Source of the DNA: Ostreococcus lucimarinus
Taxonomy: Eukaryota
Length of the DNA stretch: 64,000 nt
NCBI GenBank assembly: GCA_000092065.1
Contig: CP000582.1
Direction: 5' to 3' (one strand)
Shown: positions 1 to 64,000 of the stretch, one piece after another
How positions within the stretch are numbered: position 1 is the stretch's first letter
Layout of the letters: every line of letters starts with the position of its first letter
Translations under genes and position numbers: made by a program
Notes under the pieces: model-generated
What the model was told of the DNA's origin: nothing
The model's input: the letters and a program-made list of their open reading frames with translations, nothing else
Database searches by the model: none

Positions 1-480
1 ATATAGATTGTCCAGTAAAGTTGAAAGTGAAAGAAATCCTGCCGGCAGCAACGTTTGACACATTCGTTGCACTTTCATATCCGTTTGCAAGTGTAGACTT
101 ATCACGCAAGATTCTTGCGTAGTCCGACGACGTGATGCCGACAAATACTGACTTTGCACATCCATTGACGCAATACTTTTTGTCGAGCAACGATGCGGCA
201 GTGCCAAGCAGAACGCGCTGCTGTGGATCGCAGAGACGAGCTTCCATGCGTGACATATCAAAGGTATTGGCATCAAAATGATATACTTGAGCAATGAATC
301 CACCAAAACTTGGTGGAAGTGCACCGTCTAGGGTATCAAATTTGAATAAATCTATGATCCAACGCTTCTCCAAACCTTGAATCGCATCAAACAACGGAAT
401 CTTGTGAGTTACTGTCGACTGGCTGTGAAAAGTCTTAGCGTAGACTCGCACGTCAATACTATGACGTTTATGTTGGGTAG
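1..480 (-). other. PKS module 6: KS N-terminus (partial; continues beyond the window).
   Basis: Translation ...FDANTFDMSRMEARLCDPQQRVLLGTAASLLDKKYCVNGCAKSVFVGITSSDYARIL...GRISFTFNFTGQSI gives typical KS N-terminal motifs, with no stop before position 1. Confidence 0.7.
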
Positions 481-3400
481 TCAAAGAGCAGGAAGACCTT
501 TGTATGGAAATTTGATTTTGATGCGATTCGGACAACATACATTGGTTTTGTTGCGACAAAAAACGAATTAAAGATCGGAGTGTCGGATGCTCAAATGCTA
601 CTAACTTTGGCACATCAATATGAAGCTTCGATGAAAGTGCATCAGCAAGTTCCAAAGCAAAAGTTGAGTCCACGCCGTTGGTCATGACGCTCTCATCCAA
701 AGAAAATGGTCCATTTCTACATCCCCGTAAATCCGTTAGAACGCGCTGCACCACTGAAGCTACATGTGATTGTACGACATCCACGTGCATAGCTTCCAAA
801 TAGTTGTCGTCACTCACAATCTGAGTTGATGGGTGTTTTACCCTATCAAGGAGATCGTCAAGTAGATCCCATTGCTGTAGGCTATGTTCTGTTTGGTTCA
901 GCAGTACTCTAAATTGTGAGTCATATTTCTGCATGTCCAACTTGACTACCAAAACACCAGGAAGCGCACGAGTCAAATGACATTTTGATATTATACTGCA
1001 AAGCTTATTGGGGCAAATCGAGGTCAGGCCCAAGATGGATGAGTCCCATGTTGCATTTAACGCCATACCAACACTCGCAAATGGCCCCAAGCGGATTGAG
1101 ATAATTTCGCTTCCAAAAGAATGAAACCAAAGTGATAGCTCATCAATGTATGCATTTGACGCTGCATACGATGCCGCTCTCCCAAGACCGAAAACAGCGC
1201 TGATTGACGACAGAAATATGTCTATTTGTCGTGAGTGGGACGGAAAAAGCCAAGGCGTATTGTCTTTTTTAGCTTGTACTGAAGTTGCGACTTTTGGTAC
1301 GAAGACTGCCATCATCTGTGCAGGTGTCAGGTGTTTCACTGGAGTCATCTGAAAGACTCCTGCGGAATGTATAACTGACAGTTTTTTATTTTGATCCTTG
1401 CAGAACCGGGATTTAATGGCTGCTAACTCATCTAAATTGCACACACAAGCTCTCGATATTGTCAGATAGTCATCTTCCGTGGAAAATGTTGGATCCACGT
1501 GAAGCACGCGACTTCGCCCTGTGCGGCCAACAATACAAACATTACAATGCGAATGGCGTTTCAAATTATTTATTAAGTGAGCGGTTATGCCATGAGTTCC
1601 ACCATATGTTAAAACATTATGCGAGCAAGTCCATGCGAACTCACGCTGTCGTCCTTCGCGGAGGGTTGAACGTAAACTTACTTGCGCTAATCGCTGTGTG
1701 AAAATTTTACCAGCCTCAACTCTCATCTTGCACGAACTACAACTCAAAAACGTAAACTTTTCAAATACTGGTTTCGGAGCTAAAGCAACTTGCACATGTG
1801 GATACTCCAAATGCAATGCCTGAATTAAGCTCTCCATGGTCCCGAACGTGCAGGCGGCTTCACTTGCAGGACGTGGCTGCGTGGCCAGGTTGAAACAGGT
1901 TGATGAGCATGATCTTGAGACAATGCTTATCAACGGTAAAAACGTGAACATTGATGCGTAAATTGATGCAAATGTGTACGATGAGTCTTCTACTCTTTGA
2001 TAGGGCACTATGTCACACAAGTCCAGGTTAAAGGCACGCTTTCCAATTCGCGAAGCTTTGAAACTACCAAAATTAATACAATCTGTGCCGTCAATTCGTT
2101 GATGTTTTGCGGCTCCATAAACCCAATTGGCCACGTACTGATGCGTCGGTAATTTAGCACGTCTTCGTATTTGTGATGCACTTTCTTCACACTCTATCAA
2201 GTTATTGGAAGATTGAATTCGAGATTTAGTACGTGTAATTTTCCTATTTGAAACTGTACGATGCGCGCACGTGGTATTCAACAATCTTGAGAACTGAACC
2301 ATGGCGCAAGATATACGCAAAAAATGATGCATACACGACTTTAACAGTTGCTCTTTGACTCCTGTATCGCTAAAAAGTGTGTGTTCCATTGCACGACATG
2401 TAGAAATTGAATTCCGGAAGAACTGACATACGCTGAGGAAGCGCCGGTCGCGTACCTGTGGAGTAACGGTCACGCAGCCTTTACCAGTGTTAACACCATT
2501 CGACCCTACAACTTTAAACACAGAAGTTCTTTCGCAGAGATGTACGACCAAATTATCCTTTACTGCATTATGAGTTGTCAGCACTACTTGTGAAAGCATC
2601 GTCAATCGTTCGTTTGTTGTTATACCAACTACGGAATGTACAGCAAAAAGTAGATCTGACATTCGTGCGATATCATTATCCATATTATTTCTTTGCTTGA
2701 ATGTTAGCCATTGTGACGAATCTAGGTAATAGGCTTTACACTCCACTGTCATGTAATCGTGCAGTAAGTACTTTTCGTCGAGAAGTAGTGGGTTGCCGTC
2801 CATAGGGCGCTTATACAGAGCGCTGTAAACGGTCGCCGATAATATCGCGTGAGCGTTTGTACCTTGAAATGCAAACGAGCTCGTTCCCGTCTTCGCATTT
2901 GCTTTATGCACATGCTGGCACGAAGCAGAAGCAGATCGCGGCACAGCAACGTTTGGCTCTTGAGAGGGATTTATTGACATTGCGTGCCACGCATGTACGT
3001 TGAGTAAGCGCATGTGCATTATGCCAGTGTGTCTTTGCATTTCTACGGCACGTGATGCACTTATGAGCCCCGCCACACCGGCAGCACATTCAGCGTGCCC
3101 CATGTTCGTTTTGATTGCATGCAATCGTAAAGTTTCTGCCTGACCCAAAACAGACATCGCGCCTCCTACTTCTATGGGGTCACCAAGTGGCGTCCCAGTT
3201 CCATGCATTTCAAGGGCCCGCACTTCTAATGGCCGAGTCGAAGCGTTTGCCAGGGCTGATTTGATGACTCTGGTCTGCGATGGTCCATTTGGCGCCGTCA
3301 ACGAGCTCGTTCGACCGTCTTGATTTACTGCGGTCCCACACAGCCACACGCTCTCGCTATTGACATTCGCGGTTGGACTCAGTAATAATGTATCACAGCT

Positions 3401-6400
3401 TTCGGCTCGCACGTAACCATCCGCGGCCGCATCGAGCGTCTTGCAGCGGCCATCAGGCGCTAGCATACCAGCGCGTAGAAACATGGCCGTCGTAGTCTCG
3501 GTGAGGATGAGGTTCACGCCACCCGTTACAGTTGAGTCGCACTCACTCTGAAATACAGATGCCACACCGAGATGGACTGCCACAAGGGACGAGGAGCAGG
3601 CAGTGTCGATACTCATCGCCGGTCCTGTGAGATCGAATGTGAAGCATATCCGTCCAGAAGCGACACTGGAAACGCTCGAAGCGGGCACATCTCTGAAATT
3701 GAGTGGGAATATTAGTCGAAGTGCCCCGTACTCATCGGCACTGACACCAATGAAACAGCCTGTTTGACCATCGATTACACCTTGGTCGTCGTAGATGCAG
3801 CCGAAAGTGCACTTGAGTAACGTCCGTTGTCTTGGATCCATTTGCGCAGTTGTGCGTTCATTGAGGTCGAAAATGTGTGCGTCAAAATTGTTTACATTAT
3901 TCATATGAAATGCAAATGGTGGGTTGCCTGATTCAAAGAAAGAATCGAACCGGCTGTCGACGAGCGTCACTTCGTCGTCGTAGGTTGCAGTAGACATATT
4001 GCCGTAGAAAGACGCAAGTGTGATACTTCTATTGCCCAGATTCTCCGCAGAACTGCCTTCCAATACCCGCAAGCTTTGTCGTGATTGAATTGATGATGAA
4101 CTTGAACTTTGTAAACGGTCTGCAAGATGACGAGCTAGTGATTTTACCGTCGGGTAATCAAAACCGAGTGTATGTGGCAGATTGAGAGACGTCTCTACAG
4201 CCAAGCTCATCGCTAACTGCGACATACCGATAGAATCCAGACCTAACGATGTAAGTGGTGTATTTATTGACTTCTCATCTTGATTGATTCCAGTAATAGA
4301 AGACAAATTTCTGAAAATGAGTCCCTCTAGAGATATAAGATCATCGTGAGTTTCATCTTCGGCCCCAGCTTTGGTGGAATAAATGGTAGCGTCATCTTTC
4401 GATGATAATTCGTGTGAATTAAACCCTGAACCCAGATGCGCTTGATTATGTAGTTTTTGCCCTATCACAGAATAACATGGAGCAGAGAAAATATCGCTCG
4501 AAAGTACGTACAGATTTTTCAAGATATCCAAAGCAAGGTGTGGATTTATTGAGGGCATAAAAGCAGTGTTTGCGGAAATTCTACGCGTATCAATAGCCAT
4601 TCCAACTGCACTCCACGCTCCCCATCGAGTACTCACAATGTTCATGCCTGAAGCCTTCTTATGTGCCGACATCATATCAAGTGTTGCATTCGCAGAGGAA
4701 TAGTTGGCTTGTCCTATAGAACCGAAGACGGCGAGGGAAGAAAATACTATTGAAACAAGCATTGCATGGTGTAAGTGCGTTTTAGAACAAGAGAAAGATC
4801 CCGTCTTTGGAGCAAATGTAGACCTAATGGAATGAGGATTTTGTGAAGCATGCAAAGCGTCTTTCGTTACGCCACTCATGTGGACAATTCCAAAGGTGTT
4901 TGTGTCTCCTTCGTATGGTAATACGGTGGTAGAGGCGCACGAGTCATCTTGCCTAAGTTTTAAACTGATTCGCCAATGGTTAAAGAGTTTTGGTTTTGCG
5001 GACTTTCCACTTCTACATGATACACAAATGCCTAGTACATTGTGGTTGTGTGCTAACCAACCAACGTTCATCACCCCAATGCCACCTGTGCCACCTGTAA
5101 TTCCCCAATACTCGCACCTGTTCGAAATGAAGTGTTCCGATGGTAAGTTGTATCGTAGATGTTTCAGGAACGCAATAATGTTTTGGTTTAGTTCTTCATC
5201 AGATACTGAACACTGAGTGTGGTGATTTGACATTGTGCGAAAGCGTTCGCGTTCAATTCTTTCTTCTGTCTGTGTTCGTACTAGCGAAAGAAGGCAAGAG
5301 TAATGCACGAAGTGCATTTGTGACATCTCTATCCAAATATACTGCGACGAGTTTTGTAGCTGCTCATAGGATGCTGTGCAGAGAATCACATCACCAGCAT
5401 TCAGGCTTGACTTGGACAATTTTGTAGCGACTACCCCTATGAAGGGTATATGTGCAACTTTCGCATTCATTAACATACTTTTGACGCTCGATCCCGATGC
5501 GAATGAACGCTTTATTTCAACGAGAATAGACTGGTTAGAATCGGTTGCCACTTGCATCTTGGGGTACAAGAACTGTTGTTGCACTGATATGCGAAGTTGA
5601 CACGGCATTTTGACCTTCCGAAATGTTGAGTTTGTCACGCGTTTTTGCTTTCCTTCCTCATACATAATGCATCGTAAGACAGCCTCCAAGTGTGAATGTC
5701 CGACACTACTTAGCGCCGGTGATTGAACTTTTACATATTTTGACTGCATGAAGCACATCATGCTGGCAGTCTCCACGCCGAAGAGTGCAGGCCTCGATGG
5801 CCACTCAGGTGCATGGATAGATCTTGAATTTTCGGTTTCGTAGTACACACTGTGAACGAAATCTAGCGCACCGCAAGATTTTCTTTCAGTCGTCATCAAA
5901 CTAGATAAGTGACGCATTCTGATGATTGAAGCAGTGCAACCATGCATGGTCATCATGGCAGAAGTTTTGTTCCCCGCGCTATATAAAATGAACGAAGCAT
6001 GTACTTCTCCTGCAGATGCGGTTTGCATCATGCACTTGGAGTCCATCACATCCATACTATGCGATGCCATGCAGTTTTGTCTTATTGACTCAACAGCTTT
6101 TGGTAGGTATCCTGCAGTTATTGAATAAGTCTGACAGATTTGTAGACATGCATCACAAGTTGCCGACATCGTGAAAGGTGATGGCCGGTGTTGTGAATCA
6201 ACTCTACCTAGTATTTTGCTTTGTTTTTCGCAATGTTTTTTTGTGTATGTATGAACGCGTTGTTGAGTGTGAGTCAGAGACGTCAACGCAAATGAAAATG
6301 TGCAATTAATGGCACTTCCTGCATTCGAAAGTATTCCCGTCCGTTGCCAAATTTTAATTTGTACATTTCCAAAATGTGCTGGTTTTATGAAAACCACATC

Positions 6401-9400
6401 TCGAAGCAAGAGTAATGTTTGGTTTTTCGTAATGTTTTTCATACTCTCTCGCAAAATCTGCGCGAGCAAAGTCCCTGGTAGGCATGTTCTGTTCAAAACT
6501 TGATGGTCAGTGAGGAATTGGTTTTCAACATGGTTGAGCAAAAAAACAGTCTCAAGAACTCTATTGGTTACGTGCGCTCTGAATGGTGCCATGATTTGAA
6601 GACCCCAGCAATCAATTGGAGTGTACATGATGGATTTGCACGCAAGTTGTCGTCTGATTTGAAACTCATCATGTGCTACTGATACAATTGCGTGAGCATT
6701 TGTTCCCTGGAAAGCGAACGAGCTTATCGCCTGTGTCCGTGAAAGAGACTGCATGTTTTCCCTCGTAAATAATGCTAATTGAATTTTCGAGTTCAATGAT
6801 AACACGTCACTCACATGTGCATTTAAATGGCGCAAATGAACGATTGCGATAGCGGCTGATTCTGATAAAGAGTGGACGAGATGGGCAAATGAAGCACAGC
6901 CAGATGCCGGCTCAGCATGACCAGACCTTGATTTAACGGCCTGAGCCATCAATGGAGCATGGCTAACCTTCATCGGCGGTCTGAGGGCCTTGAACGTTGA
7001 TGAGACTTCAATCGGATCGCCAAGGATAGTTCCTGTACCGTGCAATTGTATGGCACCTATGTGATCAACTTCGACAGTTGCGGCGTGTGCAGTCGTTGAA
7101 ATCAATATCACTTGAGCGATTCCATTGGGTGCTGTGAGTGAACTCGTTCGTCCGTCTTGAGCGACAGTGCAAGCCATGAGTACACAGCGCTGTGTATGGG
7201 ATTTACAACGACTGAGTATCTGTAATTCGCAACACTCACCTCTGACATACCCATCTGCATGCATATCTAACACTTTACAACGACCTTCTGCAGATAACAT
7301 ACCCGCCAAGTAGCAAAGATACGAATTCCTGGGACTTATGATATGAACGCCTCCACAAAGCATATCATGCACGGCGTCGAATGTGTTCCGACATCCCAAG
7401 GTTTCCCGGCGAGCGATATACATCGCCACTAGCGCTGAAGAACATGCTGTATCCACGCTGACGGCTGGGCCTTGCATATCAAATATATATGCAAGACGAC
7501 CGGATGCTACGCTGATATGTTGACCGGATGCACTATATGCACAGGAATGCTCGCGTGCGCCTAAGGACACTTCGGGATAAGATGAAATACCAAGCGAGAT
7601 ACCGGTGTAAATGCTGAATAGATGGCTATGGAATAGACGTTGAGAATGTTCCAACAGCAGACGCTGCTGTGGGTCCATGCTGATCGCCTCTGCTTTTCCA
7701 ATTCGGAAACCTTGCCAGTCGAACATCACGATGCTTTCAACGAAGCAGCCCACTTTTAAACGTGGGTCGCTTTCTCCAAGTTCATCCGACAAAATGCGCC
7801 GTGCTGTTGGCATGAGGGCAATACTGTCGCAGTTTGCGACGCCCGCTGCCCCATGTGAAGTTCCAGATGACACAGCAAGCACACACTGAAGGTTGGGTTG
7901 CACAAATGGTGCGTTTTGTGGTGAACGACACAGTGCTTCTATCCCGTGCGCTTCGTCACAGCTGTGTTCAACATTTTGCATTAAATATGTGCACAATTTT
8001 GAAATGGTGGGGAAGTCAAATACCAAAGATGGTGCTACTTGCCTGTCGAAGTGTGTCGATATTTTACTGGCTAACTCAATCGCAGATAAAGAATCCAAGC
8101 CGGCGTCGTGGAGGGGGATATCAGGGTCAACATCGAAACCAATCAATGTGCAAACCATCTTATGAAGTAAACTCAGACAGTCCTGGGTGGTGTGACACCG
8201 CACGCCTGACGTAGTAAACTTTTTCTGACGCTCTAGCGTTGTTTGTTTATCAGCAATTTTCCGAGTGTGCACACTTTGCAAGCCGGTCGTATGTTTCTCA
8301 AGTAGCCAATCAGCCTTCGTCGAGTCACTGGTGAATGCGTTCTGGCATACGACGAGCACTGCGCCACATGATAGAGGTGCATTTTCTATTCTGCGCATGG
8401 TACTTTTCAGCGCAGCGAGGGCAGTCTTTGGGTCCATGAAGCCAACTCCTAGACGCGACATATTTCGTTCTATGTACTTATTACGGATCGCCATTCCGAC
8501 CTTCCCCCAGGCGCCCCATTGAACGCTGCACACAGGGCGACCAGCTGTGTGCTCAAATTGAGCGAGAGTATCCAAGGCAGAATTTGCGCATGAATAATTT
8601 GCCTGTCCTGGTGAACCTATTCGTGCCGTTATGGAAGAAAAGAAAATGGCGCTTAAAAGCGGTTTGCTTGAGTATAGATCAGCGTCAATGGTGAGAACTT
8701 TAGGAGCAAAGACTTCACGAATGCGTGCTGGCGTTTGTCGCAGAAGCAAGGCATCCGATGTACAACCTGCCGCATGCACGAGTCGAATTGAAGAGCACTT
8801 ATCAGTGAGCATGCAGTTATGGTTATGTGTTCGCCAGACATACATGAAACACTCAATGTAAAACGTCCGCTCATGCACGTAAATCTGAGATTTGCCTGAA
8901 CGATTCGGTAACTTGATGCATTGCATCTTCGTACGGATCAGCCTTCCAATGCCCCCGGACCCTCCTATTATCGTAAGTTGCTCTGTTTTTTTACCTTTCT
9001 CGTCACTTAAGCGCAGATATAAGGCTGAAGGTACGGTTTTATCGAAAAATTTGTGTTGATCTACGTATGAGTTTGACGGAACTATATTCTCTTGCACCGC
9101 TACCTTGCAAATTTGATGCAGCTGTTTGGTAGCGTTTGTACAATGAATGAGCTCGATGTGTCGACGCATTAGGCTTGTAAGTAAGGCGATATCGGCTGCA
9201 ACCTGCATCACTGAACATGCTTGTATTTTCCTTGGAACGGGTTCAAAGTCTGCATCTTGACATTCATAGAAAATTGTGATATTCTGGATTTTGCAGGGCG
9301 CTTTGCACGTTAAGCTACTAGCTTTGAACTGGGAATCGAAACCTAAAAGTTTGTCTAAACTCATACTGCAACCTGAGATTGTGTAACTTCCGACTGTTTT

Positions 9401-12400
9401 CACCTTGGAAACAGACTCAAAGATGGAGACACCACAACTAGCAAACCAACGCAATCCCTTGATCGCAATCTTCTGTGATACTGCGTCACCGATTACAGCA
9501 TTGACTGCTATTATGAAGGCTGCGGATGTGTTCGAAAGACTAGCTGCATTGTGATGAAGATCATAGGAACTGATAGAATGCGTGACGACATGCACATTTG
9601 AGCGGAGAAGAGGCGCGATTGTGGGCGAATCGAACTGCTTCATACTTGTATCGCACTTCTTGGATGCATGCTTTATCCTTGCACGACAATGCTCACCTTG
9701 TGAAGTTTCCACTTTGATCGCACCGGTTATGGCGCGGACAGAAACTTCTATACGTTGGTGGTACTGCAAAAGTAATGGCCTCACAATCGCAAGATCTTGA
9801 ACCATTGCAGTGTGTAAATCAAATGTACCGCACGCTTGAGCCATGTAATCTATGTACCCAGCCGCTGGAAATAACGGTTTTCCATGGATGCAATGGTCCG
9901 ACAGCGCTGGTGTCGGCTGATGGAGGCGCGAAACAATCGAATTGTGGCACACTTTTATCGACGCACCCGAGCTGTGCACTGGAGATGCAAACCAGCACTG
10001 ATTGCAGGAGAATAGCTTGGATGCGACACTATTGCAAGAACAGCCAGAATTTCGTGCTGTCGCCGATAATATCGCGTGAGCGTTTGTACCTTGAAATGCA
10101 AACGAGCTCGTTCCCGTCTTCGCATTTGCTTTATGCACATGCTGGCACGAAGCAGAAGCAGATCGCGGCACAGCAACGTTTGGCTCTTGAGAGGGATTTA
10201 TTGACATTGCGTGCCACGCATGTACGTTGAGTAAGCGCATGTGCATTATGCCAGTGTGTCTTTGCATTTCTACGGCACGTGATGCACTTATGAGCCCCGC
10301 CATACCGGCAGCACATTCAGCGTGCCCCATGTTCGTTTTGATTGCATGCAATCGTAAAGTTTCTGCCTGACCCAAAACAGACATCGCGCCTCCTACTTCT
10401 ATGGGGTCACCAAGTGGCGTCCCAGTTCCATGCATTTCAAGGGCCCGCACTTCTAATGGCCGAGTCGAAGCGTTTGCCAGGGCTGATTTGATGACTCTGG
10501 TCTGCGATGGTCCATTTGGCGCCGTCAACGAGCTCGTTCGACCGTCTTGATTTACTGCGGTCCCACACAGCCACACGCTCTCGCTATTGACATTCGCGGT
10601 TGGACTCAGTAATAATGTATCACAGCTTTCGGCTCGCACGTAACCATCCGCGGCCGCATCGAGCGTCTTGCAGCGGCCATCAGGCGCTAGCATACCAGCG
10701 CGTAGAAACATGGCCGTCGTAGTCTCGGTGAGGATGAGGTTCACGCCACCCGTTACAGTTGAGTCGCACTCACTCTGAAATACAGATGCCACACCGAGAT
10801 GGACTGCCACAAGGGACGAGGAGCAGGCAGTGTCGATACTCATCGCCGATCCTGTGAGATCGAATGTGAAGCATATCCGTCCAGAAGCGACACTCAACGC
10901 TTGTGATGTAGCATCTAGTGCACTTGCGGGGACACTTGTGGTTGTGCGCATGACCTCACCATACTCCATCCAAGCGATTCCAATAAACACAGAAGTGTGA
11001 GATATTGTGTATTTCGGTAGACATAGCGAGCTCACGCAGTGTAGTAGCAGACGCTGCTGTGGGTCCATGCTGATCGCCTCTGCTTTTCCAATTCGGAAAC
11101 CTTGCCAGTCGAACATCACGATGCTTTCAACGAAGCAGCCCACTTTTAAACGTGGGTCGCTTTCTCCAAGTTCATCCGACAAAATGCGCCGTGCTGTTGG
11201 CATGAGGGCAATACTGTCGCAGTTTGCGACGCCCGCTGCCCCATGTGAAGTTCCAGATGACACAGCAAGCACACACTGAAGGTTGGGTTGCACAAATGGT
11301 GCGTTTTGTGGTGAACGACACAGTGCTTCTATCCCGTGCGCTTCGTCACAGCTGTGTTCAACATTTTGCATTAAATATGTGCACAATTTTGAAATGGTGG
11401 GGAAGTCAAATACCAAAGATGGTGCTACTTGCCTGTCGAAGTGTGTCGATATTTTACTGGCTAACTCAATCGCAGATAAAGAATCCAAGCCGGCGTCGTG
11501 GAGGGGGATATCAGGGTCAACATCGAAACCAATCAATGTGCAAACCATCTTATGAAGTAAACTCAGACAGTCCTGGGTGGTGTGACACCGCACGCCTGAC
11601 GTAGTAAACTTTTTCTGACGCTCTAGCGTTGTTTGTTTATCAGCAATTTTCCGAGTGTGCACACTTTGCAAGCCGGTCGTATGTTTCTCAAGTAGCCAAT
11701 CAGCCTTCGTCGAGTCACTGGTGAATGCGTTCTGGCATACGACGAGCACTGCGCCACATGATAGAGGTGCATTTTCTATTCTGCGCATGGTACTTTTCAG
11801 CGCAGCGAGGGCAGTCTTTGGGTCCATGAAGCCAACTCCTAGACGCGACATATTTCGTTCTATGTACTTATTACGGATCGCCATTCCGACCTTCCCCCAG
11901 GCGCCCCATTGAACGCTGCACACAGGGCGACCAGCTGTGTGCTCAAATTGAGCGAGAGTATCCAAGGCAGAATTTGCGCATGAATAATTTGCCTGTCCTG
12001 GTGAACCTATTCGTGCCGTTATGGAAGAAAAGAAAATGGCGCTTAAAAGCGGTTTGCTTGAGTATAGATCAGCGTCAATGGTGAGAACTTTAGGAGCAAA
12101 GACTTCACGAATGCGTGCTGGCGTTTGTCGCAGAAGCAAGGCATCCGATGTACAACCTGCCGCATGAATAAAGCATAATGAATCCACAGCGTATCGATTT
12201 ATCTGTATATTAGTGTGTACGTAGGATTGTACAAACGACACAACGCTGTCACTGTACTGATGCTGTCTTAGCATACAGTTTGTTCGTCCAAAGCGACTCA
12301 TTAGTGTATGTGGTGAGCTGTACCTCATTAGGAAAGTACTAGTGAGTTGCCCTGTAGCTCCTGTTCCTCCCATGATGAAGTAAGACCGATTAAGATCGCA

Positions 12401-15400
12401 GGAGGCTATGAATTCACTTTTGTTACGATCGAGCTTGATCTTATGTATTTTGCGATTAGAGCACGCCAACTGTTGAGCAAGAGATTCTTTTAGGCACCGG
12501 TGCAATACATGAAATTTTCTCAGACTTTTGTATTGCGTAAAAGCCTGTAGTAGGATGCTAGAGTGTTGAAACGGCGCATCTTCACCCCGTACAACTAGGG
12601 AAACATTTTCTTTGATGCATTCAGTCTCAGCGCATCGGAACAGTGATGCAAGATACTTGATGGAATTCGTCTCACATAGCTCAACTCGACCTTCCATTTG
12701 CAGCACATAGGCGTGCAATACCATCACCGCATGAGCGACTATTTTTTCACGCATCAGTGATATAAATCGCGCGTGTGCTTGAGTGGTACAAGGTCTTAAG
12801 CTTGTGCTTGGTGAAAATCTTGACACGTACTTGACAATATTGATTCCATTGCTCAAATTATTTTTATGTGGATACCCATTTGCCTTTGTGCGTAGCATTT
12901 TGCATTTCACTTTGAATAACACCACGCAGCCAACCAGATGATTGCCAAGACTCTCACCATGGCTGTCCAATTCAATGTTACAGCGCGTACTTATGCGCCG
13001 CACTGACGTGATCTCAGGAGGAGATGTGCTACAAAACTTTATTATGGTCGGCAGCATCGTCACACACTTTGATACTTTCTGTCCATCTATGACTCCCACA
13101 CTGATCTGCAGAGTCGCGTCAATAATTGAGGGCACATGGCCTGATGTGAAGTTTGTTGATGCAGTCTCAACATGAGCGAGTGCAATGTTCAACCGACGCC
13201 CACTGTCGAAGATCGGGCTCAATGTCTGCGAAGAGAAAACATAAAGTGTGTTGTGTCTATCGCACTTCTTGGATGCATGCTTTATCCTTGCACGACAATG
13301 CTCACCTTGTGAAGTTTCCACTTTGATCGCACCGGTTATGGCGCGGACAGAAACTTCTATACGTTGGTGGTACTGCAAAAGTAATGGCCTCACAATCGCA
13401 AGATCTTGAACCATTGCAGTGTGTAAATCAAATGTACCGCACGCTTGAGCCATGTAATCTATGTACCCAGCCGCTGGAAATAACGGTTTTCCATGGATGC
13501 AATGGTCCGACAGCGCTGGTGTCGGCTGATGGAGGCGCGAAACAATCGAATTGTGGCACACTTTTATCGACGCACCCGAGCTGTGCACTGGAGATGCAAA
13601 CCAGCACTGATTGCAGGAGAATAGCTTGGATGCGACACTATTGCAAGAACAGCCAGAATTTCGTGCTGTCGCCGATAATATCGCGTGAGCGTTTGTACCT
13701 TGAAATGCAAACGAGCTCGTTCCCGTCTTCGCATTTGCTTTATGCACATGCTGGCACGAAGCAGAAGCAGATCGCGGCACAGCAACGTTTGGCTCTTGAG
13801 AGGGATTTATTGACATTGCGTGCCACGCATGTACGTTGAGTAAGCGCATGTGCATTATGCCAGTGTGTCTTTGCATTTCTACGGCACGTGATGCACTTAT
13901 GAGCCCCGCCATACCGGCAGCACATTCAGCGTGCCCCATGTTCGTTTTGATTGCATGCAATCGTAAAGTTTCTGCCTGACCCAAAACAGACATCGCGCCT
14001 CCTACTTCTATGGGGTCACCAAGTGGCGTCCCAGTTCCATGCATTTCAAGGGCCCGCACTTCTAATGGCCGAGTCGAAGCGTTTGCCAGGGCTGATTTGA
14101 TGACTCTGGTCTGCGATGGTCCATTTGGCGCCGTCAACGAGCTCGTTCGACCGTCTTGATTTACTGCGGTCCCACACAGCCACACGCTCTCGCTATTGAC
14201 ATTCGCGGTTGGACTCAGTAATAATGTATCACAGCTTTCGGCTCGCACGTAACCATCCGCGGCCGCATCGAGCGTCTTGCAGCGGCCATCAGGCGCTAGC
14301 ATACCAGCGCGTAGAAACATGGCCGTCGTAGTCTCGGTGAGGATGAGGTTCACGCCACCCGTTACAGTTGAGTCGCACTCACTCTGAAATACAGATGCCA
14401 CACCGAGATGGACTGCCACAAGGGACGAGGAGCAGGCAGTGTCGATACTCATCGCCGATCCTGTGAGATCGAATGTGAAGCATATCCGTCCAGAAGCGAC
14501 ACTCAACGCTTGTGATGTAGCATCTAGTGCACTTGCGGGGACACTTGTGGTTGTGCGCATGACCTCACCATACTCCATCCAAGCGATTCCAATAAACACA
14601 GAAGTGTGAGATATTGTGTATTTCGGTAGACATAGCGAGCTCACGCAGTGTAGTAGCAGACGCTGCTGTGGGTCCATGCTGATCGCCTCTGCTTTTCCAA
14701 TTCGGAAACCTTGCCAGTCGAACATCACGATGCTTTCAACGAAGCAGCCCACTTTTAAACGTGGGTCGCTTTCTCCAAGTTCATCCGACAAAATGCGCCG
14801 TGCTGTTGGCATGAGGGCAATACTGTCGCAGTTTGCGACGCCCGCTGCCCCATGTGAAGTTCCAGATGACACAGCAAGCACACACTGAAGGTTGGGTTGC
14901 ACAAATGGTGCGTTTTGTGGTGAACGACACAGTGCTTCTATCCCGTGCGCTTCGTCACAGCTGTGTTCAACATTTTGCATTAAATATGTGCACAATTTTG
15001 AAATGGTGGGGAAGTCAAATACCAAAGATGGTGCTACTTGCCTGTCGAAGTGTGTCGATATTTTACTGGCTAACTCAATCGCAGATAAAGAATCCAAGCC
15101 GGCGTCGTGGAGGGGGATATCAGGGTCAACATCGAAACCAATCAATGTGCAAACCATCTTATGAAGTAAACTCAGACAGTCCTGGGTGGTGTGACACCGC
15201 ACGCCTGACGTAGTAAACTTTTTCTGACGCTCTAGCGTTGTTTGTTTATCAGCAATTTTCCGAGTGTGCACACTTTGCAAGCCGGTCGTATGTTTCTCAA
15301 GTAGCCAATCAGCCTTCGTCGAGTCACTGGTGAATGCGTTCTGGCATACGACGAGCACTGCGCCACATGATAGAGGTGCATTTTCTATTCTGCGCATGGT

Positions 15401-18400
15401 ACTTTTCAGCGCAGCGAGGGCAGTCTTTGGGTCCATGAAGCCAACTCCTAGACGCGACATATTTCGTTCTATGTACTTATTACGGATCGCCATTCCGACC
15501 TTCCCCCAGGCGCCCCATTGAACGCTGCACACAGGGCGACCAGCTGTGTGCTCAAATTGAGCGAGAGTATCCAAGGCAGAATTTGCGCATGAATAATTTG
15601 CCTGTCCTGGTGAACCTATTCGTGCCGTTATGGAAGAAAAGAAAATGGCGCTTAAAAGCGGTTTGCTTGAGTATAGATCAGCGTCAATGGTGAGAACTTT
15701 AGGAGCAAAGACTTCACGAATGCGTGCTGGCGTTTGTCGCAGAAGCAAGGCATCCGATGTACAACCTGCCGCATGAATAAAGCATAATGAATCCACAGCG
15801 TATCGATTTATCTGTATATTAGTGTGTACGTAGGATTGTACAAACGACACAACGCTGTCACTGTACTGATGCTGTCTTAGCATACAGTTTGTTCGTCCAA
15901 AGCGACTCATTAGTGTATGTGGTGAGCTGTACCTCATTAGGAAAGTACTAGTGAGTTGCCCTGTAGCTCCTGTTCCTCCCATGATGAAGTAAGACCGATT
16001 AAGATCGCAGGAGGCTATGAATTCACTTTTGTTACGATCGAGCTTGATCTTATGTATTTTGCGATTAGAGCACGCCAACTGTTGAGCAAGAGATTCTTTC
16101 AGGCACCGGTGCAATACATGAAATTTTCTCAGACTTTTGTATTGCGTAAAAGCCTGTAGTAGGATGCTAGAGTGTTGAAACGGCGCATCTTCACCCCGTA
16201 CAACTAGGGAAACATTTTCTTTGATGCATTCAGTCTCAGCGCATCGGAACAGTGATGCAAGATACTTGATGGAATTCGTCTCACATAGCTCAACTCGACC
16301 TTCCATTTGCAGCACATAGGCGTGCAATACCATCACCGCATGAGCGACTATTTTTTCACGCATCAGTGATATAAATCGCGCGTGTGCTTGAGTGGTACAA
16401 GGTCTTAAGCTTGTGCTTGGTGAAAATCTTGACACGTACTTGACAATATTGATTCCATTGCTCAAATTATTTTTATGTGGATACCCATTTGCCTTTGTGC
16501 GTAGCATTTTGCATTTCACTTTGAATAACACCACGCAGCCAACCAGATGATTGCCAAGACTCTCACCATGGCTGTCCAATTCAATGTTACAGCGCGTACT
16601 TATGCGCCGCACTGACGTGATCTCAGGAGGAGATGTGCTACAAAACTTTATTATGGTCGGCAGCATCGTCACACACTTTGATACTTTCTGTCCATCTATG
16701 ACTCCCACACTGATCTGCAGAGTCGCGTCAATAATTGAGGGCACATGGCCTGATGTGAAGTTTGTTGATGCAGTCTCAACATGAGCGAGTGCAATGTTCA
16801 ACCGACGCCCACTGTCGAAGATCGGGCTCAATGTCTGCGAAGAGAAAACATAAAGTGTGTTGTGTCTATCGCACTTCTTGGATGCATGCTTTATCCTTGC
16901 ACGACAATGCTCACCTTGTGAAGTTTCCACTTTGATCGCACCGGTTATGGCGCGGACAGAAACTTCTATACGTTGGTGGTACTGCAAAAGTAATGGCCTC
17001 ACAATCGCAAGATCTTGAACCATTGCAGTGTGTAAATCAAATGTACCGCACGCTTGAGCCATGTAATCTATGTACCCAGCCGCTGGAAATAACGGTTTTC
17101 CATGGATGCAATGGTCCGACAGCACTGGTGTCGGCTGATGGAGGCGCGAAACAATCGAATTGTGGCACACTTTTATCGACGCACCCGAGCTGTGCACTGG
17201 AGATGCAAACCAGCACTGATTGCAGGAGAATAGCTTGGATGCGACACTATTGCAAGAACAGCCAGAATTTCGTGCTGTCGCCGATAATATCGCGTGAGCG
17301 TTTGTACCTTGAAATGCAAACGAGCTCGTTCCCGTCTTCGCATTTGCTTTATGCACATGCTGGCACGAAGCAGAAGCAGATCGCGGCACAGCAACGTTTG
17401 GCTCTTGAGAGGGATTTATTGACATTGCGTGCCACGCATGTACGTTGAGTAAGCGCATGTGCATTATGCCAGTGTGTCTTTGCATTTCTACGGCACGTGA
17501 TGCACTTATGAGCCCCGCCATACCGGCAGCACATTCAGCGTGCCCCATGTTCGTTTTGATTGCATGCAATCGTAAAGTTTCTGCCTGACCCAAAACAGAC
17601 ATCGCGCCTCCTACTTCTATGGGGTCACCAAGTGGCGTCCCAGTTCCATGCATTTCAAGGGCCCGCACTTCTAATGGCCGAGTCGAAGCGTTTGCCAGGG
17701 CTGATTTGATGACTCTGGTCTGCGATGGTCCATTTGGCGCCGTCAACGAGCTCGTTCGACCGTCTTGATTTACTGCGGTCCCACACAGCCACACGCTCTC
17801 GCTATTGACATTCGCGGTTGGACTCAGTAATAATGTATCACAGCTTTCGGCTCGCACGTAACCATCCGCGGCCGCATCGAGCGTCTTGCAGCGGCCATCA
17901 GGCGCTAGCATACCAGCGCGTAGAAACATGGCCGTCGTAGTCTCGGTGAGGATGAGGTTCACGCCACCCGTTACAGTTGAGTCGCACTCACTCTGAAATA
18001 CAGATGCCACACCGAGATGGACTGCCACAAGGGACGAGGAGCAGGCAGTGTCGATACTCATCGCCGGTCCTGTGAGATCGAATGTGAAGCATATCCGTCC
18101 AGAAGCGACACTCAACGCTTGTGATGTAGCATCTAGTGCACTTGCGGGGACACTTGTGGTTGTGCGCATGACCTCACCATACTCCATCCAAGCGATTCCA
18201 ATAAACACAGAAGTGTGAGATATTGTGTATTTCGGTAGACATAGCGAGCTCACGCAGTGTAGTAGCAGACGCTGCTGTGGGTCCATGCTGATCGCTTCTG
18301 CTTTTCCAATTCGGAAACCTTGCCAATCAAAGTTCGACACGTTTCTCAGTTTCCACATCGCGCACGACAAGTTTTCATCAAAGTGATAATAATGATCTGT

Positions 18401-20257
18401 TTCGAGAAGCTGTGTCAATTGAGTAGAAACCAGCACGTGTGTTCGCGTAGCTAACAAAAATAGATGATTCTCAGAGTGTTGACGCAATTCGTGTTCAACT
18501 GTCGCGTTCTGTGTCGTCTCCGTAGACTGTCTATATGTTGACTGATCCGTGTTCGTAATAAACGCTGTGATGTCATTGACCGTAGGATAGTCATACAGAA
18601 ATGTTGTCGGTAAGTCAATCTGGAAATACTCACTCATTTCAGCGATTATCACTACTGTCTGTGCTGAAGAAAGTCCCAGTGAATGTATAATCGGCTCATA
18701 CACACATTCAAGTGGAGAAAGTGAATGTGCGCAGCTTTGCAAAGCCTGTAGAACAAGCCATTTATCGTGCTTCTCAACACACTTTTTGGGATGTTTGCCG
18801 GAGAAAGCGCATGTCTGGTTATTTTGATTCGAAGACAGTCGATGTGACGATGGCATTCCAAACAGAAGCACGTCACAAAGAGACGTGACCTGCTCTTTTG
18901 CAATATTGTTATCTTCAACAGTTGGTGCGAGGTCTATATCGCTTCGATATCTTTGTTCGGCAAGCCGAGCACACGGGTACAGTATCGTACCATCGAAAGT
19001 ATCATGCATGTTAGTAACATCTCGTGAATCACTTTTTACGAGTTGGTATGGAGTTCCCGAACAGTTGAAAAAATCCGTCCTCTGTTGAAAGTCTCGCATT
19101 AATGCAAACTTGGAAGCGACTAGCATTTTACCATAATGAAATGGGAGGGTAACAAGTATTGGGCACAGTTTATTGATTTTGGTTTTCGTATCAATCAAGT
19201 CAGTTTGTCTCTCTGCTTCAGCCTCGGCGACGAGAAAAAATATCGAAATACCAGTTGTTGACCCTCCCAGTATGAAACTATCATTATCATTCTCGAGAAG
19301 GAGTCTTATGCGCTCAGCTGGATAAAGCTGTGTATTCAGTCGTTCCACGAATTCAGCCACTTTTGCACGAGTCCATCCACGAAACGCGAACATGTGCACG
19401 CGATTGCAAAGTGACTGATTTCTCAAATCGTTGTCACAAAATACAGTCATATGCCTGACCGTGGACTTTGCCCGAATGGATAACCATAGAAGAAACTTTG
19501 CAATTAATATAGGATACGCCCAGTGCATCCAAGAGTAAGTGAACTTTGCACCAGTCGAAAAAATATTTGAAGAAACTTCCTGTGAGATCCAGCCTTGCGA
19601 GTGCCCGATACTATGGTAGAAAGGTTGAATCTTTCGAAAGAGCAACTTGGAGCTTTTGAGAAACGTACTGAAGTGTACTATGTAGGTCAGTGAAGATGAT
19701 ATCGACGACTCCGCAAATTTATCAATCAATCTTACTTTCATCGGAATTGATTTTGAATAGCATTGTATTCGAATGTGATAGGCATCTGAATTATCGATCG
19801 AGGTTTCATCCAACGCACTGAGACCTTGGCCAGCAAAATTGAATGCATATTCCGTTGACCGTGGCGCAATCTTCGAAACATTATACGAAAAATGCGGTCT
19901 GCGAAGAAGCAGAGATCCATGTCGATAAACTGTTGGATCAAACCGTCTTCTACTCCGCGCCTGTTGAAATAGTTTTGCAGTATGCAAGGTTTCCTCAGGG
20001 CACTTTCCATAACTTTGCATTGAAGCAAAGTAATAGAAGGAGCTCAAATCAACGTCATGATCGAATGCGTCAGTCTGAACACTAAAAAGCTCATCGAAAA
20101 CACCCCAGTACAGCCGATCAAATGCGCTCGTGAAATGATGGGTTATTCTTTTGTGTCCACACCACTGTTCCGACGCCGAGTTGCTCGTGCATAGCTCGAG
20201 GTATGGGAACCCTTGACCCGGGAAATACGTACGCACTGAGACGTTTGGGAGTCGCAT
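1..20257 (-). CDS. Giant type I modular polyketide synthase, partial (C-terminus beyond window start): loading AT-ACP followed by at least 5 KS-KR-ACP modules plus the N-terminus of a sixth KS. No introns or stops found in the stretches translated by hand.
   Basis: Reverse-strand translation read by hand. KS motifs: DTACSSSLVAVHLG (active-site Cys), EMHGTGTPLGDPIE, KTNMGHAECAAGVAGL, SSFAFQGTNAHAIL. KR motifs: YFIMGGTGATGQLTSTFL (Rossmann), GQANYSCANSALDTLAQ plus WGAWGKVGMA (catalytic Tyr). ACP motifs: PLHDAGLDSLSAIEL and NGVDSTFALELADAL. AT motifs: AFNFAGQG and YHSIGHSQG. Frame is continuous 2880->1 (960 codons, no stop), continuous from the loading ACP into KS1, and the 3609-bp repeat is an exact multiple of 3. 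The ORF track lists no minus-strand ORFs here despite this. Confidence 0.85.
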   Translation of the reverse strand, partial: MRLPNVSVRTYFPGQGFPYLELCTSNSASEQWCGHKRITHHFTSAFDRLYWGVFDELFSVQTDAFDHDVDLSSFYYFASMQSYGKCPEETLHTAKLFQQARSRRRFDPTVYRHGSLLLRRPHFSYNVSKIAPRSTEYAFNFAGQGLSALDETSIDNSDAYHIRIQCYSKSIPMKVRLIDKFAESSISSSLTYIVHFSTFLKSSKLLFRKIQPFYHSIGHSQGWISQEVSSNIFSTGAKFTYSWMHWAYPILIAKFLLWLSIRAKSTVRHMTVFCDNDLRNQSLCNRVHMFAFRGWTRAKVAEFVERLNTQLYPAERIRLLLENDNDSFILGGSTTGISIFFLVAEAEAERQTDLIDTKTKINKLCPILVTLPFHYGKMLVASKFALMRDFQQRTDFFNCSGTPYQLVKSDSRDVTNMHDTFDGTILYPCARLAEQRYRSDIDLAPTVEDNNIAKEQVTSLCDVLLFGMPSSHRLSSNQNNQTCAFSGKHPKKCVEKHDKWLVLQALQSCAHSLSPLECVYEPIIHSLGLSSAQTVVIIAEMSEYFQIDLPTTFLYDYPTVNDITAFITNTDQSTYRQSTETTQNATVEHELRQHSENHLFLLATRTHVLVSTQLTQLLETDHYYHFDENLSCAMWKLRNVSNFDWQGFRIGKAEAISMDPQQRLLLHCVSSLCLPKYTISHTSVFIGIAWMEYGEVMRTTTSVPASALDATSQALSVASGRICFTFDLTGPAMSIDTACSSSLVAVHLGVASVFQSECDSTVTGGVNLILTETTTAMFLRAGMLAPDGRCKTLDAAADGYVRAESCDTLLLSPTANVNSESVWLCGTAVNQDGRTSSLTAPNGPSQTRVIKSALANASTRPLEVRALEMHGTGTPLGDPIEVGGAMSVLGQAETLRLHAIKTNMGHAECAAGMAGLISASRAVEMQRHTGIMHMRLLNVHAWHAMSINPSQEPNVAVPRSASASCQHVHKANAKTGTSSFAFQGTNAHAILSATARNSGCSCNSVASKLFSCNQCWFASPVHSSGASIKVCHNSIVSRLHQPTPVLSDHCIHGKPLFPAAGYIDYMAQACGTFDLHTAMVQDLAIVRPLLLQYHQRIEVSVRAITGAIKVETSQGEHCRARIKHASKKCDRHNTLYVFSSQTLSPIFDSGRRLNIALAHVETASTNFTSGHVPSIIDATLQISVGVIDGQKVSKCVTMLPTIIKFCSTSPPEITSVRRISTRCNIELDSHGESLGNHLVGCVVLFKVKCKMLRTKANGYPHKNNLSNGINIVKYVSRFSPSTSLRPCTTQAHARFISLMREKIVAHAVMVLHAYVLQMEGRVELCETNSIKYLASLFRCAETECIKENVSLVVRGEDAPFQHSSILLQAFTQYKSLRKFHVLHRCLKESLAQQLACSNRKIHKIKLDRNKSEFIASCDLNRSYFIMGGTGATGQLTSTFLMRYSSPHTLMSRFGRTNCMLRQHQYSDSVVSFVQSYVHTNIQINRYAVDSLCFIHAAGCTSDALLLRQTPARIREVFAPKVLTIDADLYSSKPLLSAIFFSSITARIGSPGQANYSCANSALDTLAQFEHTAGRPVCSVQWGAWGKVGMAIRNKYIERNMSRLGVGFMDPKTALAALKSTMRRIENAPLSCGAVLVVCQNAFTSDSTKADWLLEKHTTGLQSVHTRKIADKQTTLERQKKFTTSGVRCHTTQDCLSLLHKMVCTLIGFDVDPDIPLHDAGLDSLSAIELASKISTHFDRQVAPSLVFDFPTISKLCTYLMQNVEHSCDEAHGIEALCRSPQNAPFVQPNLQCVLAVSSGTSHGAAGVANCDSIALMPTARRILSDELGESDPRLKVGCFVESIVMFDWQGFRIGKAEAISMDPQQRLLLHCVSSLCLPKYTISHTSVFIGIAWMEYGEVMRTTTSVPASALDATSQALSVASGRICFTFDLTGSAMSIDTACSSSLVAVHLGVASVFQSECDSTVTGGVNLILTETTTAMFLRAGMLAPDGRCKTLDAAADGYVRAESCDTLLLSPTANVNSESVWLCGTAVNQDGRTSSLTAPNGPSQTRVIKSALANASTRPLEVRALEMHGTGTPLGDPIEVGGAMSVLGQAETLRLHAIKTNMGHAECAAGMAGLISASRAVEMQRHTGIMHMRLLNVHAWHAMSINPSQEPNVAVPRSASASCQHVHKANAKTGTSSFAFQGTNAHAILSATARNSGCSCNSVASKLFSCNQCWFASPVHSSGASIKVCHNSIVSRLHQPTPALSDHCIHGKPLFPAAGYIDYMAQACGTFDLHTAMVQDLAIVRPLLLQYHQRIEVSVRAITGAIKVETSQGEHCRARIKHASKKCDRHNTLYVFSSQTLSPIFDSGRRLNIALAHVETASTNFTSGHVPSIIDATLQISVGVIDGQKVSKCVTMLPTIIKFCSTSPPEITSVRRISTRCNIELDSHGESLGNHLVGCVVLFKVKCKMLRTKANGYPHKNNLSNGINIVKYVSRFSPSTSLRPCTTQAHARFISLMREKIVAHAVMVLHAYVLQMEGRVELCETNSIKYLASLFRCAETECIKENVSLVVRGEDAPFQHSSILLQAFTQYKSLRKFHVLHRCLKESLAQQLACSNRKIHKIKLDRNKSEFIASCDLNRSYFIMGGTGATGQLTSTFLMRYSSPHTLMSRFGRTNCMLRQHQYSDSVVSFVQSYVHTNIQINRYAVDSLCFIHAAGCTSDALLLRQTPARIREVFAPKVLTIDADLYSSKPLLSAIFFSSITARIGSPGQANYSCANSALDTLAQFEHTAGRPVCSVQWGAWGKVGMAIRNKYIERNMSRLGVGFMDPKTALAALKSTMRRIENAPLSCGAVLVVCQNAFTSDSTKADWLLEKHTTGLQSVHTRKIADKQTTLERQKKFTTSGVRCHTTQDCLSLLHKMVCTLIGFDVDPDIPLHDAGLDSLSAIELASKISTHFDRQVAPSLVFDFPTISKLCTYLMQNVEHSCDEAHGIEALCRSPQNAPFVQPNLQCVLAVSSGTSHGAAGVANCDSIALMPTARRILSDELGESDPRLKVGCFVESIVMFDWQGFRIGKAEAISMDPQQRLLLHCVSSLCLPKYTISHTSVFIGIAWMEYGEVMRTTTSVPASALDATSQALSVASGRICFTFDLTGSAMSIDTACSSSLVAVHLGVASVFQSECDSTVTGGVNLILTETTTAMFLRAGMLAPDGRCKTLDAAADGYVRAESCDTLLLSPTANVNSESVWLCGTAVNQDGRTSSLTAPNGPSQTRVIKSALANASTRPLEVRALEMHGTGTPLGDPIEVGGAMSVLGQAETLRLHAIKTNMGHAECAAGMAGLISASRAVEMQRHTGIMHMRLLNVHAWHAMSINPSQEPNVAVPRSASASCQHVHKANAKTGTSSFAFQGTNAHAILSATARNSGCSCNSVASKLFSCNQCWFASPVHSSGASIKVCHNSIVSRLHQPTPALSDHCIHGKPLFPAAGYIDYMAQACGTFDLHTAMVQDLAIVRPLLLQYHQRIEVSVRAITGAIKVETSQGEHCRARIKHASKKCDTSMKQFDSPTIAPLLRSNVHVVTHSISSYDLHHNAASLSNTSAAFIIAVNAVIGDAVSQKIAIKGLRWFASCGVSIFESVSKVKTVGSYTISGCSMSLDKLLGFDSQFKASSLTCKAPCKIQNITIFYECQDADFEPVPRKIQACSVMQVAADIALLTSLMRRHIELIHCTNATKQLHQICKVAVQENIVPSNSYVDQHKFFDKTVPSALYLRLSDEKGKKTEQLTIIGGSGGIGRLIRTKMQCIKLPNRSGKSQIYVHERTFYIECFMYVWRTHNHNCMLTDKCSSIRLVHAAGCTSDALLLRQTPARIREVFAPKVLTIDADLYSSKPLLSAIFFSSITARIGSPGQANYSCANSALDTLAQFEHTAGRPVCSVQWGAWGKVGMAIRNKYIERNMSRLGVGFMDPKTALAALKSTMRRIENAPLSCGAVLVVCQNAFTSDSTKADWLLEKHTTGLQSVHTRKIADKQTTLERQKKFTTSGVRCHTTQDCLSLLHKMVCTLIGFDVDPDIPLHDAGLDSLSAIELASKISTHFDRQVAPSLVFDFPTISKLCTYLMQNVEHSCDEAHGIEALCRSPQNAPFVQPNLQCVLAVSSGTSHGAAGVANCDSIALMPTARRILSDELGESDPRLKVGCFVESIVMFDWQGFRIGKAEAISMDPQQRLLLEHSQRLFHSHLFSIYTGISLGISSYPEVSLGAREHSCAYSASGQHISVASGRLAYIFDMQGPAVSVDTACSSALVAMYIARRETLGCRNTFDAVHDMLCGGVHIISPRNSYLCYLAGMLSAEGRCKVLDMHADGYVRGECCELQILSRCKSHTQRCVLMACTVAQDGRTSSLTAPNGIAQVILISTTAHAATVEVDHIGAIQLHGTGTILGDPIEVSSTFKALRPPMKVSHAPLMAQAVKSRSGHAEPASGCASFAHLVHSLSESAAIAIVHLRHLNAHVSDVLSLNSKIQLALFTRENMQSLSRTQAISSFAFQGTNAHAIVSVAHDEFQIRRQLACKSIMYTPIDCWGLQIMAPFRAHVTNRVLETVFLLNHVENQFLTDHQVLNRTCLPGTLLAQILRESMKNITKNQTLLLLRDVVFIKPAHFGNVQIKIWQRTGILSNAGSAINCTFSFALTSLTHTQQRVHTYTKKHCEKQSKILGRVDSQHRPSPFTMSATCDACLQICQTYSITAGYLPKAVESIRQNCMASHSMDVMDSKCMMQTASAGEVHASFILYSAGNKTSAMMTMHGCTASIIRMRHLSSLMTTERKSCGALDFVHSVYYETENSRSIHAPEWPSRPALFGVETASMMCFMQSKYVKVQSPALSSVGHSHLEAVLRCIMYEEGKQKRVTNSTFRKVKMPCQLRISVQQQFLYPKMQVATDSNQSILVEIKRSFASGSSVKSMLMNAKVAHIPFIGVVATKLSKSSLNAGDVILCTASYEQLQNSSQYIWIEMSQMHFVHYSCLLSLVRTQTEERIERERFRTMSNHHTQCSVSDEELNQNIIAFLKHLRYNLPSEHFISNRCEYWGITGGTGGIGVMNVGWLAHNHNVLGICVSCRSGKSAKPKLFNHWRISLKLRQDDSCASTTVLPYEGDTNTFGIVHMSGVTKDALHASQNPHSIRSTFAPKTGSFSCSKTHLHHAMLVSIVFSSLAVFGSIGQANYSSANATLDMMSAHKKASGMNIVSTRWGAWSAVGMAIDTRRISANTAFMPSINPHLALDILKNLYVLSSDIFSAPCYSVIGQKLHNQAHLGSGFNSHELSSKDDATIYSTKAGAEDETHDDLISLEGLIFRNLSSITGINQDEKSINTPLTSLGLDSIGMSQLAMSLAVETSLNLPHTLGFDYPTVKSLARHLADRLQSSSSSSIQSRQSLRVLEGSSAENLGNRSITLASFYGNMSTATYDDEVTLVDSRFDSFFESGNPPFAFHMNNVNNFDAHIFDLNERTTAQMDPRQRTLLKCTFGCIYDDQGVIDGQTGCFIGVSADEYGALRLIFPLNFRDVPASSVSSVASGRICFTFDLTGPAMSIDTACSSSLVAVHLGVASVFQSECDSTVTGGVNLILTETTTAMFLRAGMLAPDGRCKTLDAAADGYVRAESCDTLLLSPTANVNSESVWLCGTAVNQDGRTSSLTAPNGPSQTRVIKSALANASTRPLEVRALEMHGTGTPLGDPIEVGGAMSVLGQAETLRLHAIKTNMGHAECAAGVAGLISASRAVEMQRHTGIMHMRLLNVHAWHAMSINPSQEPNVAVPRSASASCQHVHKANAKTGTSSFAFQGTNAHAILSATVYSALYKRPMDGNPLLLDEKYLLHDYMTVECKAYYLDSSQWLTFKQRNNMDNDIARMSDLLFAVHSVVGITTNERLTMLSQVVLTTHNAVKDNLVVHLCERTSVFKVVGSNGVNTGKGCVTVTPQVRDRRFLSVCQFFRNSISTCRAMEHTLFSDTGVKEQLLKSCMHHFLRISCAMVQFSRLLNTTCAHRTVSNRKITRTKSRIQSSNNLIECEESASQIRRRAKLPTHQYVANWVYGAAKHQRIDGTDCINFGSFKASRIGKRAFNLDLCDIVPYQRVEDSSYTFASIYASMFTFLPLISIVSRSCSSTCFNLATQPRPASEAACTFGTMESLIQALHLEYPHVQVALAPKPVFEKFTFLSCSSCKMRVEAGKIFTQRLAQVSLRSTLREGRQREFAWTCSHNVLTYGGTHGITAHLINNLKRHSHCNVCIVGRTGRSRVLHVDPTFSTEDDYLTISRACVCNLDELAAIKSRFCKDQNKKLSVIHSAGVFQMTPVKHLTPAQMMAVFVPKVATSVQAKKDNTPWLFPSHSRQIDIFLSSISAVFGLGRAASYAASNAYIDELSLWFHSFGSEIISIRLGPFASVGMALNATWDSSILGLTSICPNKLCSIISKCHLTRALPGVLVVKLDMQKYDSQFRVLLNQTEHSLQQWDLLDDLLDRVKHPSTQIVSDDNYLEAMHVDVVQSHVASVVQRVLTDLRGCRNGPFSLDESVMTNGVDSTFALELADALSSKLHIDVPKLVAFEHPTLRSLIRFLSQQNQCMLSESHQNQISIQRSSCSLTTQHKRHSIDVRVYAKTFHSQSTVTHKIPLFDAIQGLEKRWIIDLFKFDTLDGALPPSFGGFIAQVYHFDANTFDMSRMEARLCDPQQRVLLGTAASLLDKKYCVNGCAKSVFVGITSSDYARILRDKSTLANGYESATNVSNVAAGRISFTFNFTGQSI
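540..4050 (-). other. PKS module 5: KS-KR-ACP.
   Basis: KS C-terminal 2/3 (2832-3664) is identical to the array KS, while its N-terminal part is divergent. KR: LSVIHSAGV and GLGRAASYAASNAYID (about 1150-1380). ACP: NGVDSTFALELADALSSKLHIDVPKLVAFEHPTLRSLIRFL (about 540-720). Confidence 0.75.
4150..7990 (-). other. PKS module 4: divergent KS-KR-ACP.
   Basis: Divergent KS: AVSVDTACSSALVA (about 7425-7466), HGTGTILGDPIEV, SSFAFQGTNAHAIV (about 6692-6733). KR: GQANYSSANATLD...RWGAWSAVGMA (about 4690-4760). ACP: SLGLDSIGMSQLAMSLA (about 4200-4250). Confidence 0.65.
8000..11370 (-). other. PKS module 3: KS-KR-ACP, with a mosaic KR.
   Basis: KS Cys about 10826. Region 9645-10316 is identical to the other copies, 8770-9645 is divergent, and 7625-8770 is identical again (KR Tyr about 8595, ACP Ser about 8091). 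Confidence 0.7.
11390..14980 (-). other. PKS module 2: KS-KR-ACP with no AT.
   Basis: KS Cys codon about 14435; KR Rossmann about 15954/12345 (copies); KR Tyr about 11985; ACP Ser about 11481. The gap from KS C-terminus (SSFAFQGTNAHAIL at about 13684) to KR Tyr is about 563 aa, too short to hold an AT plus the KR N-terminal subdomain. Confidence 0.75.
15000..18520 (-). other. PKS module 1: KS-KR-ACP with no AT.
   Basis: KS Cys codon about 18044; KR catalytic Tyr about 15594; ACP Ser about 15090. Sequence identical to modules 2/3 (tandem copy). Confidence 0.75.
18560..18800 (-). other. PKS loading ACP domain.
   Basis: Translation ...YEPIIHSLGLSSAQTVVIIAEMSEYFQIDLPTTFLYDYPTVNDITAFI has ACP-like helix II/III context; LGLSS is the probable phosphopantetheine site (Ser codons about 18665-18670). 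Leads directly in frame into the KS1 N-terminus (...NFDWQGFRIGKAEAISMDPQQRLLLH). Confidence 0.6.
18950..20257 (-). other. PKS loading acyltransferase (AT) domain; candidate start codon at 20257.
   Basis: In-frame stop TAA at 20338-20340, then MRLPNVSVRTYFPGQG... About 150 aa later comes AFNFAGQGLSALDE, and about 73 aa after that GHSQG (plus 19590-19604, minus strand). That spacing is typical of malonyl-CoA:ACP transacylase-type ATs. Start codon uncertain; an upstream exon is possible. Confidence 0.6.
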
Positions 20258-20513
20258 GACCGCCTGTTGATAATCGTAGGAAATTTTTTACACAAGTGAC
20301 GCGATATGGTGCGATGCGATCTGGCGCGCATAGTACGTTTCTGTACTTGTGTAGCATAACGATGTGACAACTGTGCTACTTGATAGGAAATACTTCGGAA
20401 GTACGTAAGCGGGCGAAACTTTTATAGTTCGTGTGTGCCTTAGGAAGCATATTGTCTGCAAGGAAATGATTTAATGTGCTCGTTTTACACTATCTATACC
20501 AAGTAAATGCTAT

Positions 20514-23258
20514 CTAGTCGTAGGTCTTCTTCAGATAGCTGATGATATCGACACTCTCGAATAACGAGATCCCGGTGTTCGGATCTTCAAGATAAGGTAC
20601 TTGAAATATACCGGTGCGATTGAGAAGCAAACTCCTTCTTGGGCTACCGCGTGCACATGGACGAAAAACATAAGAAATTCCCCGCTCGTTCAGAGCTTTT
20701 CGCACTAGAGCGCAAAATGGAGAAGCTTCGTAACCCCAAAAAATCAAAGGCTGCTCACCTGCACGTGAAGTACGCCGATGCGAAGCATCATTGATCTTTG
20801 ACGCTTGAGCGAACCTCTGAAACAATGAGACAAGAGAAGCTGGTTCTTCGCCATCCAGATACTCCTGATAGAGATACTGAATGATGCCGTCAGCACCTTT
20901 CACAGCGATGTCGTCGTTTCGATCATCTCGTAGGAAAGGGACTACTTCAGACCCAAGTTCAACACCCTGTAGAATCGCTAACTCGGAGCTATTCGAACAC
21001 GACGCGGTAGGACACGGTTTGCACAAGTAACTCACGTCACAAATACTCAAAACCTCTCGTACAAGCCGACAGGAGTCGTCATCCTCGACGTCATAAAGTG
21101 TCAGCGTTGGTGGAGCTGGCGTAGCGTCGGCACGTTCTTTGACTGCCTCTCTCAGACGGTGGCTACCAAGCTTGCTGACCTCCAAAAACCGTAGTCCAGC
21201 GCCTCTCACGAAAGCGTACTCTGTAACGTTTTCACGCGCGATGCGTGGGGACCAACCGTGTACAAACAGACCCAAAGCAACTCGAGAGAGCCCTTTCCAA
21301 ACAGCCTCGAGAAGCTCTCCTCGCTGCGACTGTTCGAAGGCAAACATCTTTGGCTCATTAACTTGAAAATTCGCACTGAGTGCTTCAAATGCTACTGCTG
21401 TGTCTTCAAATGTTGCACCTGGGTATTTTAGATCCGCCCGCCACATGCAATGAGCCCCATATGGCACTCTTTCGGGCAGAAGAATTGTTGCTACGGGACC
21501 AGCCTCTACATCTTGTGCATCAATTATGACGCACTCGGTGCGCCCATTAACGTCTGTTGCTGTATAGCTCTCATCATGAACGTACATAACTAACCAGCCA
21601 TCATCTTCATCTACACCTCCTGGTCTTCCAACAAACTGGGCTTCCATACCGTAACGGTTTGGACCATGCTCATAAGTGACCGTCTTCTGCTCTTGCATAT
21701 CAATTTTCACGACTGCGTCAAACTTGAGCTGAGTGGTCGATTCCAACTCTGACAAAAGGACTCGCCCGGCGTAGGCGTACCTGTTTCGCCTTCCAACAAA
21801 TGCGTCGTTGATGCGTGGGGTTTCTAAAGGAATACTAAATAGATATCTTTCTGTGACCTTTCCAGTGACAAGATTTATTCTCCATTCATGAACTTTTGGA
21901 ATCTTGCCAACTCGCACGGCCTCTTTGATCCACTCACTTGAACCGTTAGCGCGCATCGCCTCTTGGAAAAAGCCGTCTTCACGAATTCCAGTAATGACTA
22001 TCAACTGCTCATTCCTTTCATTTTTTTCCTCCCACGAATTGATGAAGTGGTATACCATTTGTGACGAGCTACAATTAAACCAAGTCACGCTTGTTGACTG
22101 TGCATCTCTATTCAACACTCCAAAACGCGCCCGCTTGTCTTCGTTATACTGAAGAGGGTGTTTCCCTAGCAACTGTCGAACAGGCTTGATATCCATGCTG
22201 CCTTCAAAAAGAACCGTAAAATGCTCAGTTACACAGAAATCGTGCATGAAAATGCTACCAACAAACGGGATAGACCAAAGCGAGTTGATGCTCGAGATTG
22301 TACCATCTGGCTTCAACGTACCCACAGAGCAATGTGGCGGTGAGACTGGATTGAAACCAAAGAAAATAAGTTCACCGGTTGACGGTAACACTTTTGGATG
22401 CGCAGTGAAAGGAACGTAAGGAGGTAGTTTGCCATCAAACGTACATGCTGAAATTGTTTCGAGGGTATCTGGATCAAGTTCCCAAGGCGGACAGGTATCC
22501 TGTAGCGCGAACGTCCTACCAGCAAAATGGAGAAGCGCCGTATTTGCACTGTCTTTCATAAACATTCCACCCGTGATGAGGTTGGAAAGTGCATTTGCCA
22601 GAAATGTTCCACCGTCAGCATTCATGAGTGGTCTAAATATGCGTTTTCCGCTTTCAATCTCACGCTTCCAGCTAGACGTCCGAATAAAACGATTTCTAAA
22701 TTTAACTCTGTTGCCAGTGCAAAAGTCTACAGCGTAGATCATACCATCACCCTCGAACCAATGATGCCAGCCTGATCCTAAACCAAAATCTACTTGCCCT
22801 GGACCTGCACCCCAACGCTTGTAGTGATCAACAGCAAACTTTGGATTGGGGCCTACGTACGCGTACTGACCGAGTGGAAAATCGCTTGGAATTTTACCGT
22901 TAATTTTCATCGTCGAAGAATCATCACCAGCTTGCGCATCATAATCGCAACAGGCCGTGACTTCCTGTCCTACCGGATAATAGTTTCCAGAAAGAAAAGC
23001 GGCACCATGTTCGCCGTATTCCACTGGATCTAGAAGTTGATACGACGTAGAAGCGGCGGCAGAAATATAGCCTGTATCCTCATCACTCGAAGGCTGAATT
23101 GAATCTATTTCTTGGATCGTTCTCGTAGACAAATCTGTTTCCGTTTGTACTCGAAGTATAGAGGACACACGCCTTGTCTGCAAACTAAGAAGACAGCTCT
23201 TGCGGCGGTATGTTTTATAGTAGCGCACAGGAGCGTTGTGTGCCGATAGTGAGCCCAT
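20514..23258 (-). CDS. Carotenoid cleavage dioxygenase (RPE65/CCD family) fused at its C-terminus to two GST-N/glutaredoxin-2-like thioredoxin-fold domains; N-terminal transit-peptide-like region.
   Basis: 914-aa ORF in the track. CCD-family features include FDGDGMIYAVDF, multiple conserved His/Glu-containing blades, and a FINSWEE-like segment. C-terminal TLYDVEDDDSCRLVREVL... and LIFWGYEASPFCALVRKALNERGISY...FQVPYLEDPNTGISLFESVDIISYL resemble GST N-terminal/Grx2 folds. Sits 256 bp upstream of the PKS start on the same strand. Confidence 0.7.
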   Translation of the reverse strand: MGSLSAHNAPVRYYKTYRRKSCLLSLQTRRVSSILRVQTETDLSTRTIQEIDSIQPSSDEDTGYISAAASTSYQLLDPVEYGEHGAAFLSGNYYPVGQEVTACCDYDAQAGDDSSTMKINGKIPSDFPLGQYAYVGPNPKFAVDHYKRWGAGPGQVDFGLGSGWHHWFEGDGMIYAVDFCTGNRVKFRNRFIRTSSWKREIESGKRIFRPLMNADGGTFLANALSNLITGGMFMKDSANTALLHFAGRTFALQDTCPPWELDPDTLETISACTFDGKLPPYVPFTAHPKVLPSTGELIFFGFNPVSPPHCSVGTLKPDGTISSINSLWSIPFVGSIFMHDFCVTEHFTVLFEGSMDIKPVRQLLGKHPLQYNEDKRARFGVLNRDAQSTSVTWFNCSSSQMVYHFINSWEEKNERNEQLIVITGIREDGFFQEAMRANGSSEWIKEAVRVGKIPKVHEWRINLVTGKVTERYLFSIPLETPRINDAFVGRRNRYAYAGRVLLSELESTTQLKFDAVVKIDMQEQKTVTYEHGPNRYGMEAQFVGRPGGVDEDDGWLVMYVHDESYTATDVNGRTECVIIDAQDVEAGPVATILLPERVPYGAHCMWRADLKYPGATFEDTAVAFEALSANFQVNEPKMFAFEQSQRGELLEAVWKGLSRVALGLFVHGWSPRIARENVTEYAFVRGAGLRFLEVSKLGSHRLREAVKERADATPAPPTLTLYDVEDDDSCRLVREVLSICDVSYLCKPCPTASCSNSSELAILQGVELGSEVVPFLRDDRNDDIAVKGADGIIQYLYQEYLDGEEPASLVSLFQRFAQASKINDASHRRTSRAGEQPLIFWGYEASPFCALVRKALNERGISYVFRPCARGSPRRSLLLNRTGIFQVPYLEDPNTGISLFESVDIISYLKKTYD

Positions 23259-24016
23259 GTTGCGCTATTACCTGATGCAGGTAGTAGTCGAACGCTGTGG
23301 ACGTTTTTTGCGTGATAATCAGTACACAGAGCAGCCACTATCTTGAGTTGCACGATCCACGTGTTCCAAAGACTTTCGAGAGAGAGTCTGAGCGAACAGG
23401 TTATACCGGATGCTTCGTAGATTGAGGCACCAAATGTTGGATTCTAGCTCAAGCGATACTCTATGGTAGACCGACAAAAAGAGGCCGACAAAAGTGATAA
23501 GATGCAATCAGCCAACACTCACCACTCACCACTCACCACTCACCACTCGGGCTTCGAACGTACCGCGAGTTTGAAGATCCAAGGATGTTTTTACTACGGT
23601 GTCACAAGACGACTGATCACCGTCGCCCACACGACTGCCCGACTTCCACGCGACGTCGTCGTGTGCAAACGTGAACTCGCGCCGTGAGCAAGCCTATCCC
23701 CAGCGATTGGATATCACATCATTTTCGAACAAGCGCACAAGCAGCGATCTATCACTTTTATCTCATCGCCGTATTTAACTTCTACTAAGTATATCATATC
23801 TCGGCACAAAATCTGAATCTTTCCGTCTTTCCAGTCTTTCTTGTTCGTAAACGGACGTGCTTACTAACACGAGCCACGCTACGATACAACCGAACGCGTA
23901 TCCGCGATGCTCCGAATGGTATACTCTAACAAGCACCATACTCTCCGGTAATCGCTTCAAAGCCGCTCCTGACGTGCACCGAGCTCACCGAGCTCACCGA
24001 AGCGGAGCGCGTCAAC
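23259..24016. promoter_or_regulatory. Divergent intergenic region between the CCD-fusion gene and the HAD-like gene; holds short microsatellites.
   Basis: Head-to-head gene starts at 23258 (-) and 24017 (+). (CACCACT)n at 23514-23548; (CACCGAGCT)3 at about 23968-23993. Confidence 0.3.
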
Positions 24017-24862
24017 ATGCGTCCTTGCTCCTCCCAGCCACTTTCGAAACCGCCGTTTGGGAAGGACGGCTTTTCGAAATATTGGACAAAACATCGACCT
24101 TTGAAACTTCCAAAACGTGCTCGGCATGCATGTAGAGTGCTCAGCCCACTGGAGCGCTTAGAAGAACTCGGAACTCGACGTTTTGGTGTCATCTTTGAAC
24201 TTGAAGGTATTATAGTGCCCAGTTGTGCAAAAGCAGACCGAGAAGAGTGGCAACAGATAGCGCGTGAGGAAGGCCTCGAACAACCTGCTGAGTATCAACT
24301 CCGGGCGGCTCTTCGGAAGAAGACAGATCATGCGGTCTCTCGCGTATTCAACTGGGCATCCGAGCCACAGCAAGTGCGGTTCTTGACTCAGCGCAAAAGC
24401 GCACTTTTCTGCAAAAGAACGGAAACCACTGATCACAGAGCCCATGAGCATGTTCTAGCATTTTTGCGGCTACTCGATGGCTTCGACGTGCCCTGTGCTA
24501 TTTATTCTTCACAACTCTCGAGCGAAGAGCTAACAGTTTTGTTGCGTCGTTTGCAACTGACAGGGTACTTCAAGACGGAATCAGTGATAGGTCGTGACGA
24601 CGTACAAAGTGGCTTACCAGACACTGAATACTATTTAGTTGCAGCGCGTGCGCTTTTTCGACCGATCTCCAAATGTATTGTCATAAGTGACCACCACCTC
24701 GCAATCGAAGCTACGACTGAAATAGGAATGAAGTGTGTAATTGTCAATGGCGTCGACTCTACCTGGGAGTTGAGAGGTGCAAACATGGTTGTGCCGTCGT
24801 TAGAGTGGATATCGTTTAGGAACTTACAAAATATTTTTAGCTTAGATGTATACGAAAGTTAG
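24017..24862 (+). CDS. HAD-superfamily hydrolase-like protein (CbbY/phosphatase-like) with an atypical motif I.
   Basis: 281-aa ORF. C-terminal ...CIVISDHHLAIEATTEIGMKCVIVNG matches HAD motifs III/IV. Motif I reads VIFELEGII instead of the usual DxDG. N-terminal region is transit-peptide-like. Confidence 0.45.
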   Translation: MRPCSSQPLSKPPFGKDGFSKYWTKHRPLKLPKRARHACRVLSPLERLEELGTRRFGVIFELEGIIVPSCAKADREEWQQIAREEGLEQPAEYQLRAALRKKTDHAVSRVFNWASEPQQVRFLTQRKSALFCKRTETTDHRAHEHVLAFLRLLDGFDVPCAIYSSQLSSEELTVLLRRLQLTGYFKTESVIGRDDVQSGLPDTEYYLVAARALFRPISKCIVISDHHLAIEATTEIGMKCVIVNGVDSTWELRGANMVVPSLEWISFRNLQNIFSLDVYES

Positions 24863-24885
24863 TGCCCTTGCGAAATATAACACTA

Positions 24886-26647
24886 TCAATCACCCAGCTG
24901 ACGTTTCGCCAGCACCTTCAGTTGGTGTGTATTAGTCGCGAGAGCACGACAACCGTAGCAACATACCTTTGCACCAAGAAGACCAACGTTTGGAGTTTTT
25001 ACGGCGATCAAGGGGAATGAGGCGACGACATTGCGCATGGAGGGATTGCAGTTTTCGAACGCAGTAGTTAGTGAACCATCCATGAGCAGAGGTAAAATCT
25101 TGGGGGGAATACCACCAGCTATGTACACTCCACCGGTTGCGAGAACGCGTAGGGCAGCACTTGAACACTCCGAACCCTGAATAGAGTCAGATGAAGTCAT
25201 ATTGATGGAGCTTATCGCTTACCAGGATTTCAAGAAACATTTTCAAAGTCGTGCGGCAAGTTTTGCAACTATTTGCAAGTGCCCTTGTTGCAATCTTCAG
25301 CAGTGTTCAGCACGATTGTACTTCAAAGATGCTAAAGAAACTTCACCTCCGCGGGTTCTATGTCATCGGGTTTCGTATGAATTGATTTGCAAAGAAACTC
25401 ATAAATCCTCCTTAGTCCTGGACCACTGCAAACTTGCTCTACTTCACAGACCTACGCAGACACTCAGGTACAAACGCAAAGCTTGAAGCGTACTTTTGAA
25501 TTTTCATACCTTGTAATTTTTTGCCCACATATACTTAAGAAGCTACGACATAATCAGCATGGGATAAATATCATTGTCATCATGCGCAAACCTCGATTTG
25601 AACTTCATTTTTTGGTGCAAACGGTGCATGTGAACCCTGAACACGAGTAAGTGAGTCCCTCTTCGAACTTTTTAGAGACGCACTTCAGTTGAAATAATAG
25701 AATACGCTTCATTTGCGTCGTTCCAGATAAGAAAAGCCTCCTTCGAGATAACAGTTGGTATTTTAATATGCGCTGAAAAGGTACAACACTCACCCCTAGA
25801 CCTGTTCCTGGTCCTACGATGGCTATGGGCCCGTGTTGTCTGTAAGATTGTCATGAGATCATTTATGCGACTGTAGCACCGCATCGTACACTGGTTCGAT
25901 GTCATTCAACTTCGCAAGCTGGGACGGGTCTAAGCCTGTGATTCCGTGACCAACCGCGGCAAAGTCGTTCAGAACAGAAACTTTTGGAATATTAAACGAC
26001 TGCTGTACTTGAGCACCGTTCACTTGCCACTTTAAATTTGTCATCTATGACGAAGCTATTTAGACGAAACTGGTTGATACTTAGACTCAATTTACCTCGC
26101 AGCAGTTGTTTTCTACTGGACCCGCAACGGCGAAACAAGAAGAGTCGAAGTGGTCAAGTCCAGAGTCCTGTGAATGCGTAGTGAGCTTACGACGAAAAGA
26201 GCAGTGTGTTGTCGTACGTGACAGAATACATTTAAACATTTGTCAAACGCGTCGAAGGAATTAGTGCTGTACGTCTAATATCGCGGTGTGAGGCAGCGCA
26301 TTACCAATTATACGACTAAAAAGTACCTTCTCGAACAGTAACTCATCGTCGACGCCTTCCATAGATATTGCCCAAGCCTGTTGGTTGACACGTCTTTCTC
26401 AGCGTAAAGCACTTACGAAACGACAAACCTGGAACCGAGCATTCGTGCCACCGATATCAGCTGCGATTATCGTATAGCTCTATTCTATTGGCTTAGTGGC
26501 ATGATTTAAGGGCATATTAAACGTACGTGGCTCATCGTCAACCGTCTACCGGGTTTGTTTGTTTGCGTTCGGTGCGCGAAAGAGACTTGTTTGCAGTTTT
26601 GTAAACGTGAGATGAACTTTCTATGCGTCGACACGTTCGTCCACATG
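24886..26647 (-). CDS. glk: Bacterial-type glucokinase (Glk family), multi-exon span, with an N-terminal presequence exon.
   Basis: Exons translate to IAADIGGTNARFQ (about 26420-26470), CFAVAGPVENNCCE joined to MTNLKWQVNGAQVQQSFNIPKVSVLNDFAAVGHGI (about 25860-26100), IAIVGPGTGLGVS (about 25790-25850), and the C-terminal exon ...LATGGVYIAGGIPPKILPLLMDGSLTTAFE (24886-25200). Predicted first exon MWTNVSTHRKFISRLQNCKQ...LTMSH with a GTACGT donor. Introns about 47-51 nt. Confidence 0.7.
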
Positions 26648-26699
26648 CCGAATTGTCGAAGACGTGCACTTCTGTGAGCGTCGAACGGGTACGCCGCAC

Positions 26700-27740
26700 G
26701 TTTTTGAGCGCGCGGTTTTTTCCGCTAGGCCTGCAGCACTGGGTACAGGAATTTCTGTACCCTTGTACCCTTGTACCTTAAGTTTTGTATGGGCAAACAG
26801 TCTAAAACCAGAGGTTTTGGGTACGTACCAGAAAATTCCTGGTACAGGTCATCTTGAGCCCTCAATATTGTAGCTCGCGCTTCGCGGCGCGAAACGGGGC
26901 GACGGCGGGTGAAATTCACGTCAAGACCGCAAAAAACGCGACGAGCGACGCGCGCGCGAACGCGAGGGCGCGACCGGGGTTTACGAGCGCGGGTTTGCGC
27001 GCGACGTGTTTGAAATTTGAAATGATGATTGAGCAAGCGGCAGACGTCCACGCTCGATGTCGACGTCGAATACCGACGACGCGGGCGCCGCGCCGAGGCG
27101 CGTGGATGACGGTGCGGAAGATAACGCGCTGCGCCCGTGGTGGACGTGCGGCGCGCAGATCCCGTGATAGATGCTGACAGCGATGGTGATGGAATTGGAG
27201 ACGTTGAAATCCTCTCGTCAGACGACGAGAATTTGGATGAGTACGTAAAAGGCCCAGACGAGCTCGTCATGCTACCACGTGTAAACGTTTCGGATCAAAT
27301 GGAAGTACTGCTTCTGGGCAGCCTTGGTGCAAACGTGCCGGTGCGTGATGATGATTCACGTCCCGCTCGGGACAAGACAAAGGAAACTTTTGCACACAAG
27401 GCAGCTTACAAGGTATTAGGACGTCAGGAGAAGGAGCGACGAAGTAAGAGTAGAAAGTTGAATTAATAGATAGACTGTGCGCGCGAAGTGCGTCGGTTCT
27501 CGCGCGGCTCTCGTCGATTCGTCACCTCCGTACCAGCTCGTACCAGCTCGTACCAGCTCGTACCAGACGATTCATACTGTTTACCCATACGACTGGCGCG
27601 TTCGGACATTCGGACAGGTACGTGGGTACGTACCGGGAAATCGCGGGTACGGGATTGCTGCACCACTATTTTCCGCGCAAGCGATCGTGCACCACCTTTG
27701 CTTGACACGATTACATATACGCGTAGCGCGTCACCACACG
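26700..27740. promoter_or_regulatory. CpG-rich, GTAC-repeat-rich island upstream of glk and tRNA-Gly.
   Basis: Tandem motifs (GTACCCTT)x3 at about 26758-26780 and (CGTACCAGCT)x4 at 27528-27568. Scattered GGTACAGG/GGGTACGTACC palindromes. Long CGCG-rich tracts 26880-27180. Confidence 0.4.
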
Positions 27741-27744
27741 CCAT

Positions 27745-27816
27745 GCACCATTAGTCCAACGGTTAGGATATGAGCCTTCCAAGCTCGAGACCCGGGTTCG
27801 ACTCCCGGATGGTGCA
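27745..27816 (+). tRNA. tRNA-Gly (anticodon UCC).
   Basis: GCACCATTAGTCCAACGGTTAGGATATGAGCCTTCCAAGCTCGAGACCCGGGTTCGACTCCCGGATGGTGCA folds as a cloverleaf. 7-bp acceptor stem GCACCAT/ATGGTGC; anticodon loop CTTCCAA; T-loop GGTTCGACTCC. Matches eukaryotic tRNA-Gly-TCC. Confidence 0.9.
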
Positions 27817-27890
27817 CTACTCACCATCGGTGGTTCACGACTCACCAACCTTGAGGGGCACTGACATGCTCAGGGAGGTTATATATTTTA

Positions 27891-30800
27891 GTTGTACTAG
27901 GGATTTCGAAAATAATGTATGAGGGTAAAATAGTGAATTTAATTAACCTCGACGTCTTGTCGCGCCGCTTCGCGCCGCGCGCGCGTCCGGGCGGCGCGGA
28001 GTCTACCGATCTTTCCGCGTATCGTGATATCCGACCGTTTAAGTTTGAATTCTGTGCGTGGGTGTTGACGGAACACGACCGTTGGAGCTCGATGGGCACG
28101 TTAACTTTTGGGCCAGATTCTGTCGCGTATGACGCCCCCTCGCGCGCGCCGAAGCGCGTCTCCGACCGTGTCGACGGCACGGAAAGGTTGTAAGAAGGCT
28201 TCTCAGCGATCTTCAGCCTCGCTGGGAGGAGCAGGGTCAACGACGGCTCCCGCTTGCGACGACGAAGATGGGCGCGCTCAAGTGGCCAAAGATGCTCGTG
28301 AGGTCGCCGTTTCTTTGCTCGCGAACAAACGTCGCCGGGAGGTTTCTGGCCAGGTAATGGCAAAAGTGACAGCTACGACGTTATTCCTCGACACCGTGAG
28401 CTTCAAAACAGAGTTGATAAAACAACACGCGTTCCTGAACCGCGTGAGGAAGCTGCTGAAAGACAAGGATGTGAAGCGAGACGCGCGCGCGTTGGTCACT
28501 GAAGAGTGCGCTTCGACATCAGATCAGTCCGAAAACACTGTGCACGTCACCGCTGATGTCGCACGCACACGCCGTGAAGAGCGGAGCCGAAATCCGCACC
28601 CCTTCTACGTCGAAGTAGTGCATGCATTAAGTCGCGGGGACATCTCGGCGACGCAGGCTGTCCATGAGTTGCAGCAGGTTGGCGTACGAGTCACCAAAGC
28701 GTTTTTGAAACGCGTGTGCACGGCTCAGTCGTTCCGGGATGACATTCCCCATTACTCCGAGTGCGAAGACGGCCGCGGCAGACCAAGTGCACTCAGCAAC
28801 GCATACTTGGACCAGCTCGCAAAAATTGTGAAGCATTACATTCGAGTTGGGATATCACTGAGTCAAGAGACGATTTTGTCGATGGCTAAAAACTTCTATC
28901 GCGACGAGCATCACGCAGATCCTTCTGATAAAACGTTCGGATCCGCGTGGTTCTATCGATTTCTCAATCGCCATGGCATTGACACTTCTCTGTACAATCC
29001 CCAGGATGCCTTGAGACTCAACGCCGCAACGGAGCACAACGTCAGCAATTACTACCAGCGCGTGGCCCAAACAGCAGTCAGTAATGGCTTCGCGACATGG
29101 AATGCCGACTTCGACGCGAACGATAGGAGTAGTGAGATGATCATTTGGAACGAAGAAAAGAAGAGCCGCGTGTTCACGTTCGACGAGGCGAAGGTGATGC
29201 TTGCCTATGAGAAAGGCGTGCGCGGAGTGAGAATGTTGGTCATCAAGGGCGAAGACAACCGCAGATCGGCTGTCACAGCGAACGATGCATTCGCAGCATC
29301 CGTCATGGGATGTAGAAACCTCGCTGGCGAGTCCTTGGCGCCTTACTTTGTGTGCACGACGCAGCCAAATGTCGAAGATGGTTTTGAAATCCCTGGAACT
29401 ATCACCGATACGACGACGGGTGCGTGCCAACAAGCCCAATGGATACGAGGAACGAAGAAGGGTTCATTCGACGGATTCGCATTCGCGACTTGGCTGAAGG
29501 ATCATCTCGCGCCGTGTGTTCCCGATTTGTCGCCGGAGAATCCGGCCATGGTGATTTGTGACGGATGTTATGCTCACACAGTCGACGAGGTGCTTGAGAT
29601 TTGTGCAGCAATGGGGATTCTCATGGTCATTCTGCCGCCTCATTGCACGCATATCCTGCAAGGCGAAGATTTGTACCACTTTGGTGTGTTTAAAGGTGCG
29701 TTTCGCGTCGAGCGTGCTGAAATCGAAGCGATGAAACAACTCGCCGCCGCGTGGTTCATCAAGCTCTTCGAGAACGGCGTCGCTACTTCTTTCGGACAGC
29801 GAGAGTTTTGGTACGCGGTTAAGGAGGCATGGAAAGGCGCTTGGACGAAACAGGCTGTCGAGAAAGGATTTAAAATGCAAGGATTGGTCCCTTTTAATCG
29901 AGCTCCACTCTGGAAAAACTTCCCGAACCATGAACGCAAGGAGCCGCAGCGCTCGACACCGGACAAGGAATCTCAAGTTGAAGCTGCCGAGCGGTGCGTT
30001 GAGCGCATGTCCATACCAGGAGCGCCCGGACTGCGAGTTATCGCACAATCTAGCGACTCGACATTCGATGTGACGTTTGATGGTAGTCCAGAGTCGTTCG
30101 CACGGGCGCCCCTGAACATGATGAAGCTGGACGAAGTGTACAAGAGCCTTGTTGAAAATCCGAGTAACCATAGTATGAACGACGAGCACTTGAACGTTAT
30201 GAAGCAGCTCATTCTCGAAAAGCAAGAAAACATCACAAAGAACATCGTGACGACGACCCGGAAACAGAGAAGTACACGCAGACACGATCGCTATGATGAA
30301 GCGACTGCTCCAGCCATGGCCCGCCTGCTCGCCGCTCGACAGAAGAGAGAGAAAACGAAGAAGAGAACGCACGACGCAGCTCAAGATGGATGCGACGCTC
30401 GGTTCAAGGACAACACGGATGATATTCAATTTCTTGCGGCGCTTCATAAACGCCTGGACGACAACGGATCACTCGAGAAATCTCTTACAAGAGCTGAACT
30501 CATGAAGGTGATGCGCGCGAAGCGAATTCCACTGCCACAAGGACCGACCGCTGATATCTTGAGAGATAAGTTGAAAGAGGTTGACGAGCGGCTCTATGAA
30601 GCAAACATAGAATGTACAAGAGTTGCGAACGCGCGGTGGCCCAAAAGAGCACGTCACGCGTCGTCAGTCGACGATGCAAACGTAAGGTGCGAGGTGAAGT
30701 ACCATCCAAGTGGCGTCCGAGTACAACTTATAACGGACTAAAAGAACACGTGAAAGACTCGAACACACAACCGGGCTGCAAATATCGATAGAAAACACTA

Positions 30801-31142
30801 TTCCCATCATTCGTGCGAGATTTAAGCGCACATCGCATCCGCGCGCCGTCGGTATCGACGCACAAAGTTTGTAATTCTAGACCCTGAGCAACTTGAAAAT
30901 TACCTCATCACCGTTTTCATTATTTTTGATAAAATTAACCTCAAAATTCAAAAATTTCGTCGGAACCTCGACGTCGCGATACTTAACGCGAGACAACGAA
31001 CAATGGCGCGTTGGAAAGCTCTAACGTTTTTACAAAATATATCCGCGAATCAGCGCGATCGGATTCCGCGTCGCGACGCTAGACGCGCGCAAACGCGAAA
31101 ATTAACGTTTTTCATATTTTTTTTCGAAATCACTTTGTACTG
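27891..31142 (+). mobile_element. pogo/Tigger-like (Tc1/mariner superfamily) DNA transposon, about 3.25 kb, with imperfect TIRs and flanking TA.
   Basis: Left end GTTGTACTAGGGATTTCGAAAATAATGTATGA (27891-). Reverse complement of the right end is CAGTACAAAGTGATTTCGAAAAAAAATATGAAA (-31142). They share the GTAC...GATTTCGAAAA..AT.TATGA core. TA dinucleotide immediately outside both ends (27889-27890 and 31143-31144). Contains the transposase ORF below. Confidence 0.6.
28108..30741 (+). CDS. pogo/Tigger-type DDE transposase (CENP-B/HTH N-terminal region plus DDE_1 endonuclease domain), 877 aa, apparently intact.
   Basis: HTH_Tnp_Tc5-like segment ILSMAKNFYRDEHHADPSDKTFGSAWFYRFLNRHGID. DDE_1 signature MVICDGCYAHTVDEV...ILPPHCTHILQGEDLYHFGVFK. 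Long uninterrupted ORF. Confidence 0.75.
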   Translation: MGQILSRMTPPRARRSASPTVSTARKGCKKASQRSSASLGGAGSTTAPACDDEDGRAQVAKDAREVAVSLLANKRRREVSGQVMAKVTATTLFLDTVSFKTELIKQHAFLNRVRKLLKDKDVKRDARALVTEECASTSDQSENTVHVTADVARTRREERSRNPHPFYVEVVHALSRGDISATQAVHELQQVGVRVTKAFLKRVCTAQSFRDDIPHYSECEDGRGRPSALSNAYLDQLAKIVKHYIRVGISLSQETILSMAKNFYRDEHHADPSDKTFGSAWFYRFLNRHGIDTSLYNPQDALRLNAATEHNVSNYYQRVAQTAVSNGFATWNADFDANDRSSEMIIWNEEKKSRVFTFDEAKVMLAYEKGVRGVRMLVIKGEDNRRSAVTANDAFAASVMGCRNLAGESLAPYFVCTTQPNVEDGFEIPGTITDTTTGACQQAQWIRGTKKGSFDGFAFATWLKDHLAPCVPDLSPENPAMVICDGCYAHTVDEVLEICAAMGILMVILPPHCTHILQGEDLYHFGVFKGAFRVERAEIEAMKQLAAAWFIKLFENGVATSFGQREFWYAVKEAWKGAWTKQAVEKGFKMQGLVPFNRAPLWKNFPNHERKEPQRSTPDKESQVEAAERCVERMSIPGAPGLRVIAQSSDSTFDVTFDGSPESFARAPLNMMKLDEVYKSLVENPSNHSMNDEHLNVMKQLILEKQENITKNIVTTTRKQRSTRRHDRYDEATAPAMARLLAARQKREKTKKRTHDAAQDGCDARFKDNTDDIQFLAALHKRLDDNGSLEKSLTRAELMKVMRAKRIPLPQGPTADILRDKLKEVDERLYEANIECTRVANARWPKRARHASSVDDANVRCEVKYHPSGVRVQLITD

Positions 31143-31227
31143 TACTCTTTTCGTACAGCTTAGATAACACCGTGCGTCTAAGGCTACACGTTCGAAGAAT
31201 CAGCCACACACAATTCTAAACTTCGTT

Positions 31228-33168
31228 TTAATCTCGACTTGGTCCTGCTTCGCACACCCTGTACTCCTCCACGAGATTCTCAACGGCTTCCTGACTATCA
31301 GCAAATTCTCCCAAGTCCTGATACCATTGTAACTCTCATCAACTAATCGAGGAAACGCGACTCACCGAAAATAAATCAAACTGTTCATACTGATCGAGGA
31401 ATGCCCGACGCCTTATTAGCTTATCGTACTGCTCCAAACTTCGTGAGAACCAGTGACGTATGCTGGTGTGAAAGGTGTCAGCAGGACGACGCAAAGAGCT
31501 GCATTATAGCTCACCTTGTGTGATTTGCGAGCATGAGTCCGTTCAGACTTGCCGTTTTCGCGATATACGGAGAACTCCTCGCTAAAGCAACTTGATAGTT
31601 GACAGGTGCCCAAGTGATAAAATTTGCCAGTTTCCGTTCTCGTATACGCTGTAAGCTTTTGTGTATCTGTTTTGATGTGAGTGTACAAGTGCGGAACACC
31701 TTGGAATATGAATACCTGCATGGGTTCAATATTTCCTTGAACGATGTTCAAAATGGATATGAATTTGCCCTAAAGTTGGCTTTAAGCAAAAGAAAGGCGG
31801 GAAGCACGGAAAGGGATGGACCTCTTTGACACCTGTGCCCGCATACGAGGAACACATCACATTTTTGCTTTGTAGGAGTCTTCGCATGACATCAAGGGTA
31901 GAAGTTTTGCGTGTACTGTACAATAAATACATGAGAACATATGAATATTGAAGTTGTGCCGCATGGACCTGCTTTCCGTTGCGGAAACACCAGCGAGAGG
32001 TGTAAGCCCAGCCATGAGAAAATTGCACCGTGGAATGGGAATCAGGGACTGTTTCAAACCAGTTTAGAAAAGGACATTAAAGTCCCACGAACTTACCGCT
32101 ATGAGACCAACAAGATCGTTGTTCATGTAACCAGGATATCTGAGAGTTGTGGTACTCGCTGCCATGACCTTCGATACGAGAGAGTTTGTATGGGAGAAAT
32201 CAGGCGAGGCAACATGGAGGTGGTCCATTGCGATTCGATTCAAAGCCGCGTTATCTAAAACAACTACACAATCCGCGTGGTTTGTTAGACGTTTCAGAGT
32301 CAAGAGAGAGTTATACGGCTGTACAACGACATCTTTACTACGACGTGAGCAGCAACAAAATAATAAAGCCTTCCGTGCTTACCACTTGACTCGCTTTGAT
32401 TTGGGAAAACACTGTACGTTTGCAGAAGTTTTTTCCCATACCGATCGCTCAAAGCCTAGTTATCATGTGAGAATGCATTCGCTACGCGATTCACGACAAC
32501 CCACCTCCAATAGATATGATCCCATACCAGACCCAGTCCCGCCAGCTATCGAGTGGCAAATAACAAAACCCGCAAGACTATCGCTACCGTCGACCTCTCG
32601 ATCGATCATTTCCATTAACTCCTCCTAATACACGTGAGTTTGCTTGCAGGATGGCAACATTTTCCAACTTACATGAACAGCCTCAGCTTGCGTGTACCCG
32701 TTTGCCCAATTATTTCCCGCACCCCCCCCGTGTGCAGATGTAAAAAAGTTTTCAGTATTGAATAGAGAACGCTGTGTTGAAGTTTGAATAGAGTTGATGA
32801 CACGCGGTTCAAGATCAAGTAACTATTCAAGTTTTAATGACGTCGGTATATCCCTCACATAGCATCCTTACCAGCGCTCTTGGTACATAATGTTCATCAT
32901 CTGCTTGGTAGAAGAAAACATCCTTCCGATCGGAGAACATATTTACAGAGGCCCCATCGATGCGACACGTGCCATCCATTGATATCCCATGCTCAGTGCA
33001 TAACTTGCAAGAAATTAGACACCACTTACACCAAAACTGAGCAAACGAACCTGGTTCCAAAACTCTGTGCCAACTTGGTTGCCACACTGACCTATCTGTA
33101 TCGTCACGATCTCTCTAAATGTGGTTTAAAAAGCTTGTGCGAATACTTGAGGCAGACTCACCGCGGCA
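31228..33168 (-). CDS. TUBG: Gamma-tubulin, multi-exon (at least 8 exons; span given).
   Basis: Exons translate to MPR|[21 protein letters not shown]|[11 protein letters not shown]...[19 protein letters not shown], ...[122 protein letters not shown], ...[37 protein letters not shown]...*. Start ATG at 33168-33166; stop TAA at 31228-31230. Confidence 0.85.
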
Positions 33169-33526
33169 TGATCTGCTGAAAGTAAAACTGTGCGGCACCG
33201 TGAGCGCCAAGCGCGAACGCGAGTGACCGTGCAGTCGAATTTTTAAACGGTTTTGTGTTTTTTTGACAGCTCTAACTACATTTTCCGCCATTGGTACAGT
33301 AATATCTACAATACGACCAGCAGAATTGTTGCGACCCGCGCAACTTGCGCGCGGACTTGCACAACAACGCAAGGACAGGAACTTTCGGAGGGCATATATG
33401 AGTTCGCCGTAAGCACTGGAAATACGCAAGTAGAAATCATCGTGAGCATCGTCTTCCAACTGTGAACTTCCATCCGTGATCAAACTTACGCTGTTTGAGT
33501 TTACTTCTCCTACCTCCAGTTAAAAA

Positions 33527-35276
33527 ATGACGCCGACCTTCGCATCTTTAGCTCTTCGTGGATGCTTTCTCTGGGCAAAGATGCAGGTCAACGATCGCGT
33601 AACATACTCCAGGCAGTGTTCAACAGTGCTGTGCACGAACCGTAAGGCTCAGCGCACGAATGTGTTGCCTGGTGGTTCCGGGAGACTTTCGCAGGTGCTG
33701 AGAGCCTCTCGCTTTGTTGAGTCGACGGCCGCTCATCGAAACTCTGGTTTCTCACAACATTCCGGATTCATCGACGATTTCAGAAAAATCCCCAACCTTT
33801 CGCGAAGTCTTTTTGGCTTCATGCGACCTCATACAATTTATGGAACACTGGTACTTTTGAGTTGTTTGGTCTTGTCAAACTTGATTGTTTCCGTAGATAA
33901 GCATAGTATCGATCAGTCTCATGGCCGCCTCAGTAGATTCATCGCCATACAACACTTTACTTTGGAAGCTCTGGCAGGTGCTTTTTACATCATTTTGCCT
34001 CCCAACACTGTATGTAAGTTTTCGTAGGTGATATTTTGTGCGTTGGCGATGAATGTCACTATTGTGGGGCTCAATCAAATATACGACAAGAAGATGGACA
34101 AGGTTCAAACGTGAAGTATTTTCATCGAAAAGACCTCACTATTATCATAGATCAATAAACCTTATTTGCCACTCGTGTCAGGCGGCTTTACAACAGACAC
34201 AGCACTAACAACCATCGCTGTATGCTGTTCGAGTTCTGTCATCTGCGGTAAGGTTTTGGATTTCCGAAATGAAGCTTGTAAATCTTCGTTTTAGGAACGT
34301 TGACACAATCTTTCCACCTTTTGACTACTCTTGTTTTGAGGTATTTGATCGATCCACCTCATGACACTGGCACATTTAACGCGTGAAATAGTTTGTTACT
34401 CGGAGTTATCTACTCTACAGACTTTAAGTTACTTCGCTGGAAGGTATACTCGTCGCTTGCAAAAATACGACAAAATCTGAGTTCGTTAGCGGATTCCTGC
34501 GCTTGCAATTGTGTGCATTCTCAGCGTGAGGGCTATCCTAGTGCAGTGGGGTTTCTTCGGGCACTTCATGTCGTGCGTGGAACAATTTTTGACGTCCTTT
34601 CCTGATAATCCCTGTTTAGGTCAAGTTATATTCCTTATTGGGCAATGCCAGAAAATTTGGCCTTTTCGATACTTTTTATGAGCGTTTACTCCGTAGTGAT
34701 TGCGTTGTTGAAGGTAATAGATCTACAACTATTCCTATCTTTCACTTACGTTAAATAGGATACCCCAGATTTGGTTGGTGATTCGCAATCTGGAATGCGA
34801 ACGCTGGCAGTGCGACTCGGCGTGAGTTTAATGTACAATTATCATCTCTTGTCTCAACGTTCAAAAGGTTAAACCAGTCTTGAGGCTGTGCTGTTTGCTC
34901 TTGTTTTTGGCTTATTCAAGGTATTGCACTTCAAATTGAACGAGTGTTATCAGCTTATTATCCCTTCAATGGACAGTGGGATTTTAGTCGGACTTAGCCG
35001 TTCAGATTCGTGTATTCAAATGATTGTGTTGGTGCGTCAATTAGTTTTCAAATGCATCCGTTCTTAAAGTGTTTGGCACCGAAGACCTTGGGGCATTCGC
35101 TTTCCCTTATTCTGATTTTCATCAAATATTCGAAAACGGAGCATGCGTCATCGAGTTCACTTTACTCATTTTACATGTTCATCTGGAAGGTAATTTTGAC
35201 ATGGTTCTTATGTATTGATGCTTCCCAATCCGTGTAGATGTTCTACTGTGAATACTTCATGCTACCCTTCCTTTGA
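33527..35276 (+). CDS. UbiA-family aromatic prenyltransferase (homogentisate phytyl/solanesyl-transferase type, VTE2/HST-like) with a plastid transit peptide; about 10 exons.
   Basis: Exon 1 contains ...MRPHTIYGTLVLLSCLVLSNLIV (UbiA N-terminal motif). Downstream exons: VIFCALAMNVTIVGLNQIYDKKMDK (about 34027-34107), INKPYLPLVSGGFTTDTALTTIAV (about 34110-34200), DTPDLVGDSQSGMRTLAVRLG (about 34763-34825), ...YSFYMFIWK, and final exon MFYCEYFMLPFL* ending at 35276. Confidence 0.75.
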
Positions 35277-35472
35277 CGTGACGCCACTGACTCGTGAAAG
35301 TTTGGCGGCTTCCGAAGGCAAGTTTAGGAGAGGTTATATTTATGCTCGATCGCTCAATTCACATAGAGGCAAAAGTAGTCCGAACAGAGATCAGGGACAA
35401 CGTGTTACATTTTGTAGACTAAACTATTGTCGATCCGTCCACAGTGTCAAAAGGTGCACGCGATGATTTCTC

Positions 35473-36267
35473 CTACTTTTCAGTGTTCAGACCGGCTATG
35501 CCTGCAGCGATACGCTCCTCTCGTCTCGCGATTTTACGAGTTCTAACAGACTTGTTTTTCGCTCTTCGTGCCTCAAACTGGTCGGCTAAGGACTTCTCTC
35601 TGGCCTTCTCTGCCTTGGCCTTGTGGATGGCTTCCATCAAGACCCGCTTGTTCTTGAACACATTCCCCTTACATTTGAGGTACATGGAGTGGTACATGTG
35701 CTTATCGATTTTCTTCGCATCTCTGTACTTTGACAATAGTCTGCGCAGCACTCGGTGGCGACGAAGCCAAAGTACTTTGGTGGGAAGTCTGGCCTCGCGA
35801 GTACCGCGTCTTTTACCGTAACCGGTGTGTCGGCCTAGTCGCTTGGCGGCCTGCTCTCTCTTTGTACGAGCGCGCGAGTGAATCTATAATGACAACATAT
35901 TTGTAGGTCAGTACAGGCGTTCTTAGCCAAAGGGACGCGGTCACGCAACGACTCGCACAACGTACCTTCGTAGGTTTTCGGATCACGAAACCATCTTTCA
36001 CGAGTTTACGGATGTTTTGTCGCGAGTTTGCAGCTGCGATCTCGTTGACCTAAGAAGCGCAAAATTAAATGGGTTAGAGTGTTTGCTCCCCAGGGCGTCG
36101 TAATGCGGGATGTATAGTACACGTGGACGTATACGTGATCGTGTACAGATCCTACAGATCGGGTTGGAGGCTGTTTCGCGCACCTCGTTAGGGTCCATCC
36201 AGATCTTGCGTGCACCGCAATTCAACACGGATGCGGCGAGGCGTTTTTGCAACTTTAATGAGACCAT
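35473..36267 (-). CDS. RPL19: 60S ribosomal protein L19e, 3 exons.
   Basis: Exon 1 (36188-36267) [28 protein letters not shown]. Exon 2 (35966-36051) [28 protein letters not shown]. Exon 3 (35473-35883) [27 protein letters not shown]...[41 protein letters not shown]...*. GT-AG introns of 136 and 82 nt. Confidence 0.9.
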
Positions 36268-36624
36268 GGTACAAGATTTTGCTTCGTAGCTTGATCGGCG
36301 AACGGCACGCTATGCCGAACTTTAGGGTTTGTCCGTGTCACAGCTGCGACGACGGTGCGACGGCTAGGCGCACTCCTCTGGACTACACTTTTTATGTCCG
36401 AAGTGTGGTATCATTTCTCGTGTCGATGAAAACATACTATATAGCTACTATAACCTATATAGCAACCAATGTGGTACCATACCGTAGTATGACATCATAT
36501 CATACAATATCAGTAAATCACCTAAAAATTACGGACGCACCGGTCGGTCCCCAAATGTCGCCGGGCTGTCGCAGACCCTGCTTGGGATGCAGAATAGCAT
36601 TCATTCGACGACAGTCGTCGGCGT
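36268..36624. promoter_or_regulatory. Putative bidirectional promoter between RPL19 (-) and the DEAD-box helicase (+).
   Basis: Head-to-head arrangement of start codons at 36267 and about 36625. Confidence 0.3.
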
Positions 36625-38010
36625 TTGTTTCTTCTTCACGAATATTTCGTCTCTTTTCGCACACGCGGCATGCGTGCTTTCGTGAGCGGCGAGAAGCTAA
36701 GGAAACGAAATGGGCACGACATGAACGGCGAATGTCCACGACAAATTACACCAGTTTCACCTCTTGATCATCGTCTTTACGCTACTCTTGCGCGTGGTCA
36801 GCTTCATTCTCTTTTACCGGTACAGAAGCAGACGCTATCGCGCGCTCTTGCGGGGAGCTTCGAGAGGGACTTGTGTGTCACAGCTCCTACCGGGAGCGGT
36901 AAAACTCTCTCCTATTTGCTACCTGTGTTACAGATACTTTCAAAGCGAGTATCGAAAGCCGAAACAGTGTGCCTGATTCTTGTACCGAGTGGCGATCTTT
37001 CCGCACAGGTATGCGTCGCCGCTAGTGAACTCTGCAAAGCATTGCACGTACAGATTTCTATTGTTGGGAAAAGTCGCAATACAACCAATTCAACTAAACT
37101 AGTGAACAAGCGATATCGACGGCTATTGGCTCAAAATAGACAGCGTATGTATCAGTGTTGTATCACGCGCCAGTTTGCGCGACATAATTCGCTGGATGTG
37201 CCTTCACAAATACTTGTAGCGTCTCCTGGAAGGTTTGCTGCACATCGGACGAGTATTCTCAAGAAATTGAAATTGTTAGTCATCGATGAGGCGGACAGAA
37301 TGCTTCAACAATCATATCAAAACTGGCTCGTTACGCTGGACTATGAAATGTGTGCGCGAACACGTCAGTGTCGGCGTCTCACTGTGGGTGAACGAAACTC
37401 TGAAAGACTGCAACTTATATTTTGTTCAGCAACATTGCAAAGTTCGTGTCTACAAAGGGTTGGAGCTTTCGCACTTGATCGAATCAATGCTTATGATAGT
37501 GTCTGTCCACTTTTGCCTATTACGCTGTCTGAGTATGCGATTGTTGCGGAACACACTGATAAGTTTGATGCTCTTGTCTCGCTACTTGAATTTTTCAAGG
37601 GTGAAAAAGTTATTGTCTTCTCTGCCTCGGTATATCGTGCTAGACATATACTACAGCGGTTGAATAAATTAGAAAATTTGCCCTGTTTCGAGTATAGCAG
37701 TGACGCAAACCTTCGAAGACGAGCATCTACGCTTCAAAACTTCCAGCGCTGCCAGGGAGGTGTCCTTGTTGCTTCAGATGCCGCTGCACGAGGTTTACAC
37801 ATCGATGCAGTATCGGCTGTGATATCTTTTGACGCTCCTGAGCATTTCGAGACGTATCTGCATCGAGCTGGAAGAACGGCGAGGGCAGGCAAAACGGGCA
37901 AATGTATCACGATTTGTTCGACAGCACGTGAAGCACAAACTTTCATAAAACGAGTTCAGCGCCATGTCCCAATACTCCTTTCAACAGAGCTTCAAGGCTC
38001 GACTATTTAG
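36625..38010 (+). CDS. DEAD-box ATP-dependent RNA helicase.
   Basis: Motifs Q/I TAPTGSGKTLSYLLP, Ia LVPSGDLSAQV, II VIDEADRML, III FCSAT, VI HRAGRTARAGKTG. Exact start Met uncertain (MRAFV or MNGECP). Confidence 0.8.
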   Translation: MFLLHEYFVSFRTRGMRAFVSGEKLRKRNGHDMNGECPRQITPVSPLDHRLYATLARGQLHSLLPVQKQTLSRALAGSFERDLCVTAPTGSGKTLSYLLPVLQILSKRVSKAETVCLILVPSGDLSAQVCVAASELCKALHVQISIVGKSRNTTNSTKLVNKRYRRLLAQNRQRMYQCCITRQFARHNSLDVPSQILVASPGRFAAHRTSILKKLKLLVIDEADRMLQQSYQNWLVTLDYEMCARTRQCRRLTVGERNSERLQLIFCSATLQSSCLQRVGAFALDRINAYDSVCPLLPITLSEYAIVAEHTDKFDALVSLLEFFKGEKVIVFSASVYRARHILQRLNKLENLPCFEYSSDANLRRRASTLQNFQRCQGGVLVASDAAARGLHIDAVSAVISFDAPEHFETYLHRAGRTARAGKTGKCITICSTAREAQTFIKRVQRHVPILLSTELQGSTI

Positions 38011-39175
38011 ATTTCTTAGTCGTACTACCGTCAGTACAAATTGTGAAATAGTTGCGTCTTTTATTGTTTTACTCGAAATTCATATTTCACGAAAAGCTTC
38101 CTAGACTTGTACTCCGTGGGCACGCATTGCAGCACCTGGCTATTTATCGTGACCATCGAGCCTCGTGCTCAGACTTCAACAAAGCCACATTTATCTTAAC
38201 CGTCGAGCCTCACGCTCAGATTCCATCAACGTCAATATGTCGCCTAGATCGATAGACTTAGAAACAAGTTATGAAGCTTGTATTTTTGTTCACGTACCTT
38301 CTCGCACCGGGCCCTTCACATTTCGCATAATCTGTCTATTTTGGTCGTCTAAGAATTTAACACGAACCTGTGTCACCTAACACGGAAATCAGATATAACG
38401 CTCGACGTATAAACTACTGTATTACCTGGCCACGAGAGCCCGTACGACCGATGACCTTCATCACGATTGCTCTACCGAAGAAGTAAGTTTAGGGTTTCTA
38501 GGAATCAAACAACCAAGCGGGCGCGTTGTACAGACACGACGCAAGTAATGCGTTAGAAATAGAACTCACTTTTTTATGACGTCCTGTTTGTATGATCAAA
38601 GTTGCTGATAGTCAGTATCTACGTTTCGTCACGCCGGAGCACGCCAGGTCGCGCACGTTTCCGGGAGGAAGATTTCGGTGGGTTTCAGCGTGCGGTCGTC
38701 GCTTCACGCGCGTCACGTACCATTTTGCGTGACGGTTCTGACCACAGATGGCTGTTTAAAAACGATGAAAGCGAAGCGCAAGCTGTCTCGAGACAGCAGC
38801 TTCGGTATGACGCAGGCAAGGCTGCAAGTAGCACGATCCCGCTGACGGCTTGTAATTTCTTACCTACGTTCGCATTTTTTAACCAAATCGAACTCATATA
38901 CGCATTTATATTATATTATATGGTCTACTAGTACTGTACATCTAAAAAGACTTCACGGACAGATGCCGACGGGCACAGTGCTGCGCAAGCTAAAGCTAGC
39001 CAACAGTCCGCTACGTTTCCAAGCAAAGACTACGTAAAATGCCTCGCACAAACGAGATTGGGAGTTAGCTACAATAGCTACAATGTTTGGGCGTGCACGC
39101 TAACAAATTGCTTTGAGCCAACTGTTCTAAACTTGAAAGAGTAGAAAAAAAGAGTAGAGACACGAACGAGCGAGG

Positions 39176-39814
39176 ATGAAACGGCCGCCCCTCAGCACGC
39201 TCTTGGTGAATGTCCTACACAAGACACACCCGTTATTGGCTCTTCTGGAAGTCGGGTACAGACTCGAGAACATTGATTGCGACTTCATTTACGAACACAC
39301 CAGTATTGTATACTGCACGCTTCGCCTCCACACACTCAATGCGGACCTATCAACGCAACGCCTGAAGAAAGCTTCAAGCGTTCTGGCGAATGTGGTTGTT
39401 CTATGTCTCGTCGACTCAGAGGACAGCTTTCAAGCGTTGATCTCGTTAAATAGAGTTTGTGCAGCATCGAATTGTGTTCTTGTTTGTGTGTACACTTTAA
39501 GGGAGGCAATCAGCTACATTCACGCGTTGTGTGCTGCAACAGCCAGGAAGGATACTAGTACTACAATGATCAGTGATGTGTGCTCCATTCTCTCTTCTAT
39601 TCGCGGCATAAATAAACTTGATGTTCATGCTTTGTGCCATAATTACTGTTCATTTTCTGATTTGTGCAAATCGAATGCGCGGAGCTTATCTGATTGCCCT
39701 GGTGTCGGCGCAACGAAAGCACAAATTTTGAGACAAGCTCTCCAGAAGCCCATTATGATCGATCATGATCCCTCACTCAACTCAAGTAGAGAAAAGCCAC
39801 GACTATGTACCTGA
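39176..39814 (+). CDS. ERCC1: ERCC1/RAD10-family DNA excision-repair protein (central nuclease-like domain plus C-terminal HhH).
   Basis: LLVNVLHKTHPLLALLEVGYRLENIDCDFIYEHTSIVYCTLRLH...VVLCLVDSEDSFQALISLNRVCAASNCVLVCVYTLREAISYI matches the ERCC1 central domain. LSDCPGVGATKAQILRQAL matches the ERCC1 HhH motif. Confidence 0.7.
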   Translation: MKRPPLSTLLVNVLHKTHPLLALLEVGYRLENIDCDFIYEHTSIVYCTLRLHTLNADLSTQRLKKASSVLANVVVLCLVDSEDSFQALISLNRVCAASNCVLVCVYTLREAISYIHALCAATARKDTSTTMISDVCSILSSIRGINKLDVHALCHNYCSFSDLCKSNARSLSDCPGVGATKAQILRQALQKPIMIDHDPSLNSSREKPRLCT

Positions 39815-41663
39815 CTCCAGATGTGATTGGCACGCCACCGTGCGTCAGATAACTTCTGAAAGCGACGAAATCTCCACACTTTGGTCGAACAATGAACTCA
39901 TGCTCCGGGAAAATCGTACCGCCACCTTTGTATTGTATAGGATCATTTAGAGAAAGAGTTATGGAGAAGTGACCTTGATCGGTGTGTACTGGTAGCTGAC
40001 ACTGTCCATCACTGGCATCGTATTTTACTATGAATGCATCGTGAACCCTAAGATTCGTGTCACCATCGACTCTGAAACGTTCTTGAATGAAGGGACCTAT
40101 GATTTGCCCGAAGATCAAATTCCACTCTCGCAAGACAGAGGGAATTTCGTGTATAGGCAAATCAGTTGTGGCTACAGATTTGTGACGATCTGTGTCCCAG
40201 CCTCCTCTATTTGTTGCATGAGCTTCGGCGGTTTTAATCCAGCTAGAACAAGCTGATGGTGATATTGCACTATTTGTTGTCAAATAAATTTCATCAATTG
40301 AAATAGTCTGAAAAGACACATAGTATTCGGGACATTTTCTACATAAATACGCTGCGTATGAAACATCTTTGTTGAATTGTTTCGATAGCCATAGATGAGC
40401 TTTGTCAACCTTAAAAGCGAGTTGCCAGATACTGTGGGCAAGTTTCCATTTGCCTTGACTAAGGAGCGTCACACCATACGCATGAAGCACATCTGTGTCG
40501 TGTGGATTGTGAAGAAGTGTGCAGTGAAATAAGAGCTCTGCCTCTGAGTATCGCCCCTCTTCCTGCGCTTGAAGAGCCAATTGCTTCATTTGTTCGGGCG
40601 AAACTCTACCAAAATCTTCTCGTTCCCACGAACAACGCGAGCAAACGCAAACTTTACCAAGCTGCCTCAACAGTGAGGCATCTCTGGCACTTACACTAGA
40701 ATGAAGAGGTATAGTTGTCAAAGAGATCGGCTCCATCTGATCAATTTCTCTGAGCGCTATATATCCATATTTCACCTGTGAAAGGGTTGAATTAGCTTCA
40801 ACTTGCACACTTGGATTGCAGCTGTGTTGGAATTTGGTCAGAATTGGTGCCAACAAAAAACCGCAGTAATCTGGCAATTTATTCATAATTGCACAATGGT
40901 ATGAAACTTTCGGATGAATATCAAACTTTGAGCCGTAATGAGCTAATGCAGGATGAGTATCACCATTTTGGGAAGGAGATTGGCGTGTCGGTGGAATTGT
41001 TGTCTTCTCTGTACCAATAGCTACAGCAAACCGCTGAATGGAAGCCACTATATCTGCGTACATCTCAAAGTCTAAAAGCTCGGCAAATCGTGTTTTTGTC
41101 TCTAGATCAAATCTATTATTCAAATGTGCTTTCAATAAGTCCCATGCATCTGCTATTTGATGTTCTAAAATACACGCTCGTCGCACAAACTCATAGAAGT
41201 CCGTACACTCCCAGTTGGCGCGTGCAGCAAGTTCGGACCACTTATGACGCGGATCGAATTGCTCCGACCAACTCAATTGTATTTTTGATACGCTCGTTTC
41301 ACACTCTGACATTGCTGATAAAAGTTGAGCAAGCACCTTAGCAGCAAAAGTGAAACTTTCGCTCGACCTTCGGCAATACTCGTAGAATTCCAACATTGGT
41401 TCACTTCTATTTGAGCATAAAATTGAATGCCAGCCTAATTCCCGCATCGCATGCGGTGCACAATCTCGTCTACAGAAGATATCTCCACAGTCACACCTAA
41501 TGAAACTTGCCTTATCATCGTCGCAGTTACCGAAAAGACGCAAACAGTTTCCGCAAGTTTGCCGCGAACTGTTTTTTTGTAGAAGGAGAAAATTCGTAGA
41601 CGAGTCAACTTTGTGAAAGTCACCTTTGCTCATCTTCCGATGATGTCTGCTGTCCATGTTCAT
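39777..41663 (-). CDS. Fusion protein: MYND zinc finger plus SET-domain (SMYD-like) lysine methyltransferase at the N-terminus, with a C-terminal 2OG-Fe(II) oxygenase (prolyl-4-hydroxylase-like) domain.
   Basis: N-terminal Cys cluster CGNCLRLFGNC...CDCGDIFCRRDC (MYND-like). SET motif KFQHSCNPSVQVE (NHSCxPN). C-terminal HTDQGHFSITLSLND...GGGTIFPEHE...YLTHGGVPITSGVRYIVVAF (HxD...H 2OG-FeII facial triad). 3' end overlaps ERCC1 3' end by 38 bp (39777-39814). Confidence 0.6.
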   Translation of the reverse strand: MNMDSRHHRKMSKGDFHKVDSSTNFLLLQKNSSRQTCGNCLRLFGNCDDDKASFIRCDCGDIFCRRDCAPHAMRELGWHSILCSNRSEPMLEFYEYCRRSSESFTFAAKVLAQLLSAMSECETSVSKIQLSWSEQFDPRHKWSELAARANWECTDFYEFVRRACILEHQIADAWDLLKAHLNNRFDLETKTRFAELLDFEMYADIVASIQRFAVAIGTEKTTIPPTRQSPSQNGDTHPALAHYGSKFDIHPKVSYHCAIMNKLPDYCGFLLAPILTKFQHSCNPSVQVEANSTLSQVKYGYIALREIDQMEPISLTTIPLHSSVSARDASLLRQLGKVCVCSRCSWEREDFGRVSPEQMKQLALQAQEEGRYSEAELLFHCTLLHNPHDTDVLHAYGVTLLSQGKWKLAHSIWQLAFKVDKAHLWLSKQFNKDVSYAAYLCRKCPEYYVSFQTISIDEIYLTTNSAISPSACSSWIKTAEAHATNRGGWDTDRHKSVATTDLPIHEIPSVLREWNLIFGQIIGPFIQERFRVDGDTNLRVHDAFIVKYDASDGQCQLPVHTDQGHFSITLSLNDPIQYKGGGTIFPEHEFIVRPKCGDFVAFRSYLTHGGVPITSGVRYIVVAFLYLS

Positions 41664-41832
41664 ACTTCAAACGTTTCTTAGCTGCAAGACGTCACGTGGC
41701 GGCACCTTGCAGCCGCCGCCCCGCTCGGGTCGTCGCAAGTTCACTCGCGCGCATTTATTGTCATACTGTAACGGGTGTTCACTTTATTTAACGCGTTAAG
41801 TATCACTTGCCATGCGATGGTCTAAAAAAAAA

Positions 41833-41905
41833 TGGCGACACCGCGGATCGAACGCGGGACCTTTAGATCTTCAGTCTAACGCTCTCCCAACTGAGCTATG
41901 TCACC
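41833..41905 (-). tRNA. tRNA-Phe (anticodon GAA).
   Basis: Minus-strand sequence GGTGACATAGCTCAGTTGGGAGAGCGTTAGACTGAAGATCTAAAGGTCCCGCGTTCGATCCGCGGTGTCGCCA. Acceptor GGTGACA/TGTCGCC; anticodon loop CTGAAGA; T-loop TTCGATC. Close to canonical eukaryotic tRNA-Phe. Confidence 0.9.
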
Positions 41906-42180
41906 GACTGAGCTCGAGGCATACTCGAGTAAGAGGTCTCCCGCTTTCCTCGCTTTCGCAAGGCGCGTTCCCGTACGACAACGGATTTTCGACTCAATAT
42001 ATTTCCTCTAACGAGTGGCATCATCGGCCGACGGCCGTTGGGAAGATGATGCCGTCAGTACTAAAGAATCTAGTGCTTTAGTGCTTATGTGGAAAACTGC
42101 TTACGATCGTCTGAAGAGACTGCCTCTTCCCGGTAGGGCTTTATTCTTTTTTTTATTCTGGTATTGACCGTCACACTGAT

Positions 42181-45100
42181 TCACGATGAAGTGAGTTCGA
42201 CTGTGTCACGCGAAAATCGCAATTCTTGAAAAACATCACTTGGGTTTTCGTTTCCTCCAACTCCTGCGATGACAAAAGTAAAAGTGAAACGCTTCCGAGC
42301 AGGTGCAAGAAATTCAGAGTGCACACATGGAAACCAACTGCAGTCTCCTCCTAAACCCATTTGGAATGTATCTAAATGTACGTGAATACTGTCACTTCGC
42401 TGAAGATCGTGCTGGTGGTTGGCTCGCGCCAGTTCAGCGTCAGAGAAATTTGACGCATTGAAATTGAAATTCTCCTTGCTCGTGAACAAGCACTTATTTC
42501 CGCTTGCGGAAGATTCTAAAGCCAGCCAGCGCACTTCTTGGCGAGCACCATTATCACTTGGTACTATATATGGAACATGAAGATCGTCAACAGTTGCGGA
42601 GTGGCGACCCAGAAACGCAGAGGACTTTCTATCTAAATAATTTTCATGTGGACCAAGTCCAAGCCACTCAACTTGTTGCATGGTTGCTCGACATTGCATC
42701 AGAACTCCAATTCGAGGAAGAGGTGGTAAATGAGGTGATAAATCGAATGTGCAAGTAACATTTAGATGACCAGACGCCAAGACCGTGTAATGAGAGCAAA
42801 GACGACATACAGTTTTCTTTTGAGCAGTTCGAAGCACAAGCTTACTAGCACAATGAAATCTTCCGAAGTTGTCTACGAAAGTTTCGACAGCTTCTTCGTG
42901 CTCATGCAAAGTATCCAGTCCTGCTTTGGCCCATCGCTCGGCAAAAGAAAAAATCCAACCACCACTGTCATTGTCTGTTGGAGCTCGCCATAAACTCGCT
43001 ATCGGGCCTGATTGAATCAACATTTCGCCGCGAAATTGAAACTTCAATAATCTACCGGAAGCTGCATTGAAAACATATGTGCTGTCTTGCGAAGTGACCC
43101 AAATCGCATCACTCAAATGCTCTATATGAATTGCAGCTTCACTGTTCAAGCTTCCCGGAACAGGGACTTTTTGTTGCGGCAACATAAGCTGACACTTTGC
43201 AATACTCACACCTTCAGGTATCCAAGACTGATGTTTGATGAACGAAGCCGATACGTCAATCCACCATTCTCCAAACACAAACTGCTTCCTCTGGACAAGC
43301 TGCGCGAGAGATGATAGTGATGGGAATAACTGGGACCATTCGTAAGAAGTTTCTGCTCCCGGTTGAATGTGAAGTTTGCTAAATTGGCCTTTCTTAAGTA
43401 TGAAGCCACTATCGAGAATCACGCACCAGTCGAACTTCATACACTCGAGATTTGTAAAGTGATATCGATTTTCAACGATAATCTTATCTCCTTGTGCGCG
43501 TATCATCGTAGGTTGTTGGAGATACTTCACTTCTTCCATGGCAGGATGAGGCGAACGGTCTGGGAAGACCAACCCGTTGATACAAAACTGCTTATCGTTT
43601 GGTGAATCTCCAAAATCTCCGCCATAGCCCCAATGAATTCGCCCATTTGTTGAACAGTTTAATCCTTGATCGATAAGGTCCCATATGAACCCTCCTTGCG
43701 CACTACGGTTGCTCCGAAACACTTCCCAATATTTGGCGAGACCACCATTGCTATTTCCCATGGCATGAGAATACTCACACAAAATGACTGGTCGATCATC
43801 CATCTGTGATGCAAGATCTTGGCAAATCTTAGGTGTTGCATACATGGGACAAATAATATCGGTGCACTTTGTCTTGAAGCCACCACCTTCATATTGAATT
43901 GGACGGGTTTTGTCATTTTGTTTTACCCATGAATACATAGCAAAGTGAGCGCCGCCACAACCTGACTCATTGCCAAGTGACCAAATAATGATAGAGCAAT
44001 GATTTTTGTCGCGTTGTACCATGCGTGATACTCTGGACATGTATGCATTTCTCCATACAGGATCATTTGCTAGATATGGCGTCGAATGTAAGCCAAACTC
44101 AAACCCATGTGTCTCAATATTGGCCTCATCAATAACGTACAATCCGTATTCATCACACAACTCATAAAACCTCGGATGATTCGGATAATGTGAAGTGCGC
44201 ACTGCGTTGAAATTGTTACGTTTCATCAGCAAAATGTCCTCTATCATGAGCTTCTCCGATACCGCCTTTCCCTCTACAGGGCAGTGTTCATGTCTATTTA
44301 CTCCTTGAAAAGTGATTCGTTTTTCGTTCACTAATAGTTGTTTGTTGAAAATCTGGACAGTTCGAAAGCCTACTCTGCACCCTTCGCAGTCTAAACACTC
44401 TCCAGATTCACTCTCCAAAATAATGGCAAGTAGATAAAGCGTTGGACGCTCAGACGACCATTCTGCCACGTTGCTTATGTTGAAGCATACATTTGCATAT
44501 TGCCTAACTTCCTCTATGTTTTTTTCTTGCGTTGTACCAAAATCAGGTGAATAGTGTTGGATAAGAAACTTGTCCGTAGTTCCAGTAGATATTTCACGTA
44601 AGGAAGAATCAAAAAGACGAACACGAAGACGTTTATTGTCATTGTTGAAGTACGCATTGGCGGTGTCACAAATTTCAATCCCAACTCGAAGCTCCCATGT
44701 GCCTGACTGCCAATCACAACACTCTGTCTGCACGGAGTAATCGCAGATATGTGACGCTCTTTTACGATACAAATAAACATCTCTGAATATTCCACTGAGC
44801 CACCATTGATCTTGATCCTCTAAGTAACTACCATCGCACCATCGATAAACGCGGACCACCACCAAGTTAGTCCCGCTTTGCAAAGAATCTGATACGTCGA
44901 ATTCGGCGGTCATTTTGCTATCTTGAGAGTAACCGACAAGTTGACCATTGATCCATATATGAAACGCTGCATCGACCCCCTCAAACACGATGAAAGTCCT
45001 TTCATATGATTCATTCCAGTCCATATCTAGCTGGAAGGTTCGCCTGTACAGGCCCGTCGGATTTGTCGCGTGCACGCAGTTTTCACACAGAACACCAGCA

Positions 45101-45462
45101 TCAATACCTAGCTTAATAGACGTACGCGCGACTGGTGGATGCAATGGAAAAGGATATTGAAAGTTTGTGTAAATAGGTCGATCCCATCCTTTGCATTGCC
45201 AATTTGCAGGGACTGGAATCTCTGCCCAGAACGTGTCTGAGAAGTTTGACAGTGTAAATTCATCAGATATGGCGCGTGGATTCTTCAGAAGCTTGAACTT
45301 CCACGTGCCATTCAGGTTCTGAACGTTGGCTAAATTAATTCTCTCATTCCAGAGGCCTCCACCTTTCCAGAAAGATATACATTCGTCCACAGTTCTGAAA
45401 GAATATAAGGTGCAGTGACTTGGCCTAGGCATATTTAGCACACATATAGAAACAGTCGACAC
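42181..45462 (-). CDS. GH2 beta-galactosidase (LacZ-type), a single 1093-aa exon.
   Basis: GH2 signatures NAVRTSHYPNHPRFYELCDEYGLYVIDEANIETHGF, acid/base WSLGNESG, nucleophile region ILCEYSHAMGNS, YLEDQDQWWLSGIFRDVYLY, and a C-terminal Bgal_small_N-like region. No introns, although neighbouring genes are intron-rich. Confidence 0.85.
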   Translation of the reverse strand: MSTVSICVLNMPRPSHCTLYSFRTVDECISFWKGGGLWNERINLANVQNLNGTWKFKLLKNPRAISDEFTLSNFSDTFWAEIPVPANWQCKGWDRPIYTNFQYPFPLHPPVARTSIKLGIDAGVLCENCVHATNPTGLYRRTFQLDMDWNESYERTFIVFEGVDAAFHIWINGQLVGYSQDSKMTAEFDVSDSLQSGTNLVVVRVYRWCDGSYLEDQDQWWLSGIFRDVYLYRKRASHICDYSVQTECCDWQSGTWELRVGIEICDTANAYFNNDNKRLRVRLFDSSLREISTGTTDKFLIQHYSPDFGTTQEKNIEEVRQYANVCFNISNVAEWSSERPTLYLLAIILESESGECLDCEGCRVGFRTVQIFNKQLLVNEKRITFQGVNRHEHCPVEGKAVSEKLMIEDILLMKRNNFNAVRTSHYPNHPRFYELCDEYGLYVIDEANIETHGFEFGLHSTPYLANDPVWRNAYMSRVSRMVQRDKNHCSIIIWSLGNESGCGGAHFAMYSWVKQNDKTRPIQYEGGGFKTKCTDIICPMYATPKICQDLASQMDDRPVILCEYSHAMGNSNGGLAKYWEVFRSNRSAQGGFIWDLIDQGLNCSTNGRIHWGYGGDFGDSPNDKQFCINGLVFPDRSPHPAMEEVKYLQQPTMIRAQGDKIIVENRYHFTNLECMKFDWCVILDSGFILKKGQFSKLHIQPGAETSYEWSQLFPSLSSLAQLVQRKQFVFGEWWIDVSASFIKHQSWIPEGVSIAKCQLMLPQQKVPVPGSLNSEAAIHIEHLSDAIWVTSQDSTYVFNAASGRLLKFQFRGEMLIQSGPIASLWRAPTDNDSGGWIFSFAERWAKAGLDTLHEHEEAVETFVDNFGRFHCASKLVLRTAQKKTVCRLCSHYTVLASGHLNVTCTFDLSPHLPPLPRIGVLMQCRATMQQVEWLGLGPHENYLDRKSSAFLGRHSATVDDLHVPYIVPSDNGARQEVRWLALESSASGNKCLFTSKENFNFNASNFSDAELARANHQHDLQRSDSIHVHLDTFQMGLGGDCSWFPCVHSEFLAPARKRFTFTFVIAGVGGNENPSDVFQELRFSRDTVELTSS

Positions 45463-47129
45463 GACCTACCTTCGATCACGACCAACAATAGATGCGTTCT
45501 CCCAGTCGGCGATTTCGGCCGACGATAAAGGCTCGTCTACCTATTTTTCGTGTGATTGCATTTCAATTAGTTGTATGCGACACGTACTGAAACCAGTTGC
45601 TCCTGAACGCAACTGTCGAAAAAGGTTGCGTAGGAACACTCCCCGATTCTGAGTATAATTGATAGCACGCGCGATGTGCGAAAAGTCCAGCTTTCGTAAA
45701 AGTTGATTATTCCCTGGAGACTAAAGCAACGAAACACGAAGCTTGCAAAGAGGTTCCAAAAGTACATTTTGGAATGCGCGTAGCGCTACGACAGCTGTTT
45801 GCTATGACCGCTGTTTCCGTCGAAGGATTACGTGTAGGTCGATTTCAAGACTTATGATATGTCGTACGCGTGACGCGTTCGCGAACACGCGTCGTCACTT
45901 GTGGGGGAGTGTTGCAGAGGGTACGACGCACTACCGAACTGGGCCTGACAACGCTTCTTTAAGTCTCCCAGGGTGCTGGAAAAATTTATATATCGCACCT
46001 TTAGAGAGTACCTACACACATGACGAGTCATGAACCGTGGATATATACGTATTTTACACCGTTTAGTGCCATCTACAATAGAGTATTCCTACCTTGGTGA
46101 AAAGTAGTAGTAGTATGTTGGTATGATACCTTTGCTGAAGGTCCTTCAGTGAAGGACCTTCAGACAAAGTTAGTTGAATACGGAGAAGACCGGCTCGCGG
46201 CGGACAGAATACACGACGTGCAACGAGAGCTTCGATACTGTCTTGTGATAGCAACCCAACTGAAATCAAGCGGAAGTATCGTCTGATTACGCAGCGATGC
46301 CCCGAACCGAAACTGGCAACGTTCGTCTTCTTGCACGTGTCCGACGGGGCGAGTCAGGGTCACCAGCGTACTTTTGATATCAGGGTGCTCCACAGCACAT
46401 CATAAGCATCAAATTCAAAATTAGTTGCTACCCAATTGAATCCTCTGTGGTCATCTACGATGCCGACTGAAGACCGCGGTGGACTTTCTGGCCCAACAGT
46501 ACTCAAGTTTCTTCGCACGACCAGTCTAGTAGCTTTTAAGTTGTGGGCACCAGGTATAGAAAGTATTCCAGTCGAAACACTATCTTTCTCAGACTCAACA
46601 TAGGACCATTCAAGTTAGTGCTGTGCAAGGACCTACTGCGCTCAGTACAAATGGCGCTCGTGAAAACACGCTCAGTGCAAAAAAATATATTATGTGACAA
46701 CTCAAGTTGTACTACTCCAGTACCCCTCTTAAGCAGAGTGTTTCACGGTGTATCAACTAGCATAATATGGAGGCTTCAATTAAATGTTGAGGTATGACAT
46801 TGGTACAGTCAATTCCTCCTTCATTTGGATTCAGATTACTCTTTTAGCTCCTCGGTTTATGTGTTCGCTTTTTACTCCCTGGAACATTCAGAACCTTGCA
46901 GTTCTACAATCTCCTTTTCAAGTTGACGTGCGGGTACGTCAAAACAGCAGTCTGGTGCGTTATTAACACTCTTCTTTCGTCATGGTTTGAACGATTCTTA
47001 CATACATAGGGATATACGAACCGCGAAATGCATATCGGAGTTGAAGGTGCCTCGTTGCTTTTCCCATACTATATTCAATATTCATGACAAGATTTAGGAA
47101 TGCTGGGACTCTCGCCATAGCAAGGCCGC

Positions 47130-48648
47130 AAATTTGACAAAAAGGACATTGTTAAAATTATCAGGTTTCTACTTGAAGGTACTTTCACTTTGCAAGATGC
47201 ACTTGGTGGCTAAAAGTAGCCTAGGTAGCGCAAGTTTTTGCCACGAAAGCAGATCTACTACCAAAAGAATACGTTCACGCGCTCAGCTGCGTTCTTGATG
47301 ATTGCGCTCCGATGCCCGTCGGTGAGGTCAAGAGAGTGGTAGAGCGAGAATTAGGCGCTCCAATATCGAAGATTTTTCATCGATTTGACTTGCAACCGAT
47401 CGGCTCAGCCACTATTGCTCAAGTCCACCGCGCAGTCTTGCAAGACGGTCGACATGTCGCTGTAAAAGTACAAAATACTCGAAACAAAAAGCTGATGCGA
47501 TTTGATTTACGCAACATGCTTTTTGTTTCTCGGTTACTGGATCGACTTCGAGTATATCTTCCGTTCGATCATACAAGCATTTTAGTAGAATATTCCACAC
47601 AGGTACGCACAATACACCTGCAAGTATTAATGTTCAACTTAACGTCACCCAGGTACCTCTGGAATTTGATTTTAATAGGGAGAGACGCATGTTGAGCGTC
47701 CTAGGTCGTCGTATTAGCTCTAATCATAAAGTTCGTGTTCCAGCACCGATCGATGGACTCTGCACTGCTCAAGTGTTGACTATGACTTTGATTGAAGGCA
47801 AACCTTTAGCAACTTTTACGTCAGTCAGCTCAAAGAAAAATGTGGAGGGCAATCTTGATTATCTTAGAGACAATTTGAGGGAATTACTAGCAAGCTTTGG
47901 ATTTCAAATCTTGAACTTAGGTGTTTTTCACAGTGATCCCCATCCGGGCAATATTTTACTAAGAGATTTTCGAGACATTGCGCTGATAGATTTTGGTCAG
48001 GTGAAAATATTATCTGATGAAACACGAGTGCTGTTTGCGCATCTTGTCGTATCATTGTACGAAGAGTCGGATCAATTGTACGCAATATTAAAAACACTCA
48101 AAGTTGAGTTTACAATAAATGATCCAAAATTGATAAGGACCATAGCTTCAATTCTGTTTGATACACGCATGGATATACCCGAAGCACTCGTATCCCCACT
48201 AGATTCTGAATTTCCAGCGGAACTACGCAGTGTGAGAATAAATGTGATACCCACGGAGGTTTTCATGATTATTCGTATCATTGCTATATTTCGAGGCATC
48301 TTTTCAGCTTTGGATATCGATTTACATGCGAGGAAACTTTGGGTCAGCAGTGCACGACAAACAATTCTCGATTCCGAGCGTGTATATAACTTCAATATTC
48401 TAGCGACACCAAGAAATGAAGTGAACATCGTTGATCAGCTGAAGCATTTTAGTGCTTGGCTTGCCCTTCATGGCTTGCCTCACCAGAGGGAGTATATGAT
48501 GGCTTTTGCGAAGTTACATGTGTTTTGTATCAAAGATTTACGGAAACTTGCCGCAGAGAACGAGCGATCAGCACTTGATGCCGTATTCGCAAACTTCTCG
48601 GAACAGGATAGAAGCCGTTGTCTAAAACTTTGCTATGAGCATTCATGA
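47130..48648 (+). CDS. ABC1/ADCK (UbiB-family) atypical kinase, multi-exon (start approximate).
   Basis: Exons: ...KRTLLKLSGFYLK | VAQVFATKADLLPKEYVHALSCVLDDCAPMPVGEVKRVVERELGAPISKIFHRFDLQPIGSATIAQVHRAVLQDGRHVAVKVQ...LVEYSTQ | (50-nt intron 47606-47655) | VPLEFDFNRERRMLSVLG...HSDPHPGNILL...IALIDFGQVKIL. Confidence 0.7.
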
Positions 48649-49090
48649 AAGCGAATATCATAGTTCAACCTGTGTCTTCGTCGAGTACCAGGAGCACTTA
48701 TTCAACTTATTCAACCAAATTTTGGATTAACGTGAATCCCGACCGGGATACTTTAAAATAGTAATTACATTTTATTAGATCTTAAAAATCTCTCAATGCA
48801 GCAAATTTTCAGTTCAGGTGCCTGTGAATGTTTAATAAATAAAATAACACACGGGCGTGCCGTTCCTCAACACCCCCGCCAGTCGCCAGACACGCACATA
48901 TACCGAACTGATTCGAGCCGTCGAATGGTCACGTAAAGCACGCATATTGCAGAGTCCTACCGTTGTTCAACTTTTAACTAGAGTTCGCGATGGGTAAGTC
49001 CATCGCTCACGCCAGTCACTCCCACTTCAACTCATACATTTTTGTTACAATACAGGCATTAAGGAGGGTCTCTCCGAACTTTGGGATGAC

Positions 49091-50794
49091 TTGATGTCTT
49101 ATCGGACACTTAAGGTGGTCAAAATAAGCGATAGGCGCCTGGCCTATGTTCACAAGACGCTCATGGTGACGATTCTTGTGTACGCTCTCGTTTCAGTCAT
49201 CGGGGCCCACACGTACATGCTCAAGGAAAAGCCACGAGCATACATGTCTACCATATTCAATGATACAGTGAGAGATTTGAATCTCGCTGATAGTGCAATG
49301 CTCAATCAAATTTATTGCAACGCGTCATATTCGGACTTCGCTGGAGACTCACTTGTACCGGAAGGTTCATATTTAAATAACAGTTGCGTCACTCATATAC
49401 CGACAGCACAAATGGTTGAAACTGATGAGGTGGCTACGTTCATCGCGACGCATTTGAAGTCGAGAATGTTTACAAGATCGTGTGCAGATGCTTTGACCCA
49501 GGTCGGTTGCAGCATATCATATCAAACAGATGTTAATCAGTTCCCACTTGATCCAGACAACTTAATCCTGCAAATCCGGCCGCGTTTTGTTACGAGTTGG
49601 GGGTATAACGGCTATCCCGAATCGGTTGCTGTATTTGATCACACGTCGACAGCATTTCGAACATTTTACTCTAACGATGCGAATAACTCGGCGAAATTCC
49701 CGATTATGTACCTTCATGAGATCCTGCGATTAGCTGGTATCGAGCTGGACGAAAGAAACGAGATTGAAGTTTCGTCCGCTTTCGCCACGAATTTTCCCAT
49801 TTATCGGCTGACGGGCGTGCGATTGAGTGTTGACTTGACTTTTAGTAACTTTCGTCCGATGTCGCACTTCAAACCGTTCGATTTCAGTGCTGAAGCAGAT
49901 ATGAATATTCAACTGAGCAGTGAGGGAAGCTTTGTCACAAGCGTAGACATGGTGCATTTCTCCGGACCAGCATCAGATATCTCTGCAAGTGGAACTGTGA
50001 TGCAGTACAGAGGAGTGCAATTGGAGTATGGTGCAAAGGGTCTGATGGGCAAAGCTGACTTCTACACAGCAATGATGGCAATAATGAGCTGCTTCATTAT
50101 GGTCTCTGTCGCGACAACGGTTGTTGATATTATCGGTGCTTTTATCTACGATTCTTTCAAAGACGATAAAATAGAAGATGACGGTGAGCGACAGCATTTA
50201 GAGCACATGATTCTAAACTTGGAGACCGTTGGCGTGCCTTTCGGACACGACGACTTACAAATTCTACCAAATGTATCCATGAAGGAGTTCCTTCAGTTGC
50301 TTCAACGTGACATCGTCAAATTGAACGCTCTGGCGCACCACATGAGTCGTGATTTGGCAGCAGCAGGAGTAAATCAGCACACGGTATCAATCCAACAACC
50401 AACCAAGCATGCAAGTATGCCGAAGTATAAATGTAAACTTGTCGCACCCGATAGAACAGACGTTTACCTCACCGGTGGGCCTCAAACAATTGGACGTGGG
50501 CACGGTGGTTGTGAATCAAAGCGCATTTCACATAAGCAGCTAAGTATTATAGCGAATATTCAAACCGGCGTGGCTTTGGTGAAAGGTCTGCACACGAAGA
50601 ATGTGTCTGGTGTCGCTTTAGCCGGTGGTGCATGGCAGACGCTCGGCGCAAATGATGAAGTTGAGCTGGAGGCAGGTGATATGATAGCATTAATATTAGA
50701 CCAGAACGAAGAGGAGACAAGCGCAGAGGGTGTTTTCATTTACGCTGTCGAGAAATTCGAGGAAATAACGAGTAAGAGCTGGTTTAGTCTTTGA
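49091..50794 (+). CDS. P2X-receptor-like ATP-gated channel homologue with a C-terminal FHA-like extension.
   Basis: TM1-like region YRTLKVVKISDRRLAYVHKTLMVTILVYALVSVIGAHTYMLKEK. Cys-rich ectodomain with an NFR motif (FSNFRPM). Pre-TM2/TM2 GAKGLMGKADFYTAMMAIMSCFIMVSVATTVVDIIGAFIY resembles the P2X GTGGKFDIIPT...LCDII region. The C-terminal 150 aa (IGRGHGG...ISHKQLSI...GDMIAL) is FHA-like. Confidence 0.55.
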   Translation: MMSYRTLKVVKISDRRLAYVHKTLMVTILVYALVSVIGAHTYMLKEKPRAYMSTIFNDTVRDLNLADSAMLNQIYCNASYSDFAGDSLVPEGSYLNNSCVTHIPTAQMVETDEVATFIATHLKSRMFTRSCADALTQVGCSISYQTDVNQFPLDPDNLILQIRPRFVTSWGYNGYPESVAVFDHTSTAFRTFYSNDANNSAKFPIMYLHEILRLAGIELDERNEIEVSSAFATNFPIYRLTGVRLSVDLTFSNFRPMSHFKPFDFSAEADMNIQLSSEGSFVTSVDMVHFSGPASDISASGTVMQYRGVQLEYGAKGLMGKADFYTAMMAIMSCFIMVSVATTVVDIIGAFIYDSFKDDKIEDDGERQHLEHMILNLETVGVPFGHDDLQILPNVSMKEFLQLLQRDIVKLNALAHHMSRDLAAAGVNQHTVSIQQPTKHASMPKYKCKLVAPDRTDVYLTGGPQTIGRGHGGCESKRISHKQLSIIANIQTGVALVKGLHTKNVSGVALAGGAWQTLGANDEVELEAGDMIALILDQNEEETSAEGVFIYAVEKFEEITSKSWFSL

Positions 50795-51062
50795 AAGACG
50801 AGACATTTTGCAAGAATGCAGGAGCGAAGCGTGAAAAAGATCCAGGCAACGACCACACCTACTAACCGATGTCCTTGAGAAGTTTTCCATAGTAAACAAA
50901 TTTCCACTGTGTCTGCTTGTAATGTAACCACCTATCTTCAAATAGGGAAAGATTTCTTTGAGACGTCTCTCCATTCATGGGAACTAGTGTTGCGAAAAAT
51001 AAAGCTGCCTTCGGGAATACTTAATAGGCGATTGCGTCTTTAATAGTTCGAGTGCAAGCAGC

Positions 51063-52606
51063 TTACCTCGAGCCATGTGAGTGCCTCGCACATTTGAGCC
51101 TCATAAAATAGTCCTGCAGAGGTGTTAATCTAATCCTAACTACAAGCAGAAATAGAACACCTTCAACGTTCATTTCTGAATTCTTTTCCGCCTGGTACTC
51201 TTGCAAAAATGATAGCAAACTTTCATCGTAGAAGGAGTTCGTAGTTCGAAACAATTTCATTGTATCGAATCCACGATAATTTGGGCCGGCTAAATCAATG
51301 TCGATCAACTTTAGTGAAACGAAGGTATGAGGTGTAAGTAAGTGACTTCAACGTGAAGTTTATGGTGTACCTTGAAGTTTCGGTCCTGTTGGTAGATTAC
51401 GTTCGATGGCTTCAGGTCACCGTGACAGAAACAGATAGGTAAGTGAACGCTCTGGATATTTTGTGAGATACTATTGAATTTTGGACACTCATATACACGC
51501 CTTGAAGAAAGATTCCACTTTGAACACTTCATCCTCTAATTCCTAAAGCAATGTCAACTTGTCAACTTGAGCGACCACCAACTGGTACTTTGCGCTTTGC
51601 GCCGCACCTTGACCCCAACACCAGCGATCATGCCCCCCTTTGAAAATCTTAGTCTCATTAACATCCGGGGATTTCGACACTACCTCAAGTGGTCGCAACT
51701 GCATCAGCATTTGATGAAACCATTTCCATATGAGTGCCCGCTCACGTCCTTCACAAGTCAGGGGAAGTAAAGGTTTCAAGATCTCAAATGATTCACCCTC
51801 TACGTGCACTGAGTGCAGCCTACTTATTCTACGATATTGTGACAAAAGATTTAACATTCTTGTTCAAAGATTCGAGAGTGTGCTTACAATTTAGCAGTTG
51901 ACTTGCAGAACGAAAGTTCCTTCATATCTTCTTCTCGGAGAACTCGGCCATCCAAGTACTCAGTAACGATGATATCATCGGCGTGTGAAATATAATGCGG
52001 ACAAATGCCACGTTCTGCCAAAGTTTTATGCATCTCGATGCAACTGCGCGCTCTTGAGACAGTTGAAATGTACTGTGTACTTCACGCCTACCTCAGTAAG
52101 TCACAGCGCAGTTTTGACAACTTGCTGTACTTTTTTACTACAAAGGTTTCGCCTCCACATGAGACCTTGTGCAGATGTGAATTTTAGTTTTTAAATAATG
52201 TAGCGCCGTTTCGTATCGGATACCTTGAAAACTTGGTTGCAGAAGCCTTCTGTGAACTGTGCGCACTCGAGTCTAACAGAAAAAGTTTAGGTATTGAGAA
52301 TATCCAAGATCGGCGGCGGATATGAGTAACTTACTTCACCGAATGCTTGTAATTTAAAATACTTTTGATGGCGTCAACATCTTCCACACTTAGTGATGTT
52401 GCTACTTTTTTCGAGAAAGCAGTTGCGCTTGGACTCCGTCGAGTTTGTCGAACTTTGCAATAACTTGGTCGTTCCGGTCGGGAAAGGACGAAAGCATGCA
52501 TCACCCTCTCATGCAGGGGTATCAAGCATATCTTAACTTGCTCTAGTAGAGAGAAGCAAGTGCGAAACGCGTCGGCCTGTCCTGGGCATAGCCGGTCTCC
52601 CGGCAA
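51063..52606 (-). CDS. Choline/ethanolamine kinase, multi-exon span.
   Basis: Exon 51311-51532 has ...LPICFCHGDLKPSNVIYQ (Brenner phosphotransferase motif). Exon 51063-51308 has IDIDLAGPNYRGFD (choline kinase motif). Further upstream exons at 51543-51857 and about 52331-52606. Confidence 0.6.
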
Positions 52607-53154
52607 ACTGCTGAATTGTGAAAAATAGCAATAGTGGCAAATTGTACTTACTAGTCCTGTATTGTACTTGTGTGACTATCTATATAAATCCGCGAAATAT
52701 AGCACAGTTATGAAAATCTATTCGCAACATCGAGAACTCGAGAAGCATGTCCGTTCGTTTGAAAAATTCGAACTTAGCTGCATCGACGGCTCGTCAGTAC
52801 GAAGCCTGAACAAGGTCTGCGTACAGCCATTGAAGGCAGCACCTCGACCTCGACACAGAGGAAGAAAACAAGAGAGAAAGGATATAGACACAGAGACACA
52901 GACAGAGATGTCAACACGTCCGACGTTTACATACGAAGTGCGTACCCATTTCTCGCGTTCTGCAAGCTCAGGCGTATGACTCCCCGGTAGGAAACGGATT
53001 TCATATCACAAGATATACTGGTCGAAATAACACCACATTTTTTACGCGAGGTAAGCATATTTCCGTCCGGATTACTTCATTACGTTAACAGCGAACGACG
53101 TTTTCTGCATACAGCGCGATCAACTTGTAACTGCTGAGGTAAGGTTCGCGAAAA

Positions 53155-53165
53155 GAGTGAGAGAG

Positions 53166-53213
<48 letters not shown>
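53155..53213. repeat. (GA)n/(TC)n dinucleotide microsatellite.
   Basis: About 25 uninterrupted GA repeats are visible in the sequence. Confidence 0.95.
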
Positions 53214-53214
<1 letters not shown>

Positions 53215-53935
53215 AGACTGACGCGTTCAATGCAGTACGGACCGTTTAGACCAAACGTACCAGTTGTTGTACCACTTTGGGTGGCACTCGCCTTGAAACA
53301 AAGTGGTAGTTGTACCATCGAGTTGGATGACTGGTTTAAACTAGAGAATATATTGGCAACTCAAGAGAGAGAAAAGACAGATGCGAAGCAACTTCAGGTT
53401 TCGTCTCTACACTAGATTCTATCGCACAAGCTAAGCTACTCGCAGATTTTGCCGCGATGTTATGTCGAACAGGCACGTACAGTTTCAAAGTATTGGTTAG
53501 AGGATATGCCGCAGCAAAGTGGGATGGCATCCAGTTTAGTAAGTTCGAGTACGCCTGATTGTGGCGGCTATCTTACTTTTAAGCAGGAGGATATCTTGTC
53601 ACTTAGAAAACAAAAATTGCGACAAAGCTTTCGTAAGCTAGAACAGAAGCTAGAAGACATAGACGGACTGGTAGGTGGCCCTGAACACACAACAGAGAGA
53701 CTTCTCACGCTAACATACAGGGCTTTCTCTCACTACAACCGGAGATATCAAATCTTGAACTAACGCTAATAAGGTGCTTTAGCTGCGCATCTATGGAAAT
53801 GAGCACGGCGATGTTTTCAAATTGGTGTGAGCGGCTTCGTAGGAACAATCATCTGTCAAGCCCAAGTGCTGGTAATTGAATCTGCACAATGTTATGAGCA
53901 CGAAAGCTTTGAGAGTGATACAAAATTGTAACTCA

Positions 53936-54504
53936 CTTTTTCCATCTTCGAAAACTCCCATTCCTTGTTCTGAGAAAATGTAAGCGTTGTGATAAGAAAA
54001 TAAAGCTCACGTACACAAAGTGGACAGTTGCTACGCGTCCGAAGCCATTTCGAAATACAGTCCAGATGGAAAACATGTCCACAGTTGCCCCAAGCAATGC
54101 TCAGACCTTCGTCTGATGAAGCAGAAGGGTTTGCTTGATATTCTATACTAGCTTCATGTAGGCTGTTCCTACAGATAGCACATGTATCTGTACAGATGGA
54201 CCAAGACCAAACAGCAACAGCTGACCACTACTTTCTTGTGAGCGACTTCTTTCCCGATCTTAACAGCACTTACCTTTTTCAACTGAAATGTCTGGTCCAC
54301 ATTTGTATGCGACATGTCCACCACCGCCGCAGCGAGACTTTCGTTCGTTGGATACGTTCTGACGTATTGCGCGTTCGTCGGCGCACGAAAATCGCAGCGC
54401 GCGGTCCTTTTTTGCGGTACACTGACAGACATCACGACTGTTTTTTTGTACAATCTCTGCCGCTGCCGCTTCGGTAAACGCAAATATTTTAGCCTATCAA
54501 GCAC
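53936..54504 (-). CDS. RBX1/ROC1-like RING-H2 protein (model uncertain).
   Basis: One exon gives ...EYQANPSASSDEGLSIAWGNCGHVFHLDCISKWLRTRSNCPLC, then a 45-nt intron, then NKEWEFSKM. That matches RBX1 [52 protein letters not shown]. Upstream ORF has AAAVVDMSHTNVDQTFQLKK... resembling the RBX1 N-terminus. The first zinc-site residues could not be modelled cleanly. Confidence 0.4.
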
Positions 54505-54624
54505 ACACCGATTGCTGAGTTGTACAAAAAGCTAAAATCGAGGAAATTCGATTGACCGGCGTTCCGACGGCGACGTAGGGCGCCTGTCGAAAGGCCGTAT
54601 CACATTTGGCATACTACTCAGAAC

Positions 54625-55994
54625 ATGTTCAACGCGAAGAACGGTTTTTCTGAGGCACACGTGAGGGGATGTCAGACCAAACGACTCACCAAACAGAACT
54701 ACGCCGAACTTTCTCGATGTGACACGTTGGAAGACATCAAGACGTACTTGGTATGCACTCTAAGTTGCGCTGAAAGTTAGCGATTGACAATAAACAGCAA
54801 ACGATGAGTGATTATTCAGAATATGTTCGTGATCTTCAAGCGCCAGTGAGACCGGTTGACATTATTGAATGCTGCAGAAAGAGACAGATCGCAGAGTTTA
54901 ATATTTGCTGTCAGCAGGTTTGTAACGTATCTTATTCCTGAAGATAGCCAACAATTGCCATAGGCTTCTTCCCCTTTGTCCAATTTTTTGGAGTATTTGA
55001 CGTACGGATACATGATCGATAATCTTGTGTTGGCTTTAAATGGCATGCTTCGTGGACGTACCACAGAGGTACGCAGTCAATTTTTCAACGAAAACCTGTC
55101 TCAACTGCTGTAGGCAATACTTGAGAAGTGTAGCCCCATTGGTTTTTTCGATTCTTTATCCGCGGTTGTCGTGTCGAGTAGTGTCCAGTGAGTTCTCCTT
55201 CATTTTGACAAACAAGCTCAGATGATTGTAGTACTGTGTAGAGAACTCTACAGACTAGCTCTCGTGGATACACCGCTTGCCTCTTATTTCAGTAGCTCGA
55301 TTAAGGCAGAAGATCTGGATGAGTTAAATATTGAGCTCATACGGAACGTCCTATACAAGGTAAAGTTCCGGTTGCATTTTGACGAAGTGACGCCTGAGGT
55401 CTGCTCTAGGAATATTTGCAAGATTTCATGGTTTTCTGCAACAAAATGGATCAAAACACACGTCAATTGATGGAGGTAACGCAAATGACACCACTAAATG
55501 ACGGGCATTTTGATCAGTACTCCTACCAGAAACTACTTAGCATGGAGGCCGATCGGCACGCGATAAGAATCACACTGAACTCTTTCGGAACAGAGCTTTC
55601 CAAGGCTGATCGAAGAAATCTTTATACGAATTTTGGCACCATGTACCCCGATGGCTTCGCGCGTCTTGCGAATTGTGAAACGGTAGATGAAGTGAAACGC
55701 ATACTAGTAGCTTATCCAGAATTCAGAGAGTTGACGAAAAGTGATGATCCCCACTACATTGACAGGGTACGCAGTCTCTTTTTTTGTATCACAAGACTTA
55801 ACGATTTGCAGGGACTACGCGTTCTCGAACTGGAAGCATGTGGACAAGCACTCGATGAGCAATTCAATTTCGCTATCTTTTATGCTTTCGTAAAGTTTCA
55901 GGAGAACGAAATAAACAACCTGATGTGGCTCACTGAGTGTGTTGCTCAAAGGCAAAAAAGTAGTCTAGGCGAGGGCATTGTCTACATACAATAG
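54625..55994 (+). CDS. V-type proton ATPase subunit d (V0 d/AC39), multi-exon.
   Basis: Exon 1 [42 protein letters not shown] (54625-54750), GTATGC donor. C-terminal exon ...[32 protein letters not shown]...YIQ* (ends 55994). Confidence 0.8.
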
Positions 55995-56097
55995 CGATCC
56001 AAGGAAGTTAAAAGAACGATGCGACGGGTCTGAAAATTAATCTCTCGTTGAATAGTTTCATTATAAACTCAAGATTGTAAATTTAATGTGATGCGTC

Positions 56098-57616
56098 TCA
56101 GTCCGTTTCGTAACCGAACACAGATGAAAAGACATCAATAACTCGAGAGCCTTCATCAATAGTCGCCATTGGATCCTTACGGAGCCTGTGACGCAGGCAG
56201 AGCGACACTACCGAATAAACGTCTTCGTCGGTCACTACCTTGGAACCTCGGAAGGCTGCAGCTGCACGTGATGCGCGAGTCGTCACGAGATCACCACGGA
56301 GGCCATCGACGTCAAGCTCAGCGCAGACTTGGGAAATTTTCAGTCGGATTTCCATGGGAACCTCAACCTCCGGTAACAAGGCGCGCGCCCGAGTCACCTG
56401 GTCTATGATTTCGTCCTGCTTTGCCTTGTATCCCGCGCGGAACGACTTCGGATCCGTGTCAAATGCAGTCCGCTCTTCGACAACCTTGACCCGCTCTTCT
56501 GGCAGTTTCACAGTCTTGATTTGTGCATGCATGCCGAAGCGATCTAAAAGCTGGGGTCGCAGTTCGCCTTCTTCTGGGTTACCGGAACCAATGAGGATGA
56601 AACGAGCCGGGTGACATATACTGATTCCCTCGCGCTCCACTGTATTCCAGCCCGACGCTGCCGAATCAAGCAAAACATCAACAAGGTGGTCGTCTAGTAA
56701 GTTGACTTCATCAACATACAGTATTCCGCGATTCGCCTTGGCGAGGAGACCAGGTTCGAAGGCTTTCGTCCCCTCAGTTAACGCTTTCTCGATATCGATC
56801 GTCCCGCATACGCGATCCTCAGTTGCACCCAAGGGTAAGTCAACCATATTGATAGGAACGAAGGAAGTCTCGAGCGGTTGCTTGGCCCGATATGCCGATA
56901 AAACGTCGGGAGACATCAAGTTCGGATCCGTAGGGCTACTCATAAACGGATCATCTTTCACGATTTCGATGTATGGAAGTAAATCAGTCAACGAACGGAC
57001 TGTCGTCGACTTCCCAGTCCCACGATCGCCCATCACCATGATGCCGCCGATATTCGGATCGATGATGTTCATCAGCGCTGCGAACTTCATCTCTTCTTGG
57101 CCAATGATAGCGCAGAAGGGATATACAGGTCTAGCGGTACTATCCTCCACCTCGGAATCGTTGGAAACTACGTCAAGAGTGAGTAAGTCAATATTCTATG
57201 CCGACACTACAGGGTCTCTTACCGGCTTTAGGGCGAAGTGTCTGCTGCACGCGGCAGCCACGCGTGCCTTGAATGTTCCTGAAAACAAATTGAGAAAAAT
57301 TTCGAAGATCAGTTCGAAACGGGGCGTACTTATATCCCCGGCTCCATCTACAGAGCGCTGTACCGTAGAAGAAAACCGTCAGTCGCCCGAGTTCTGTCGA
57401 TAAGGTTGCGAGCGATGTGTTCGCGTGTCCGCTTGTGCGAAAAGAACGCAATGGGAAAGCCTCACGCGTGACGATCTAACGAACAAAAAAATGAGGATGC
57501 TTGAGTGAAACAAATATCGCGTCAAACTCGCACGTGACGAGAAAACTTCGCGTGCAGGCACGTGTCTCACCGTTTACGTGTTGATGACTGTATGAAACAG
57601 CGGCGGACATCGACAT
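56098..57616 (-). CDS. chlI: Magnesium chelatase ATPase subunit I (ChlI), nuclear-encoded with transit-peptide exons.
   Basis: Main exon 56098-57167: ...ARPVYPFCAIIGQEEMKFAALMNIIDPNIGGIMVMGDRGTGKSTTVRSL... (AAA+ Walker A, full-length ChlI). Proposed upstream exons: 57616-57578 (MSMSAAVSYSHQH, GTAAAC donor) and 57475-57364 (IVTREAFPLRSFRTSGHANTSLATLSTELGRLTVFFY); the latter joins in phase to VSNDSEVEDSTARPVYPF. Confidence 0.75.
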
Positions 57617-58101
57617 GTTGAACTCGCTCGTCTGTTTAAATAATATCCGAATAATTATTCACGATGGTACACGATCTAATCACCCGTGGGCACAACGTGT
57701 GCGCGTGCGTCAGTGCGGCAAGTACAAGTATCGAATGTGACGTGAGCTAAGCTGAGGAAGCGGATAACGATGAAAACATTCGGTTCTATATCATGGTGTA
57801 TTAATGATGTTTCATAAACGCGCACATACTTAACAGCGTGTATTGCATATATCAGTATCTCCACGGTTTATTGTGGGTCTGGCGCGTGCGTTGACGTCTT
57901 CGAGGAAACGACAGCTTTCGCTGAACTTGCAACGCGCGTCAAAACGCTCACGCGAATACTCAGCCACAGTTCCTTCGTCCGTCGTTTGACGCGACAGCTG
58001 TTTCTCAGGTTCAACATCCTGCACTTCTTGCATCAACTCAACAAGGTTGGCTGCATACTCGCCGAACTCTTCGCGACAGGATCCCCGAGTTATTTTTCAC
58101 A

Positions 58102-58996
58102 ATGCAAGCTCGATCTTTATACCGTTTCAAGACGCAGCACTCTAGGTACGCTATAGGTGTAGTTTTCGTCGTTCGAGCATACGGTCGTGAGCGGTGCACC
58201 CCTTTTGTTGGCAAATTAAAGGCGGCACACGCGTGAAACCCTACAGGGGAAGTACTAACGGCTCTTTTTTGTTTTCGCTCCCAGTGGCGTTGGATCATCA
58301 TCTGCGCGCATAGATCGCTCAAAGCACCAAGGCTTACAGACTCGAGTTAAAGCAGGGCTTTATGTCAGCAACCAACAGGGCAAGGGTCCATCGCCTATTG
58401 TGCTGGAAAGGTTTCAAAGCGTTGCCAGCCAACTCATGTCGCAGCGTATTATTCGACTCGGCGGTGCAGTAGATGACGATAGCTGCAACTTAATCGTAGC
58501 TCAACTTCTTTGGTTAGATGCTGCAGATCCCACGAAAGACATTACACTGTACGTAAATTCACCTGGGGGCTCCGTTACAGCAGGAATGGCGGTGTTTGAT
58601 ACAATGCGACATATTCGTCCCAACGTTTCTACGGTTTGTGTGGGTCTTGCGGCATCTATGGGTGCGTTTCTTCTTGCTTCTGGTCATCCGGGCAAAAGAT
58701 ACAGCCTTCCGAACAGTAGGATCATGATTCACCAACCTCTTGGTGGTGCACAAGGTCAAGCCGCAGATATTGAGATACAAGCTAACGAAATCATGCATCA
58801 TAAGTCAACGCTGAACGGCTACCTCGCTGAATTTACCAAGAAACCACTTGAGACGGTGATGGAAGATACCGATCGAGACTTTTTCATGTCGGCTAAGGAA
58901 GCCGTTGAGTATGGCCTTATAGACGCTATCATTGAGCACCCCACAGACGTGGCTGTCAAGGCTTCGGGCATACCTATGTATGCGTCTGGACTGTAA
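58102..58996 (+). CDS. clpP: ATP-dependent Clp protease proteolytic subunit (ClpP), 2 exons, with an N-terminal presequence.
   Basis: Exon 1 58102-58145 [14 protein letters not shown]. Intron 58146-58284 (GTACGC donor, TACTAAC branch, poly-pyrimidine plus CAG acceptor). Exon 2 58285-58996 ...[30 protein letters not shown]...[19 protein letters not shown]...AASMGAFLL...IMIHQPLGG (Ser-His-Asp triad present). Confidence 0.8.
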
Positions 58997-59497
58997 GACG
59001 ACTGCTTCGTCTCGTTTTCCATTGTAAAAGTGACTCTGGTTATAATGTATGAGTCGGCGTGTAGAAGAAAAGCGATTATCCGACGACACGTCATTTTTCA
59101 TGTTGTTCCAGCGAGAGGTAAAAATACATCGCACCAGAACGCACCTCGTCTATGTTGGACGTTCCTTAGCGACAATTTGTTATGAACACCAACCAACGAA
59201 TCCTCAGATTTGCAAACATCTCGCGGCATGCGACACGACAACCTCTACACTCAAGGTTTGCGTGGCAATCAGCCTCACTTGGGCTAGAGTTCCAGTCTCG
59301 AACGGTAAGGTTGGTGTACACTACGGCCGAAGCTTGGCGAGTTTTAGGGAGCTTCAGATAGGTCGTAGACTTCATGTGATGATTGTTTTGAAATTTAATC
59401 TTCTGTCAATATTAAAAGCCGTGAGAGAGGGACTCGACGGGCTCTTAAAGCTGCACATGGCGCTCGCTCATTGTCCGAGCTCATAAGGACTATCAGC

Positions 59498-59826
59498 TTA
59501 CAACGAGAGCCCACTGTCATCGTCCTTGCCACCAGCTACAATGGAAGCATCTTGCTTACCAGCGATAAAGTAGAGGCCAAAGATGGCGAGCGGAACGGTC
59601 GCCAAAATGATGCCCAAGGCGCCGTCGTTGATGCCGAGAGGCAAGCCAGTACCGTCACCGTTCAGTCGATCGTCAACCTACGGCGTTCAAGTTGAAGGAT
59701 AATACGTGTGAAAGGAATCATATCAATACTTACGATCGCGAGCGCCGGAAGTACATTAACCATAGAAGAGAGCGCAAAGGAGCCAGCAACTCGTTTACCC
59801 ATTTCTTGCGGTGCAGTCGCGCTCAT
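59498..59826 (-). CDS. psbW: Photosystem II reaction centre W protein (PsbW), 2 exons.
   Basis: Exon 1 59734-59826 MSATAPQEMGKRVAGSFALSSMVNVLPALAI (thylakoid-transfer-like). 56-nt intron (GTAAGT...CCGTAG). Exon 2 59498-59677 VDDRLNGDGTGLPLGINDGALGIILATVPLAIFGLYFIAGKQDASIVAGGKDDDSGLSL* matches the PsbW mature region (EGTGLPFGLSNN...DEDEDSGLSL). An upstream targeting exon is possible. Confidence 0.7.
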
Positions 59827-60655
59827 AGTGACCACTGTGCGGCCAAGTCAGTATGGTAGATGTCAAAAAGTCCGCGCGAAGAAAAGTACGAAACACACAA
59901 CGTATGCAAATGGATATTTTTCGACGCACCTGATCGCTTGGTAGTGGCATTTTGCTTCTTGACTGTCGGTGGGAAAACGACTTGTCAGTTCTGGTTATAG
60001 CGCGCTTAACAACGCGATCGTATCTTTTCGCAGACAGCGCACACGTACCAGATCGTCGCTGCACGACGTTGCACGGCGTGGAAATCACAGACGAGATAGT
60101 AAACATGTTATTCGTGAACTTTTACACACGATGGCTTGCGCGGGTACGAAGTGGTGTCGTCGGCGATCACCAGCGTCGTATCGCGTACAGATATGCGATT
60201 ATGTTTATGAGTCTCTTTAATTTTTATTACCTAATAGCCTCATCAGTATATGAACCGTAACGGCTCTTTGTTGTTGCGAACGTACGCGTATATTGTACCG
60301 AATTTCTCATAGACGACCGATAGCTCCTGAGCTCTCAGATCTCGTCTAGATCGAGCGCTATCCTATGTTTGATCCTTAGACAAGCGTCGAGAACGGTGAA
60401 CATCACTGTACGCGTCGGCGCCTCCTGTCAAAGTGAAATCATGTTCACATTGAATACTCGAACTACATGCGTTGAACGAAGGTAAGATTGGTGCATCGCC
60501 CCTGGAAACCCAGCCTCTTTTTTGTACTCGATGTTCGTAGCGCGTGACGACGGAACTCACACTCGACTCGAAACCGCACGCGTGCGGTCATGCAATCCAG
60601 AAACGGCAAAATGGTTAGATCCCGAATTATTTTTAAACAACGATGAGGGAGATTT

Positions 60656-62071
60656 TTGGCGCAGTGTTTGCTTGCTGCCTTCGTGATGCACGAAAAGACT
60701 AACGTTATCCTCCCCGAGAACAGCCTGAGCGCGAAGTTGCACGAACCTAAGCTGTCGCGTTCGCGCACGACGGCGCGTGTGACGCCACGAAATGTGGTCA
60801 CAGCGTCTGGTGCCCCTTTAACTGATCGGAAATTGCGTGTCGCTGTCATCGGTGGTGGTCCTGCCGGTGCTTGCGCCGCTGAAACTCTGGCGAAGGGTGG
60901 ATGCGAGACCTTCCTGATCGAGCGCAAGATGGACAACTGCAAGCCCTGTGGTGGCGCCATCCCGCTGTGCATGGTTGGTGAATTCGACTTGCCGGAAGAA
61001 ATCATCGACCGTAAGGTCACTAAAATGAAGATGATCTCGCCTTCGAACCGTGCCGTGGATGTCGGACAAACTCTGAACGACAAGGAGTACATCGGTATGT
61101 GCCGTCGAGAAGTCATGGATGACTTCCTGCGCAAACGCGCGAAGAGCCTAGGCGCGAACCTTGTCAACGGTCTTTTCATGAAAATCGAAGATCCCGGCCA
61201 AGGAAACGGCCCTATCATGGTCCAGTACAACGATTACGAAGAAGAAAGCAAGACTGGCGTTCCCAAAACGCTTGAGGTTGACGTCGTCATCGGCGCGGAT
61301 GGTGCCAACTCTCGCGTTGCCAAGTGCATCGACGCAGGTGAATATGACTACGCCATCGCCTTCCAGGAACGCATTAAGATTCCGGATGCAAAGATGGAGT
61401 ACTATAAAGACCTTGCTGAAATGTACGTAGGCGACGACGTGTCGCCAGATTTTTACGGTTGGGTTTTCCCGAAGTACGATCACGTTGCGGTTGGGACTGG
61501 TACGGTTGTGAACAAGACTGCCATTAAGCAATATCAGACTGCCATGCGCAACAGAGCCGAGGAAAAGTGCGAGGGTGGTAAAATTATCCGTGTGGAGGCG
61601 CACCCGATCCCGGAACATCCGAGACCGAACAGAGTGAAAGGTCGTGTCGCGTTGGTTGGAGATGCAGCAGGCTACGTCACGAAGTGCAGTGGCGAAGGTA
61701 TTTACTTCGCGGCCAAGTCAGGTCGTATGGCAGCCGAGGCCGTTGTCGAACAATCGATGAATGGAACGAAGGAAATTGGCGAGACCGATCTTCGTGTTTA
61801 CCTTGACAAGTGGGATCGCAAGTACTGGGCGACGTACAAGGTTCTTGACATTTTGCAGAAAGTCTTCTACCGCTCTAATCCGGCGCGTGAAGCCTTCGTT
61901 GAAATGTGCGCGGATGAGTACGTGCAGAAGATGACTTTCGATTCCTACCTGTACAAAACTGTTGTGCCGGGCAATCCGTTGGACGATGCGAAGCTCCTCG
62001 CCAATACTGTTGCCTCACTGATGCGCTCGAACGCTCTTCGCATCGCGTCAAAAAGTGGCATCGCCGCCTAA
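60656..62071 (+). CDS. chlP: Geranylgeranyl diphosphate reductase (ChlP) with an N-terminal transit peptide.
   Basis: 471-aa ORF. RVAVIGGGPAGACAAETLAKGGCETFLIERKMDNCKPCGGAIPLCMV (FAD-binding GxGxxG), ...VALVGDAAGYVTKCSGEGIYFAAKSG, with a C-terminus typical of ChlP. N-terminal 60 aa is S/T/R-rich. Confidence 0.85.
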   Translation: MAQCLLAAFVMHEKTNVILPENSLSAKLHEPKLSRSRTTARVTPRNVVTASGAPLTDRKLRVAVIGGGPAGACAAETLAKGGCETFLIERKMDNCKPCGGAIPLCMVGEFDLPEEIIDRKVTKMKMISPSNRAVDVGQTLNDKEYIGMCRREVMDDFLRKRAKSLGANLVNGLFMKIEDPGQGNGPIMVQYNDYEEESKTGVPKTLEVDVVIGADGANSRVAKCIDAGEYDYAIAFQERIKIPDAKMEYYKDLAEMYVGDDVSPDFYGWVFPKYDHVAVGTGTVVNKTAIKQYQTAMRNRAEEKCEGGKIIRVEAHPIPEHPRPNRVKGRVALVGDAAGYVTKCSGEGIYFAAKSGRMAAEAVVEQSMNGTKEIGETDLRVYLDKWDRKYWATYKVLDILQKVFYRSNPAREAFVEMCADEYVQKMTFDSYLYKTVVPGNPLDDAKLLANTVASLMRSNALRIASKSGIAA

Positions 62072-62268
62072 GATGCGATCAGTTTAATTCTTTACGATCA
62101 ATTTCGAAGCAAATTAGTAGCGCTACTTTACAAAACAACTGTTATTGTTATCCACGATCTACGTAAGACACTGTTCGCCTCGCGATGCTTGATATAGGCA
62201 ACTAACACACACTGACGTGTTGCGCTTTCTTACACTCACACCCCACCGAATTGCCGTCAATCGTCTGC

Positions 62269-64000
62269 TCACCAAGCGAGAAGATTGATGAATACCGAAC
62301 CTTTCCAACCCTCTGGGTTGCGTACACCGTCCCGACACAGTTGCTTCACAGCTTTTAAACACAGTTCTTTGCTCGCAGTTGAGATGTCTCGATGTCCTTT
62401 CTCAAGCCGTCGAAGACTCAAGAGGGTGCTCAGACGAAAAACGGTTGAACTAGCCAGTTGCTTCAGGAACTCAACCCGATACTTCGTCTCACGCTCGTTC
62501 CTAGACTCGCATCTGTACATTAACCCAACGTGATTTTCGACGATAATACGGTCTACGAGGAACTCTCGCAACTGCTCTCGTACGTCATGACTGACTGAGT
62601 TCGGGTTGTCGTCTGCGAGCAGTTCGTAAATGGCACCGTGAAGCAGAAAAAGTGCACGCAGATAGGGTGCCGGCATACTCAGCCACTTGAATTGCTTGAT
62701 GCGAGTGCGTAGCAAACGAACAAATTCGTGCTTTGACTCTCCGTGTACATATGCACTGCGCATCGCTTTGCAGGCGAGTTGCACTGTAGAATCTGCACTT
62801 TTAACTTGCAAAGATTTCAACGTTGTCGCTATGGAAGCGAGTAGTTCAATCAACGGAATGCACTCTTGTAACGATTTATTTTGCTCGAACTCGAACCACT
62901 CCTTTTGTATCCATATGAGGAAGTCAGCGCACAAGATACTCGCTACTGGATTCTTGAGCACTACTTCTTCGGCAGTACCAGAAGCCAATTTAGAATGGAA
63001 TATATCTACGAAAAACAAACAAAGCTGGACATAATTTGTACATCGTATGGTATGCTCTACACTTGATATCATCATCTGTTTACTTCGTTTCAGATCGTCC
63101 CAAGCTGAGAATAAAAATTGGTTGACAACAGGAGCCGACAGGTTCGTCAATAAGCCGACCTGCCAAGGTTGGAGTTCTGATGTAGAAGATGTAGAAGGGA
63201 TCAAAATACCGCAGGCGCGCGACATATAGTGTGTTTCGATTGGATTTCCTCTAAGAAGCCTTTCAGACTCTGCGTATTCGCTATGCTTAACGTAAACACC
63301 ACTGAACCCCCCCCGCACAGCGCCCTTCACAGCCTTTGAAATGCCGAATTTACTCAACTTTCGCGACCATTGTGCAGATTTGGCGCTATGAGTTCCCATA
63401 TTCAGGTGTGTACTGGTATTGGAATCATTTTCATGAAAGCAGAGGATCAAAGCGAAGATTTCAACAAGAAGAGGAAGGTCATTGTTTATTGGAGAAACAC
63501 ATGCATCCTGAATTACTGCGGAAAGAACCTCCATAAACTGACACTTGAGTAGCAGTCGAAAAAGTTCATGGCGCACGTTACTGCTCTTAGAACCAACGAG
63601 ACTGTGCGAACGCGCTATGAGTAGTAAGTTCCGTACGAGCGTGAATGTTAACTGTAGAATTTTAGTCAATGTTTCGCCATTTTCCAGGTTGCCAGTTTCC
63701 AACTTCCCAAGTGCTTCAGAGACCAATAACATCAACTTGGGGAATATACAGGCGTGATCCAATAGGACACGGAGCGTGGAATTCAGAGCTTGATTTTGTG
63801 CTATAAAATTCGTACTTTCTTTTTCAGGTGGAAGTGTTAAGAAGACAAGAAGTTTCACCACAAGAAAGGACGTCGACAGCTCGCCACAGTGTGTTCCAAG
63901 AAGCGGCAATAAGTCTTTCCCCAGCACGTTCCACGCAATTAGCTGAAGGAAGACACCCCTTTCGCTAGAATCTTTTTGTAGGAAGCGTGTAATGTCCTGG
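62269..64000 (-). CDS. Timeless (TIM/Tof1) homologue, N-terminal part; its N-terminus lies beyond the window end.
   Basis: ORF continues open past 64000. ...ITRFLQKDSSERGVFLQLIAWNVLGKDLLPLLGTHCGELSTSFLVVKLLVFLTLP aligns with metazoan TIMELESS [56 protein letters not shown]. Confidence 0.55.
   Translation of the reverse strand, partial: QDITRFLQKDSSERGVFLQLIAWNVLGKDLLPLLGTHCGELSTSFLVVKLLVFLTLPPEKESTNFIAQNQALNSTLRVLLDHACIFPKLMLLVSEALGKLETGNLENGETLTKILQLTFTLVRNLLLIARSHSLVGSKSSNVRHELFRLLLKCQFMEVLSAVIQDACVSPINNDLPLLVEIFALILCFHENDSNTSTHLNMGTHSAKSAQWSRKLSKFGISKAVKGAVRGGFSGVYVKHSEYAESERLLRGNPIETHYMSRACGILIPSTSSTSELQPWQVGLLTNLSAPVVNQFLFSAWDDLKRSKQMMISSVEHTIRCTNYVQLCLFFVDIFHSKLASGTAEEVVLKNPVASILCADFLIWIQKEWFEFEQNKSLQECIPLIELLASIATTLKSLQVKSADSTVQLACKAMRSAYVHGESKHEFVRLLRTRIKQFKWLSMPAPYLRALFLLHGAIYELLADDNPNSVSHDVREQLREFLVDRIIVENHVGLMYRCESRNERETKYRVEFLKQLASSTVFRLSTLLSLRRLEKGHRDISTASKELCLKAVKQLCRDGVRNPEGWKGSVFINLLAW

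Follow-up and report, generated by a model that had tools for sequence, protein, structure and literature searches.

A very divergent P2X-fold protein with a C-terminal FHA domain in Ostreococcus lucimarinus

Does the open reading frame at positions 49091–50794 of a 64,000-nucleotide stretch of the Ostreococcus lucimarinus genome (contig CP000582.1; hereafter, the window) encode a P2X channel that carries a signalling domain, and would such a channel still respond to ATP? The first-pass annotation had described a homologue of P2X purinergic receptors with an appended FHA-like domain. We confirmed the ORF (567 codons); it and all features described below lie on the + strand. At 49091, the TTG encodes an internal Leu; the true coding sequence starts at the ATG at 48990. 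Exon 1 comprises only 4 nt (the start codon ATG plus G; 48990–48993) and is followed by a 62-nt GT...AG intron (GTAAGT...ACAG; 48994–49055), the removal of which gives MGIKEGLSELWDDL-MSYRT, also found in the orthologues P0005 and P0008. Exon 2 (49056–50794), defined by the ORF and the spliced product, includes the stop codon (50792–50794). The coding sequence, once spliced, yields 580 aa with 100% identity (580/580 residues) to O. lucimarinus XP_001416144.1 (P0326), and the N terminus of the MMETSP transcript P0328 agrees with the exon 1 start. This transcript and the identical NCBI protein support the gene, as do the 301 homologues of the encoded protein at E ≤ 1e-3; together they establish it, far beyond chance, as real and expressed. 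Residue numbers (for example, T5, D345 and R468) follow a 566-aa numbering, whereas the AlphaFold model comprises 578 aa. Judging from the public names of the protein and its orthologues, namely ‘conserved protein’ (XP_001416144.1), ‘uncharacterized’ or, for one orthologue, ‘FHA domain-containing protein’, standard annotation has missed the P2X identity.

That identity lies deep. Pfam P2X (PF00864) matches aa 3–43 only, at 14.8 bits (E = 0.015) and thus below the gathering cutoff of 27; weak matches occur in 15 of 17 orthologues (best E = 2.3e-4). Searches of the PDB with the single sequence (phmmer) and with the orthologue profile (hmmsearch) returned no matches. The first-pass annotation had named the lack of a significant P2X HMM hit as grounds for rejecting its own proposal, and on the Pfam result the proposal would fail; as a rule of rejection, this is too blunt. 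Aligned to a canonical P2X profile with hhalign, the family reaches a probability of 100% (E = 6.7e-46, 332 columns, query 1–390 versus hP2X4 2–388) in global mode and E = 2.5e-33 in local mode, with the window protein being about 17% identical to that profile. Positions 7–362 of the family profile recover bona fide P2X proteins at E values of about 1e-10 to 1e-11, among them the Dictyostelium ‘P2X receptor’ P0232 (Pfam P2X E = 1e-20). An AlphaFold model built from the 17 close orthologues alone was unusable (pLDDT 44.6), but the addition of distant relatives from an exhaustive HMM search raised the pLDDT to 89.0. The resulting model has the fold of a P2X subunit, with two transmembrane helices and a β-rich ectodomain, and its top Foldseek match is P2X7 (8tr8, 6u9v). 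Together with the pore motifs described below, these results uphold the proposed homology: the protein is a very divergent relative of P2X that is detectable only by deep methods.

The channel module has the P2X layout. There are exactly two hydrophobic segments of transmembrane length (aa 19–43 and 323–353), both of which are long helices in the AlphaFold model, so that hydropathy and model agree on the two-helix topology expected at the outset. TM1 (49148–49216) corresponds to the Kyte–Doolittle peak at aa 19–43 and to the AlphaFold helix 26–49 in the numbering of the 578-aa model. All four N-x-S/T sequons fall between TM1 and TM2, and both termini are predicted to be cytosolic. Preceding TM1, YRTLK (49100–49114) is an instance of the N-terminal YXTXK/R motif described for P2X receptors (PMC2397467); it is invariant in orthologues and aligns exactly, with confidence 9, to hP2X4 Y15-D-T-P-R19, such that Y3, T5 and K7 correspond to Y15, T17 and R19. 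The pre-TM2 and TM2 segment (GAKGLMGKADFY...VVDII), which the first-pass annotation considered highly diagnostic, matches hP2X4 G325-K-A-G-K-F-D...D354 column for column at top confidence. Within it, the GAKGLMGKAD motif (50030–50059) aligns to hP2X4 G325-K-A-G328-K-F-D331, and G316, G319, D322 and D345 align to G325, G328, D331 and D354, all with confidence 9; G316 and G319 are nearly invariant in all 90 aligned P2X-like sequences. Asp345 (50126–50128) lies in the pore helix TM2 (50060–50146, placed by hydropathy and alignment), at the position of the TM2 Asp (rP2X2 D349) discussed previously (PMC2397467). It is invariant in the family and present in 16 of 17 canonical sequences. Directly after TM2, a YXXXK motif, YDSFK, in which Y352 and K356 align to hP2X4 Y367 and K371, runs into an acidic juxtamembrane stretch, DDKIEDDGER (together 50147–50191). 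The latter is retained as D-D-K-x-E-D-D-G-E-R even in distant FHA-bearing paralogues.

The ectodomain (49217–50059), extracellular or luminal, keeps the P2X fold and has diverged far more in sequence. Vertebrate P2X ectodomains have ten conserved cysteines that form five disulfides. Here, the region that had been called Cys-rich contains only four in 281 residues (C75, C98, C130 and C139), of which C75 and C98 are common to protist P2X proteins. The full set of ten is not universal, and DdP2XA functions without any of them (PMC3853471).

ATP is coordinated in zfP2X4 by K70, K72, T189, N296, R298 and K316 (PMC4460280), equivalent to hP2X4 K67, K69, T186, N293, R295 and K313. In our alignment, K67 corresponds to I54 (I/T/S/D across the family; confidence 7/9), T186 to I158 (T in some members; 9/9) and K313 to Q304 (Q/K/E/G/S; 9/9), and, with weak alignment confidence, K69 to N56 (N/D/S) and N293/R295 to either N271/Q273 or S279/V281, neither pair being conserved or basic. 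The NFR string that the first-pass annotation singled out is present (aa 252–254; 49847–49855), but it is not the ATP-binding N293-F-R295: the alignment places it at the ‘YSN’ motif of protist P2X proteins and at hP2X4 Y274-S-F-R-R (the S275-F-R277 region), which rules it out as the ATP-site NFR. An invariant arginine, Arg306, which is on the strand of the K313 equivalent and two residues away from it, could take its place. By sequence, then, the usual ATP-binding residues appear to be lacking, and gating by ATP is doubtful. Because the canonical ATP-coordinating residues are not conserved, the label ‘purinergic’ is unsupported, and a ligand other than ATP may act on the luminal or extracellular side.

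The second unusual feature is the tail. The extra domain had been estimated at about 150 aa, whereas the tail after TM2 is 215 aa. A highly conserved helical linker of about 80 aa and a variable spacer of 13 aa lead to the FHA domain (112 aa), which is followed by an end of 11 aa. The part of the linker at 50192–50383 (AlphaFold helices 375–390 and 408–435) contains a heptad-repeat helix (aa 396–423; 50279–50362) in which the a and d positions L400, L403, I407, L410, A414, M417 and L421 are essentially invariant. The C-terminal end (50759–50791) is variable in sequence and has low pLDDT; its aromatic and hydrophobic patch (SWFSL) recurs in relatives as WFSW, WFNWW or FFSILGC. Invariant columns make up 67% of the N terminus and TM1, 62% of TM2, 67% of the linker and 46% of the FHA domain, against 18% of the ectodomain. 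The cytosolic parts are thus much more conserved than the ectodomain, and to judge from these alignments selection falls on the cytosolic side.

The FHA domain (50423–50758) belongs to the subclass of aprataxin (APTX), APLF and PNKP. As with the channel module, Pfam gives little: the classical FHA model (PF00498) does not match the protein, and FHA_2 (PF17913) reaches only 12.8 bits (E = 0.12; cutoff 23.1), with matches in 5 of 17 family members (E = 0.012 at best). The FHA-like character suggested by the first-pass annotation is thus below threshold in Pfam; by sequence the evidence is mixed, and the fold upholds it. The family profile matches APLF (2.2e-5) and PNKP (7e-4 to 2e-3) in the PDB, FHA domains account for 13 of the 19 matches listed, including the first 13, and the model shows an FHA β-sandwich, the nearest structures of which are FHA domains of the APTX/PNKP kind.

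In APLF, phosphothreonine is held by Arg27, Ser39 and Arg40, and the β6–β7 loop contributes Asn N60 (PMC4655838). R468, S479 and H480 map to these three pocket residues, and K476 maps to APLF Lys36 and PNKP Arg44. G467-R468-G469 in the β3–β4 loop (50492–50500) is invariant in 17 of 17 diverse family members, and in S479-H480-K481-Q482 (50528–50539), the counterpart of SRxQ/SRxH (APLF Ser39-Arg40, PNKP Ser47-Arg48), the S and Q are invariant. These positions and the D of a GD pair are invariant, or nearly so, among members that are 17–28% identical in the FHA domain; N503 (compare APLF N60) does not vary among close orthologues, although it does among distant paralogues. At the third pocket position, close orthologues have His and distant paralogues Arg, and the His in this orthologue group would count against a phosphothreonine reading. 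Because the phosphothreonine-binding Arg and Ser are invariant, the coupling of the channel to phospho-threonine signalling that had been suggested remains a reasonable proposition. Two internal sites were considered as ligands of the domain and dropped: E-E-E-T542-S-A-E, because distant paralogues lack the motif and T542 begins the last β-strand of the model, and T378 of the linker, which is not conserved in paralogues.

On balance, we favour, as reasonably probable, a P2X-fold cation-channel subunit whose FHA tail docks on phosphorylated partners and whose ligand may not be ATP. From the N terminus, each subunit would consist of a short cytosolic segment with the YXTXK motif, TM1, a glycosylatable P2X-fold ectodomain of about 280 aa, TM2 with its Asp and the 215-aa cytosolic tail, in which YXXXK, the acidic DDKIEDDGER, the linker with its heptad helix and the FHA domain would follow one another. 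The subunits would presumably be trimeric, like those of all P2X channels, and the heptad helices may form a three-helix coiled-coil stalk under the pore. Three FHA domains would then recognize motifs with phospho-threonine on at least one partner protein; from the FHA subclass and the basic K476/R477 surface, these motifs would probably be acidic pS/pT sites of the CK2 type. If phosphorylated partners are bound in this way, kinase signalling on the cytosolic side would set the position, assembly or gating of the channel. The membrane in which the channel resides may be internal, as discussed below. A stronger form of this reading, which we put forward only tentatively, is that the channel is no longer driven by ATP and is controlled from the cytosol through docking of the FHA domain on a phosphorylated partner or on the Thr of its own YXTXK motif, so that its opening or placement would read the activity of a kinase such as CK2.

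A channel of the ordinary ATP-gated kind, in which a re-shaped pocket senses luminal or extracellular ATP as in Dictyostelium and the FHA tail is a trafficking or regulatory accessory comparable to the ballast of P2X7, is possible, although we would not call it probable. The fold and pore motifs are intact, OtP2X of the sister species is ATP-gated (PMC2397467) and DdP2XA, as noted, works without conserved cysteines. Close to the K313 position there are also basic residues (R306 among close orthologues and, in distant paralogues, an Arg at G-4), and an N-[LVI]-x-hydrophobic-hydrophobic-x-[KR] pattern is similar to the NFT..K motif, with N-V-T in Bathycoccus-like orthologues. Set against this are the replaced lysines at positions 67, 69 and 313, the lack of a conserved basic residue at either candidate NFR site and the ectodomain being the least conserved part of the protein. 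A latch within or between subunits, in which the FHA domain reads phosphorylated T5 of the channel itself (Y-R-T-L-K-V) to control gating or desensitization, seems to us unlikely. T5 is invariant, lies in the classical TX(K/R) kinase consensus of P2X receptors and would be on the same side of the membrane as the FHA domain, and the pT+3 residue is Val, which many FHA domains prefer. FHA domains of the aprataxin family, however, recognize acidic pS-pT-D/E through basic surfaces (PMC4655838), and the surroundings of T5 are basic (R, K, K).

We give little credence to two further possibilities. One is that the pocket of the FHA domain takes up a small diphosphate, for example a derivative of ADP-ribose, instead of a phosphoprotein, making the tail a cytosolic sensor of nucleotide metabolites: APTX's and PNKP's FHA domains, structurally the nearest to that of the window protein, use the same two Arg residues to bind iso-ADP-ribose (R29/R42 and R35/R48; PMC3759693). 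However, this group of orthologues has His480 in place of the second Arg, iso-ADP-ribose binding is known only in nuclear PAR signalling and nothing else in the protein hints at such a ligand. The other, just as improbable in our view, is a non-conducting, P2X-derived pseudo-channel that merely anchors an FHA adaptor to the membrane. The missing ATP-site residues and the high conservation of the cytosolic parts would fit such a scaffold, but 62% invariance in TM2, the pore Asp and the gate-proximal G-x-x-G-K-x-D are hard to explain without a pore function.

The nearest characterized channel is OtP2X of Ostreococcus tauri (387 aa; Fountain et al. 2008, PMC2397467), a protein from the same genus that shares the P2X fold, two transmembrane segments and the YXTXK motif. 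It is ATP-gated when expressed in HEK293 cells, but that work found no evidence for a plasma-membrane ATP response in intact cells (PMC2397467), on which basis an endomembrane role is possible for both OtP2X and the window protein. OtP2X is about 28% identical to human P2X and keeps eight of the ten cysteines and the Lys69 and Lys308 equivalents; it has Asn in place of the TM2 Asp and YESWL in place of YXXXK, and lacks a long tail (PMC2397467). The window protein, by contrast, has four cysteines, no ATP lysines, the TM2 Asp, YXXXK and the FHA-bearing tail. It belongs to a separate paralogous family, rather than being an OtP2X orthologue, and because OtP2X keeps the K69 and K308 equivalents this family is clearly the more derived, which also tells against ATP gating.

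Channels DdP2XA–E of the Dictyostelium contractile vacuole are likewise very divergent and share the ectodomain motifs ‘R..G......YSN’ and ‘PYC’ with the family of the window protein; they show that a P2X channel can function in an internal membrane with its ectodomain turned towards the lumen. Unlike the window protein, they are about 380 aa long, have short tails without an FHA domain, are gated by ATP and keep the NFT and x-F-K motifs. Vertebrate P2X7 is a P2X channel in which a folded cytosolic C-terminal ‘ballast’ domain adds regulation. The ballast seen in structure 6u9v is reportedly a Zn/GDP-binding domain unrelated to FHA, and P2X7 keeps the full ATP site. FHA domains of the APTX, APLF and PNKP type form the N-terminal modules of soluble enzymes of nuclear DNA repair and bind XRCC1 and XRCC4 phosphorylated by CK2 (PMC4655838), whereas that of the window protein is attached C-terminally to a membrane channel and has His at the Arg40/Arg48 position.

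The combination of a P2X-like module with an FHA domain occurs in several paralogous lineages of Mamiellophyceae. Distant paralogues with this architecture include clusters with Mantoniella beaufortii and Crustomastix stigmatica, as well as several environmental lineages; an IMG/VR scan revealed no viral relatives of the FHA-tailed family. FHA-bearing proteins are not monophyletic in a neighbour-joining tree with bootstrap, which is uninformative because distances are saturated and several sequences are truncated fragments. Other protist P2X-like proteins, from environmental and MMETSP sequences, bear other tails: an AIR9 A9 Ig domain in P0138, P0141, P0154 and P0185, and an EF-hand with a zinc ribbon in P0212. 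The family profile matches these proteins over the channel module at E = 1e-43 to 1e-12, and P0146, which clusters with a Crustomastix sequence, is a differently tailed relative of the same class. All follow a like design, a P2X-like channel whose cytosolic C-terminal module can be exchanged.

P2X receptors are textbook ATP-gated channels, the cytosolic regulation of which is poorly understood, and we know of no member other than P2X7 with a folded signalling domain. Our literature search found no papers that join P2X with an FHA domain. A conserved Mamiellophyceae family that combines a P2X-fold pore with a phosphothreonine reader and appears to lack the ATP-site residues widens the known uses of the P2X fold. 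The system is small and testable: O. tauri can be transformed, and OtP2X has already been expressed in HEK293 cells. Were control from the cytosol to prove true, this would be the first ion channel of the P2X superfamily with a built-in link to phospho-threonine signalling, and would serve as a natural experiment on what the N-terminal Thr does, a question long debated. Viewed alongside its AIR9- and EF-hand-tailed relatives, the family suggests that protist P2X-like channels are modular signalling devices.

The reading frame that the first-pass annotation assigned to a P2X-like channel with an FHA-like tail (49091-50794, plus strand) is present in the ORF listing, with 567 codons. The TTG at 49091 is not its start codon; an ATG lies upstream at 48990. 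On the plus strand, exon 1 (48990-48993, ATG then G) is followed by a 62-nt intron (48994-49055, GTAAGT...ACAG) and by exon 2, which starts at 49056 according to the spliced translation. The spliced protein begins MGIKEGLSELWDDL-MSYRT... and its 580 residues are 100% identical to P0326 (XP_001416144.1, ABO94437.1, UniProt A4RT33), a database entry named 'conserved protein [Ostreococcus lucimarinus CCE9901]'. A transcript-derived MMETSP protein (P0328) differs at 5 residues. We therefore regard this as a real, expressed gene that databases already list but give no functional name. Marine metagenomes are rich in orthologues (54-83% identity); those of Ostreococcus mediterraneus (76%) and Micromonas pusilla (54%) are named 'FHA domain-containing protein' and 'uncharacterized', respectively.

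The neighbouring genes are eukaryotic (ABC1 kinase, GH2 beta-galactosidase, DEAD helicase, RPE65-like oxygenase, ChlI and Timeless). The G+C content of the window is 43-54%, and genes are interrupted by frame changes or short introns; we take the low G+C and the introns to fit the low-GC, intron-rich 'outlier' part of Ostreococcus chromosome 2. The upstream neighbour, the ABC1 atypical kinase (47312-48648, +), is divided between ORFs 47312-47695 and 47689-48648, which overlap and differ in frame; a short intron is the presumed cause. On the downstream side, several short ORFs of the minus strand (51063-51857), with a weak APH/choline-kinase-like match ('HGDLKPSN'), are probably parts of a single multi-exon phosphotransferase gene. 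A LacZ-type GH2 beta-galactosidase of 1093 aa (42181-45462, -) has all five domains in a single uninterrupted, complete ORF. A 914-aa ORF (20514-23258, -) joins an RPE65/carotenoid-oxygenase domain (E=1e-107) to a C-terminal GST N-terminal (thioredoxin-like) domain, an unusual-looking fusion. An 877-aa pogo/Tc5-like transposase ORF with Tc5 transposase HTH and DDE_1 endonuclease domains (28108-30741, +) is located in the locally highest-GC stretch (0.52-0.54).

Direct tests of P2X homology were weak. Pfam P2X_receptor matched aa 3-43 only (14.8 bits against a cutoff of 27, E=0.015), and PDB sequence searches with the protein and the orthologue profile returned zero matches. Profile and structure methods, in contrast, were decisive and bore out the proposed homology. 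Searching 1.84 billion representatives with a profile built from 17 orthologues retrieved 363 proteins, including a Dictyostelium firmibasis 'P2X receptor' (P0232; Pfam P2X E=1e-20) and another Pfam-recognised P2X (P0244; 3e-23). Both of these matches have E-values of ~1e-10 to 1e-11 and span the entire channel module (profile positions 7-362). With hhalign, the family aligned over 332 columns with 100% probability (E=6.7e-46; 2.5e-33 in local mode) to a set made up of human P2X4 (hP2X4; 388/388 identical to PDB 9bqh_A) and 16 P2X proteins of canonical type. AlphaFold2, run with a 90-sequence alignment, gave a model with mean pLDDT 89.0, for which P2X receptors made up every one of the first 50 Foldseek matches in the PDB (E=8.9e-14 for rat P2X7, 2.6e-13 for human P2X4 and 2.9e-13 for human P2X3). 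The best structural match in BFVD was the ChoanoV1 'ATP P2X receptor' (A0A5B8IF04, 1.1e-29). We regard the P2X homology and fold as virtually certain.

Hydropathy and AlphaFold agree on the expected two TM segments. The pre-TM2 segment singled out at first pass (G316-x-x-G319-K-x-D322; 566-aa numbering throughout) aligns to P2X with high confidence, as do YXTXK (Y3-R-T5-L-K7), YXXXK (Y352-D-S-F-K356) and the retained TM2 Asp345, which is Asn in OtP2X of Ostreococcus tauri (PMC2397467). The ectodomain, described as Cys-rich, has four Cys only; the ten vertebrate P2X cysteines are missing, and C75 and C98 are common to this protein and protist P2X proteins. The residues that coordinate ATP in the zebrafish P2X4 structure (K70, K72, T189, N296, R298 and K316; PMC4460280) are not conserved in the alignment to hP2X4, where the K67 column holds I54 (I/T/S/D in the family), K69 holds N56, T186 holds I158 (Thr in Bathycoccus-like orthologues and some paralogues) and K313 holds Q304 (Q/K/E/G/S). 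R306, two residues off the K313 column, is invariant. The 'NFR' noted at first pass (aa 252-254) aligns with protist 'YSN' and hP2X4 Y274-S-F-R-R, not N293-F-R295; at neither candidate position for the true NFR, N271-I-Q273 or S279-F-V281, does the family alignment hold a conserved basic residue. The closest characterised channel, OtP2X, is a 387-aa, tailless, ATP-gated paralogue that retains both key ATP lysines (PMC2397467); the present family is therefore clearly more derived. Judging by sequence, we call the protein a P2X-fold or P2X-like channel rather than a demonstrated purinoceptor, and ATP seems a doubtful agonist.

The tail after TM2 comprises 215 residues. YDSFK-DDKIEDDGER and the next ~65 residues are near-invariant among orthologues, such that 67% of juxtamembrane and linker columns are invariant versus 18% in the ectodomain, and the D-D-K-x-E-D-D-G-E-R and G-V-P-F motifs are kept in distant paralogues. 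AlphaFold predicts helices in the linker. Along one of them (396-423), invariant residues follow a clean 3-4 heptad spacing (L400, L403, I407, L410, A414, M417 and L421), from which we infer a three-helix stalk below the trimeric pore. That the cytosolic parts are far more conserved than the ectodomain fits control from inside. A variable 13-residue spacer separates the linker from the FHA domain. The extreme C-terminus (50759-50791) varies among homologues yet always ends in aromatic or hydrophobic residues (SWFSL, SWFSW, GWFNWW or AFSWL), or, in one paralogue group, in a terminal Cys (FFSILGC or LLGC); such an ending might serve to anchor the tail in a membrane or as a signal for lipidation.

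The suspected FHA-like domain is a beta-sandwich at residues 444-555 (pLDDT 90-94). In the HMM comparison suggested at first pass, Pfam P2X was sub-threshold, classical Pfam FHA had no match and FHA_2 was sub-threshold. A profile of 17 diverse FHA-domain members, some just 17-28% identical, nevertheless matched PDB FHA domains of APLF (E=2.2e-5), PNKP (7e-4 to 2e-3), Rv0020c, Vps64, aprataxin, CHFR and RNF8, and the presence of the domain is very probable. Invariant profile positions G32, G37-R38-G39, S49 and Q52 correspond to G462, G467-R468-G469, S479 and Q482. R468, S479 and H480 align to APLF Arg27, Ser39 and Arg40, the trio that holds phosphothreonine (PMC4655838); at position 480, the present orthologue group has His where distant paralogues have Arg. 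K476 aligns to APLF Lys36 and PNKP Arg44, which help to recognise extra phospho or acidic groups (PMC4655838), and the Gln of 'S-x-x-Q' stands in the place of the classical FHA His, as it does in PNKP. Because exactly the phosphate-binding residues are conserved, the sequence argues for a working phospho-reader; phospho-dependent binding is reasonably likely.

The full architecture (P2X-like module, acidic motif, helical linker and GRG...SRxQ FHA domain) also occurs in far more distant proteins (P0127, P0131, P0132, P0134, P0140, P0149, P0152, P0153 and P0156). Among the clusters that carry names are Mantoniella beaufortii, of the Mamiellales, and Crustomastix stigmatica, of the Dolichomastigales. 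It follows that the fusion arose early in Mamiellophyceae, where it has since diversified into paralogues. Channel-module relatives from environmental and protist data have other tails: an AIR9 A9 Ig-like domain (P0138, P0141, P0154 and P0185) or an EF-hand and a double zinc ribbon (P0212). Modular, swappable cytosolic tails seem general among protist P2X-like proteins. All five Bathycoccus prasinoviruses are reported to encode a P2X receptor (PMC8528832), and that of the giant virus ChoanoV1 matches our model (E=1e-29); when IMG/VR was scanned with family motifs, no FHA-bearing copy turned up in viruses.

We propose, with some confidence, a trimeric P2X-fold cation channel whose FHA tails couple kinase signalling to channel localisation or gating. 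The pore apparatus is intact; the subunits would assemble as a trimer and place three FHA domains of the aprataxin/APLF/PNKP subclass beneath the membrane. These may bind phosphorylated motifs, probably acidic and CK2-type, on partner proteins, and such binding would link kinase signalling to the channel. A less likely account is a P2X gated by ATP in the ordinary way through a re-shaped pocket, as the ATP-site residues are replaced. That loss is read from alignments, however, and calls for caution: R306 lies close to the K313 column, and functional Dictyostelium P2X channels are likewise highly divergent (PMC3853471). Reading of the channel's own phosphothreonine in the retained YXTXK by the FHA domain is improbable. 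Both APTX and PNKP have FHA domains that bind iso-ADP-ribose (PMC3759693), but a diphosphate metabolite of this kind is a very remote candidate ligand here, and a non-conducting scaffold is just as improbable.

The closest design analogue of the proposed kinase-coupled channel is P2X7 with its cytoplasmic ballast. The protein was already in databases, where its P2X-like nature is not recognised, and a full-text literature search found no relevant paper joining a P2X receptor with an FHA or forkhead-associated domain. The protein represents a divergent subfamily of the P2X fold whose domain architecture is new and whose ligand site is probably altered. Confirmation that the channel is non-purinergic and phospho-controlled would make the family more interesting.
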